From Eremomyces bilateralis CBS 781.70 (Eukaryota), in the NCBI GenBank assembly GCA_010015585.1, contig ML975149.1: a stretch of DNA of 64,000 nucleotides. One strand, 5' to 3'. Under the pieces are notes generated by a model, which saw nothing but the letters and a program-made list of their open reading frames with translations, searched no databases and had not been told where the DNA came from. Made by a program: the position numbers and the translations under genes. This document shows, piece after piece, positions 1 through 64,000 of the stretch. Within the stretch, counting starts at the first letter, position 1. Each line of letters opens with the position of its first letter.

Positions 1-159
1 AGACGGCGCTTCCCAAGAGACATGGATAAGTCATCCATATTAAGAAAGAAGTTGCAACATATTGATATGCTTTGTATCTCTTAGAGCTCAAATCCTCTAG
101 TTGGAGCATGTTGGGTAAACAAAAGTCGCGACTGCTGGGCATTCATTCATTGGCTCGGC

Positions 160-304
160 TTTTGCCGAATAAGTCTTGGCATTATTTACGAATATTCGCG
201 AATAATACGAATAAAACGTCTCGAAATTTAGTCGAATACGAATAATCGTTCCCAGGGAAAAGTCGAATACGAATAGCCAAAATCCTTATTCGTGTCCAGC
301 CCTA
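160..304 (-). mobile_element. Terminus (TIR plus subterminal repeats) of a hAT-like DNA transposon or MITE; the body presumably lies left of the window
   Basis: Read inward from 304 on the minus strand the end is TAGGGCTGGACACGAATAAGG, a TAG-start terminus typical of hAT elements. It is preceded by 8 direct (166,189,199,208,233,239,264,270) and 2 inverted (193,287) copies of CGAATA. The other end and any TSD are not visible. Confidence 0.55.
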
Positions 305-1441
305 GTAGGGAGCCAGAAAAATCTTCGATATTTGTGTTGATGGAATGATCTCAAAGTAAATGTGTTGCAACCCCTTATCATGTGAGTACTGGAGTAGATT
401 GAAATGATGGGGATGCTGTCCAGTGAATCTACTATGCTTAGCGGCTGCCAAAAGCTCTCATGTTGATTGCCATGCTATGGTACTTGATACATCCTTCGTA
501 TGGCATAAGAGGCTCCCGCCATCGTCCAAATGGCAAGACATTTGACCTTACATGCTTGTAAATATGCTCTCTGTACACATACACAGTGGGTTTCATCACC
601 ACTGACTGTAAGGGTGGTCACACAGTTCATCCGACCGCATCCCAATCGAGAAAATTGCACGAGACGATGGAATGATGTTTGCCAAATAGGGAGAAAGGAA
701 GAAATGACTTAACTCCCCAAAGACCACGCAAAATTCCACACTTTTGGATGGATTTAAGGAGAGCATAGGGGTATGGGACTGGATTGATAGTCCTAACTCC
801 GAACCAACGGTTTGCAACCGAGGGGTCAAGACTCCAGAGGGGTTCTTGAGGGTCTAGAGCCGAATCATTGCTGGCTCTTTTGTGCCACACATCGAAACGG
901 GAGGATTTTATACATTTAATTAGACGACTGAATACTGGTGTGATATTCTCAGGCTCTCAATGCCTAAAGACTACCAGTAATAGATCGAGGTTGGCCAGAT
1001 GAATGAAGGAACAGTTAAGTAGTTGAGATAAATTCAAACAGAAGCGCGTCACGTGCGTTTATTTAAAGCCAATTTTCTGATGTCATGTGGCCATCCCATG
1101 CACGTGAGCCAATCAGAGCCCCGCCAAAAGCATCACAAGTTCCATTCGGGCGAACGGAGTCTGAATCCCATCGACGTAGCGTCCATTTGGCTCGGGGGAC
1201 TCTTTAAAATGAACTTCCACGCTTCCTCTTTCACTCAGATGTTTGGTCTGATCCCCGAATCCTTTTGCTCCTTCAAGTCCCGCGGAATTACATCGAGCCC
1301 CGTACGTGTACCCAGCTAACAGGTGGTGAAACCTCCGTGGACATGCGGAATCCGACCACAAACCTCTCCCTATAACCCGAACTCTCCTGGCCATCGTGAT
1401 TCTTGAACCCAAGATTAACTGCTAGAAAACCTTCGAGCAAA

Positions 1442-2632
1442 ATGGCCGTGTCGATCACTTCTCCAAATCCTCAAATACTCCTTCAGCCCATTCTCGCATG
1501 CCTCCCGACTGCTTTCGCTTCTCCTCGTCCGCCACCTGCTCTTCTGCCTCTTGTGTCACCGATCTTGAGACAAAAACTTCAGTACCTTTCAGACCCATCA
1601 GGCTCATGGCTACAGCTTCTCTGCTGGGATAAAGAGCAATCGAGTAGCCTCAAAGGCATCGTCGAGGAACTCGATCTAGAACCGCACCCCACATCCGGCG
1701 AGATCGAACTCCCAGATATCCAAGGCCCCGAGTTCCAACGACTGGACAAAGAAACCCTTCATACACGGTTCCAACTTCCCGACCTCCAACTCGCATTTAT
1801 CTACCTCTGGTGCGACGAAGGCGGCGACAACGGCTCCGGTTGGCGACTAGCAGAACTCCTCCCTATCAGCACATCCTCTTCCTCCCAAAACGACGCTTGG
1901 AGTCCAACCATCTCATCCGCCGAAGACCGACACGAAATGGCCGTCAAACAACTCACCACCGCCTCCAACGGTGGCACTCACGGAGAAAGCCATGTCGATG
2001 CTCCCTCCCGACCCAGCTCTACCGCTGACGACGATTCATACTGGGCGATGTACGACCAGACACCAGGCAGAACACCCAACCGCACCCCAGCCAAACGGTC
2101 ACCTGCGCCGTTCAATATGGAGAAAATATACGAGTCCGAGGAGACGAAAAGCACCGCCGTTCAGCCACCCACTGCCGAGGAGCTGGAGTACTTCGCGCGG
2201 TACATGTCGGAAGTGCAACCGGCGCTGGATCCCGAGGATCCGGACGAGCAGCAGCTGGGACAACACGAGTCGACGTTGAATGGCGATTCGCTGCCGTGGC
2301 ACGGCAACGGAGCGGAAGCGGCGTCATCTTCAAAAGACGCAGTTCCGGCTCCGGAGACCGTCGAGGGTGCCAATGGGGACACCGCTTTCCAACCACGCAT
2401 CGAGTCCCCTCAGCCGCGCTCCTCGCGCTCCAGCTCCTCCGCCCGATCGGTGGAGAAGCTGGAGGAGGAAGCGGCGCGGTCGAACCAGACCGAGGTGGCG
2501 GTGAAGCAGCACATCAGCACGGATATCAAGAGCCTGTTTCGGCTCGCGAAGGCGTCGGGGATGGATCGGGCGGAATTCGAGCGGGTGGTGAAGACCGAGT
2601 TGGAGATGTTGGTGATGATGGAGAGGGAATGA
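1442..2632 (+). CDS. Conserved fungal hypothetical protein
   Basis: Single ORF from ATG 1442 (MAVSITSPNP...LPTAFASPRPPPALLPLVSPILRQK...VKQHISTDIKSLFRLAKASGMDRAEFER) with coding-like composition. No function recognised. Confidence 0.8.
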   Translation: MAVSITSPNPQILLQPILACLPTAFASPRPPPALLPLVSPILRQKLQYLSDPSGSWLQLLCWDKEQSSSLKGIVEELDLEPHPTSGEIELPDIQGPEFQRLDKETLHTRFQLPDLQLAFIYLWCDEGGDNGSGWRLAELLPISTSSSSQNDAWSPTISSAEDRHEMAVKQLTTASNGGTHGESHVDAPSRPSSTADDDSYWAMYDQTPGRTPNRTPAKRSPAPFNMEKIYESEETKSTAVQPPTAEELEYFARYMSEVQPALDPEDPDEQQLGQHESTLNGDSLPWHGNGAEAASSSKDAVPAPETVEGANGDTAFQPRIESPQPRSSRSSSSARSVEKLEEEAARSNQTEVAVKQHISTDIKSLFRLAKASGMDRAEFERVVKTELEMLVMMERE

Positions 2633-2960
2633 ATGGGGATTTGGGATTTGATGTATTTGTTTGCATGTGATTGGGTTGGGACTGGATCTGTTGGATACTT
2701 GCATACCAAACTGGATTGGGAGGACTGGCATCAGCATCGGCGCTGGAGTCGCTTGGTATTTATCATTGGACGGAGTCGTAGCGCTTTGACTAACATGTTG
2801 GAAAGAAATATGATCATATCCTGAGGCTGTTCGTGCATCTTGACCGTCCAACTCCATCCAGTGCTCGAAATGCAATACTTAGTCCAGAAACGCCTCATTC
2901 AACATCCCCATTTTCCAATCAACCCACAACCCAAGGAGAAAATCCCCATCCGACGCAAAT

Positions 2961-3839
2961 TCAACCCCTCCTTCTCGTCCCCCCCTTCACCCCACCTCCA
3001 CTCTTCAACGCATTCAACACATCCTTCAGCTCACTCGGCCCAACATTCGCCTCCGTGACGTTCCCCCTGCCAATCTCCTCCGTCACGTTATTCGGGTCCG
3101 CCTGACCGACCACTGGGACCGACGACGCGAGCCATTGCTGGAACGGCTGCGCGACGAACTGGCCGTCGCTGGTGTAGAAGCGGGAGAACGGGACGGAGAG
3201 GGAGAGGGTCCGGGGAGGGGTGGATGGCGAGGCGGTAGAGGTGATGGTTGCGGTGAGATGGTAGGTTGGGTCGTGTTTTTCGGTGCGGGTGGAGATGGAA
3301 AGCTGGGAGACTGGTGAGCATTTGCTTATCCACGAGCTTCAATATGATGCAGCTCGGGGTTGCAGGGCGAGTCTCAAAAGACTGAAGAGGTACATACCTT
3401 CGTTCCCTGCTTCTCCCCAACGTATATCACACCCTTCTCCACGAACCACAGCCAGTACGAAAATGCCCCGTTTAACAGGAAGTACGCGATCACCGCTGGC
3501 AATGTATATGCCTTGGTCGCGTCCCAGCCCAGGGTCCAGTCGAAGTAGAAGAGCGCTCCGCCGATGATGACGGCAGCGTAGCCCAGCGCGAGTCGTACAT
3601 CGGTGAGGTAATGTAGTTGACGGAATTTGAGAGAGTTCAGGTAGTTCGGGAGGGCATCGTCGGTGGTGTTCTTGAGGTCTATAAAGTCGCAATGGTTAGC
3701 AATCGGTTATATCGACCTGCCAGGTTTCATAATGGATGGTCCTGCAGGAGCAAGCTGTCCTAGAGTGGGATGGCACTGGAGAGTGGGAGGGAGAATTACC
3801 GGAAAGGTTATACACCGCAATCTTGCCTGGCGAAGACAT
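2961..3839 (-). CDS. SPC2: Signal peptidase complex subunit 2 (SPC25 family), 3 exons
   Basis: Spliced translation MSSPGKIAVYNLS/DLKNTTDDALPNYL...TDVRLALGYAAVIIGGALFYFDW...YFLLNGAFSYWLWFVEKG.../...FSRFYTSDGQFVAQPFQQWL. Two TM helices; GT-AG introns with branch sites. Confidence 0.9.
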
Positions 3840-4098
3840 TTTCGAGTTGATTTGGTTTATAGAATCCTGTGGAAAGGGATTGTCGTGTGCTGAATTGGAG
3901 ATCGCCAGTTGAGGCCAGATGCACAGACGATGTCTAAGAGTTGATGATGCCAAGCCGGGGGAGCTTGACGAGGAGTGGAGCGTCCATGTCAACTTCACGA
4001 ATTTATGTCCGCTTGATTAGACCATCTCCTTTTACCTCACCTTATCGGAGCGAGTATATTCTGTAGCATCAGCGTCAGAGCCACTACAGAATATCAAG

Positions 4099-5115
4099 AT
4101 GGCGCAGCCAGTGGTGCAGACAATCCATCGAGATCCGTCTCTCTTGTAAGACGTCGAGTTGCTCCATACCATGAGAGACGACTAACGATGTCCTAGCTAC
4201 TGGATCCTCGTTCCTATCACCGTAGTCATGGTCCGTCAGTCCGATCACAAGCCCCTCCGATCCCTCCTAACGCTCCGCTAGATCCTCACCGGCATCCTCC
4301 GCCACTACGCAATGATCCTCCTCCAATCCGCCCCGAAGAAACAAGGCGTCAAGGACATCCGCCAGACGCGCAGTCTGATGCGCGGCGTGAACCTTCGCAA
4401 CAACGCATCCGTTCTCACGCGCCCGAGCTTCGAGTCACGGAAGAACTACCTCGTCCCCGCGTATCAGGACGGCACCTTCCTCGCTGAGCCGGAGAAGCGA
4501 GGGCAGCCGCGCGCAAATCCGATGAGCGATCCGGCGGCGATGGAAGGGATGATGGGCATGATGAAAAATCAGGTGGTGATGATGGTGCCGCAGACGTTGA
4601 TCATGGGGTGGATTAATGCGTTCTTCTCTGGATTTGTGATCCGTAAGTGGAGCGATTCACGTTGGGAATAGCAGAGGCTAATATCAGAATAGTGAAGCTT
4701 CCTTTCCCGCTCACGCCGCAGTTCAAGTCAATGCTGCAGTCGGGGGTTGGAACGCGTGACTTGGATGTGAGATGGGTATCAAGTTTATCATTCTATTTCC
4801 TTTGCTTGTTTGGCTTGCAACCGGTCTACAATTTCATCCTTGGGAGCAACAACTGTAAGTTTTCCCAACTCATGGCCCCGCGAGGACTTGTTCTCCTTTA
4901 AATTTTCTCGGATTCCTTACTAAGCTCCGGCTACAGCGGCCAGTCAAGTCAGCCAGCAAATGGCGCAAATGAACCCAGGAGCTGGCATAACAGCCATGGA
5001 CCCCAATCAAGACCCCGATAAGCTCTTCTTGAGTGAGGCGGAGAACCTCGAGGTTACGGAGCTACGGTCGATTCTCGAGGGGATCGAAGGGCGGATCTTG
5101 GAGCAACTAAGGTGA
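4099..5115 (+). CDS. EMC3: ER membrane protein complex subunit 3 (DUF106), multi-exon
   Basis: Motifs IHRDPSL, YWILVPITVVM, ILTGILRHY, PQTLIMGWINAFFSGFVI, KLPFPLTPQFKSMLQSGV and DLDVRWVSSLSFYFL. Confidence 0.93.
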
Positions 5116-5581
5116 GGCAGTTGGTAGGACATTGTTGTACACTCATGCGCCATTTGAGTGTGAACTTTGTCGTCGATGCGAACTACTTTTAGTTCTCTGA
5201 TACGAGGGGCTGAAGCGCCGCTACCTTCTGCCAGCGAAGCAGTACAATTCATCAGACGGTGTTATTGCCATACAAGCTTGGCTACAGCATGGCATGATGG
5301 AGCGCGGAGTATTAAGGCGTTAAGTCCGTATCTCAAGGCATCCGTGGAAGCCTATGGATTGCTTGAAAGAGGCAGTGCTCATCGTGGGACGACTCACATT
5401 TTGTATCATGTATCGCACTTGTCTTAATCCGAACGATGGTACGAAACAAGTATAATAAAGGAAGCCTGCAGTGCTCAGCCTGGTACCGCTTAGTCACAGT
5501 GTCTAGTCTGTACTCTCACTCTCGCTCTCACGCGTATAAATCCAATTTCCAATTTCAACGCCGTCAATTGTGTAGTCATAT

Positions 5582-6928
5582 ATGTCAAGGATGATTAGCC
5601 CTCGACTCCGGGTGGCGGCATGTATGACGGAAAGAGGTTGCTTGACCTGTCTCACAATGGACTTAGTCCCTTCCCTGATTTTTGGCACGTAAATGTGTTC
5701 GTTCGAGAGGTCGGAGACCTCGTCGATGCCCAGGTAGTCGACATTCTAGTGGTCATTCAAGGCTCGAATAACTACGTGAGCATTCCAGAGTTTTCGTGAG
5801 CATTTCAATCTACATGTGCTAAACTTGAATAGGAGATTCATATCAGTCTGTCTCGTGATGATTTCAACATGCCACACTTCGACGGCTTTCCTTTGGCCGT
5901 CCAAGTCCCCGAGGCGGAATTTGAGGTTGCTGTTTATGACCTCTTGGATTCCCGGCCCAATATTCGGGCATCTCGCCTCCTCTAACACTAACTCCCAGTA
6001 CAGCACACTGGAGCTGGTCGCACTCCGCCCAGAGATATTACTGGGCGTCGGCTATTCATATTCGAAAGGGCGGAAGGAGAGAGTAATATGTGGGAGGACC
6101 TGGGCCTCGAAGAAAAGGCACTCTTCGACCCCGCTACTAGTAACACTTGCTTGTCGCTAATTTCCCCTACCTAGGCCCGTCTTCTCTCTCAAGGGGCACA
6201 AATCCGTGCAGCGCTATTCATGTTTGATCCTCCATCTGGTTTCACTACCCAATGGCTCCCTGAGCCTCTTTTGTGCAGAAGCCAAAGTATTTTTCTGTTC
6301 CCGTTTCTCCCACGCCCGAATTCTGCGTTGCTCTCTTTACGTTCAATATCGAAGCCACTATTGGTGACTTAGGCCCCATGATTGGAAGGGAGGACGACAA
6401 CACTGTCGTCGGCCCCATTGCCTCAGCGGCGAAGCAGTCTCTCGTACGACTTGTTCCGCTTATCCTCCCTTTAGCAGGCAAACAATCGGCGTTATATCAC
6501 TTCGTTGTATGACTGGGTGGCTGGGTGCATAATTCCAGCAATCTTGTTGAATCCAGAAATGGCCGTTGCCGTTGGCTTTTCGACGGACTTTGGCTTGGTG
6601 GACGAAAACGGTACCACTTCTATCACGCGAGTACCCAAGGTCATAAACCCGGAAATGCATTCAGAGTTCATGACGTGGAATAGGGGATATTTCAAGATGT
6701 GGATATAAACCTTGAGTATTATTCGTGGATGGAACAGACAAATAACCCCTTTCACCAGTGCAGATTCTCTTTGACGAAGTCCCTGATTACGAATATGTCA
6801 TCAACGCTGGAAAAGACGCATGTCATTTGTGGTTTGCTTTGAGAGACTGGCGAGGTAGGGATCTAGAGGGATATTTTGGAAACATTGGGCCCTGGGCCGA
6901 AAGAAGGGTCAATGAAATTACCGGATAA
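5582..6928 (+). pseudogene. Degenerate fungal aminoglycoside-phosphotransferase-like (kinase-fold) gene
   Basis: Stitched frames read YDGKRLLDL...GSNNY / DDFNMPHFDGFPLAVQVPEAEFEVAVYDLL...ASRLL*H*LPVQH...GRRLFIFERAEG / IRAALF...EFCVALFTFNIEATIG...VGPIASAAKQSL...YDWVAGCIIPAILLNP / AGKDACHLWFALRDWRG. There are in-frame stops, a frame jump at ~6505 and non-canonical donors. Family recognised from memory; the start is approximate. Confidence 0.55.
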
Positions 6929-9900
6929 TCTCATGTCATTCACACAATCGAAGTGTAGCTGGAATGGATCTGAAAATATCCAGTACAGAGAGCCCTATTC
7001 GGGTACCGTATGAAGAAACATGAAGCTTAACAAATCAGTTGGAGCCCAACCATGGGCAATCGTGTTCATAAATCAAAAAGATCCTCTAGTATGCTCTGAA
7101 CATGGCTCTCTCCATAGTACCAACGCTAGCATCTCCCTTCGCATCTGGCATCCATGGCGAAAAGGTCCTCAAAACGCGGCACTTTGGGCATTCGAGCTAG
7201 GACAGCGGAAATGGTATCAAGGAAAGCCTTCGCAGCATGCGTACATATCAGGGTTCCAGAAAATCCCGACGTTGGAACGGGTAAGAATGGTCTGACGGTT
7301 ATTCTAACGGGATTTCAGTTGGTACCGTACCTTACTATTGATCACTGGGCGGTTCGAGATTTAATGAAACTGGCTTACCTGCCTGCCTTCTATACTGATA
7401 TAACTGATTGTACTGCAGAGATGAACGTGAGTCGGAATAATTACTGATAACTTCCAGAGAAATATGGGGCTAAGGCTTCCATTTATAATGGTGGTTGGCT
7501 GCCTTCTTGCATCTTGGTCTCATCAGCAAGGCATCAGTGTTGCAGACGTCCAGAAAGGGTTACTTCAGTTAGTTAGCTTCTCCTCCAACTAACCACCTTA
7601 TCGTACCCATCAGCCTATCCGACAAAGCACCTACCTACCGTACAGCAGCCTATCTTAGATGAGAACCAGTTCCACACCACTTTGCGTGGCGAGAATGATA
7701 GGTAATTCTCTTCCTACACTGCCGCAGCCTATTGTACATGGGATCCCTCGCGGCGGCGCACGGAGGAATTGATGAACACTCCAGGACTCCAGACGTATCA
7801 AGTGTTCTCGGAGGCCTCTCACTATGCAAGATGAACTCCTATTACCCCACGCCATTTAACAATGACTGCTCAGACTGAAACATCAGGCAGTTGGTCTATC
7901 CTCTGGTGCATGCTAACGGGAGCACCGGAGCACAGAAATCAGGCGTCAATACCAACGGTCAAGGTGCTTCCAAAGTGCGAACTGCGAAGGATAAAGTTTG
8001 TATCACCGAGTTCATGGTTTGGTTGGTTGTTCGCCGCAACTCCAGTTCGGGCTCACTCTGAAGATCTCCCGGGATTCGTTGCCTGGCCGTCGACCAATTC
8101 TTAGCGCCCGTCCTCCTGCATGGGTTTTGCCCCAGTATTAATCCCGCTCCCCGCCTCCTGGCCACCAGCCAGTAATCAACAAGCTGTCCCGTTGTCATTA
8201 TTCATCTCTGAAGTCGAAACTGCATACAGGTCCTTGGCTGCGCTATTGTTCCTCCGGTATCCTGTTCCTCAGCCACCACTAAAGTCATGCTATGTGATCT
8301 ATCTTTACCAGAGGACATATCCAATGAACCATGCGCCTCCCCCCCCATAACAATTCCCTCTGGCGTTCTCTGAGGCGGGAATATGGGGGCCCATGATCTG
8401 TCTATTTTATTCGACCGCTTGGGTAAAAAGGGTCGAGCGTTGCAGCATGAGCGTTCAATTTCATCTTTTCAGCTCATCGACCAGGGAGGAAAAGGATGAA
8501 TCACGTTCGGCGACGTGGGAATGATGTTGGTTCCCAATCCAGCGAATGATCTTCGCGGCGCGGTTCTCAGTGGTCAGTCCTGCTATAACCGGCCTCAAAA
8601 CGCAGGATGGCGACCAGGGACTTCGAATTCCTCAGTGCATCCGACCTACCGACCCGATGCGCTGGGCTCGTTTGTAGAGGCAAGCATCCCAGTGATCCCT
8701 TTTCCCGAACATGGGGCTAGGCGGATGAGGCGACTTTCGTCGCCTCATTCACTCATTGATCATGCTCGAGGTTTCTCCCGATGTCACGCATTGACCCCGC
8801 TGGACACTTGAACGGATCCTGGAGGCTGGAATCGTCCCCATGCGGTCTCTCATGATCGAGTACGTATACAGCAATTTCCATGGCTTCGCTTGGATTGTCT
8901 TGATTAGTCGGCCCCTCCCGCAGATCGCCCGGGGTTGGAGAATCCATTTCATGGAACGTGCGCCATAGGGTTTATGCCTCATGGCTGAAAGATTGTCAAT
9001 TGTATTGCAAGCCCGGGCCTCAAAGCGCGACAAATCGTGGTGGGCGACTGGCTAGATGCCGCCAAAACTGGGGGAGGGGTCAAGTCCCTCGAAAGCAAGC
9101 AAAAGGGCGCGGGCACGCGGCCCACGTATCCTCCGACCTGGGAGTTTAGGGTGTTAAACCTGTCCAACAATACATTAAAATTGCCATTTCTTTTTCTCAT
9201 CTCCGCCTCCTTCCCGCACTCCCTCATGGTGAGCGTCCTGACGGCACAAGTGGTAGCTCGAAGCCAACGATGATTTGTTCTTCCACCGGGATTGATTGGG
9301 TAGCTGGGCATGTTGGATGCATCCGACACCCCTCCCTCATTGATGCGTTTCGCCCTCCCTGGCCGTGCTAAGCCCACTGCCCACAACAGACCGGTGAAGT
9401 CTGCAGGGGCTGGATAATATGACAGGGAAACAGCGACGCCATGCTTCAGCGCACTCCTCTTTGGGGGGGGGGAGAGTTTGGCTGTGTCGCTGGAAGTCTC
9501 CGCAGAGCCGCATCCTCGAGTCCTCCACGAGCCAAGTCCATAAAGCGAGCATATCAGTTGCGACGGAGCAAGTTGGAATAATGTGTTGTTCATACGATCA
9601 AACAGGAACACTGCGGTCAGAGTCCTCGGGCAGTGCTGCTATTTCGCTAAGCTACTCTTAATTGATTTGTTCATTGGTCGTACCATCCTGTCAATTTTCT
9701 ATCCGTTGAATCGTCGAGAATCCTCCAGTCTGCCCTACACTAGCATTATATCTCCTCCGAAGCATTGCCACTCCGTTGCGTCACTGTTTGTTCCTCAAAA
9801 CAGTCTCACGCTTCGTTTGGTATTAGTGTCTAACTTATACTTAAGCTTGGCCGGCCATCTATTCGGCCAACGAGTCTTCCCGGTTCCTGGTGTTTCATAT

Positions 9901-10074
9901 GCTGAAGAACAGTGTTCCTATTGCCACTGTCGATTCGTATATCTGGGATTACTCGTGCTCTGACTCCACTGTCTTGACTACTCGGAATCCCGCATCCTGT
10001 GGTCTGCATTTGCAACCAGTGCTCAGAAAATAGTTGGATGATTCCTTAGTCAGGCCGCTGTTTCTCTCCACGAG

Positions 10075-11649
10075 ATGTATCCCGATATACCCCAATTCCA
10101 CTTCGAGGGCGGAAATATCCCTTATCACTCGTACAGCTGGCCTGAGAACGTGGATGCAACCACTGGCGGTTATATGAGTGCCAAGAGGCCCTACCTACCT
10201 GACACTTCTTACGAATACGGTATTATGACGCCCCGGTCGTCGTCAAACATGGACCGGTTCATGGATGACCGTGTGACATACGTTCCCCAGTTCCAACTAT
10301 ACGAACCGCGGAATCAGGGACTGAAACCGAATGGAGCAAAGGTGTTCCCTCGTGCCTGCGATGAGCACTTGCCAGATATGTATCCACGACACCCTTCTCC
10401 AGGAGGATCACATTCATCTCGATCAAGCGGATACCACAGCGACGAAATATATGGCCCACAGAGTGGATACGGACCCACACCACCTTACTCCATGGGTTCC
10501 CCAAACGACTTCAGTCAACAAAGTCTCCCCTACCCGGAGCTTGGTGGCGGCTCATCGGTTGCTCTCCGTGATGTCCAGCAGTTCCAGGACGAGCAACCGG
10601 AGCAAATCGTTCCAACAATGGAGCGAGATGACCTCCGCATTGTGTATGAGAATCACTCATACGAGGCCGATGAGGAGTTCGCACGTACCCAATACGAACA
10701 ACAATGGGTCACTCCCGACGACGACAGCTGCCGCGACGCTGATGGCGAGTCAGTTCACCCGTGCTCCACAGACGACGCCTCCGACTCGGAGTACTCTCCG
10801 CAAGTTACCACCAGCCCTAAAGTGCGCCGCCATATCCCTCGGCGCATTTCTCACCCGAACGCCACATCCCCTAACCGCACCACACCCCGCCGTACCTCCG
10901 GCTCTGGCACCCGCAGCCACGGACGGAACTCATCCACCAGCTCCTCCGGCGGAGTTGTGAACGGAAAGATCAAGAAACGGGCTCACACCCGTTCGAGCTC
11001 CAATGCAGGACACCAACGTTCCTTTCCATGCCTCCTACACAGCTACAAGTGCGACTCCACATTCGCTACAAAGAACGAGTGGAAACGGCATATCAACACC
11101 CAGCACCTACGCCTCGGTTTCTGGCGCTGTGACCACTGTTCAACATCTCCCAATGAAGATGGCTCCATGATATCTTACAATGACTTCAACCGGAAAGACC
11201 TCTTTACACAGCACTTACGGAGGATGCACTTCCCCGAGGCCCAACAAAGCCCGAACAAGAAAGGTAGCACACCAAAGTCTGAAAATTCCGAAAATGGCGT
11301 GGCCGTCGCAGACGAAGCCGAAGCACAAATCGCGAAGTCCCAAGTCAGATGCTACATCGAGCAGCGCTTGCCCCCTTCGCAGTCACGATGTGTGTTCTCG
11401 TTCTGCAAGAAGACGTTTGAGGGCGCGAAGAACTGGGACGAGAGGCTTGAACACGTAGGGAGACATTTGGAGGGGATGTCGAAGGGAAAGGAGGGGAATG
11501 AGAAAGATGGAATGCGGCCGGAGGAGATGTGGGTTGAGGATCAGGAGTTGAGGAGGTGGCTAGAAGACGAGGGGTTGATTGAGGGGGATGGTAAGGGGGG
11601 GTGGAGGGTTGGTGATGGGGTACCAGTCAGGGATCAGGATGGAAATTGA
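10075..11649 (+). CDS. C2H2 zinc-finger transcription factor
   Basis: 524-aa ORF with FPCLLHSYKCDSTFATKNEWKRHINTQH, WRCDHC...FNRKDLFTQHLRRMH and CVFSFCKKTF...WDERLEHVGRH, plus an S/P-rich disordered N-terminal region. Confidence 0.9.
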   Translation: MYPDIPQFHFEGGNIPYHSYSWPENVDATTGGYMSAKRPYLPDTSYEYGIMTPRSSSNMDRFMDDRVTYVPQFQLYEPRNQGLKPNGAKVFPRACDEHLPDMYPRHPSPGGSHSSRSSGYHSDEIYGPQSGYGPTPPYSMGSPNDFSQQSLPYPELGGGSSVALRDVQQFQDEQPEQIVPTMERDDLRIVYENHSYEADEEFARTQYEQQWVTPDDDSCRDADGESVHPCSTDDASDSEYSPQVTTSPKVRRHIPRRISHPNATSPNRTTPRRTSGSGTRSHGRNSSTSSSGGVVNGKIKKRAHTRSSSNAGHQRSFPCLLHSYKCDSTFATKNEWKRHINTQHLRLGFWRCDHCSTSPNEDGSMISYNDFNRKDLFTQHLRRMHFPEAQQSPNKKGSTPKSENSENGVAVADEAEAQIAKSQVRCYIEQRLPPSQSRCVFSFCKKTFEGAKNWDERLEHVGRHLEGMSKGKEGNEKDGMRPEEMWVEDQELRRWLEDEGLIEGDGKGGWRVGDGVPVRDQDGN

Positions 11650-11994
11650 AGAGCTGGTTGTTACAAAATAGGTTGACAACTGGTCATCCCGGTTCTCCAT
11701 GTATGGCGCAATGGTCCTTCTGTGGCTAACTTGGATCAATGTTGCTTATTATGACTGTTATGACTGATACCACATAGTACTTGTAATTTTGACTTGCGAA
11801 ATCATAGTTAATCTGTTTTTAATTTCCGCATAAGACACTATCACTACCGAGCGAAATTGACCTAGTTCATTCAATGTCAGGATTTAATTCTGCTCACCAG
11901 CAGTTAGTGCTGCTCAATCTTCTTGATCAGATTCACTTCATCTGATGTTTTATGATTTTCGGTTTGGGGTGCCTCAGGCAAGAATCCCAAAATG

Positions 11995-13768
11995 CTAAAT
12001 GTACTCATAGCTTCGGCACAGCTGTCTCAACTTTTTCACCGCAAATCTTTGTTTCCCCAAAGAGATGTCATCATCGCCATCTTGTCGACCATCGATGTCT
12101 TTATGTTCGCCAGAGACATTCAACAAATGTCTAATTATCTCTAGGAATGACGAGCCTGCGGCATGTCTCACTCTTGGCAGATTTCCAGACCTGTCAAACG
12201 CGTCGACAAGAGATGGGACGTCCACATATTGGCCTGCCGATTCTACGATCTTTACCGAAGCCGTCCATGAAGTCAAGTCATCGAAAAGAGCATTCTCAAG
12301 CGTTTCCCAAGTTGCGAGTTCCCACAGCACGCATGCCAAGCCGTACAAGTCAAAAGTCTTCCGAAATGTTATGCGTGCCGCTCTCTTGCCTGCGGATGCC
12401 GGTAGATGTCATGGCTGAGGTCTGAACTTGGTAACTCTGTCATCTTTACCCCGTCGGGGCCATCTGGTCTTGCATATCCGTATCCCACAAGATAAGATGC
12501 AGCATCGAAGACCTCGGAGGTTGAGCCATTGGTTGTCATAAAGACGACGTTTTCAGATCGGATGGCCTTGTGCAACCAGCCAGCAGTGTGGAGCTGGAGC
12601 ACTGCCTCCGCAAGTTCGAAGGCAACTCTATATCTGAATTCCAGCGGAACGTCGCCAAATTCGACCATCAGCTCTCGAAGAGTGAGCAGCTTCCAGGAAG
12701 TTGACGGCAGCGATCTCAGCGAGATCGGTGGTTCATAAACCAAGCCGAAGCACCCGAATTCTTTCCATAGCATGTATCCACAGCAACGGAAACCATGAAA
12801 TGAGTGATCATCCATCCCTTCTAGAAGCAAAGCCAAGCACTGGATTTGCCCCTCAAGGACCTCAAATTGCATTGAATCCGCAGTTCTCCATCCGATCAAG
12901 GAGACATTCTTCATGTACGCAGCGATCTCTATTCCTGCCTTTGGCAGTACTTCTGCCCGAAACCCCGAATACAGCTCAGGCTTCAGCCTGTGCACGAAAG
13001 TTGTGCCTGACTTCAACATCGAAGGGGTCTTGTCCGCAATTTCATCTGGGCGTTTATCGCATCCAGCTATAAGTCGAATGTGTTTGAGCGTCGCTGCTGC
13101 TGTCATGACAGTATTGCTGGCCCCTCCTTCGTTAGTTAGAATCCGCTGAAGCATCTCGACTTCAGAGGGTTCGTGGACCGAGAGATTAGATCTCGCAATA
13201 GTGCCTCTCGTGTTTCCTAGATGAGCTCCCGATCGGCCGAGTCGAGAAGCGCCTCCAGTCTCGAGTTGAGGTCTCTGATTGCTTCGATGACAGCCTTCAC
13301 GCGATATTTCCCTATAGCTGCCCATTTCAAACGTGTAACAACTCCTCGCTGGCCGCTCTGACGACTGGATGTTGTATACTCGGGCTTTAGCTTCATCATA
13401 AGAGTGCTAAATTTCGATTCTGGCTTCGACATTCCATTATCATCCATACGGACCTCCTCTTCCGGAATGTCCAGATTGTATTCCCGTTTCAACTTTTGTG
13501 CGGACGTCAAAAGCGCTTTTTGTTCCGTGAGTATTGACGAAGTGATTTCCCAGTTAAGTCTATCATTTGGAGCCGCGGAGTTGGCCAAGCCTGTCCTTTT
13601 CTCCCATTCCTCAAGGCGAAATTGCTCCCACTGCAGCTTCGAAATGATGTGCTCGCTGTCTTTTGCCATTGTTCTTGCGGTGTAGAAGAGTTGGTATGCT
13701 TCGATGCATCCGTTGAATGTGTGCATTGCAAGACCAACTGCCGAAAGGGCCATTTCAACGCCTGCCAT
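11995..13768 (-). pseudogene. HeLo (prion-inhibition/HET-S N-terminal) domain plus kinase-like pseudokinase protein, disrupted
   Basis: The N-terminus MAGVEMALSAVGLAMHTFNGCIEAYQLF...KLQWEQFRLEEW...RLKWA...IRDLNSRLEALL is HeLo-like. The C-terminal kinase fold has RYRVAFELAEAVLQLHTAGWLHKAIRSENV, YLVGYGYARP, YRHP and DLYGLACVLWELATW. Lesions: in-frame TAG at 13217-13219 and apparent 1-bp deletions near 13168 and 12383. Confidence 0.85.
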
Positions 13769-13944
13769 TTTGGACGCGGTTGCGGGTTGGCGTGGAAAAA
13801 TTGAAAAATGTCTTATGGGACAAAGATGATTGAGATAATGGTGATATGAGATTTGGGTACGGGATATCGAGTATCAGAAGACTCGTTTACAAAGCGTAGA
13901 GGGCAAGTCTATACTCTCTATTACGCAAGGCTCCGGGGCTGTAT

Positions 13945-16900
13945 ATGCAATCATTGTCTCCGAGCGCTCCCATGGGCCTCTGCCATTCTGTTGGTGTCAT
14001 GGAATTGATACCGGAAGTTCAGCCTTGCATCCCAACTCTAGTCTCTGCCCATTTCATGCACCCCATCTTTGCCAATCTTTCCATTTGTTATATCTACTGC
14101 AGCATGCATGCGTCTATTTGCGCAGAGGTGCTTTGTGCCGCGACCCAAGATGGCATTTTGAGTGCCGACGCAAGGCTCGAATTCTCATCACGTGGTCGAG
14201 CCTTCCGGTATACTTACTCCATCCTGCGCCACCTCGGAGTTTTGCATTTGATGGAGCGCTTCATTGCTCTAGAATTGACAGATTTCCATATCCCGTTCGA
14301 CGAGAATACTCTTCCTGACTTGATTCCGGGACCCCTCCGAGCCCCGTTTCTTCACTGTCAAGGGTATGTTTACTCCGAAAAGCATGATGAGACACATCAA
14401 CTTGAAGACGGCGGCGAACACACCAATCTAGATGACGGAGACGGGTATTTCCATTCTGTTGGCATTTTTGGAAGTGGTGGCTTTGGGTGAGTGTAACAAG
14501 GCACTACTACACTGTACACTTCAGCTAATCCTTTAGGTCTGTCGACCGAGTGTGGAGCAAATCGAGCTTGAAAGAGTTTGCTCGAAAGCGGACTCGACGA
14601 GGTCGGGACAAGAACTCAGTCCTCAGAGAGAAGGCAATATGTCAGGAGATTCGAGAGCTCAAGAAACTTTCCCATGAGCACCTGGTGAAGATTTGCGGGT
14701 CCTATTCAGACAGGCGCTACATTGCTTTCATTATGCAACCGGCCGCGGATACTAATTTGGTCGATTTTCTTCAGCAATGTACTCCAGCGGAATATCCTAC
14801 ACTATCTCGATTATTCGGGTGCCTCACAAGTGCCATCCATTACCTGCATGGGAAGTATGTCCGGCATCGCGATATATTCTCCCAGAACGTACTCGTTCAT
14901 AATGGAGAGGTGAAGTTAACCGACTTTGGCAACTCCTACAACTGGTCGACGAGCAACAAGAGGACAACCCGCGACAGGATCCCCATAAATGAGGAATATG
15001 CAGCCCCTGAGGTTGCGCGGGGAATTCTAAAGAACGAATACTCAGATCTTTGGTCCTTGGGGGTGGTGTTCCTTGAAATGGCAACAACGCTACTTGGAAA
15101 AACGAAGGCGGAATTTGACGAGTTTCTACGAGATTACGCCATTAACAAGCGCTCCGATGGTCAATATCTCTGGGCCAATATAGGAGCAGTCCCAATTTGG
15201 TCGGAGAACATTCGAAGTACGAAGAACGACTCATACAATGCACCTCTTCAATGGATTGAGAAGCTGCTGAAAGAAAGCCCACGGAAAAGATTGGATTCAA
15301 AGGCTCTCATGATGGACATCCGACATTCTGGATATATTTGTGACTTTTGTTGTTTGGATTGTAAAGAAACATACGAAGGTGGAGCGTTTGACTACGCAGT
15401 TCCCGGACAGTTTGTGGATGTGGACGTGGGCGAAATTCTTTACCGAACTGAAGCAGTTCAGTACACAACAGCTAGCTACTTCGACGATTTCGATGAGGTC
15501 GATGTATTTCGGGATCCAAGAGATGTCGCCTCTACCGGAAGTGTTGAAGAGTGGCTCACCCAGTTGAGGATTGCGCAGCACCCGAGTAACGATGCACTGC
15601 CAATGCTAGCTATCCCAGAGGACGCCGTGCTTCACGGCTGGGCTCAACATACTCCAGTGGTGAGTCGAATTGAAGAACCAACCTATACTACTGAACGTGT
15701 ACACCGAACTACGATCAAAGACACAGGACGTGGTTTTCTCATCGCCAGCGAAACCGACTCATCTGATGAAAAGGATAGTCTCTGTGACATCACTGAAGCA
15801 GCAGAGGATGAGTGGCCACAGACAAACGGAATTTACAATATACGAGCAGTCTCTAACAATTCTGACACAGAGAGTGCATTGGACAGCGATTCGTGTGTTG
15901 AAGTTCGGACTGATGGGAATGAGCTGACGGCGCCTGCAATAAGTCCAGCCAAGGACACCATTACAGATCTAATCGGAGGACACATCGAGGAGCACTCCCA
16001 CGATACATCGGCAAATACTGAAAAACATCCGGATTCGGGGGCTGCGGCACTAGAAGCTAACAGCCGCACCAAGACCTCTTGTTGTGGAGCAGTGATAGAG
16101 GCAGGGGAAGCCAGTTCGTTGGAAGCGGGAGATCAATCACGCCATACTGCTGAGAGGTCTCATCAACAGCTACGTCGCCAGATTCAAGAGCTCAACCAGA
16201 GACTTCGTGATAACCGAAATCTTGCATCTGCAGATAGGCCAGCCAACGACCAGAGTCTTCCAAGGAAGGCTGACGAGCCCGAACTTGCAGAGCCGCGGGA
16301 TGAGGTTAGACAGGGGGAGAGCACAAATCAAGGAGCAGAAGAATCCTGTATCAAGGAAAAAGTAAATCAGTGTCGGGAAGATGACACAGCGACAAGTTTC
16401 TCAGTCCCAGGACCACGGCATTCAGGCAGGACGTACAAGACTCTGTCAGAGAGGCCACGTCGAAAACTTCCCCCAAAGTTTGATGCCAGCAAGTACATCG
16501 AAGCTGCCACCGTATCCAATTTAACGGTCGCTACCTCTGCGTTAGGCCAAACTGCACGAGTCAAAAGGAATTTCACCTCCTATATGTTGAGAAACCACGA
16601 ACTCTTGGAAGAATTTTGCAGAAAGAGCCAACCTGGATCCGTCAAAGCCCTCATGAAGAGCGGGATCAGACCAGCTAATAGACCCCGGGCTCTCCATTTC
16701 GCCGTGGCTGGTAAAACCAAAGCACATTCTGCCTGTGTCAAGTACATGTTGGAGTACGGCGCCAATGCAAATTACATAGATCGACACGGACTCACTCCCC
16801 TACACTGGGCAATCGACCGAGACCCCTGTGAAGGATATGCTGAAACGATCCATAAGTTGCTCGATGCTAATGCAAATCCCAGCACCAAGGACGGCAATGG

Positions 16901-17483
16901 AGCGACTCCACTGCAAAAGGTGTTTCAAAATGGAGCAAGCGCTCTTTCGAACGCGGAAAAACGGGCTCTAGCCTTCCTCCTCAAGTCAGCAGTAGGAGAT
17001 GGGGTCAATGTTGATCTTCCAATTCCTGGAACCCTTGATACGCCGCTGCACTTGGCTATCCGGCGGAAAGACTACCACGCCACTTCGATGCTCTTGTACA
17101 CAGGTGCCAATGTGAATGCGATCAATTCCTCCGGCATGACACCACTGCTCATTGCTGCCAATCAATGGGGGGGACAACTCACTGCGGAGCAGGAGCTAAT
17201 GCTCACAACGCTGTTAAGCGCAGAGGATATCTCTCTCGATAATAGTGGCGGCGCAAAGGGCCGCACCGCCCTGCTGCAAGCGGTTGCAGTTGGCGCATCT
17301 GCAGCCGTTGAATGGCTCATAAGCGAGAATGCGGATCTCCAACGGAAGGATAAGGATGGCAGTGACGCATTAGCTATTGCTAGAGATTGTTATCCGCGGT
17401 ATTCGGAGGAACAGAAGGCGATACTCAGCCTGCTAGTAGATACACTTCAGGATCGATTATGGTCCTGCCGTCACTATTCCTGA
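13945..17483 (+). CDS. Ser/Thr protein kinase with a long acidic linker and C-terminal ankyrin repeats (start uncertain: 13945 or 14104)
   Basis: GSGGFG, then intron 14487-14536 (GTGAGT..GCTAAT..TAG), then SVDRV..FARK, HRDIFSQN, DFG, YAAPE, DLWSLG. The C-terminus has ankyrin motifs ALHFAV, GLTPLHWA, GATPLQ, DTPLHLA, GMTPLLIA and GRTALLQAV. Confidence 0.85.
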
Positions 17484-18127
17484 TGGCTGAAATGTACTGT
17501 TCGCATTGAAAGGGAGTCCGGATAGAGTGCGCAGGACATGGTTTGATTGACTTCATCCTTACGGTAGTTATTAACACAACAACAAAGACCCAAAAAGGAC
17601 GGTGGTTTGGACATTATTCTAATACGCTATCCATTGAAAGTACTTATAACAGTCGTACTCCGTAAAACGGGACCGGTCATCTCAGTCGGTTATTAGCACT
17701 TCTCGTGACTGGGGGGAACGGCGCACTTTTGCGTCTATTGGACAGGTATAACTATTGAGTTAATAATATTGTACCTAACTTGTACGGTCTTGGTCTTGTT
17801 GAGCACTTCAGAGCAGAAGCGGGCTCTGGGTCATGACATCAATACACCCTATCCAAAAGAATCCTTTATTACAAGCAGCAGGAATCAGGCTTAAACTCGT
17901 ATCCGCTGGCGATAGTAAGGATTACCTAACCTAAGAAGGCAAGCCTGAAAGATCATCCAGTCACACTTGAATTAGCTTGGTCATCAACGTCGTATAGGCG
18001 ATCTATATAAATAAAGTCCACCAGTGGTCGAGGAAGAAATATTTTAGCATACTAGAGCATCCAGGTTTAAAGATCTACAGCATAGTTGGCGACTATTAGA
18101 GCATTGTTTGATTTAAGACTTATCACC

Positions 18128-19012
18128 ATGTCCCACCATCACTACACAGACACACGGCGCTCGTCGTCCAAACCCACTTCCGTACCCCTCGACGCTACCT
18201 ATAGCACCCGCCTACAATCCCTTCACCAGCCCGGAAACCCTTTAATCCTCACCAACATCTACGACCTCTCCTCCCTTAACGCGGTTTTGTCACTCAACAC
18301 TCCCTCCACCACCCCAGTTCAAGCCATCGCAACCGCCAGCTTCGCATTTGCCGCCCAACTAGGCATCCCCGACGAAGCCCTCACCCTCGACCAGAACCTC
18401 GCCGCCACCGCCGCCATCTCCGCCCGCGTTCGCGAAGCCAACCTCCCGCTGACTGTCGACCTCCAAGACGGCTATGGTGAGCGCATCACGGAAGCCGTCC
18501 GACGCGCTGTGGAGCTCGGTGCCGCGGGCGCGAACATCGAGGATAGCATTCCAAGCGCCGGGTTCGGTCGTGGCGTGGAGGGCAGCTTGTATCCGGTGGA
18601 ATTGCAAGTGCAGCGGCTGCGCGGGGCGCGGGAGGCGGCGCGACGGGCGGGGAGTCCGGATTTCGTGATCAATGCGCGGACGGATGTGTTTCGACTGGAC
18701 GAGCCGCCGGAGGAGGCGTTGGAGGAGGCGGTTAGGAGGGGGAAAGCGTATTTGGCAGCGGGGGCGACGACGGTGTTTGTGTGGGGTGGGAGGCGCGGGG
18801 TTCGGACAGACGAGGTGATGACCCTTGTGGATGCGCTGAAGGGGAGGGTGGCTGTGAAGTTGGGGGACGGGCCGAATTCTTTGACGACAAAAGAGTTGGC
18901 GCATATTGGTGTCGCGAGGGTTAGTGTGGGGCCGAGTTTGTGGTTGATGGCGATGAAGGCTGTAACGGAGGGCGCGAGAAGGATCCTGGAGGGGGGGAGA
19001 TTAAGCGGTTGA
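18128..19012 (+). CDS. PEP mutase/isocitrate lyase superfamily protein (carboxyphosphonoenolpyruvate mutase-like)
   Basis: Motifs NIYD..S, IATASFA, PLTVDLQDGYG, GANIED, FVINARTD, YLAAGATTVFVWG and GVARVSVGP; TATA-like TATATAAATA at ~18005. Confidence 0.88.
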   Translation: MSHHHYTDTRRSSSKPTSVPLDATYSTRLQSLHQPGNPLILTNIYDLSSLNAVLSLNTPSTTPVQAIATASFAFAAQLGIPDEALTLDQNLAATAAISARVREANLPLTVDLQDGYGERITEAVRRAVELGAAGANIEDSIPSAGFGRGVEGSLYPVELQVQRLRGAREAARRAGSPDFVINARTDVFRLDEPPEEALEEAVRRGKAYLAAGATTVFVWGGRRGVRTDEVMTLVDALKGRVAVKLGDGPNSLTTKELAHIGVARVSVGPSLWLMAMKAVTEGARRILEGGRLSG

Positions 19013-19238
19013 TGGGAGCAGGGACTCGGAATATCGCGATGGTTATTGCACAGGTGCTCTTGCTTTTTGAGGTGCATTGGAGCTCACCGGGGATGGCCGG
19101 GAGGGTTTGTCGATAGATCATGTCGGTGGACAAGATGCCAATTGCATGTAATGGATCAAAGTGCTGCGTCCGTGGATTTCGACCGTGTTGCTGCCCTCGC
19201 GCCAAATATTCGCAGATAATTGCCATTCGACAATACGA

Positions 19239-20120
19239 TCATTTACTAGCAGATGGCTTTTCGCCGTCACCTGCGTTCTCTTTCCTTCTCTGGACTACAT
19301 CCCAGTTATACACTCGAGCGGTAGCGACCTCCATCGTCTAGATGCGATAAGTCAGCTTGCCTGTTCGGTATATTCAATTGCGGGTTTGGGACAAACCGTT
19401 ATCTGCTCTCGTAAGAAGTCCAAATCCTCCTCGCAGTTCGCCACGGATTGTTTCGCGGTTGCTAGCTTGCTCTCGAGAAGAGAAATTGCCTCGGAAACAG
19501 GGTAGGCAAGCATGACATTGGCCTAACAGTAGTCAGCCAACTATACCGACGCCTATATTTGAAAAGGCATACCCCTAGCCAGATGTATACTTCGTCGGTT
19601 GGCGGAATGTTGGCCTTCGCGAACAAGGTGTCGTTAAGCTCGAATGTCGTCTCTATCGGCTCCGAGTCGGCCTACATTTGCAACTCTTGATCAGCTTGAT
19701 GCTCCCATGAGATGCACCTTTTAACACTTACCCCTCGAGAGCCCAAAAATTGCGCAGCATCCAGAGACTTTTGTATCTCCGGTACCTTGACCTGCAATCC
19801 TGCCAGCCGCCGCTGTGTACTGGATTGCATGAACTGGTACTTCCTGTATCAAACCGAATAAGCTGGCGTAAAGAGTAAATTTCCTGCTCGTCCACGTACG
19901 AGATCATCTCCTGGAAATTCCGGAGCGTCTGCTCCACTTCTGCTCGAGATCGAACATATTCCTCAACATTGTCGACGAACGGTGCGTAAGGGATCCCTCG
20001 AGGGTTGGTGGAGGCATCGCTGGTGCTATAGGAAAGACATGTTTAGTTCAATACGGTTCAAGTATGGGAGTTTTCAAGAAGAGTGAGTGCGTACCTGGAT
20101 CCTTTTGCGACGGTGGCCAT
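19239..20120 (-). CDS. PAC10: Prefoldin subunit 3 (Pac10/Gim2/VBP1), 6 exons
   Basis: Spliced translation MATVAKGSS/TSDASTNPRGIPYAPFVDNVEEYV...FQEMIS/KYQFMQ.../...ETTFELNDTLFAKANIPPTDEVYIWLG/ANVMLAYP...EDLDFLREQIT/TMEVATARVYNWDV. The ORF track misses it because the exons are short. Confidence 0.93.
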
Positions 20121-20420
20121 ATTGGATGCTTGAGGTTGAAGTAATGAAAAAATGCAGCGATGGGATCGGGAATTTCTGATTAGGATGAGAGGTGAAATGT
20201 CAAGTTCGAACCTGGGATGTTGATGTGGTGATAGAATCTGGTAGCTTCCGACCCGCAGTCCCGCACTGATTTGGTATCCACAGCGTTTCCACTTTCGATC
20301 GAGTCTGAATAATTACTCCATATAATTAGATTTAGGGATCTTGACCTTCAAAAGTGCAGGGAAATACCGGGAGTTCTCAAGGTCATTTATTTTCCTTCGA
20401 GGCTTCGCTGTACAGTCGCT

Positions 20421-20421
<1 letters not shown>

Positions 20422-20456
<35 letters not shown>

Positions 20457-20457
20457 G
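20422..20457. repeat. (TTG)12 microsatellite, which is the (CAA)12 3' tail of the LINE fragment
   Basis: Perfect 36-nt trinucleotide run. Confidence 0.95.
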
Positions 20458-20911
20458 ATTCATTTGCCTTGACCTCTCCGTGGGATATGCAGGCTACCAC
20501 TACCATATGGTACTCAGGCCTATCCTTCTTAAGATAATTTACACTGTACTGCTTCTTGCACGAAGTGGTAATCACTATGTCCACGACCCCTCATTTGAGG
20601 CCGCCTTAGAGCCCTCGATGTGAACTTCTTAGATGCTTCCGCAAAAAGTCAAGCACTGCGTCTAAGACATCGCTGTCAACTGCCCATCCCTTGGTTCTTC
20701 CTTAGTCCTAAGGTCTCCCTCCAAGCACTCCGGTGATACTGTTGAAATCGTCTCCTATCTTCTTCCGAAGCTGCTGTGGTAGCTCTCTGAGATTCGGACG
20801 GTCCACTAGGACGTGTACCATTGTCTCTCTTGCCCCGCTTTCAGATTGGTCATCATCTCGAAAGCCGTGGATTTTGGCATGAGATGCAAGCCACGAGTGC
20901 CCTGTTCTGAG
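20422..20911 (-). mobile_element. 5'-truncated, degenerate non-LTR retrotransposon (Tad/I-like LINE) 3' end
   Basis: The minus frame LRTGHSWLASHAKIHGFRDDDQSESGARETMVHVLVDRPNLRELPQQLR...VLGGRP*D*...AVLDF matches the C-terminal LRTGH...C-x-C...ETxxHxLxxC region of LINE ORF2 with the Cys residues decayed. A short 3' UTR and a (CAA)12 tail follow. Confidence 0.75.
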
Positions 20912-21102
20912 CGGAGGGTTGGGAAAGGCACTATTTTTTAAACACTCTCAATAATAGCACCAATCAGGTTTTAAAGCTTTTAGATTTCTAATCAAACATT
21001 ACTCATCGGTTGTCGCCACTCGTGCTATTCATGTAGTATATAAAAGACACGATCTGTACGGTAGGTGGGCGGGGAGGAGGTTAAAGAAAGCTTAAGGAAA
21101 TA

Positions 21103-23851
21103 TCACAAAGTAAGTTCCATGGTCATAACTCTTCCAGATGCATATCCGAAAGCAACAATGCCCCCATAAACAGCACTACGGCTTGGCCGATACTCGGGAG
21201 GAAGCCAAAGGATCCTCTCTGTATGGCTACTTACCCAGTGGTCGTTGACAAAGATAGAAGATGGATGTCGTAGACGGGTCACACCTATACCATCAGAGAG
21301 AGGTGATAAAATAGGCAAGAATCCACGGTCCGTCTGGAGAGAGGTACCGTCGTCGGAGAAAGAGAGAGCGTAGACGATGTTTCCAATGTCGAGCGTCTGC
21401 TGCAGCGCGCCCGACCCGGCGTCCCACAGCTTGACCGTCNNNNNNNNNNNNNNNNNNNNNNNNNNNNNNNNNNNNNNNNNNNNNNNNNNNNNNNNNNNNN
21501 NNNNNNNNNNNNNNNNNNNNNNNNNNNNNNNNNNNNNNNNNNNNNNNNNNNNNNNNNNNNNNNNNNNNNNNNNNNNNCCGAATGGCCCTCGAGCGTCTGC
21601 TGCAGCGCGCCCGACCCGGCGTCCCACAGCTTGACCGTCGTGTCCGCCGATGCCGACGCCAGCGTCCTGCCGTCCGGCGCGAAGGCCACGGCGCAGACCC
21701 GGCCCGAATGGCCCTCGAGCGTCTGCTGCAGCGCGCCCGACCCGGCGTCCCACAGCTTGACCGTCGTGTCCGCCGATGCCGTCGCCAGCGTCTTGCCGTC
21801 CGGCGCGAAGGCCACGGCGCAGACCCAGCCCGAATGGCCCTCGAGCGTCTGTATTACCGCATTCCATTTCTCCTCGACCCTTGGCAAATTTCGTATCCAT
21901 CTAGGTATACAGTTTACGAACTGCTTTCTTATTATACTTATTGTCGGTGCGAATACGAGGGCACTACAGTACGTCTGAAGAGGAGCCTGCTCGATAGCTG
22001 GCCGATTATAGAGGACGAACCGCTTCGCATCGTGGATAAAGCTTAAAATGCCAGGGCAATTACCAAACTAGCCGAACTGTTAGCGAAAGCACTTGACGTG
22101 CTAGAAGTATACTAACGGAAGTAAATAGCTCTAAAGACGCGATAGCATGAGCTCCTTCCGACACCTTCCCCATCCATCCAAGAGCCTCGAGCCAGTGAAG
22201 AAGATGCTCCTGTAAGAATTGATGCACTTGACCATTGTCGCAAAGTCGAGCACCGCTTTTCTGGAGGTGCTGGATCCAGTACAGACATGCGTACTGGACT
22301 TCAGGAGGAAGACTTTGTTCAACTCGTCTTCTCTCGACATTGGCTACAAGCATGCCGGGGGCATCTACGCAACAGACATCTTGCTTAAGTGATGACGACA
22401 TAAGCTGGATACAGCTGTTGGTTAACACTTGGTGGGCTTCCTTCTCGTCTACCCAGAAATTCGGATCTCCGCATCTCTTTTTATCGAGAAGAAAGTCGCG
22501 AAACGAAGGGTGATGCAGGCGAAGTGGATATATGTCGACCTTGGGGACGTCTAGAATCGCATAAAGATCCCTGAGCACCTGATCGATCTTTTGCTTGGTG
22601 ATATTAAGCAGCCTGTGAAGCGAGCTGGCAGAGAGCGGAGAGAAGAGAACAATGATGCCTCCAAGAATGTGCCTTTGCATGCTATACGATGCTTCCTTCT
22701 CCTTTGCCGAGTAACCTGGCCGGATAGATTTCTTTAGGACGGTAGTATAGAGCTTATTAAGGTGTACTTCTGGATGCTCTTCTGGTGCAGGAATAGAGGC
22801 ACTGCCTTCTAGCAAAGTTTGCACTCTTTCGTCTACGAGATAACCTTCTTGAATGAACCGACAAGCGGTTGCAGCCCAAATGAACAATCCCCCTGCAATC
22901 TGGATCAGGGTTTTGATAATCTCTTCGCCTGGCCAGGAGTCATCCAGAGAGTGCTCCTGTCCAATAAGTTTAAGATTATACTCGAAGAAAACAGAGATGT
23001 CGTGATCTACGATTAAGGGTGATATGCTGTGAAGTACAAAATCCTGGAGATTCGCATTCGGTAGCTGACGGAATCCATATCGGATTGGAATCTCAGGTCG
23101 GCTTGTTAGTAAGACTCGTAGTCGAACCGTCTTTAACAATCGAGCTTCAGCCAAGAGGTGTATAATAATCCGGATGTTATTATCACCGTCGCACTCATCG
23201 AGCGCATCAACGATAAGTATGTACGAGGACTGGCTACCGTTTTCACCTAGCTTTAATAGTGGACCTAGGATAAGCTGCTGCCACTGGTCACGGAGGGACT
23301 GACTCGTAATGTCGCGGCGCTCTCTAATGGCATCGCAAATGTACTGTTGGAGAGAGGGTATGTTGTTCGCCAGCTGCCACGCAATGCTCGTGATGAACTT
23401 GCCTGCATGGTTGACATCCCCACCGCCGCGCGAGAAGAAGAAGCTGGCTCCGAGATGCTTCTCATCGAAGCACCTGCGGGCGACAGTGCGCGCAATTGTT
23501 GACTTGCCCGTGCCGGCCAAGCCGTTCAACCAGAAAATAGAGCGCCCATCTTGCCCGTCAGCCCAGTCGTATATCTCTTGGAGGAGGTCGACGCGGGTAT
23601 CGGGAAGGCAGGTTGGGTCGTGTTGTCGCTGGTATGTATTGAACGGCGCGTCCTTTGCGGTAGGGAGGGAGTTGAGCACATCGTTCAAGTCTAGATTGCC
23701 AGTCAGCTTCCTGCTGCTTTGAGGCCATAGCCAGGTAAGCAGCCTCACTTTCGCTGCTCCCAAAGGTCACAGATCCATGGATAGTGCCAGCGACAACCAG
23801 CGAATTCTTCTTGGCGGACACACCGCTAATGAGTTGAGTGTTGTCTGACAT
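21103..23851 (-). CDS. NWD2/HET-E-like NLR: N-terminal amyloid-like motif, NACHT, WD40 repeats (3 exons; WD array interrupted by an N gap)
   Basis: Exon 1 is 23851-23749; intron 23748-23691 (GTGAGG..GCTGAC..TAG). Motifs CLPDTRVDLL, P-loop GLAGTGKST, ASFFFSRG, Walker B ILIVDALDEC, GGLFIWAAT, HPSFRDFL, YACLYW and HLLHWLEAL. After a second intron: HDAKRF...APLQTYCSALVFAP, the QTLEGHS...VKLWD repeats, and the HET-E-type tail LWLPPEYRP. Confidence 0.92.
21385..21851 (-). repeat. Tandem 126-bp near-identical WD40-coding repeats containing a 138-N assembly gap (21440-21577)
   Basis: Units QTLEGHSGWVCAVAFAPDGKTLATASADTTVKLWDAGSGALQ and QTLEGHSGRVCAVAFAPDGRTLASASADTTVKLWDAGSGALQ, with partial units on both sides of the gap. 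Confidence 0.92.
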
Positions 23852-24779
23852 GAGCTTAGAGTAGCAACGCTAGGTTTTGCTAGGTGCCGGTTGTTGCTCT
23901 CTTCTGGCACATGTTGCCGTGTATATGGGCATGCGAACACCTGGGAGTGAGTTCAGGTCTGTACGCAGATGAGGTTCATCCTCAATCCTCAACTAGCGAA
24001 TGCATTCGTAAGGCTCGCCAATTAACACTCCTGCCTTGCCGCTGTCCACTGCTGGAGAGCAGCTGTCAGCTGCAAAGTAGGGCGGAACTAACGCCAAGAG
24101 CATTTGTCGACACTGTCGAAAGCGAGCATCTTAACTCCCTTCCTATTCCGGCAGCCAACGGGCGCTGTACGCCCTCTGAATTTGAAGCAATGTCTTATAC
24201 CACTCTGGTTGACTATATTTATAATATCAAACGCGAAAATAGAAATGGAAATATTATTCACCATCTTTCGTCAAAGTAGGAACTCTTAATTGTGGAGTTC
24301 CTAGACTGGCCACGGCCGGTAACCCTGCTGCCCTGTCATCCTCTATAATTATCCCTATTACTCTCTAAGCCGGCTTGGTTTTGGCACGCGATACTTATAG
24401 ACACGTTCTTCCGGTCTTCGAATGCCTCGAGGTCGCCGCGGCCGCCCCTTCTGTCCCTTCTACTGCGGCAGAGGCTAGTCGCAGCTGGGAGCGGAGTCGT
24501 GTCGGTCATGCGCGAGCGAGAAGGGGAGAGCGATTGGGTGACAGGGGCCCGTTAGGAAAAGGCGCAAGGAAAGGCGAGGAGGGCGAAGGAGGTGAAGGGT
24601 GGGGACGTGGACGGAGAGGGGGTTTTGCAATTCTTTCGAAATGTTGTAGATGGGGAGAGTTTAGAGACAATAACGAAGATAGAGAAGTCCAAGTAAGGGA
24701 AGAGACACCCAAAACCAGAATCGGCAAGGGACCACCATGTCGAATATTTTAAAAAGTCATAGCTTGCATCGTCTATCAT

Positions 24780-26400
24780 TCCTTACACTTAGTTAATAAT
24801 ACCAATCCAAGGCTTTTCCGAATCTCAATTCCAATATGTACTTCCCCGACACAATGCGGTAGTGCAAGGCAGCTATAGACCCCCTCCTGCTTCGCCTCGA
24901 CGGACTCCAGTAGTCGGAAGCGATTCATCAACGTGACGAGAGCGCGATGCTTCACCGGCCCCTGGCGCTGGACTTCCTTAAGTAATCATGGCCCATTTCC
25001 CGTCACACTCCTGCTCGAGACGTTGCAGCAAAGCATCCTCCTCTGGAGTAAAGGCAACGCGAACCCTCCTCGGTTTCGGGTTTGGCCTTTTATGCTTTAG
25101 CATGAAGTCCGAGTCAAAGTCATCACCGCTACTGTCTTCGAGTGCAGAGACAGTTCTAGATAATTGACGTTACCTCTGTACTGATGAAGTGGCCGGCACC
25201 GCAGCCACCGCTTCCACGCGGTCAAGGACATCCGAACTATTTCCACGAGGGCCTGCTGGTTCCTCAATGTCTCGGATTGCGTCGGACCGTTGCTACGGAT
25301 CGCTTCTAGTAACTCCGGCAGGCTCTAAGCCAGGGATCGGTCTTGCGAAGCAGGTGCATGGGGGGGACTACGGCCGTTCTTCGGTGAGGGGGAGTTCGGT
25401 AGGCGAGTAATCCTAGGCTCTAGCTCTAGCGAGGGCGAAGCGGGTAGCGAAGGGGACGGAAGACGGTTAACGGAGGGCAAGGGAGGCAGCGTCGCTTCCT
25501 GTTCGACGCATAGGTTTAGCTGAATAGAAGAAAAAATGGCGACTCTATCCCCTTACCTAGGTAATCAGGGGAGAGGCCGGCGTAGACTGCGCCGGAAGAC
25601 GCCCAGGGGAAGGCATCTCGAGACCGGAATGCTGCACGAGAATATGATCTTTAGTGGCGAGGCGGAGTTCCTTGCGGATGAAGTCCTCGACTGCGCGTAG
25701 ATCTGGGCAGGAGATGCGGAGGAAGGTTGCACCGTCGAGGAGCTCCGAGACGTAGACCGTCACGTCCTCTTCCTTGTTTAGAAAGCGAGTGTTGAGGAGC
25801 TGCTGGACCGGGGGGAGGTAGGAAGTCAGGTTGTGAAGGTAGAAGAGAGAGGAAGATATACCATGGATCGAACAGGCATTCTCGCCTCTATTATAAATAT
25901 TCACCGTCGTCAGCGATCCCCTCTATGATTATAATAGCCAGCCTTTGTGCCCGCTTTGCCGGTCTCTTAACAGATGGAAATATAGCTCGGCGCCAGCCCC
26001 TACGTCCTCGCCCCTTCGTCGGCGGATTATGGTTGATCAGAGGGAATCGAGTGGCCGCCGTTTCCTCTAAATTATGGCCGCTTCTTAATGGCTTTACCAA
26101 TACAAAGGAGCACCCTATATCCTGCGTTTATGTGTTCATATAAGAAGCGCCGCCGTCGGTCGATGTCCTCTGTGATTGTGGATAGCCAGTCGTTGTACCC
26201 GCTGTCCCGGTCTCTTGACGATGGATGTGTGTGTGACTCGGCTCCAACCCCTTATCCTCGCCTCATAGTCGACGGGCCATGGCTATTTAAGTAGAGAAGG
26301 GAACGAGTGGCCGTCGTTCCTGGAGCCGCGACCGCTTCGATAGCTTGAATCGACACGACGAGGAGCAGGATTCGAGAGCGGGAAGCGTATCTTGGTTCAT
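24780..26400 (-). pseudogene. Degenerate gene with a C-terminal Myb/SANT-like repeat
   Basis: The minus strand at ~25075-24900 reads RRVRVAFTPEEDALLQRLEQECDGKWAMIT, then after a frameshift KEVQRQGPVKHRALVTLMNRFRLL. Upstream are an acidic and Pro-rich segment, a GTAAGG..GCTAAA..CAG intron and several stops. Boundaries approximate. Confidence 0.5.
25902..26322. repeat. Imperfect ~170-bp direct duplication (25902-26067 and 26150-26322)
   Basis: CCTCTATGATTATAATAGCCAGCC..CCGGTCTCTTAAC..CGAGTGGCCGCCG versus CCTCTGTGATTGTGGATAGCCAGTC..CCGGTCTCTTGAC..CGAGTGGCCGTCG. Confidence 0.75.
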
Positions 26401-26875
26401 TCATACGCTATGCAGAATGCATCGCCCTGAGGAAAGCATGGCGGAGCGAAACCTGTTTGGTTTTTTGGTTCGGACGAGAGGAGATTGGAAGAACCCGAAT
26501 TCATGGTGTGGTGGACGGGCGGGAGTTTTTGATGGATAATGGTTATCGTGAAAGATTTCGGGGATGGATTACGAACAGATGGCGCTATACCTAGTCGGAC
26601 AGCGCTAAACTAAAACAGGGAACTAACCAAAACCTCACTTGCAGTAACTATCAAGAAAAGTTAAAATTTATTAACGATACTAATGGCTGCACAAAGAAAT
26701 TCTAGCATATAGATTTCGTTATTCCACACTTTATGTGGCTTTGAAAGCCAGGGAATTGTCACATTGGTAAAGCAGTGATATCAATCTACATCCATCATCC
26801 GATCATATCCCGGACATCACCCAGCATATTCGAGGTTCTTCACAGGTAAAGCGCACGCATTGACTCCCAGGCTGT

Positions 26876-29805
26876 TCAATAGTGCGTCTGGGAGCCAAAT
26901 TGGAAATCAGGAACCATCAAATCACCCATCGACTCGAAGGTCATACTCGGAGGGAACACCTGGTCGAAGGCCGACTAGAACACAATATCAGCATCTCAGG
27001 TCCGCAATCGTACTCGATGTCAAGCGAACTCACCCAATCAATGTCGAAACCTCCCTGACCCGCATTCTCCGGCGCAACAGGTAGTCTGTTAGGCTGCGGT
27101 TCCGGTTCCTCATCCGCTATTGCCATCCCATCTTCCGCAGCAGCACTCGGTCCGAACAGCCCATCTTCAGGACTCGAACTGCCTTGCATTATTATCGCGG
27201 GCACATATACCGCTTCGCCATTCGCAATGCCACCAAATGACATGTCTCCAAGCGCACCGAAATTGGCGGGCGGCAGATTTGCAGGAGGCGGTATAATGTC
27301 TGGTGGATTGGACTCCGACATATCGCTTCCCCAAGGTCCGGCATTAAACCCCCTCGGGAACTTTTCCAAAGGCCCCCTTCCGACGGGAGCATGCTGCGGA
27401 CCAGCTATTTGCTGCATGTTCATCGGACTTGCTTGCTGATTCATAGCAGCCCCCGATTGAAGGTATGATATATGTGCATCAAAATTCCTTTTATGAGCTG
27501 CCGAGTTTGGGGGCAAGGTTTCCGGTGACGCCTCTTCCGAGAAATTTGGAGCGCCGGGCTTTCGTGGCGCTACATGCTGAAGCATGGTCGTAGGTGTGCG
27601 GACCTTTCGCAAAGTTTGGAATATATCAGCGCGACGGGAGAGCTCGAGGAGGATCTGCTTCGATTTCTCGAGCGGCGACACGCTGGGGGAGAGCTCGAAA
27701 ACGTAGTCGAGAGATTTCCAAATGCGGCGTTCATGATAATAAGGCTCGGCAGTATATAGCTCGGAATACAGAAGCAGCGCAACGTGGTACTGTTGAAAGG
27801 TTCCTAGGGATCGTGCTCAGCAGTTGAAGAATACTTCCTTTGAAGAGCTGAAGAAACTTACCGCCATACCATGCCCAGGTTTTCAATAATGGTGTGGTAT
27901 CGATCTGAATGGCAGCTTCTAGTTGCCCAAGCCCTGAATTGATCAACAACTGCCGTAACCGATCTGGCATCGTGAACAGCTGATTTCCAGAGTAACGATG
28001 TAAGACGTTAATATACATCCTCAATGTGAGGATTTTATACGCAAGGTACGCGAAGTACTGAAGCGGTTTCGTCCGGTCAAACAAATGCATGTACTTCTTC
28101 TCCGACTTCGTGAGGAAATTTTGGATCTTTCGAACCACCGTCGTGAGGTTCGTTCGCTTCTGTTCCAATTTAGTCTGCTCGACCCAAATCCGGCGATGCA
28201 TCTGATTGCACTCCATGCGCATGAGAGTCAGCGTCATATCCGTCCAGCGATCTTCATCTTGCGTCGGCGGATTGCGCGACTCCAAGTCCACGTCATCCAC
28301 ATTCAGTGGGAGTCTTGTGTCATAATCTTCCCGTCGTATTTGAGGGCGCGGTCCCACAGCATCAGCAGTTCGGATGTCCAAGAAACAGATTTGGTGCCAG
28401 ATGAGACGTCGCACATGTAATTGAACAGGTACCAGGCCGTAGAGGGAGCCATCTCGATGCAACCCCATCCCCTCTGCGATCCGAATTGCAGTTCCCGTGA
28501 GCGCCGAATGTGCTCTTGAGATCTCACTTCTGCACATCGGAATGAGATACATTACAAAGGCCTGTAGGGTTTCCAGTTTGGTAGTGCGTAAGAAATGCGC
28601 CCTGGACAGCATCGTTTCTGTGCCTTCTCGGAAGTTGTCCACCAGCTGCGATTTCACGACCCCGTACTCGGATAGAACAGTCTCGCTGTCCATGCTAAGG
28701 ATCGCGGAGAATAAGGTAGCTAGAACCAGGGCAGCAAACGACGCGGGCCCTTCTATGCCACCCTGGAGATGCTCCCAGAAGGTTTTGTACTGTCTTTCGA
28801 ACGAAGGGCGATGTACAATGCGAGCCACGGGGTGGACAGCTTTCCAATACTGCTGCATCAGTTGATCGGCGGCATCCTTCGACGGCATATATTGCATCAC
28901 CGCCGTAATTAATGGCTCGGGTGCGAAGAAGAAACTGGCTGCTGGAGCAACAAAATCAGGGCCTGGCCCGCAAGACATTTGCGACGAGAGGAATCCTGGC
29001 GGAGTGGAGGATGTCTCCGGCTCGCCATGTTCTGCCATGACCTCCTTAATAACGTATTTGAGCTATAGTGCATTAGCACGACCGCAATAATAACCATCAT
29101 AAGTTGCAAAGTAAATACCTCATCTGCCAATTTTGGCCTGGCCAGCCCACCGATTCTTTCGGTGATCCTCATCTTCCCAAGCTGGATTCCCAAATCCATT
29201 AGATCATCGTCCGCATCTTCGTAGTACGCGACATCATTCGTAATGTACGGATGCGCCTCTAAGTCCCGTTCGTCCTCCGGCACGTCCTCCTCATCAAACT
29301 CATCCTCCTCTTCGTCCCCCACCCCAGGACCGACATCACCGCTCCTATTCCGCTCTACCGACGTCCGCTGCCTAGCTCTTGTCACGTCCTCTTCCAGCGT
29401 CCGCTCCAAACTCCCCATCTTCTCCTTGATCTTCGCCAGCTTCTGCTGCGCGGCAGGGTCTGGCGTCGACGCCATGAACAGGCATTGGCGCTTAGCCCTC
29501 GTGCAGTTGCCGCATGGGCTGGATTTATCGCACTTCAGCTTGCGGCGCCGGCATTCCAGGCAGCTGGTAATAAGGCGGTTGCGGCGACGAATACGGGGAG
29601 GAATGTGCGACAGCGCTGGAGAGGGTGCTGCAGGCGGGGATATTGATGAATTGGGTTGGCTGCTTGCGGCTCTCTGTGGTAGTTGCCATGCTTGCTGGCT
29701 ACTCCCTGCTGGCTCTCTGCTCGTCAATCCTGGGATAGGAGGCGAACGAGGCTGCTTGGAGTCCTCATTCGTATAGCCAAGGTTTCCGGTGAACTCATCC
29801 ATCAT
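26876..29805 (-). CDS. Zn(II)2Cys6 transcription factor with fungal-specific TF (middle homology) domain, multi-exon
   Basis: CLECRRRKLKCDKSSPCGNCTRAKRQC, then HPVARIVHRPSFE, AIRIAEGMGLHRDG, RRLIWHQICFLD and DTRLPLNVDD. The last exon follows GGFDIDW and ends at TGA 26876. Confidence 0.92.
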
Positions 29806-30649
29806 TGATGTGGACCAAAAGAGGTAATGATAGAGTGCTCCAATTGGGGGGCAATTGCCTTACGTCCGTACGGAAGAAACACGAGATACGGGCGCAAGAC
29901 TTTGAAGGTGAAAAGGAAACCAATACCTCTTAAAGCCGCATATATCATGCGCCATTATACATGTGATTGCTAGATTAATTCAGTAGGTGACGCGTCGATC
30001 ACTCGTGGTAACCTCGCTTGGCATCCGAGCCTGGCGATGCAAGGCAGCAACCAAGAGATGCTTGACTGAACTACCAATGGATTAACTTAACTAACTAAGT
30101 TAGTTAACTTATTAATGAGTTAGTTACATTGTGTGGTAACTAAGTTAGTAATGTTGGTAAGATACCCCCCAGTTTAGTGAGGCGCCCAGCTCCTTAGTCT
30201 TGTCTCGTCGCAGTTCTTTGAAGCTGATTTGACCATAATAGTAATTACGATGACAGGATTGTAACGGTTCGCAACGTGATGGTTATGGTGAGGCACACAA
30301 CAAGCTGGGGTAAATGCGGAGGCCTAATTATCTTTCGTATCATTTGGCCTCCTCCCCGGCAGGGACACCACGTATATTAGGCATGGCTGACGAGTAATAC
30401 TCTATGTTTGAAAATCTGACTCCGAGGAAAAGTACCTAATAATGGGGATTATGGCTGGGATCCCTTACTCTATGGACTTGAAACGGAGGATGATATGGAG
30501 TTACTCAAAGCATCCATTCCGAGACCTATATGATATAATAAAGTAGCGGCTTGGAGTGTCCGGAATACCTTATTATACAAACATATTTCATGGACAATCA
30601 AAGTGTGTGCCAAACGATGTTTTTACATTTCCAATGGCTCGGGTCAAAT

Positions 30650-31921
30650 CTATATGTACTTCTTTTCCGGATCCACCTTGTCCATAAGTTCCATGGATTT
30701 CTCATACCTGCAAATATTAGTCGAGTCTGAGGCGGCGCTGCATGAAGAACTTACATCGTGAAGACAATGCCGCCGCTCAATATCAACCTTGCCAACCGTG
30801 GGACTGCCCCGGACCAGAACGTCAACATCCCCTCCTCCCTAAATATCCTCGCGGCGCAAACGAAGCTGTTCTTATATTCTTTTCGTGCCTCAATTGATTG
30901 CATTCTGAAGGGTTGTTAGCATCAGCGTTCTCCTGCTTTCAATTTTTAGGACTCACCGGGTCTTGATAGTATCCAACGGCATCGTCACATAAACCGTGAT
31001 CACACCGGCCACCGCACCGATCCCGAAGGTGCTAACTGTCCCTAACTTCTCGCCAGGAGCAACGTAACCTTGCGCGATCTGGCGGAGGGTCGTATAGCTT
31101 CCAAACCTGGTCGCAGAATTCGCTGCCTGTCGAGCGGTGGTCGGTACGAAACCTTGGAAGAATCCACGAATTCCCTTTTCCCTTGCGATGACGCCGGTTC
31201 CGTGTAAGAAGCCTCTCATTCGGGGTTTCCCCGATTTGCGATCATCGATGCTGTGGCGCTTGGGTAAGCCAGTTCGTTCCAGAAGCAGTAGCGGAGGGGT
31301 GTTCTACGCACAGTTGCGTTTTTATACTCTCGAAGGGGGTGACAGCTAACATTGACTCTGTCACACCGGCACCAAAACCGGCTGCAACATTGCCTATTCT
31401 TGAGGTCTTGCCATTCTGGTCGGCCAGAAGCTCCTTGTAGTAGTCGAATGCAACAAATCCTAGGGATAAGGTGATTAGAAGGCGACGCTCTCTCCGTAGA
31501 ATTGCTGGTATAACATACGGACGCCCGCCTTTATGGAGTTCCCTATGATCAGGGTCGTGCAGCCGGCGTACCATTGGGCTCCAAACGGCGGCCACGGTAG
31601 TTTCTTGCCATCGGCTAGTTGTCGGTTGAGTTGTGTTCGTGTCTTCGCGACTGTATTCTGCGTGAGCGGGTGCGGGACATCTTAATGGGTGCTGCGTTTA
31701 CATTCGGCGGGATAGGTGATGGCTGCTACATATTAGTCTTTGGTGGTAGAAGCAGAGGACATGGGATAGGATGCACCAATTTCAACTGCTCCAGCGGTAG
31801 AACCAGCAATGATTGACCGTAGCACACTCGGCTATACATTATTGTCAGAAGGACTGCCCATAGCGATTGAATCAAGCGTTTCCCCGACCTTCTTCTTCTC
31901 AGCCGCCGGTATCGCTGCCAT
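30650..31921 (-). CDS. CTP1: Mitochondrial citrate/tricarboxylate carrier
   Basis: SIIAGSTAGAVEI / ITYPAE, AGFGAGVTESMLAVTPFESIKT, GFVPTTARQAANSATRFGSY, VYVTMPLDTIKTR and FWSGAVPRLARL. Three carrier PxE/DxxK motifs. Confidence 0.9.
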
Positions 31922-32321
31922 GATGATTCCCACCGCACCGAAGGATTACACAGAAAGGTTATTGAGGATCGACCGTCATTCAGCCAGCGTCATCTAAAAG
32001 GTTTAAACACAACCAGGTACCACTTCATAGAATCAATTGAAAAATGTGTAAGTAAATAGTAACCGAATAACATTCTCGGCTCCAAGTCCCAAACGCGCAT
32101 CGGCGCATTCGCGTTGCTCGGGACTGGCGTCGGTCTGGCGTCAGACCCCTGCACGTGAACTAAATTTTGATATGAGGTCAATGCACAGAAATGCTTCAAC
32201 GAAATGTCTGGCCTGACCGTCGATATCTGAAGCTTTTCCAACGTTGTTCAATACCAACTTCTGCTCGCGATATTCATTTCCCTTCCCAAACCGCTCCTTA
32301 CCTTCCCCGCCATATTCCACC

Positions 32322-33444
32322 ATGTTGTCGATGCGGTTAGTCGCCCGCGCTTCGCCGAGGGCGTTCGCCCAGCAGTGCCTCCGGACCTCCAGACAGGTTG
32401 CGTCTCCCTTGAGACTATCGGCCGTTCAGACTGCATGGAGACAACCGACGACGACGAGACTTGCTTCAGCGTTCTCTACTTCGTCAAGATGCTTTCAAAA
32501 CGATGAGCTCGTCGCAAAACTGAGATCGGAGATCTCGTTGGAAAACGAAGCCACGGATACGGAAACGTATAAATCGGGAATCAAGGAATTCCTGGAGTCC
32601 ACCCAGTTCAATGTACGATGTGCCATTTCCTCACCTCATAAACAGACACTAATTGCGAGTACAGCTCCACGATACGCCTGGTCAAGAAGAAGTTGTCCTG
32701 ACCAAGAAATACAACAATGAGAAGTGCGCATCCAATTACAGCTCATATTCGAGCCTATCGCTTTACTAACCCCGATCCAGCATCCGTGTATCCTTCTCCA
32801 TCGCCGACATCAACAACGCGCAACCTACCGAAGAACCCTACGACGAGGATAACGCGCTCTACGACGAAGACGGCGCCGAAACCTCCGAATACGCCCAAGA
32901 GTCCCGCAGCAACAAAGGCGCCATCAACAGCTCCACCCGCTCCGGCCCCGCCTCCACCGCCCCCGAAGACCGCCTCGCCCCCGCCGACCGCGAGGAGCTC
33001 GACGAGGACGACTTCGAGGGCGAGGAGGGCCAGGACGTCACGTTCCCGTGCCAGGTGAACATCCAAGTGACGCGGGACGGACATCCCGGCGCGCTGGACA
33101 TCGCAGCGGTGGCGGATAGCGGCGACTTGGTAATTGAGAACGTGGCGTATTTCCCTAGCGGCGAGGTCGCAGAGGGCGCGACGAGCGAGATGCGGAACAA
33201 GCGTCGCGGGCTGTATTCCGGGCCGCCGTTTGGGAATCTGGACGTCGAGCTGCAGACGATGATGGAGAAGTATCTGGAGGAGCGTGGTGTGGGTGTGCAG
33301 ATGGCGATGTTTGTCCCGGAGTATGTAGACTACAAGGAGCAGAAAGAATACGTGAGGTGGCTTGAGAGTGAGTGTTCCGTTCCGAGTACCACACTTTAAC
33401 GACATGACTAACGTTGCGCAGATGTCGAGCAATTCATGAAATGA
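32322..33444 (+). CDS. MAM33: Mitochondrial acidic matrix protein (Mam33/C1QBP/p32 family)
   Basis: Arg/Ser-rich presequence, ELVAKLRSEI, IRVSFSIADI, an acidic loop, and YSGPPFGNLDVELQ...YLEERGV...YVDYKEQKEYVRWLE. Three introns. Confidence 0.9.
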
Positions 33445-33805
33445 TTTTCTAGGCAGGATATGGGGTCTCAGTGTGTATAATTATCTTAAAGGTGGCTTCT
33501 TAATTGTATTATCATCTTCCTTCTCTCACGTATGCCGCGCAGTCTATTACTATTGTGAATGTGCTTGTGCTACGTAAATAGGCTAGGGTGCCGAAGCTTA
33601 GTGTGCTACAATTCTATTGATGAACATGCTTGCTTCCTTTAAATGTCCCTTCGTTGCATATCCAGGAGGATAACCCTTAGACCGCATTTCTCTAATGCCA
33701 ATCTTCCGACTCGTAAGGGTAGTGTGAAGCTTTCGATCATAACCAAGCTATGAAGCCAGGTATCCGCTCTCTTTTAATCCAACAGCCTAAATTCACTGGA
33801 TGCGA

Positions 33806-34707
33806 CTAGGGCTTAGGTACGTGTAGAGTCTTACTGCACATCAAGCACCCATGGATCACAAACACCCCAGCCAGGACATGGAACTCCCACCACTGTCCCT
33901 CACCAAACGCCCCTCCGGGCAACTTCTCCATAATCCAACCCTTCGAGACCCAAAACGCCATGATGCTCACCTCCATCAACGACGTCGGAATCGGCGTCCC
34001 CTCAAAATACTTGCTCTTCCCACTCGCATCCTTCGGCAACGCCGTCGCCGTCACGTTAAACCGCGCCAGCCGCGTCAGCCCGCACAAAATATAAACCGTC
34101 AGCAGCAGCTGATCGACGCACGAGCGCATCCCGATCGTGAAGGCGAGCATGGCGGGCGCGACGCCGAAGGAGATGAGGTCGGCGAGCGAGTCGAGCTCCT
34201 GGCCCATCAGCGAGGATTTCTTCCGCCAGCGCGCGACGCGGCCGTCGAGGAAGTCGAAGAAGAGGCCGAGGGCGGGGAGGGAGACGGCGAGCCAGAGGTC
34301 AGTGGCGGAGGCGGGGGTGGTGGTGCCGGCGGATTCGGAGAGACAGTAGCGGAGGGAGGAGAAGATGGACATGACGCCACAGAAGCCTAGTGCGGGTTAA
34401 GATCGCGTGAAGAGCTGGGCGGGGAGAGAACTGTACCATTGAGTTCGGTGATGAAATCAGCAAGGTGGAGGGCTCTGTGAACAGTCAGTGATCAGATTGG
34501 AATATTCATGGGCTGGCTATCGAGTAGCATACCTAATCATTGAGAAGTGGCCGGTATCGCCGCCTAGCAGCCTGGCCTGCTTCTCTATTGCTGCGACATT
34601 GTGAGTCCTAGCTATTGAACGGTGGTGTCTGTGGACATACGCTTTTCCCCGCCTGTTTTCTTTTCCATGGCTTTTGGCTCTCCGTTGGGTACCGCACGAC
34701 GGGACAT
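33806..34707 (-). CDS. CHO1: CDP-diacylglycerol-serine O-phosphatidyltransferase (phosphatidylserine synthase)
   Basis: GHFSMIR/ALHLADFITELN, CDP-alcohol motif DFLDGRVARW...GQELDSLADLISFG, RLARFN and YFEGTPIP. Confidence 0.93.
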
Positions 34708-35563
34708 CGCACGCTTTCAAAATATGTGGACGACGGTTCTATCAAAGCTGAGCTGGCTAGGACGTATAGATATGGGATAGCGGATAGGGATCTTCTTCGA
34801 TAGATGGCGATCAAGTTAAATCAATTGATGGGCAAAAGTTATTGAATGGCAATTGGAAGAAATAACGCAGCTTCTGAAGTTGAATATGGTGATGATTACA
34901 GGTATGAGGGAAGATGGGGTCTTTTCAAGGATTTGGAGTTGTCTTGGTGAAAACGTCATTCCCACAGCATGTGCTGCCAAGCCTGAAGCCACATGTACCA
35001 GTAGTACTTGCGGCCACAGCAGGATTTATGTTCGTGCTAGCCCGGTTTAATTAACTGGATTGTAGTCAAGGTTTCTACATTGATCTTTGTCTGGTGATCT
35101 GCTTGACTCAGAATGGTGATGGCTTAGAGGCTGGCAGCATGATCGATGCAGCCCTTGTCTAACATCTGTTTCAGAGAGATGTGGGTGTTCCGCCAGTATG
35201 AAGTCCCATGCGTCGCCTTTGGATAGTTACTAGCCGACACATAAATAATAAGGGAGTGGACAAATGATTCGGTTGAACGCCTTTTGTCGTATAGGCATAA
35301 AGTCTACAACTACTTTTGGTGATCCTCTAGCACATCATCCGCCGTTGAGGAATTGTATGAGTCCTCCAACCCTTGTCAGCTTTTCTCGCGCCCCTCTGCG
35401 GCAGATAGACTGGATAGTTTTATAAGAGGCCGAGCATACATTCGCATGCGCAAGGCGGAATTGAACTCTACCAACCCGCAAGTTCCTAGAAGGCCGTAAA
35501 ACACCTTGAACTCCTGGCTCCCATATCCCATGGGTATATGCAATCGGCAATGGCGGGAGACAT

Positions 35564-36403
35564 TCAGTATCCTCTGCCGCGAGAAGACCCTCTGAAACCG
35601 CCGCCGCCTCTGCCTCCGCCAAACCCACCGCTTCCTCCGCCAAATCCGCCGCCTCCTCGTCCACCACCTCTGCTACCGCCGCGGAAGCCTCCCGATCCAC
35701 CTCTTCCGGGACCTCCACGTCCGCGAGGCGCGCCGCGGCCGCCACGACCACCGCGGAACCCGCCTCTTCCACGATCTGCACCCCCGGCCCGCTTCGGTTT
35801 GGGAGCACCTGGGACGACTGGCTTAGGCAAGAACCTGATCGACGTTAGCAAGCGCTTCGGCCAACAGATCGTCTATACATACCTCTCCAGCGGTAGAAGT
35901 TTGTCGCCCGAGATGAACACTTTGTCTCCAGCCTTGAAGGACTCGGCCTGGATGCCGCTCTCGGTTTTGATGGTAAAGTAGACTTGGTTGATCGGTCCTA
36001 GGATCTCGTCCACTTTGCCCACGGGCGCCTATAACCCTGTGAGAACATGACCCAGTATTTCACATCATATCTTCGTACCTTGTTCTCCAAGAAAATCGGC
36101 GCATTGAAATATGGAATTTTTGGATTCGTGGATTCGCACACCATCTCGCCCTCGCAGGAATGCATGAATGTGCCCAGCTCTACCAGAATGCATTAGCACA
36201 TTATCTTTATACATTGCATTATTGTTCGAATACTCACCCATTACAGAAGCCGGTGGCCCGGAATTGAATCCACCTCGTCCGCCTGCACAGTCTCATTAGC
36301 CAGGAGCCGCAACACAGGCGCGCAAAAGATCCGTACCTCGATCGCCGAAACCTCCACGGCCTCGGAAGCCGCCTCGACTTTGTCCGCCGCCTCTGAATGA
36401 CAT
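35564..36403 (-). CDS. GAR1: H/ACA snoRNP subunit Gar1
   Basis: N- and C-terminal RGG tracts flank the core [48 protein letters not shown]...[13 protein letters not shown]. Confidence 0.95.
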
Positions 36404-36515
36404 GATGGCAGCTGAATTGAACGGGTCCTTGAGCTTCGAAATTTCTCACGATCTGGTTGGAGCTCCGAAGACAAAATCTGACATTGAAGTCACGGAGCCG
36501 GAAAAACTAATGCAT

Positions 36516-36525
36516 CCGATGAGCT
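36516..36525. promoter_or_regulatory. PAC-like element upstream of GAR1
   Basis: CCGATGAGCT, about 115 bp upstream of the GAR1 ATG, is one mismatch from the ribosome-biogenesis PAC consensus GCGATGAGMT. Confidence 0.45.
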
Positions 36526-38321
36526 CCACTTTCAGCCTTACAGCTTCTGGCCAATCACAGCCACGGGATCCCAACCTCAACCACAGCAGCATGAAACGTC
36601 CCATCTTGGCCTCACACTCACCCCATGAGATATTATTAGCAGGGAAAGTTCTGATATTTCTACAGTTGATGAAGGACTCTGGACTCATCTCGTATCTCCG
36701 GGTACCTCTTGACATATATTACAGCGAGAATACGGAGTACTCCGGAAGGACTCAGGTCTCAACAAACTCCATTCCCCTGACTTCCGCCCAGAGAGATACG
36801 AACCGACCGATACGACAAATAGTCATGCAATCCTGCGCTGCGTGGTGATCACCTGGATGTCGTTGCGCTGCCATCAATCCCGGCCACATGGCTGCCCGTC
36901 GTTTATATAACGTTGTACTGGTTGAACTGGTTCACGGTCCAACCTAGCATGGGTTCTCGAAACCGTCCGGTGGTCCGGATCGTCCTCCCTGTCCATATGG
37001 CATATCGGCACTAGTACATTCCCGTAGGTATAAGGTACGACATCCGTGACTTGTCCGCTTGACGTAAACCAAAATCCTCAGCCTTGAACTTCAGTTGTCC
37101 GACCCACTTAACTAGGTACTTGAATATACCTTGACACTTGATGTTTCATATGGAATCCTCCGAGGCTCTAGAAATGCATTTCCCTAATCCAGTGCAGTCT
37201 GACATCCTCGTTGTCCATCAAGCTAATACACATCATTCGATCCCTAAATAGAGAGAGTCATCTGGTCCCGGCCAGTCGGAGAACTTTGTTGGGATCTCTA
37301 ACCCTAGAATCAATATGATTTTTTTCATTAAATATGATGAGATTCCAGACGAATGGTTCCCATGGGAGACAAGAGCAGGGATATGGGATCCTCGGGATTA
37401 GTTTCCTTCTGTGTCTACCAGATCGATGCTCGTATATCGTCACCGTTCGATGTACGACAGTCGACAATAGCAACTGGGGTCGGCGTTCCCACTCGTTCCC
37501 TAGAATCGATATCCAGGGCCTATGCTTCAAGCAGTTCTAAGAGTAAAGAGGGCTGCAGAAGGATTCGGACACGTAACTAAGGCTATGCATCTTACGTACA
37601 TTTGTCTCAACTTACCCATTCCTAGATATATCATTCGCCGTTATAGGTAGTCTAGACTACTTAGAGGATGGACCCCTGGCCTCCTCTCATCTATTCCCCG
37701 AGCCTCGGAGCCCCAACAATTGACAGACGTCCTAGATGCCAAACTTTCCTTCCTTGGCGAACGCCGGATCTTTTAGGCCATGCTAAGATGGCTCATCGGA
37801 ATACCTGGAGTTCATCCCGTAGTCCCTGTTCTTATTGCGATCGACAAACATCATGCTATCGCGATAGAGGCACCGGCTTTCGAACCGAACCATCCCCAAT
37901 TGTCGGGACTTCGGGCCAGTCCCCTCATGGATCAAGAACTTTGACCAGGGTACGTGCGAATCCTATCACCAACACACCGAGCATTGGGACCTAGTTTTTT
38001 GTGTGAGCATCATGATGCTCAGTCTCGCCGTTATGTCCTTGAGTTCTCGCCCCTTTCTCCCCTGTATCCGACTCCGCGTTATCCGCAATACGATCAAGAG
38101 ACGGTCTGTGTTTGATACTGACCCGGAAGCCTCTATTCTTTTCAGTACTTGGAATTGAACTCTATCTTGCCAAAAGGGTACACATGTCGAGGAGAATATG
38201 AGGACCGCGGGTATTTAAGGGACCAGATTGCCCAAGTTGTTCATCGGCAATCGCTATCGAGTCTTTCAATTGAAATTACTTCGATATCTATTATCAAGTC
38301 ATTTCCTGCCATCTATTCATC

Positions 38322-39700
38322 ATGCGCTTTTCCAGTCACTATGCTTTACTGCTTCCAGTACTAGCAAGAGCCGCTCCAGTTGTACAATCGAATCTTGACG
38401 TATCGATTAGCACCACTGGTGCGACTGTTGACATCTCTGTTACAAATCATGGGGCTGAGGATGTCGATCTTTTCACTCTGGGTTCTGTGCTTTCGCCTTA
38501 CGGCGTGAATGTAGCGGTCTCTAAAGATGGTGAGTCGAATTGCCACTACTCTCATAGATAAACTCATTGCACTGGTGGAGGTGGAGGAAGCGACAGAATG
38601 GGAATCCATTCACTCATGATTGGACTAGTACGGATTTAAAAGCTAACCTTTTCTTAGGCAAACCGGTGCGTTTCAGGGGACTGTTCGTGCGACCCAGGAC
38701 CTCCAACCTTTCCGGGGCCGATTTCACGCACATTGGTTCTGGAGAAACAAAGACGAATTCCGTCGACATCAGCACCAAGTTTGATACCAGCTCCGGTGGC
38801 GAGTTCCAAGTCACTGTTTCACCCTCGCTTCGATTAGCCGACGAGGACTTCGGCCTCGGAGCCCCCATCTCGCTGCCTGCCGTTACCGCATCTGTGACTG
38901 TGACGCCAGGAGCCCTACGGAAACGTGTGCTGCGGAAATCCATATCCCCACGGCAGTCGAGCAGTCACCCCCAAGTTCAAGCAAATTGCGTGGGTGACCA
39001 GCTGCAGTCTATCGAGGCAGCCCTGGACAATGCTGCCGAATGGATCGGCAAGGCAAAAGTGGACGTCGAGAACTTGACCTCCATATATGTGGACGAGTAC
39101 TTCCGCGTTCCCGTCAGCGAGACGAGTGACATTATCCGCGGAATGCTCATAGCCCGCATCGCGAACCTCGACGCCGAGTTGACCGGTACCAATAATACAA
39201 CCCAAATTTACTGCGGGGATGATGATGCTATCGATTATCGAGGCCAGCCGTCTCCATGTCTGACCGTAGGAGTTGTCGGATTTGCCAATCCAGAGACGAA
39301 CCAAGTTGCATTGTGCGGCCCGAACTGGGAGATTCCGGCCAGCAGCCCAGTTTGTCAAGGCCCATACCAGGATGACCAGACCACGAACATCATTCACGAG
39401 CTGATGCACTGCAATTCTGTGGGGATAGTCGATCCCGGGTTGACCGCCCCTATGGACTATGCATACACGTACGAGGAGACCCGAAGCGATGACTGGATTT
39501 ATGGTGGGCTGGTCGAGAATGCGGATAGTTATGGGATGTATGCCAAAGGTGAGTTGGATTTTCGTATCTAACGAGCTGATGCCCTTCTCCGAACTAGCGT
39601 CGAGAAATTCCCCAAACAGCCTTGATGAGTGTTCACTTACAATAATATCACAGGTGTCGGTTATGAACTCCCCTCTCCTTGCCCCCCAGCCGAGACTTGA
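38322..39700 (+). CDS. Secreted M35 (deuterolysin/neutral protease II-like) zinc metalloprotease; last exon uncertain
   Basis: Signal peptide MRFSSHYALLLPVLARA, prodomain (FRG.., L/I..GET, DISTKFD), basic processing sites, DQTTNIIHELMH (HEXXH), a downstream Asp (MDYAY) and NADSY. Confidence 0.85.
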
Positions 39701-39979
39701 TGTGGCATATTTTCGAGATCCTGCCTTTCTGAGGCGTGGCGCGTAGTGCACTGCTTTATTGTGATTGCTTCGGCTCGGCCATATTTTTCAGCATCTATTA
39801 TCATCAGCATCGATTCCGGGACAACAGCTTGAGCTTGTGCAGGTCTGGGCTATTCGAAGATCTGGCACCTGAAAGGACGGCAGCTGCTTCATATTTGGTA
39901 CAGTTCGTCTAGCATCTGTGTATTCCAAATTATAGTTTACTATTCAGAGAATTTCGACATTTGTTCCAATGAATTCGCT

Positions 39980-41666
39980 AGTCAAGTCCATTGTATAGCC
40001 TCATGGCCACCATGCATATCAGGTTCCAAGCCTCATAATTCCGCTTGTCTACGTCTTTCGAAAACCTGCCAAGGGAGTCCAGTCCACCGCCGGGGAGTTG
40101 CGATGCACTTTTATTTCTAGCACTGATGTCATTGACCAGAAACTTTCCATCCTCCATCTTCAGTCTGTGTGGTGGCATGTAGCATTGGGCATCCAGAAAC
40201 TTCTCGCCAAGTGTACCCGCATGATTGGTCCGAAGGGATGGATACCTTAGTTCCAAGCTACAACTCGTCTTTTAGAAGGATGGGGTAGTGCCCTGCCAAA
40301 CCCGGTGATACTATAACAAGAGACACCTCCTTCGTGATAGGACTGGTATAGAGTGTGGTCAGAAAATTCAATTCCAGTCTCATCAGTGCGCCCTTCCGGG
40401 GGAAAATGCGGCAGTGTCTCGTCTAAGGAAACTGCATGAGGACATACCGGTGAAAAATAGACCAGTCTTATGAGCAGAGACCCGATATGGGCCACCATCA
40501 GGGGCTGATCCTCTCTCCAGCATGAGGGTTCCATGCGACCCACGGCCTCAGGATTTGCATGTCGCTGGGTAGTGGCTAGGATGAGTATCTAGCCCGATTC
40601 GACTCAAGGCCGTTTTATTCTCTCCTGCTTGTAACCGAAGGAGTGCCGTGACATTGTCTTCTTCAGGGAAAATAATGATTGGAATAGAACCTATCCACAC
40701 ACGTGGTTGACACGGCTCAATTCCCTGCAGTTTGGGTACCAAGATTGTAGACGAAAGAGGTTGATATGGTGAACATCCCGTCCTTGGTATGAGTCACCTT
40801 TCTCATGATACATGCGGTGATATACCTATGCGGCAGCTCAAAGAAAATTCTCTGCGGTTCGAGGGTCTGAATGCGACTTGAGAGTTAATCCACCAGTCAT
40901 GCAGGATTGTTATTCCGAATCCTCTTCAAACCTCTCTTGCGAGGATCTAGAAGGGCGCAGGTTTCTGAAATCGCGGTCGGCATGATTTTTTCTGCCCCTG
41001 TCTTGATCCCGCCGTCGTTGGTTTTCTTTATCGGTATTTTGATCGGCATCCATATTGCTAGGGAATAGTTAATCTAGCGTTCGATGGTGTTTATCAGCGG
41101 TCCCAAAAGGAAGAGGTATGACAAGATCACTAGAAGAATGGATCAGTACCTGTCATGATTCCTCCCACCGTCCTTCTCGTCGTCGTTGTCATCCTCATTA
41201 TTATTGTTGTTGTAGCCGTTGTAGCCGTTGTAGCCGTTGTAGCCGTTGTAGCCGCTGTAATCATTGTAGCTATTTTTGTAGCCATGGCTGTTGCTGTTGC
41301 TATTGCTGTTGCTATTGCTGTGGTTGTAGCTGTGGTTGTAGCTGTGGTTGTAACTGTTGTGGTAACTGTTGTTGTAATAGTCCTGGTTGTCATCACGCTC
41401 GCCATCATTGCCTTCCCTATCATCCTTCTTTTGGTGAATGCTATCGCGAGTTTGTCGTCCCTCAGTTCGTCCGACCGATATGCTTGGCTCCCTGCTACAC
41501 TTGTAAAGAACTCTCCTAGACGCAAGATTAGAGGGTGGGGCAAACCGTACGCGCGAACACTCCCGTCTTCATAGGTCCGGAAATGTTGGACAATGTCGGA
41601 AATGTAGTAGCGCTGCTGTAGGATTGGATCCCACTTCCAATCCCGATTTTGCTGTGCTGCCGCCAT
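39980..41666 (-). pseudogene. Probable degenerate hypothetical gene containing the low-complexity tract
   Basis: An ATG-started segment MAAAQQNRDWKWDPILQQRYY...YEDG, the repeat tract, intron-like sequence, then short coding-like fragments broken by stops. No family assigned. Confidence 0.3.
41200..41376. repeat. Low-complexity tandem repeats: (GTTGTAGCC)5 at 41209-41253 and (GCTGTGGTTGTA)3 at 41317-41352
   Basis: Seen directly. One minus frame reads SYNHSYNHSYNHSNSNSNSNS...GYNGYNGYNGYNGYNNNNN. Confidence 0.9.
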
Positions 41667-42373
41667 AACTCGGTTCGGTGACGGGTTGACTGGACATGCT
41701 GGAGGTTCATCTGAATCTTCCAGGTTTGATTGCCGCTGCCATGGTTGATATAAAGTGTGATAATAGGTTGCCTTGTGACCTGCCTCATCCCCAGCCTGAT
41801 GAGGCTCTGCCTTGAATGCCCCGCATCGCGACAGACAGACAGCAATATCAAGAGCAGACTGGGGGCCTGCAATGATAGTACGAAAGGCAAGCTAGGGTGA
41901 ACAACAAGCAACATGGGCAGACTAATATTAAAGGGCGCCTTAATGTCATATGACCCTAAACTCCAGTGACGTGGTAGCAGTGAAAACCAACAGAACAACG
42001 TGCCCCAGCAAATGAAATGGTGATACACCCAGTTGAGCGGTAGCACCCACCTCCTGCAAGAATGCCCGTGTTTCCCGAGGCAACACCAAACACGATCTAA
42101 TTGATCAGACGTTTAGCACGAAGTTCTTTTTTGATGAAGCGATAAGGCTGAAGAGAAGATCAACGGACGGCCCCCCCTTTGTGTCACTTAACGCCGTCTT
42201 GGGCTTTGTTTGTTTTCTTGTAAGACCAGCTTTCGTGCGTACTTACTTCGACGAGGGTATTCCGTTTTTGTTCAGGGTCTGACATTTCAACGTTCCTCCC
42301 CTTCCATGGGCTATGATAAAATCAATTTCGCTCTTGGTTTGACATACTTGAGGCACATATTTGAGTGGGCAAG

Positions 42374-44887
42374 ATGGTAGACGAAGTGGTCGAGTGGAAG
42401 GCGTGGAGGGACTATTCCACAGGAAGTTAGTCTGCCCTCTCCTGGTCCTGTTCAGTTCTGTTCACCAATCCAATACTGGTGCTTGACAACGGATATGGAA
42501 TCGTTAATGACATTCTAGCTTCCAAATTCTTACTGAATGACGACTGCGCAACGATATTCGTCGCCATTTCTGCTATATGTTTTACGTTGTGCGAGCCCTA
42601 CCTGTTCAGGATTTTCCGAACAATATACCTTGCGAGACTAAGAGGGATTCGCTCGGGAAGCTTTTTGGCCTGCCTGAAGAACCAATTCAAAAAGCACTAC
42701 CCCAAGCGTTTCGGCAAAGGTAACAGAGGCAGCGACCCGGAGACCATTCCTGTCTTACACGATGCCAGCCTATCAGCAGGGCGTGCAGACCCGGACGGCA
42801 ACAAGAGCTTGGATGGGGTAGCGGCCCTTTATCAGCGCTCGACGGGAGGCCGAGATTACATATGGAGATTTCTCTCAAACGGGAATGGAGCAGTTGCTGA
42901 AGGCTACATCGTCTTTTTTGTTATACTAGGACGTTTTGCATTCTGGACATGGTTCACTCTATTCGTTGCAGGCAAAATTAAGCTGGACGGGACAGCCGTG
43001 TGGTCATCCGATGTCTGCGGACCTTTCGAATTCGATAGTCAAAATGCCGGCACGGGCGCCTCGATCAGAGAAGGTATCATCACCCGCGAAAAAGAATCGA
43101 GGGCAGGAGAGTACGCGCGTAGCTGTTATGTGCAGCCGGAAGTCTACAGCTCTACCCCGTGTGACTTCTTCGCGGCCCCGGCGATCAACTATACCATCGA
43201 AAAAACGTACGAAAAGTGTCCTTTTGCGGAACGAAGCGTGTGCATGCCCCGGCAGCAATCTATCACATTCAGTACAGGCCTGGTCAGTGCTGATCAGATG
43301 GGTATTAACACTCCAAGTCCCTATCTATTCAATCGGACGACTTCCTGTGCACCCCTGAGCCAGAGTGAACGTTTTGTGCGGAATGAAACCATTGATGGGG
43401 TCACCTATTATTACTATCATTATGGGCAAATTGTTGATCAGGACTCCAATCCTCCTGGCGTGATAACCGATTACACGTACTACACAGCGGGCAATCCAAT
43501 TAACTCTTCTGTCGCCGCATATGACCTCGTGTGAGTTCTGGCTCCACTCATTGGTACCTAGGAATAGACTAATATTAACCAACACAGGACGGAGGCTACC
43601 TCCTGGACCGAAGGTGTGGATCCATGGGTTCCAGTGCCGGAACTCAAGCCTCCCGAAGGTGCAACTGTGACTATCGTCTTCGTATCCGCGTTACGTATCT
43701 TCTACGAGGAACATAGTAGTGATGCTATATTTCCTGCGGACGGAGACATCCCTTGGGGACCCGACGACAAACCCTGGTGGTGGAAAACAGACCCAAGAGC
43801 ACGAGCATTCGCCTGCGTCGACGAGACCCACGTGTGTAAGCCCGACCGCCAAACCTGTTGGACCATGGTCGACGATGAGGGAAGGAGGGTCTCTGAACCG
43901 GACTACTGGTTCATGAGGCTGTCTCTATTATACTCGAACATCTACGATACAATATCTCGTCGTCTTGGAATGGCACTGCTTGCTCAGCGAAGGATCTCGG
44001 GTTATAATTCCGGACCACTAGAAGATAACCATTGGATGAGCGAGGTCGAAATGCTTTTCAGCACGTCCCTTGCCCGGATTCAATTTGACGCCTGGTCAAT
44101 TGCTAGTGGTGAGGGTCATGATCGCGACGGCTATATCGATGGCACGCCCCTCGAGGCCGGACCTCCTGGAAGCTTATGTGGGCTGTTCAAGTTCAAGACT
44201 CGAAGTCATAAAAACATCAATTTGGTATGGTTCATTGCTGCTGTAGCCCTTCTCCCGTTTCTATGGTTCATCACACTTGAGGGTGATAACTCGTTCTTCA
44301 GTTGGGCTTGGGGGTGGCTGAAGCCTTTCATTGCAAGTCTATACTGCTATTCTTCAAAGACTTCCAGTTCTAGCTCTGCAGTTGAGGCTACTAGGCCATC
44401 CGGCTATAGCACCTTCAGGAGTGACTCGAATACGAGAGGCCAAACAAGTCCTCCCGCATCGCGGCATTCAGCCTACAGTTCGGGTCGCCAACGACAAAGG
44501 CCAGAAGGGCAGCACCAGCCAAATGTGGTAACATCTCTTTTGTCAAATACTGCAGCAAATGGGACGCTAGGGACCCGGCTTAATACTCCGGAATCAAGAG
44601 ACCATGACAACAACCCGCAGACGGAGGTGGATGACGTCCAAAACCAATCAGACACAGAATCGGATGTAACTGAGCAGCCCATATCAGGGCCGGAGGACCG
44701 AGCTTCCGACGACCGCAGTGGTGGTTCGGTGCATCCTGAACTCAAGATCGAATGGAGATATCTGGTGTTGGACGTGGCTATCGAGGCCTTGTTCTTACTT
44801 CCAGGCTGGATATTGACTTCCATCAAGCATTGTACCCGCCATTGCGCAAGTAAACGAAGTCAATCGGCTCGAGAGAGCAACCAGTGA
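42374..44887 (+). CDS. Uncharacterised fungal membrane protein with a Cys-rich luminal domain (3 exons predicted)
   Basis: Exon 1 MVDEVVEWKAWRDYSTG splices in frame to SKFLLNDDCATIFVAISA. Then TM segments, YARSCY..CDFF..CPF..C..FSTG..GIN..RTTSCAPL, an intron near 43531-43587, WMSEVEMLF..LARIQ and a C-terminal TM. Confidence 0.75.
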
Positions 44888-45986
44888 GCAAGATGAGAAG
44901 TGTAACAGAACATAGGAGTCTGAAAATTCAGCGCAAGTCATGACTTTTTTGGCTGTTTATTGGGAAAAGAAAGACAGACATTAGGCTACCATAACGGCTA
45001 CTTCCCCTGATTGCCCCTGGGAGGCGGCTTTTTTGCAGCAAGAGACTGGAAATTTTGATCAAGGGCGAACCGATCCGGCATTCGGACAAATATCAAATGT
45101 CCGATTCGGAGTACCTTCCAGTGAGACTATTGCCATCCAAGCTGATTTGAACGCAAAAGAGGATACCCTTCTCGAGGCAGTACCTCTGACTAGTCCTTCA
45201 AAAGTGGAAGAAACCAAATCATGGTAAAGCGCACGTGATTCTAGGTCTGCGAGGGCGGTAAAATGTACTTCTGAACACCTCAGTTGTCAGGTACTGGTAT
45301 GTTATGTATGAAGATTTTCGGACTGATGGTATCGAGAGGAGATGTGACCCACAGACCCTATTGATGATTATGCGACACGGCGGGTATTTGCTCCATTAAT
45401 CCCAGCCATTCTATACACATATCATACTATTCACCATTTCAGGCGATATCCAATGTCACCATAACTGCGGCATTTAAATGCCGAGGGATGCCAATTCCCA
45501 CCGAATTCTTCCAGAATATAGAAATCCAGCTGAATCGGCTTCTGTAGCTTCCAACCGGAGAAGTTATCCACCGGTCCAAATCAACCCGCGGACAGTTTAG
45601 CCAACAGCTAACGTGGAGTGAAGGGCCGGATGACCGCACCTTTTGTCGTTATCGTCAGCTGATATGCGCTCTGCCGTAATTGCAAAAAAGGGCATCGTCT
45701 TCTTTAACCAGCGACCGACATGGTCCTGCAGATGAGGATCACATCGTCCCACTCTTCCCACGCATTTGTGATATTCGCCATGGGTTATGTCCGGGCGTTT
45801 TTCGGGACCTCAAGGCACCGTCATTCTCTTTATAAGATCGTGTGGCCCGCACCTGCATTTCTGCCAATTGCGTATCGCATTAGGCGCTCCAAGTTGTCCC
45901 GAAGCTCGTCGGCGTGATTAGGGAAGGGCGGTCTCGTCGTCTGAACATGAACGTTGTCTTGATATACGCGTATGGGATATTGCGCT

Positions 45987-46493
45987 TCAGTGAGCGGTCT
46001 CTGATTTTTCACCGGACTGATCGGATTCCGATTTGGGATACCGTTGCTTAGGATCCCATATGGACTCGGTACTATTACCGACATTAAACCACTTTCGGAT
46101 CTATAGTAGCAATGTCAGCTAGCGTCATTGATCTTAGAGATGTGCCTTACTCCTTGGAATGGCTGCTCCTCTGTCTCTCGACCTTTTGTAGGTAACTCTA
46201 AGAAGAGAACACCATATACCAGGATGCCTGTCGTTTGTTAATGGATTGTGGATGGGACGGAACCATCGACTCTTACTTATGATGATACCCCATTGACTCA
46301 ACTGGAGGAGCTTCATGAAGTTCGGGCGTGCCCATTTCAGGTTCGTTCTTCTCCTATATCTCCGCTCGAGCCGGAATTGATGCTTATTGGAAAGGTTGGA
46401 GAAGTCCGGTGGCCAGATCTTTTTGGCCTTGTATGGGTTCGTCGCATGATTAAATTGCGACTTGATGCTTCTTCGGACCAGAGAAGGGAACAT
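45987..46493 (-). CDS. Small conserved fungal hypothetical protein, probably mitochondrial with one TM (3 exons)
   Basis: NPYKAKKIWPPDFSNLSNKHQFRLERRYRRR..LKWARP...QWGII/ILVYGVLFL...QPFQG/IRKWF; basic N-terminus. Confidence 0.75.
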
Positions 46494-46828
46494 TCTGCTG
46501 GTAGATTTCGCTGTCCAAAGTACCGGTATATAGCAAATGCCCTTTGATGGTCAATGGTCGATATCAAAATGTGAACTGTGGTGAAGTTTGGAAAGGTCCA
46601 TAGAACGAAACATGCGATGATCAGAATTCACACCACTCAGACTCAGATAATTATTCCACTGATTTGAGCTCGACGCTCGGACCACCATCAATCAATCATC
46701 AACGTCGAAATGAAATCGAAATTTCGAAACTCTGTAACTTCTGTATGAATGGCCTTCGTGAGTCACTGACGCACTCGTTGAACGCCGCTCGTCGGTTTAC
46801 CCGTTTCCTCCCAACTACTCAAATCAGG

Positions 46829-49800
46829 ATGGCAACCGTAAAAGTTGCCGTCGACGCTCTCGACCCGAGCAACAGCTCGAAGAACACTCTCAAACTCGAA
46901 AACGTATGTGATCGATGCTCGAGTCACGATGGCAGGGCTGTACTGATAATTAATAATGCAGACCGAGAAACGAGACAACCTCATAGCCATCGAGAAGAAA
47001 TACCAGAAAGTATGGCAGGACACCAAAGTCTTCGAGCCGAATGCCCCAACACTGGAGGAGATCCCATTCCAGTCATTGTCAAACCAGCAGATGCACGAGA
47101 AGAACCCGAAGTTCTTCGGATGTTTCGCATACCCATATATGAATGGTGTTCTACATGCGGGTCACTCGTTCACGGTGAGCAAGGTTGAGTTTGCAGCAGG
47201 ATGGGCGAGAATGCTAGGAAAGCGAACACTCTTCCCCCTTGGATACCACTGCACCGGTATGCCGATCAAGGCGTGCGCAGACAAGCTAGAGCGCGAGATC
47301 GAGCTGTTTGGTAAGGACTTCTCAGGGTACGACGCGGATGCGGAGGAGGAAATAGCGCCACCTGCTCCTACCGAGGCGGACACAAGGGCGGACATCACCA
47401 AATTCGTCACCAAGAAGAGCAAGGCAGCTGCGAAAACCTTAAATATGAAGTATCAGTTCCAGATCATGATTGCGTTGGGCATTCCACTGGAGGAGATCCA
47501 CAGATTCGCCGACCCGCAGCATTGGCTGAACCACTTCCCCGGCTACTGCAAGGAGCACCTCATCAATTTCGGCGCGCGGATCGACTGGAGACGAAGCTTT
47601 GTTACTACCGACCGAAACCCTTACTACGATACTTTCGTGCGATGGCAGATGAATATCCTGAAAGAGGCAGGGAAGATCAAGTTCGGAAAGCGATACACGG
47701 TCTATTCTCCGAAGGACGGCCAACCGTGCTTGGATCACGACCGAAGCTCAGGAGAAGGTGTTACGGTTCAGGAGTACACCGCCGTGAAGATGAAGGTCTT
47801 GGAATGGTCAGAGAAAGGCAAAGACATCGTTGCAGGAAAGGTTCCTGAGAACGCGAATGTCTACTTCCTCCCGGCTACTCTGCGACCGGAAACGATGTAC
47901 GGACAAACATGTTGTTTCGTCGGGCCAAAGCTCGACTACGGCATCTTCAAAGTCTCCGAGACCGAATACCTCTTCTGCTCCGACAAGGCGGCGAGAAATA
48001 TGGCTTTCCAAAGCGTCTTCCCCGAGTGGGGCGTGTTCCCCAAAGTCGCGTCCCTGCAAGGCTCTGATGTCGTCGGAACTCTCGTCAATGCACCTCTCTC
48101 TGTTCACAAAGATGGAGTCAGGATTCTTCCCATGGACAGCGTAAAAGACACCAAGGGGACTGCTGTTGTTACCTGCGTGCCATCGGACAGCCCGGATGAT
48201 TTCGCAACAATCCGAGAGCTTGCGAAGAAAGCGGAATTCTATGGTATCAAGAAGGAGTGGGCCGAACTGGAGATTGTCCCAATCATTGAGACACCATCGT
48301 TGGGTAACTTGGCCGCGCCGGCTCTTGTAGAAAAGATGAAGATCAACTCACCCAAAGATGTCAAACAGCTGGCCGAAGCGAAGGAGATTGCGTACAAAGA
48401 AGGGTTCTACCAGGGAAAGTTGATCTACGGCGAATTTTCTGGGAAGCCGGTCTCCGAAGCAAAGTTGCTCGTCAAGCAGCAGCTGATCGATTCCGGAGAT
48501 GCTTTCAACTACGCTGAGCCGGACGGAGTGGTCATGAGCCGGTCTGGCGATGTCTGCACAGCGGCGTTGTTGGACCAGTGGTATATGAACTACGGCAAAG
48601 CCGAGAATGGCGGAGATGGTCCGTGGTGTAACAAAGTCCTTGAGTGGGTGCAACACGGGCTCAATACCTACTACCCCGAGTGCAAACATCAGTTCGAGCA
48701 GACTCTAGGATGGTTGTCACAGTGGGCGTGTGCTAGGTCTTATGGTCTAGGAACAAAGCTTCCATGGGATCACAACTTCCTCGTGGAGAGTCTCAGCGAT
48801 AGTACGATCTACCAATCCTATTACACAGTAAGCTCCAAACCCCTACTAGTAACGTCTGCCAGATGGTAACAGTTCAGGTCGCGCATTTCCTTCATTCAGA
48901 TATCTACGGCGATACCCAGGGTTCTGGTAAGATCAAGCCGGAGCAAATGACCGACGAGGTTTGGGACTACGTTTTCTGGAGAAATGGCGACGTCAAGACC
49001 GACATTCCAATGGACACGCTGAAGGCAATGCGCCGAGAGTTCGAGTATTGGTACCCGGTCGATGTCAGAGTGTCTGGCAAAGATCTCATCCAAAGTAAGT
49101 TACCTTCGGGAATATTTCCGAGTGCAGTCTGACAATACTCTAGACCATCTTACTTTCTTCCTCTACGTTCACGTTGCTATCTTCTCGAAGGAACACTGGC
49201 CGCGTTCCATCCGTACCAACGGGCATCTTCTGCTCAATGGCGAGAAGATGAGCAAGAGCACAGGCAACTTCCTCACCTTGGACGACGCAGTCAAAAAGTT
49301 TGGCGCCGATGCTACGCGAATTGCCCTTGCGGACGCCGGCGATGGCATTGAGGACGCAAACTTCGACGAGTCGGTCGCGAACGCGAACATCCTCCGTCTA
49401 TACGAACTGAAGAAATGGATCGAAGAGATGATCCAGGAAGCCAAACTTGTGAAGGATGCTACCGAGTTCGTCGCGGTTCGAGACGCCGGAAAGTCCAAGC
49501 AGACGGACGTCGTGCAACGAACCGGCGAGCTCGCCTTCTTCGACAAGCTTTTCGAGAACGAGATGAACGACCTCGTCAACCAGACCCGCCAGCAGTACGA
49601 CGCGACGAACTACAAAATCGCGCTCAAGACCGGCTTCTACGACTTCACCGGCGCACGAGACAGCTACCGCGAGTCCTGCAAGACCGCCGGCATCGGCATG
49701 CACCACGATCTCATCCGCCGCTACGTGGAGCTCCAAGCCCTCCTCCTCACCCCCATCGCGCCGCATTTCAGCGAGTACCTCTGGCGCGAGGTGCTCAAGA

Positions 49801-50408
49801 AGCCCGAGACCGTCCAGAGCGCGCTGTACCCCCCCGCCACCAAGATTGACCCGTCCCTCAGCACCATATCGACGTACATCAAAACCACGTCGTCGAACAT
49901 CCTCTCCGCTGAAGGCACGCACATGAAGCGCGTCGCGAAGGGCAAGAACGTGCAGTACAACCCGTCCAAAGATAAGCGGCTCTCGATCTTTGTCGCGGGC
50001 GCGTTCCCCGCCTGGCAAGAGAAGTACATGGAGCTGGCGCGGCAGGCGCTCGAGGGCCTCAGCATCGACATGAAGAAGCTGACCCCGAACATCGCGAAGC
50101 CCGAGATGAAGAAGGCGATGCCGTTTGTGCAGGGGCTGAAGCGCCGGCTTGATTCGGGGGAGACCGCGGCCGCGGTGTTCGACCGCGAGCTTGGGTTCGA
50201 TGAGATGGCGGTGTTGCGAGAGATGGCGCCCGGGTTGAAGAAGACGGTGCAGAAGTGCGTGCAGGTGGTGATTATTGGGGTGAAGGAGGGGGAGAAGTTG
50301 GGGACGGTGGTGAACGAGGATGGGAGTGAAGGGGAGAAAAGGGAGGTACCGCCGAATGCGGAGTCGGCGGTGCCGGGGAATCCGGCGTTTTTCTTTGAGA
50401 ATGTTTAG
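46829..50408 (+). CDS. CDC60: Cytoplasmic leucyl-tRNA synthetase (4 exons)
   Basis: YPYMNGVLHAGH (HIGH), PCLDHDRSSGEG, ATLRPETMYGQT, editing domain GTAVVTCVPSDSPDD, ESLSDSTIY and GEKMSKSTGNF. Confidence 0.97.
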
Positions 50409-50558
50409 ATATGGATGCGAGAACTTGCTTGGTCCGTAGAAAAGTAGATTCATACAGCTGATCGATCTTATCTGTCTGGCCAATGTATGATAGAATGCAT
50501 TTCCATGCTTTCAACCCCTATCTACCCGGTGAACCCCTCTCTACTACGAACCAGTCTC

Positions 50559-51888
50559 CTAACCCCCCTTCTCCCACAACTTCCTTCCCGCTGCCCACGT
50601 CTGCACCACCTCGCCCTCCTCCGTCAACACCACAAAATCAGCCCTCCTCCCCCTCTCCAACCTCCCCCGATCCTCCAACCCCATCATCTCCGCCACATTC
50701 TCCGTCACGCACCGCACCGCCTCCGCCACTCCACACCCGCTCCACCGCACCAAATTCCTCACCCCCTCCTGCAGACTCAAACACCCGCCCACCATGATCT
50801 CCGTCCCCGCGACCGTCACCAATGCCCCCCGCTTCTCCTGCGGCTGCGGGATCTGCGCGTGCCCGGGATAGACGCCGTCGGGCAGCCCCGCGAGCTCGAC
50901 GCTGTCGGTGATGAGGATGCATTTGGCGGGGTTGGCGCGGTAGAGAAGCGTCGCGATCGAGGGGTCCAGGTGGTGGCCGTCGGTGATGAGGGAGTAGTAG
51001 GGGTTGTTGATCGCTGGTGCGGTGATGAGGCCGGGGAGGCCGGGGTTGCGGTGGTGGAGAGGGGACATCGCGTTGAAGACGTGGGTTAGTGCGGTGGCAC
51101 CGGCGGAGAGGGCGGAGAGGCCATCGGAGAAGGTGGCGGTGGAGTGGCCGAGGGAGACGCGGGTGTTGTTGGCAGTGAGGGTGCGGATGAGGGGGGTGGA
51201 GGAGGGGAGTTCGGGGGCAAGGGTACAGAGTTTGATATTTTTTAGATTGGCCTCCCCGTAGATGGTTTGGGGTTCTGTGGTGGGTTGCTGGAACAAGAAT
51301 TCGTTGTGTGCTCCTTTCTTTGAAGGGTGGAGATAAGGGCCTTCGCAGTGAGCCCCGAGAAGGGTTGCTCCATCAGGGATGGATCGTGGTCGTAATGAAG
51401 GAAGGATCTGAAAAGAGACATGTTAAGCAACAGCGGCTCAAACCTTAATAGACTCCTGATCAAACCTGCAGTTCAAAATATGGCATAACATAATAGAAAG
51501 AAACTAGAATGCACGACGAACAAGTACAGGATGAAACGAGAATCCTCTTTACCTTCTGGAAATCATCTGAAGATACTGTAGGAATGGTGGCCCAAAATCC
51601 GGTCACACCTTCAGTCACATAGTACTTTGCCGTATCGTCCAGCCGTTGCTGGTATTGCTCAGCATCCTCAAAATGAGTGAAGTGAAATCCATTGACGCCA
51701 TTCGTCTGCAGTTCTAGGAAACCGGGTGCGATGATCCCTTCCTCCAGATCCACGATCTCGCCGCCAATATAACCGGTTCGGTGTAGGATCTTCCCCGTAT
51801 CTTCCGATACCACAAACTGATCTTCGACCAACTTCCCGTTGATGCAGAGGCGGCAGTTCGTGAACGTGGTGAACCAGCCGTCAGCCAT
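50559..51888 (-). CDS. DAC1: N-acetylglucosamine-6-phosphate deacetylase (NagA/Dac1 family), 2 exons
   Basis: APGFLELQTNG, GVTGFWAT, LGAHCEGPY..KKGAH, TLAPEL, SLGHS, THVFNAM, ITDGHHL, ITDS, and GRLERGRRADFVV. Confidence 0.9.
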
Positions 51889-52647
51889 GGTGATAAGGGG
51901 GAGCGGGAATATGCCAGGATCTGTAGCAATAACCGGAAAATAAGGACAGAGTTTGTCTCTATACCAGATGGGTACTTGGGATTCGATTCGGCTGTAGCGG
52001 TAGAATCACAGTAGGTCATGTCTGATCTCACCAGTGTAACTTGATGGATGTGATTCCCCCACTAGAGACATCATCATCATGGCAGGGATGAGGGTGGCAT
52101 ATCCCTGTGCACATCATCAGGAAGCTTGATACCTATCCTGTCCAAGTCTCAACTCCAAAGGTCTCAACGACAAATTAGCAAGGCATGGAGTGGCGACATT
52201 CAAATAGCTGGAATTTGTATGATGCATCCATATAGCTGCAGTGATATAAATGAAGCCGGAAAGAAATGCGGCGATAAGGCGACGATTGGGCAGTTAAAGG
52301 CACTAGCAACGCGAGATCGAGATTCGTGGGGAAGGCGCCAAGAACCACAATTGGCGCTCTGGGGCAGCTACATGATTGACGTCATACAAAGATCGCTGGT
52401 GTTGGAGCTCCAAGTGTTTGACCGACTCCAGTGATGCCGTCCATTGCTCCCTCTTCACCAAACCACTGCATCATTTATATGCGAGTGTTCCACAGCTGGA
52501 AACCTGTTAATGCAGGTCAATTCCTTCCTATATCCCTCAATCTATCCTCATTTCACATCTCCCTTCCCTTTCCCTCCATCAACCAAGCTCCAAGCTGGTG
52601 ATATCCTCCGTCTCAAGCTTGTTCCGTAAGGGTCGAATACAGTGAAC

Positions 52648-55600
52648 ATGGCAGGTGGACCTCCAGAGCAGGAGCAACACCTCCCCGGAGGGCATTATTC
52701 CGGGAGAAATCCTGTACCAACTATCAATCAATTCCTTCGGAGTCTCGACAGTGAAAAGACGGAGAGAGACAAGCGGATTGATGCTGAGCTGGCCCAGAAA
52801 CGCGAGAAGCTGATGAGCCAGAACGAAACCAATCAAGATGTAAAAGCCCATGAGGTTGAGGCCCCAACTACGAAGGCTGCGCAAAAAAGAGTCACGGATC
52901 CTACAACTGGCCGGGAGGTGGTCATTGAAGATGTTGGGAAAGATACCTATAAGCTAGTCGAGGATCCAATCGTAAGTAGGCTCCAAATGTTGTGGTATCC
53001 ATGCATCCACTAACCGTTCTATAGCTCTCGGTCCCGAATGCAAATCTCGGTAAAGAGACAGTACGTGGGCACAATTGTCCGCCTGGAAACTGAGCTAATA
53101 ATGACATAGCATATCAAAACGGACTCTTCGCAACCATTGGAAGAATACAAGGAAAACCAAGACGTCACTGCACCTCCCGATCCAGTTGCGGAGGGCACGA
53201 CATCCGATGTACCCATCCACGGCGAAAAGACAAACGTTCTGTTCCATCCCACCCCGTCAGTCAGTTATGAGCCTACCTTCAAGGTCCTCGAAACACGCGC
53301 CAACGCATTGGCGATCGGCATTGTCCTTGCAACTGTCGTTGTTGGCAAGTTGTTCGGCGGACGGTTGCTCGGATTGATTCCTCTAGGCTTGTGCCTTGGT
53401 ACTGGCGTGTTCCTCTGGGCAAAGGAGGTGATCCGCAGTGGAAGAGAAGTAGAGTGGGAAAGCGAGAAACAGCGAGGAGAAGTAGCAACGTTGAACTTGC
53501 TTCCCGAGTCTACCGAGTGGCTGAACACACTTCTCGGGATTGTTTGGGGCATGATGGATCCCGACATGTTCACTGCCGTCGCAGATACCCTTGAAGACGT
53601 CATGCAGGTGTCTGTCCCAGGTGTCATTGAGAATGTCCGAGTTGCCGAGATCAATCAGGGAAGCAACCCCCTCCGCATTCTAAGTCTCAGGGCTCTTCCA
53701 GATGGTCATATGAAAGAGATGAAAGACTCGATTCACGAAGAGAACAAGAAGTCCAAGGATCCACAAGAGGCTGCCGCTGATGAAGAGGGTGGGGATTATT
53801 ACAACCTGGAAGCCTCCTTCGGATACCATGCATCACCTAGTGGAAAGCGAGCATCGGACAAGGCACGCAACATGCATATGCAGCTCGTCTTCTACCTCGG
53901 AATCAAAGGTCTCTTTGGAGTGCCACTGCCCATCTTTGTCGAGCTTCAAAGGTTGGTCGGCACTGTTCGATTGCGGTTGAACATGACCCCCGAACCACCA
54001 TTCCTGAAGACAGTGACCTTTACCCTGATGGGTGTTCCACAAGTCCAGGCTGGTTGCATCCCGATGGTGGAGAAAGGCGTCAACATCTTAAACCTGCCAC
54101 TGATCTCGAACTTTGTCAATTACGCCATCAAAGCAGCCTCGAGCATGTATGTCGCTCCGAAATCGCTCACTATCGATATGCGGGCCATCTTGCAAGGCGA
54201 CGATATTCAAAAGGACGTCCAGGCTCTTGGAATTCTCTGGATCCGTATCCATCGTGCCATCGGTCTCAGCAAGCAAGACAAGCGCGGTAGCAAACATGGT
54301 GGAAGTGACCCATACATCACGCTTACCTTCTCGAAGTATGGAAAGCCAATGTGGTGCTCCAGAGTCATTACCGATGACTTAAACCCCATCTGGGAGGAAA
54401 CGGCGGCTTTGCTGGTCACCCCCGAACTCATCAAGGCAGCTGAAAACTTGAGCGTTGAACTTTGGGATAGCGATCGTCACTCGGCTGACGATATTGTCGG
54501 CAAAGTTGAGCTCTCGATGCAAAAGATGATCCAACATCCGGGTAAGATGTACCCTCAGGTGTCTAAGCTGGCCGGTATGGATTCCGACAGCACCATGCCC
54601 GGGGAGCTACACTGGGAGATCGGATATTTTGGTAAACCACAATTCCGGTCTGCTCTTCGTAGCGATGGCAAGAATCGATCCCTACCAAAGGAGCTCCAGG
54701 ACAACCCGGAATTCCAGGATGACAAGGGTACAACCAACACCGCGACGGACGATGCGGTGAAGACCACACCTCCTGACCCACTCTGGCCTAGCGGTATCGT
54801 CAGCGTGGTTGCCCACCAGATCGTCAACCTGCAGCTCGAGAACATTAAGGGCACTTCAGGCAGCCGAAAGAACCGAGAATACGAGCCTGCGAAACCGTAT
54901 GGAGAGACCACGGAACAAGAAGGCAAGAGCTTGCCAACTTCATACTGCACTATCCTCCTAAACGATGAGTTGATCTACCGCACCCGCGCAAAAGCCGTGT
55001 CCAGTCAGCCCATCTTCAACGCAGGAACGGAACGGTTCGTCCGAGATTGGCGGTCTGCCCTTGTCACCGTAACCGTCCGTGATCAGCGAAACCGTGAACA
55101 CGACCCCATTCTGGGCGTTGTGCCGCTGAAGCTGTCCGACGTCCTAGAGACCAGCTCACAGGTCACTCGCTGGTATCCTCTCGATGGCGGCGTTGGTTTC
55201 GGACGCATCCGAATCTCCCTGGTGTTCCGCAGCGTTGAAACGAGACTGCCGCCAAACATGCTAGGCTGGGACGTTGGAACATTCGAGTTTACCTCCCCCC
55301 AGGTCCTCGCGATCGGCTATCAACATGCTGCTAAACTTAAGCTCCGTACTGGAGGTAGCATCGGCCAGATTGGCAGGTCTAAATGCGAGAAATTGCAAGA
55401 AGGCGACGGATACTATTGGGACGTCAACGAGGTCGACGGTCAGAAAGCCGTCCAACTTCCTGTCAAGCACCGATACCGTTCACCCGTGGTGTTCGAGCTC
55501 CATATTTCCGGCAAGAGGAAAGCCGACGCCTATGCGGCCGTCTGGCTGCACCATCTCGTCGACAACGAAGACTCGCCTATCAACGTCCCTATCTGGCAAA

Positions 55601-56500
55601 CCGCCGCCCCGGCCCGCCTGACGCAGAACTACATTACGGAGGACAATTGCGCGAACGAGAAAGGCCTTGAAGACCTCAAGGAAGTCGGCCGTCTCCAGTT
55701 CCGCGCTCGATTCAAGGCCGGAATGGACGAGTCTCACCAGGCGTTCATCTCAGACAACGACACCCGCGAGACGTACGAGACCTGGGAAGCCTGCCTCGCA
55801 GAAGGCGTACGCACGCGGCAAGTCGAGAAAGAAGTTCCGGATACGGTGCAGGTGCTGCATGAGCGTAGCTTGACGGAAGGGCGAGATGTGTTGAAGGCCG
55901 CGTCGGAAGAGGAAAAGAAGAAGTGGATTACCAAGGACGGGACGGATTGGAGTGGCGCGTTTGGTGAGGACCCAGCGATGTTCATGGATGCAAAAGGGAA
56001 GATGAAGCGCCAGCCGGGCGCAGAAGCACCGCTCACGCAAGAGGAGCGCGGAGAAGCTGAGGACTATGACGATGACGATGAAGAGCACGACTCCAACGAA
56101 GATCTCGGGATCCAGGACGCCGACAACGCGCACTTCGCTAAAGAAGACGCAAATGGCGACGCGACCAAGTCGTTCATGGACGGCACCACGGACCGCAGCA
56201 GGTCCACCACGTCCGGCGGAACGGAGGACACGTCGACGAGCAGCGGGTCGACGTCGACCAAGGACGTCAACAAGCAGAATCGGCGGACGGAGCAGCGGAA
56301 GCAGCGGGGGCTGATGCAGTGGAAGCCGGCGCGGAATGCGAAGTTCGCGAAGGACCAGGGGGCACTGGGTGTGCGGAAGTTGAAGGGGATGGTTACGGGG
56401 GGGTTGGAGGGGCGGCAGCCGGGGGTGGAGACGGGTAAGTTTTGGAGACTTCTGACTGTGATTGAAGTGATGCTGACTAGAGTTCACAGAAACGGGATAA
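52648..56500 (+). CDS. SMP/C2-domain membrane protein (Mug190-like, tricalbin-related)
   Basis: YSGRNPVPT, VTDPTTGREV, a TM hairpin, PESTEWLN (SMP start), C2 motifs SDPYITL..LNPIWEE..ELWDSDR..DDIVG, a second C2 (RDQRNREHDPILG) and the C-terminal RGLMQWKPAR. Confidence 0.88.
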
Positions 56501-57257
56501 TAGCCAACGGGCAGGTTGGTGGGTTTCGGGTAGCTTTGTACGAGTATAGGAAAATTGAGCGGAAAGTTATATGACTCCCAGGAACGTCAGCTGTCGCAGC
56601 ATATGCGAAATGATAGCAAGCAATGGACAGGCATAAAAACATGGGAACAATAGGACGAATTAACTTGTTCAAACGACAACGTGGAAATGAGAGATAACTT
56701 CAAAAGGTAATCATGAACTGACTGCTTGAGATCCGAATAGTAGTTGAATGGAAGTCCTCGCGATGTAGGCGAACAACGGAAGACGGGCCGGCCCCTGAGG
56801 TTCGGATAGAACTTGAAAGACCGACGTAAATCCAAGTAGCGGTACGGAGTACACTACGGAATACCTCCCTCGACCTTATTCGGATAACCAGTAATTAAGG
56901 CCTATCTCCGTCACCCCGCGTATAACTGGTGTCTGAGTTGGGACAGGGATCACCTGTGCTCCATAGACCATAAGGGCCGAAATGCTAAAATTCCGTCTGA
57001 AGTTAGTGTTATTATCCGTTATCCGGTTATCGTGATGTAGTCGCGCACAGTCTCGGTCTCGGACAGGGCCGAATCCTGGCCGTCACCTTCCGCAACATGA
57101 ACCAATCTACATTATAAATACCTACCGTACTCTGCCTCGATTTATCTTGAGTCATGGGTGTGATTGTGCCTGCATGATTTCTTAATAACATGCCCATAGC
57201 GCTTTCGGCAACCACCTAATCAAACCTCATCAGGGTCCCCTGGTTCCCTCCACAACC

Positions 57258-58002
57258 ATGGCCAAATCCGACGCAGAGATAAGAAAGCGTATCATCACCC
57301 ACATGAACAAAGACCACTACGACAGCGTATATATACCCCAACTCTCCCCCCACCCCAATTAATCCTCTCCAGATCATCCGCTACGTCCAACACTACGCCC
57401 ACTGCTCGCCCTTCCACGCCCGCAACGCCACCCTCACCGACATCACCACCACCCACCTCACCATCCAATGCGGCACGCACACCTACCCGATCCCGCTCAC
57501 CCCTCCGCTCGGCTCCCTCTCCGAGGCGCGCCCCCGTCTCGTCGCCATGAACCGCACCGCCACCGACCACCTCGGCCACTCCGCCGTCACCGTCAAGCAG
57601 TGGGTCCCGCCGCTGGGGGTCTACGCTGCGACGTTCCTGATGTGCGTGCTGGGGTTTTTCGTGCTGTCGCGGGACGCGCACATGGCGCCGGGGAGCTGGG
57701 CGTATGAGTATGGGTTGAAATATGGGGGGGATGCGTTCACGGGGTGGTTGAGGCGGTATCGGGGGGTGGGATTCGGGTTGATGTTGGCGATTCATGCGAC
57801 GGAGGCGATGGTGATGGCGAGGGGGAAAATGGTGAGGCATGCGGTGCCGGTGGGGAGCGGGTTGTGGTGGAAGTGGGTGGGGGGGACGTTTGTGGATGGG
57901 GTGTGTAGCTTTCACAGGTTTGATGCGCTGGTGGCGCGGAGAGAAAAAGAGATGGGGAAGAAGGGGCATTTGGTAGGCGGGGTGGAGAGCGGAAGGAGTT
58001 AG
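57258..58002 (+). CDS. DUF2470-domain integral membrane protein, 2 exons
   Basis: RIITHMNKDHYDS/IIRYV...IPLTPPL..LSEARPRLVAM (DUF2470-like), followed by TM segments with IHATEA...W..W..FVDG. Confidence 0.8.
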
Positions 58003-58180
58003 GGGAGTTTTATTTTATTTTATTATGATACCATTGATTAGATGCGCTAGATCGTGATCATGAGGGTATAGGTATGGGGACTATTTGAATACTTTGTGGT
58101 AGTATTACCAGTCTATATATCCACTAAGACTCCTGGCCCCCTTAAGCACGAAACCGTTTAGTACAAAGGAGATGGCCGTC

Positions 58181-59507
58181 TCACGGCGCCTCATAGATCG
58201 GTTGCTGAGCCGGCGGGTGGGTTGGCGTTCCTGCCGAGGCTCCCCCCTGCGCCAGACCTACTGGAGGAGGAACTGGTGAACTGTGCTGCGACGTTCCCCC
58301 CGGCTTCTGGTCCGTTTCCGTGTGCGCCATGCCTTTGGGATCGTAGTAACTGGTGGCAGCACCCGCGAACGGCGGAGGTGGAGCGCCATAGGGCGTAGCC
58401 GGTTGCATATTCGGGTTGTATTGCTGCTGCATGTACGGGGGTTGATTCGGGTCCACGTAGGGTTGCGTACCGGGCGGTGGACCGTATCCGGGCGGAGCAT
58501 ATCCGGCTGCAGCATATCCGCCTTGCGGGGGCACGGCACCCGCACCCGCGGCCACGGGTGCGGCCGCATCGGTCTTCTTTTTGCGAAGGAGGAAGAAGAC
58601 GATGGCTCCGATAATGCCGCCCAGTACGGCAATGCCGCCGACGACTCCACCGACAATGGGTCCGATGGCTGTACCCTTTTTCTTGGGTGATGGTACAGAG
58701 GAACTGGCTCCGCTAGCGAATCCGTTGTTTGTCGAGAGTGTGGAGCTTGTGATGTCGGGGTCCTCGGCACCATCGGCTGTGGTCCCAGTGCCCGACGGAG
58801 CCACTTCTTTCGTTATGACGGTCACACTGCCGCTGACTGTGCTCGTGAGGGTTTCACTGCTGTCCGAGCTAGATGGAGATCCAGAGCGGGAAGAATATGT
58901 CGGATAGACATGAGCCGTTAGGCCATCCGAAGTCGATCGACATGCGAAGCCGGTAAACGTGTGGGAGCCTGTGTACGAGTATGCAGTTTCGCAATATGGC
59001 TCAGTTGCCTCCGTGCTGGGATTGTCAGCATACCAGGTAACATGGAATATGATCAGGTTGGACATACCAAATTCGAAGACGATCATCATTCGAGCACGAC
59101 GATCCACAAATTGATATGCTTTCATGAGGTACGCAGGAAGTTTTAAACTTGCATTGGGCAGTTCTTGTTGAAATGCAGCATGCATACGCGGAGAAATCTG
59201 TATTCGTGGCACAGATATACGGCGATGAACAGAACCTTCGAGACGCTGGACGAGGTTAGCAAGGACATTCAATGCTTCAAGAGACGCTCTTCGGCCTACT
59301 TCTAACGTGTTCCTCGTAACCACAGATGTCTGTCACGCCTCTCTTTTCATTAAAGATATCCAAAAGGTCTATCGCGCCCTGAGTAGTTGCAGGGCTGAAA
59401 CCCTGATAGTCAGCCATTGCATCGAGGCCTGGAGTTGGAAAAGCGCCATCCCAAGGCATCGCAACCGCTGCTCCGAAGAGCATCGCGACATAGAGAAACC
59501 TCGCCAT
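58181..59507 (-). CDS. Type I membrane protein: signal peptide, Cys-rich ectodomain, Ser/Thr stalk, TM helix, Pro/Tyr/Gln-rich tail
   Basis: MARFLYVAMLFGAAVAMPW; spliced Cys-rich exon FCSSPYICATNT..ACC..C..SC..CGSSC; TM GPIVGGVVGGIAVLGGIIGAIVFFLLRKKK; tail ends IYEAP. Confidence 0.8.
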
Positions 59508-60735
59508 GTTGGTCAAAACGAGAGTTTACGACTGCAAAGTCGAGGTGAAGGCTCGAAAGACAATCAAAATCGAACAATTGGTGGGCAGGATCACCCTTTT
59601 AGCCAGGATTATCGTATGCATCCAGATTCCAGCGCGTATTCCACAATATGCAGTGGTCTAAGCCTTGTTGGTTTTCGGCGGTGCTCAAGGCAGAAGATGT
59701 CAGCAGATATCCGGAAGGAGTTAGATTATCAAGAGAATCAGTCTTGAAGAAAACTAGGGGGAGCACCATGGCTACGTTGGCCAATGCATCAGGGTAATGT
59801 ATCTGCTGGCCAAGAGCCCAAGGCGCGATGGAAGCCGGAGTTGTCGGATGTGCGATTGAAGAGAGAAATTACCCAATAGGCATGGGAAAACTCGGCTGCT
59901 CTTTGACCTCGTATTCACGACATGGCGGAATTGAAATTGAAGCGAAAAGGAAATGATCGACCGCCGATGAATGGCCAATGGATAAAACAACCTCGCCATC
60001 TGATGCTGGATTAAACTGCTGTTCTTACTTATATAAGGTATGTAATATTCCACCTTTTGATTGACTAAAAGACTTGACTATCACCACTCAGAAACGAAAT
60101 GCTTCAGATAAACAACACTGGAATGGTTTCCACGCTATTAGAGTTAGGAAAGCCCAAGTCGTAATGCGGTTAGCGTGGAATGGCACATGTTACACAAGTG
60201 AAGAAAAGGGGCTGTGAAATGTGAATCACAATTTATAGAAACATGACAAGGGTTAGAACATTTCCATCCTTACTGCCTGGTCATCGGATTGTTTCACCAT
60301 GTCGTCCAATCCTCTTCCTGTGCTTCCAGTCAACGAGTCAGCATTGATCGATGCTCGACGCTCGTTATTCAAAGGCATCCTTAGCCGACCGATGAACAAA
60401 CCAAGAATTCGGGATGAAAACTTCCATCTTGACCTTTGTCCTCATTAGGAATAGCCAATAGCTACGGAGTACTAAGGAATGAGTTCCTTGTATGGTAGGG
60501 TAGCATCACTCTTAATGAGCAATAATATGGACCGAGTTCTAACTACACCAGCATTTTAAGTCCATCTTTCTTGTTCTCTTGATAATGTTGCATTAATTGT
60601 CACCCATGTTATCAATAGCTATACGGATATTGTGTGACGCTTCTCGGGGAGTGGTTTCACAACCTTTCTCTCATAAAGCCAGTCAATATCATCGTTCTCC
60701 GTAAACTAAACTCCGCGACCCATCATTAAACAAAC

Positions 60736-61861
60736 ATGATGTGTTCCCCTCAAACTGCGATGAGGTGCATCAAACCATCAATCATCGCACCGTCTCGCCT
60801 CACATTTCTTGATCCCTAGTGCAGCAGTCAGACCCTGACCCTCCCCGACGGCCGCATCCTAGGCTATGGCGGATTCGGCCACCTCAATGATTTCCCCGTC
60901 ATCTACTTCCACGGCTTCCCCTCCCCCCGCCTCGAACCGCATGTCATCGACAAGCTCACCCGCCGACGCCGCATCCGCGTCCTGTTGCTCGACCGTCCGG
61001 GATTCGGCCTCTCGACCTTTCAGCCCGGACGACGGATCATAGATTGACCGGCTGATGTGCGAGCGTCCGCGGAGCACGTGAAGCTGAAGCAGTTTGCGAT
61101 CATAAGAGACTCGGGGGTAGGCCGTATGCTTCAGCGTGTGCGTATAAGCTGCCGAAGGAGATGATGTCTGCAGTCGGCATGCTTGCAAGGGCGCCGCTGG
61201 GGAGGCGGGGGTACATGATGTGGTGAAATACAGGCGCGTCGCGGCGGTGGTGGCGAGCTCTGTCCCAGGGGCTTCAGGGTCTTCACGGATGCGCTGGTGG
61301 GCGTTGGTCGCTTTATCGCGCCGTCTGGGCCGGGTGAAGAAGCGGATTGACACCTGGTTGGAGCTAGAACGTGGGGAAGGTAAGGTTGAGGCGAAGAGTG
61401 AAGTCTCGAAGGAAGGGAGCAGTGAGTCACCAGTAGCCGAGAAAGAGGAAGACTAGACGATAAAGAGAAGAGGGAGCAGCTTTTCCGCATCGTATTTGAT
61501 GGGTTTGCGCGGATCTCTTAAGCGATGGTACAGGAAACGCAGTTATTATCGGCGAATAGATGGGGGTTCAAGTTCGAGGATATATCCTTCAACCCTATTC
61601 TGATATGGCACGGCACAAAGGATGCCAATTCTCCAATCTCCATGATAGGGATGCATGGCGAAGCGTCTGCCACACGGCGTTTTTCGGGGGTTCGAGGGCG
61701 AGACTCGTTATACCCTGGTGAACCTTAAACGAATTACGCAGATCTTGACGGAGCTGGACCCATTAGAGGAGACATCGACGGTAAGAGAGTATGGGCTAGG
61801 GGATGTCCATGGGATGCATTCATCATTTAGATATACCTGTAGGCATGTAATTATAGGTTGA
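60736..61861 (+). pseudogene. Alpha/beta-hydrolase pseudogene
   Basis: QTLTLPDGRILGY, YFHGFPS, DRPGFGLST, IID*PADV (TGA 61045-47 where Trp is expected), a decayed GxSGGGPYA motif with a frameshift, WGFKFEDI and IWHGTKD. Extra in-frame TAG at 60817-19. Confidence 0.8.
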
Positions 61862-62288
61862 TAGGATAGCGATCACCCTCTCGTACTCAATTTCAAATCA
61901 ACCGGTCTACCCGGCTCTTTCATGCTTTCACCTTCAGGACAAGAACTATTGAGTCGAAGCCGTCCAGTAATTGTATGTATTAATATTACGCGTCCCTTGA
62001 CTGACTACCGGAGGCTCGGAAGTCGGAAGTTAGACCACGATTGACTATTAGGGCCGAGGGGCAAGGGCGGTGGGCACACGCCACGTGTGGTTGACAGAGG
62101 CCCGACGTCTAGGGAGGCCTCCGCTGATTGGTCCAACTTCACCGCCATCCATACCTGTACAGAGAGATATCAAACTCGTGCTTTTTGGTCCCAACATCTT
62201 TATTCTTCCTCTTTATCAAGTATTAGCGGACATTGCATTGGATTTCCCTTGTCCAGTCAGACATCCCTTGTCTAAGGAACTAATCATC

Positions 62289-64000
62289 ATGCTTCAAAAC
62301 AAGTGTTTTCTTCCCCTTCGTGCTACAGGACGCGACGCTCTTATCAGTTCGAAAACTGCGTCTCGACCTCTTGTGAGATGGCACGGTTCGCAATTTCTTG
62401 CTTTTCCAAAAAGAAACCTACATTCGTCTCCAGTACATGCGGCATCTCGTCCGAGTCCAGTGTATTTAAAAAAATCTTCGAAAGACCAGAGGGCTGAAAG
62501 CAAGAAAGAGTCAGAAGGCAGTGCAGCGCCGAAAAATAATCCTTTCGGTTGGGGTGCCACGGCTATCTTTGCAGTAGCGACAACGTTAATGGCAGAGTCG
62601 CTTTTAAGGAATCCGCCTGATCGCAGCTCAACACAATCACTAGAGAAGTCCGCTACGGCTAAGTACAGTGTCTCGCCAGACACATTACGCAAGGCGATTG
62701 GACAACTCAAAAAGGACATTGCCGCGGACCGAATCATACGGGATGTCGGAGAGTGCACCAATAAGTCAAGTACCGCATGGTCTCCTGCCCCGGAAGAGAC
62801 GGACTGCCCTTCGTTTATCGTCTACCCCATCTCGACCTTGGAAGTGAGTAAGATAGCGAAGGTATGCCATGAGTTAGGGATCCCCATGCTGCCATACTCA
62901 GGCGGAACCAGCCTTGAAGGAAGCCTGGCAATGACTACCAAAGGTGGTTGCTGCATTGACTTCAAGCTGATGGACCGCGTCATTGGAGTCAATAAAAAGG
63001 ATATGGACGTTGTCGTGCAACCGGGAGTCGATTACATGGAATTGAATCAAACGCTCGCGGAACAGAATCTCTTCTTCCCGCCTGACCCGGGCCCAGGCGC
63101 CAAGATCGGTGGCATGATTGCTCAGGGTTGCTCAGGCACAAACGCATACCGATATGGGCCGATGAAGGAGTGGGTCCTTGGACTAACAGTCGTCCTCGCC
63201 GACGGCACAATCATTAAAACCAGACATCGACCGCGCAAATCAAGTGCTGGTTATGATTTGACGCAGCTCATCGTTGGATCCGAGGGTACTCTAGGGATCG
63301 TCACCGAAGCGTCCCTCAAATTGACCAGCAAACCTCAGAACGTTCGCGTTGCGGTCGTTGCATTCCCTTCAATACCAAATGCGGTGGACAGTGCCATCAA
63401 GGTCGTCCAGGAGGATCTCCCAGTAGCGGCATTGGAATTGCTCGACGACTTCACCATGAAGGCCGTCAATGAAGCCGGATACTGCGAGAAGCAGTACGCT
63501 GAAACAGCAACGCTGTTCTTGAAATTCTCCGGGTACTCGGACCGGATGGTTCAAGAGATTATAGGGAAAGTCATGGATATTGCGAAAGCAAACAACTGCA
63601 GCTCATTCGAGATTTCGAAAACGGAACGTGAAGCTAGCGACTTGTGGCAAGCACGTAAAACGGCGTTGTGGAGCGTTCTTGCATTGAGAAGGAAACCAGA
63701 GGACAAATTTTTGAGTTCCGATGCCGCCGTCCCTATCTCGAGACTAGGCGATCTAATTGAAGCGACCCAAGCCGATATCAAGGAATCCGGCGTCCTCGGA
63801 TCTTGTATTGGACACGTTGGAGACGGCAACTTCCATGCTGGCATCCTGTATGACCCCCAGGACGAAAAGATTGCGCGTACCATCATCCAAAATGTCCAGA
63901 GGCGGGCAGTTAAAATGAAGGGAACTGTGTCGGGAGAGCACGGCATCGGTCTGGAAAACCGCGACGCGCTGACGGAAGAGCTGGGACAGCAGAGTATCGA
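62289..64000 (+). CDS. DLD1: FAD-linked D-lactate dehydrogenase (cytochrome), mitochondrial; runs off the window
   Basis: Open from ATG 62289: presequence, PYSGGTSLEG, FPPDPGPGAKIGGMIAQGCSGTNAYRYG, RPRKSSAGYDL, GSEGTLG, GHVGDGNFH and SGEHGIG. Confidence 0.9.
   Translation, partial: MLQNKCFLPLRATGRDALISSKTASRPLVRWHGSQFLAFPKRNLHSSPVHAASRPSPVYLKKSSKDQRAESKKESEGSAAPKNNPFGWGATAIFAVATTLMAESLLRNPPDRSSTQSLEKSATAKYSVSPDTLRKAIGQLKKDIAADRIIRDVGECTNKSSTAWSPAPEETDCPSFIVYPISTLEVSKIAKVCHELGIPMLPYSGGTSLEGSLAMTTKGGCCIDFKLMDRVIGVNKKDMDVVVQPGVDYMELNQTLAEQNLFFPPDPGPGAKIGGMIAQGCSGTNAYRYGPMKEWVLGLTVVLADGTIIKTRHRPRKSSAGYDLTQLIVGSEGTLGIVTEASLKLTSKPQNVRVAVVAFPSIPNAVDSAIKVVQEDLPVAALELLDDFTMKAVNEAGYCEKQYAETATLFLKFSGYSDRMVQEIIGKVMDIAKANNCSSFEISKTEREASDLWQARKTALWSVLALRRKPEDKFLSSDAAVPISRLGDLIEATQADIKESGVLGSCIGHVGDGNFHAGILYDPQDEKIARTIIQNVQRRAVKMKGTVSGEHGIGLENRDALTEELGQQSI

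What the first reader, a model, noticed from the sequence alone, without database searches (positions are those of the whole stretch)
23749..23851. NLR first exon encodes a HET-s-like amyloid signalling motif, with no cognate effector next to it
Seen: the NLR has no globular N-terminal effector. A separate 103-nt exon gives MSDNTQLISGVSAKKNSLVVAGTIHGSVTFGSSE, spliced in frame onto the NACHT. By eye ISGVSAKKNSLVVAGTIHGSVTF aligns without gaps to HET-s repeat 2 plus its tail, VETVVGKGESRVLIGNEYGGKGF (recalled sequence), sharing V-x-[AG]-K-x-x-S-x-V-x-x-G-x-x-[HY]-G-x-x-x-F. Known: Podospora NWD2 uses such an N-terminal motif to template the prion fold of HET-S, and the effector gene is usually adjacent. 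Inference: this is an HRAM-type or new-variant motif. No gene with a matching two-repeat C-terminus is visible nearby; the only HeLo gene, about 7 kb away, lacks one. The receptor is therefore orphaned or signals in trans.
Basis: partly seen in the sequence, partly recalled or inferred. Interest (0 to 1): 0.8.

Follow-up and report, generated by a model that had tools for sequence, protein, structure and literature searches.

The report
HRAM2 amyloid motif on fungal NLR
A fungal immune-type receptor gene starts with a short exon that encodes a known kind of amyloid signalling tag (the HRAM2 branch of the HET-s family), and its partner killer protein is not encoded nearby, which is common for such receptors.

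Summary
On the minus strand, 23749-23851 is a 103-nt first exon encoding exactly the quoted 34 residues. A 58-nt GT..CTGAC..AG intron joins it in frame to a NACHT-WD40 NLR. One contig of a public run of a close relative joins 23690 directly to 23749.

The motif is not new. Residues 4-24 share 11 of 21 residues with published NLR-side "r0" motifs of the HRAM2 subfamily (Q at position 3, signature Q-x-ISGVSA; supplement of PMC4518210). Controls reach at most 8/21 among 64,224 six-frame 21-mers of the window. Among 133,132 21-mers of 150 NLR homologues, the only other 11/21 is another NLR N-terminus and the next best is 9/21.

No second HRAM-like copy and no small HeLo, HeLo-like, SesA or PNP_UDP effector lies in the 64 kb. 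The only HeLo gene continues into a long kinase-like tail.

Whether the receptor is orphaned or signals in trans cannot be decided, because no whole genome is held. The literature already reports non-adjacent pairs and an excess of receptor-side motifs. Verdict: real, a new member of a known kind, modest interest.

The parts
23749..23851 (-). Exon 1 of the NLR: ATG plus 34 codons plus 1 base; the whole N-terminal extension ahead of the NACHT module
   Evidence: Sequence and translation. In-frame stop 18 nt upstream. Covered by contigs of run X1.
23780..23842 (-). 21-residue HRAM2-type r0 core, residues 4-24 (NTQLISGVSAKKNSLVVAGTI). HRAM position = residue number minus 3, giving Q3, I5, V8, A10, V16, A18, G19
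   Evidence: 11/21 identical to two published HRAM2 r0 motifs. Null maximum is 8/21 in the window and 9/21 in homologues apart from P0051. It is the only match in the window to three HRAM regexes.
23750..23779 (-). Tail after the core, residues 25-34 (HGSVTFGSSE): a short G-x-V-x-F-G strand with an aromatic residue
   Evidence: Conserved as HGTVNFGTSD in P0020 and P0151. Similar tails occur in P0051 (NITIG), P0069 and P0123.
23691..23748 (-). Intron 1, 58 nt, GTGAGG...CTGAC...TAG
   Evidence: The loose end at 23749 equals + strand 23678-23690, so one contig lacks these 58 nt.
22117..23690 (-). Exon 2: NACHT/NPHP3_N NTPase module with Walker A GLAGTGKST, followed by helical domains
   Evidence: Pfam NPHP3_N E=4.1e-32 and NACHT E=1.6e-09. 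22,547 relatives at E<=0.001.
22068..22116 (-). Intron 2, 49 nt, GTTAGT...CTAAC...TAG
   Evidence: Sequence; the frames join. One search lists a 49-nt skip here (22060|22110), placed 7 nt away from the predicted ends, so the support covers the length only.
21103..22067 (-). Exon 3: WD40 repeats and C-terminus with stop. Interrupted by an assembly gap of 138 N at 21440-21577, so the repeat number is unknown
   Evidence: Pfam WD40 E=6.8e-28. N run. Frames on both sides of the gap.

Best explanation
The gene at 21103-23851 (minus strand) is a NACHT-WD40 NOD-like receptor. It has no globular effector domain. Its only N-terminal module is a single copy of a HET-s-related amyloid motif of the HRAM2 subfamily (an 'r0' motif), with a short aromatic tail.

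By analogy with NWD2/HET-S (inferred, not shown here), ligand-driven oligomerisation of the NACHT-WD40 body would bring several r0 copies together. They would fold into a beta-solenoid-like amyloid nucleus. This nucleus would template the two-repeat HRAM2 region at the C-terminus of a small HeLo or HeLo-like pore-forming protein and trigger cell death.

That effector is not encoded within 21 kb on one side or 40 kb on the other. If it exists, it is unlinked and the signal passes in trans, possibly shared with other receptors carrying the same motif class.
For: Gene model: exon, intron and frame are. One contig of run X1 lacks the intron. The spliced model, built in a script, aligns colinearly from the motif into the NACHT with annotated proteins P0051, P0020 and P0151.

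Family features as given in the main text of PMC4518210: G at position 19, hydrophobic residues at 5, 8, 10, 16 and 18 (here I, V, A, V, A), Q at position 3 (HRAM2), polar arches at 6-7 and 11-14, and hydrophobic residues at both 17 and 21.

[quoted passage not shown] All 8 occurrences of ISGV or ISGI in that table are in the r0 column.

Controls:
- Of 64,224 stop-free six-frame 21-mers of the window, the best besides the motif reaches 8/21 (7 windows).
- Of 133,132 21-mers in 150 NLR homologues, only the N-terminus of P0051 reaches 11/21, and the next best is 9/21 (1 window).

The loose HRAM regex hits once in the window, at this site. In the 150 homologues it hits 5 times: one at an N-terminus (P0051) and four internal.

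The motif starts at residue 4-6, where HRAM motifs usually sit (positions 5-9; PMC9815663).

About 20 of the 46 short N-termini printed from the homologue set look like amyloid signalling motifs (by eye only).
Against: - No profile-based test was possible. Pfam HET-s_218-289 and all other Pfam models gave no hit at E<=10 for the peptide. phmmer against PDB chains gave none. The published HRAM HMMs are held in a format I could not read.
- Position 15, usually R or K, is L here. The relative's contigs read Q (23799 A>T).
- No cognate effector was found, and no whole genome is held, so the trans partner is an assumption.
- Amyloid formation, templating and cell death are inferred from the family, not tested.
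- The splice evidence is one contig with 13 letters on the far side, from a run whose RNA nature is a guess.
- Assignment to HRAM2 rests on the rule stated in the paper's text (Q at position 3, no Q at 16 or 18) and on similarity to r0 motifs whose effectors have Q at position 3. The table has no subfamily column.
Confidence: 0.6

Rival explanations
1. True orphan: the genome no longer has (or never had) an effector with a matching HRAM2 region. The r0 motif persists as a relic, or serves only to stabilise the receptor's own oligomer.
For: - No partner lies in 64 kb.
- NLR-side motifs greatly outnumber effector-side ones in published surveys: 131 NLRs against 43 effectors for the main HRAM motif (PMC9815663 Table 1).
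[quoted passage not shown] I saw only the heading in the outline.
- Position 15 is L instead of the usual R/K or Q.
Against: - The exon is intact and appears in a spliced contig.
- The core and tail are conserved in Apiospora and Aspergillus proteins whose NACHT regions are 46-61% identical to this one. This argues for continued selection.
- Genome-wide co-occurrence of non-adjacent pairs is documented.
Confidence: 0.22
2. A linked partner exists but was missed. It could lie just beyond the window, be too diverged or split by an intron across the repeats, or be hidden by assembly problems.
For: - The scans were ungapped or regex-based on continuous frames.
- Only frames of 85 aa or more were sent to Pfam, with a few shorter ones. 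Frames above coordinate 46,600 were covered only for those of 150 aa or more that I picked.
- There is an assembly gap inside the NLR.
Against: - The window extends beyond the 20-kb neighbourhood used in PMC9815663 on both sides.
- The immediate neighbours are identified or transcribed genes of other kinds: prefoldin, PEP mutase, a spliced gene of unknown family, and a Zn2Cys6 factor.
- The only 'pair' of general HRAM-core patterns lies antisense to the MAM33 gene.
Confidence: 0.08
3. Chance resemblance: a low-complexity, disordered N-terminal leader with no amyloid function.
For: - No HMM-based hit.
- The protein atlas gave only scores under 0.9.
- The 6/21 identity to HET-s repeat 2 is within the range that random frames reach against the six r0 motifs (341 of 64,224 windows at 6-8/21).
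Against: - 11/21 identity to published r0 motifs, against a null maximum of 8-9/21.
- Exact N-terminal placement.
- Conservation in P0051, P0020 and P0151.
- All defining HRAM positions but one are met.
Confidence: 0.05

Closest known systems
HRAM2 receptor/effector pairs (Daskalov, Dyrka & Saupe 2015, PMC4518210). The review PMC5485727 names the Penicillium roqueforti pair W6Q0M1/W6PZN6 as the HRAM2 example (figure legend seen)
   Same: - A single 21-residue r0 at the very N-terminus of a NACHT NLR.
- Q at position 3, the signature Q-x-ISGV-x-A, hydrophobic residues at 16 and 18, and G at 19.
- 10-11/21 identical to the Penicillium and Cochliobolus r0 motifs in the supplementary table.
   Different: - In those table rows an r0 is given because the adjacent gene encodes an NLR. 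Here no effector lies within the window.
- Position 15 is L rather than K, R or Q.
- The tail HGSVTFGSSE cannot be compared, because the table gives only 21 residues of each r0.
NWD2/HET-S of Podospora anserina (HRAM1, the experimentally established paradigm)
   Same: - Same receptor architecture: amyloid motif, then NACHT, then WD40.
- Same pattern of core positions.
- The proposed mechanism is taken from this system (PMC4518210 main text; PMC5485727 passages).
   Different: - Only 6/21 identity to HET-s repeat 2 and 3/21 to the r0 listed in the HET-s row (sequences, hand count).
- Q instead of N at position 3.
- The genes are adjacent in Podospora, not here.
- No hit to Pfam PF11558.
HRAM3/NLR12 receptors that signal to PNP_UDP effectors, often unlinked (Wojciechowski et al. 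2022, PMC9815663)
   Same: Precedent for many receptors per effector and for non-adjacent partners: mean ratio 5.7:1.
   Different: HRAM3 has H at position 3 and single-copy motifs on PNP_UDP proteins. This motif has Q at position 3, and no PNP_UDP domain was found in the window.
Annotated hypothetical proteins P0020 and P0151 (Apiospora saccharicola) and P0051 (Aspergillus aurantiobrunneus)
   Same: - The NACHT regions of P0020 and P0051 are 61% and 46% identical to this gene's.
- N-termini align colinearly with this one.
- P0051 has a full Q-x-ISGISA r0. P0020 and P0151 share the second half of the core and the HG[ST]V-x-FG[ST]S[DE] tail.
   Different: - The first half of the r0 is absent from the annotated start of P0020 and P0151 (MLHIEH...), perhaps because the start was mis-called.
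- Their genomic neighbours could not be inspected.

Membership tests
HRAM (HET-s-related amyloid motif), any subfamily | Invariant glycine at position 19 of a 21-residue unit | tested here: met
   G22 = position 19. Definition from the main text of PMC4518210.
HRAM (HET-s-related amyloid motif), any subfamily | Hydrophobic (or T at 10) residues at positions 5, 8, 10, 16 and 18 | tested here: met
   I8, V11, A13, V19, A21 (definition). Two of the five are the small residue alanine.
HRAM (HET-s-related amyloid motif), any subfamily | Preference for R or K at position 15 | tested here: not met
   L18 in the window; Q in two contigs of run X1 (23799 A>T). It is a preference, not a rule: published HRAM2 r0 motifs have Q, K or R there.
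HRAM (HET-s-related amyloid motif), any subfamily | On receptors: a single copy at the extreme N-terminus of an NLR (NACHT), with few acidic residues | tested here: met
   The core starts at residue 4. NACHT/NPHP3_N and WD40 lie downstream. No D or E within the 21 residues. Typical positions 5-9 (PMC9815663).
HRAM (HET-s-related amyloid motif), any subfamily | Cognate effector (HeLo, HeLo-like or SesA) with two repeats of the same subfamily at its C-terminus, usually encoded by the adjacent gene | tested here: not met
   None in the 64-kb window. The rest of the genome could not be tested. Adjacency is 'common but not systematic': 98 of 155.
HRAM (HET-s-related amyloid motif), any subfamily | Forms a beta-solenoid amyloid and templates the effector | not testable with these tools
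   Needs fibril, prion and cross-seeding assays.
HRAM2 subfamily | Q at position 3, without Q at position 16 (HRAM5) or 18 (HRAM4) | tested here: met
   Q6 = position 3, V at 16, A at 18. Rule from the main text of PMC4518210.
HRAM2 subfamily | Sequence similarity to r0 motifs of known Q-3 pairs that is beyond chance | tested here: met
   11/21 to two r0 motifs and 8-10/21 to four more (hand counts). Null maxima are 8/21 and 9/21.
Pfam HET-s_218-289 (PF11558) | Hit to the Pfam model | tested here: not met
   0 families at E<=10 for the 34-residue peptide. Only 38 of 155 double-repeat HRAM proteins match this model according to PMC4518210.
PP motif | G-hydrophobic-Q-hydrophobic-G pattern | tested here: not met
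   The pattern as worded in PMC9815663 is absent from the 34 residues (read by eye).
PUASM | FxGxGxQxxGxGxF pattern, associated with PNP_UDP | tested here: not met
   The pattern from PMC9815663 is absent from the peptide. No PNP_UDP domain in the window.
Sigma motif | Hit to a sigma-type model | tested here: inconclusive
   No Pfam family of any kind matched the peptide at E<=10. I did not retrieve a written definition of sigma. Published sigma motifs sit mostly at positions 50-99, whereas this protein has only 34 residues before the NACHT preamble.

The most novel reading that the evidence does not exclude
The receptor belongs to a small lineage seen so far in this window, in Apiospora (P0020, P0151) and in part in P0051, P0069 and P0123. 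In this lineage the HRAM2 r0 carries its own conserved extra strand, G-[ST]-V-x-F-G-x-S-[DE]. This would be a receptor-side counterpart of the aromatic C-terminal loop that in HET-s sits on the effector. The lineage would work as one of several unlinked receptors converging on a single distant effector, forming a many-to-one amyloid signalling hub. Alternatively it would act with no HRAM effector at all, the extended motif being enough for a self-propagating signal.
Probability: 0.15. Interest if true: 0.5.

Novelty: new member of a known kind. Interest (0 to 1): 0.25.

Why it matters
This adds one clean, transcript-supported example of an HRAM2-type amyloid receptor whose partner is not linked. 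HRAM2 turned up in only 5 papers in the one library search I ran (4 listed, one of them an unrelated coffee study). In what I read of the relevant ones I saw no experimental test of HRAM2, so a well-defined 34-residue exon is a convenient test object. The general points (amyloid motifs on NLR N-termini, five HRAM subfamilies, non-adjacent partners) are already published. The finding confirms existing knowledge and does not open a new question.

Tried and rejected
- **Whole genome:** none is held, so no proteome-wide search for the effector was possible.
- **Pfam and PDB:** Pfam at E<=10 and phmmer against PDB chains with the 34-residue peptide gave no hits.
- **Word-indexed protein searches:**
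  - A 40-residue read-through of exon 1 (34 real residues plus 6 intron-encoded), lengths 'longer': 0 hits among 17 candidates.
  - P0020 residues 1-60: only itself and P0151.
  - P0051 residues 1-40: only itself.
  - This tool is too insensitive for short motifs, so these blanks say little.
- **ESM Atlas with the peptide:** best score 0.84, below the level that means anything.
- **Complex prediction, four copies of the 34-residue peptide:** the verdict was 'no answer' (score 0.04 against a mark of 0.32) and the alignment was not used. This is no evidence either way.
- **The look-up of sequencing runs, kind rna:** no holder on record as RNA was listed. The single run X1 is 'RNA? (a guess)'.
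- **Supplements of PMC9815663:** searching for ISGVSA, ISGISA, HGSVTF, HGTVNF and ISGVNA gave 0 occurrences. Two of 11 files were not searched, and the .fa and .hmm files cannot be read here.
- **HeLo gene as partner:** rejected. The frame 13220-13873 continues into a 345-residue frame with kinase-like motifs and no terminal repeats. A single general HRAM-core pattern at about 13106 in its linker shares 3/21 residues with the r0 (hand count). It is one of 45 such pattern hits in the window, so I treat it as chance.
- **Intron 2:** the 49-nt skip is placed 7 nt from the predicted splice sites, so I count it as support for the length only.
Full report
**What is there.** The feature lies on the minus strand. 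An in-frame stop lies 18 nt upstream.

The next 58 nt (23748-23691) begin GTGAGG, contain CTGAC and end TAG. Removing them puts the exon in frame with a long reading frame that matches NPHP3_N (E=4.1e-32) and NACHT (E=1.6e-09). A second intron of 49 nt (22116-22068, GTTAGT..CTAAC..TAG) leads into WD40 repeats (E=6.8e-28). An assembly gap of 138 N at 21440-21577 interrupts these repeats. The frame ends with a stop at 21103.

The gene is therefore a NACHT-WD40 NLR. Its whole N-terminal extension is 34 residues long.

**Transcript support.** No whole genome is held. One public run, X1, holds part of the stretch. It is kept as contigs, and its RNA nature is given only as a guess.

When the run was laid on 22000-26000, one contig lying on exon 1 carried 13 further letters before 23749. 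These letters, ACATCGTTCAAGT, are exactly + strand 23678-23690. That contig therefore joins 23690 to 23749 and lacks the 58 nt. The run also shows CT..AC joints in the neighbouring minus-strand gene, for example 25497|25556 in a 570-nt contig with no differences. So it contains spliced RNA from a very close relative.

This is one contig with a short overhang. It is good evidence for the splice but not a full transcript model. Two contigs read T for A at 23799, which changes codon 18 from L to Q.

**What the motif is.** Profile and sequence searches with the peptide alone gave nothing: Pfam at E<=10, PDB chains, a word-indexed protein search and the ESM Atlas.

The literature was decisive. [quoted passage not shown]
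- an invariant G at position 19;
- hydrophobic residues at 5, 8, 10, 16 and 18;
- a preferred R or K at 15;
- position 3 as N (HRAM1), Q (HRAM2) or H (HRAM3), with Q at 18 or 16 marking HRAM4 and HRAM5.

With position = residue number minus 3, the window peptide has Q3, I5, V8, A10, L15, V16, A18 and G19. It has polar arches at 6-7 and 11-14. Positions 17 and 21 are both hydrophobic, a pairing the paper reports as co-varying. Every listed feature is met except the charge at position 15.

The paper's supplementary table 2 lists the NLR-side r0 motif for effectors that have an adjacent NLR. Eight r0 motifs contain ISGV or ISGI, and all eight occurrences are in the r0 column. Their effectors have Q at position 3 in both repeats. 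My hand counts against the window's 21 residues:

| r0 motif (row in the table) | Identical residues |
|---|---|
| RQQDISGVSAQNHSQVFAGHA (Coclu2_33136) | 11/21 |
| ITQNISGVSAESGGKVFAGYV (Pengl1_430165) | 11/21 |
| Four further r0 motifs | 8-10/21 |

The review PMC5485727 (passages only) names a Penicillium roqueforti pair as the HRAM2 example. This is consistent with the Penicillium rows of the table.

**Is it more than chance?** In one search I compared every stop-free 21-mer with six of these r0 motifs.
- Of 64,224 six-frame 21-mers of the window, the NLR N-terminus scores 11 and the next best score 8 (7 windows).
- Of 133,132 21-mers in the 150 best NLR homologues, only the N-terminus of P0051 reaches 11. 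One window reaches 9.

A loose HRAM regex ([QNH] at 3, aliphatic at 5 and 8, hydrophobic at 16 and 18, G at 19) hits the window once, at this site. It hits the 150 homologues five times: one at the N-terminus of P0051 and four internal.

It gives only 6/21 plus G and F in the tail, a level that random frames reach. The r0 listed in the HET-s row of the table gives 3/21. The motif is therefore HRAM2-like, not HET-s-like in the narrow sense.

**Relatives.** An exhaustive phmmer search with exon 2 found 22,547 proteins at E<=0.001, with a best identity of 62%. I printed the N-termini of the 46 hits whose match starts at residue 12-100. These came from 67 rows that I copied by hand out of the 150. 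The regex and identity scans used all 150.

By eye, about 20 of the 46 carry short G- and hydrophobic-patterned motifs of the kinds described for fungal NLRs. This clade commonly uses amyloid-type N-termini.

P0051 (Aspergillus aurantiobrunneus) has a full Q-x-ISGISA r0. P0020 and P0151 (Apiospora saccharicola) share the second half of the core and the tail HG[ST]V-x-FG[ST]S[DE]. The spliced model, built by a script from window coordinates, aligns colinearly with all three from the motif into the NACHT.

**The missing partner.** No second copy was found in the window by any of four scans:
- An ungapped BLOSUM62 scan of all frames with the 28-residue motif gave a best other score of 28. Twenty shuffled motifs gave best scores of 22-38.
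- Three HRAM regexes found only the NLR site.
- A general HRAM-core pattern gave 45 single hits and one 'pair'. That pair lies antisense to the MAM33 gene.
- Pfam on 28 frames plus 121 further frames found no HeLo-like, SesA, PNP_UDP, patatin or SesB domain. These covered all frames of 85 aa or more up to coordinate 46,600, and above that only the frames of 150 aa or more that I picked.

The one HeLo domain (13220-13873, E=3.2e-28) continues into a 345-residue frame with kinase-like motifs and no terminal repeats.

The NLR's neighbours are prefoldin (about 19350-20040), PEP mutase (18086-19012), a spliced gene of unknown family (about 24900-26000) and a Zn2Cys6 factor (26941-29859).

**How unusual is that?** Not very.
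- In PMC4518210, 98 of 155 HRAM effectors had an adjacent NLR. Clustering is 'common but not systematic'.
- In PMC9815663 (sections 19 and 24 read), the main HRAM motif was found on 131 NLRs, with only 16 neighbour hits and 43 effectors.
- That paper has a section on suspected signalling between non-adjacent genes. It reports a mean receptor-to-effector ratio of 5.7:1 for HRAM3.

**Mechanism.** Shown here: the gene model, the motif and its family, and the lack of a linked partner.

Inferred from NWD2/HET-S: oligomerisation of the NLR brings r0 copies together, they adopt a beta-solenoid-like fold, and this templates an HRAM2 two-repeat tail on an unlinked HeLo-type protein. I put 0.6 on this reading, 0.22 on a true orphan, 0.08 on a missed linked partner and 0.05 on chance.

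**Verdict.** The finding is a new member of a known kind, of modest interest. The open point is whether the partner is unlinked or absent, and that needs the whole genome.

Noticed in passing
window 12372-13873 (-): A HeLo domain (Pfam E=3.2e-28) is followed, after an apparent intron, by a 345-residue frame with degenerate kinase-like motifs (HKAIRSEN, GYGYARP). This frame matches no Pfam family at E<=0.01 and no PDB chain at E<=1. The layout of a pore-forming domain plus a pseudokinase recalls MLKL (a recalled comparison).
   Followed up: partly
window 21578-21900 (-) and N run 21440-21577: The two WD40 units visible before the gap are 39/42 identical (hand count on the output), and the assembly breaks inside the array. 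This fits the highly conserved, concertedly evolving repeats described for fungal NLRs (PMC5485727 passage). The repeat number is unknown.
   Followed up: partly
window 22395-22944 versus 25173-25800: In run X1 a contig over the NLR body differs at 39 of 550 bases, while a contig over the neighbouring gene is identical over 570 bases. The NLR is either strongly polymorphic between strains or has a close paralogue.
   Followed up: no
window 23799: Two contigs of X1 read T for A. This changes codon 18 from L to Q, which is HRAM position 15. Published HRAM2 r0 motifs have Q, K or R there.
   Followed up: partly
window about 24900-26000 (-): A transcribed gene immediately upstream of the NLR has three CT..AC joints (25085|25173, 25497|25556, and 25799 or 25802|25862). 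None of the four frames tested has a Pfam match.
   Followed up: partly
window 14529-17483 (+): A 984-residue frame with a protein kinase domain followed by ankyrin repeats, transcribed divergently from the HeLo gene.
   Followed up: no
window about 13044-13106 (-): The stretch SNTVMTAAATLKHIRLIAGCD in the HeLo gene's linker fits the general HRAM core pattern, with R at 15 and G at 19. It is single and internal, and shares 3/21 residues with the NLR motif. 45 such pattern hits occur in the window, so it is probably chance.
   Followed up: partly
proteins P0003, P0008, P0022, P0026, P0031, P0032, P0039, P0045, P0077, P0119, P0138: Close NLR homologues carry other short N-terminal motifs. One type has x-H-h-G-[ND]-x-Y; another has IAIQAG. 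By eye these look like other HRAM subfamilies. The same NACHT clade seems to have swapped amyloid motif classes repeatedly.
   Followed up: no
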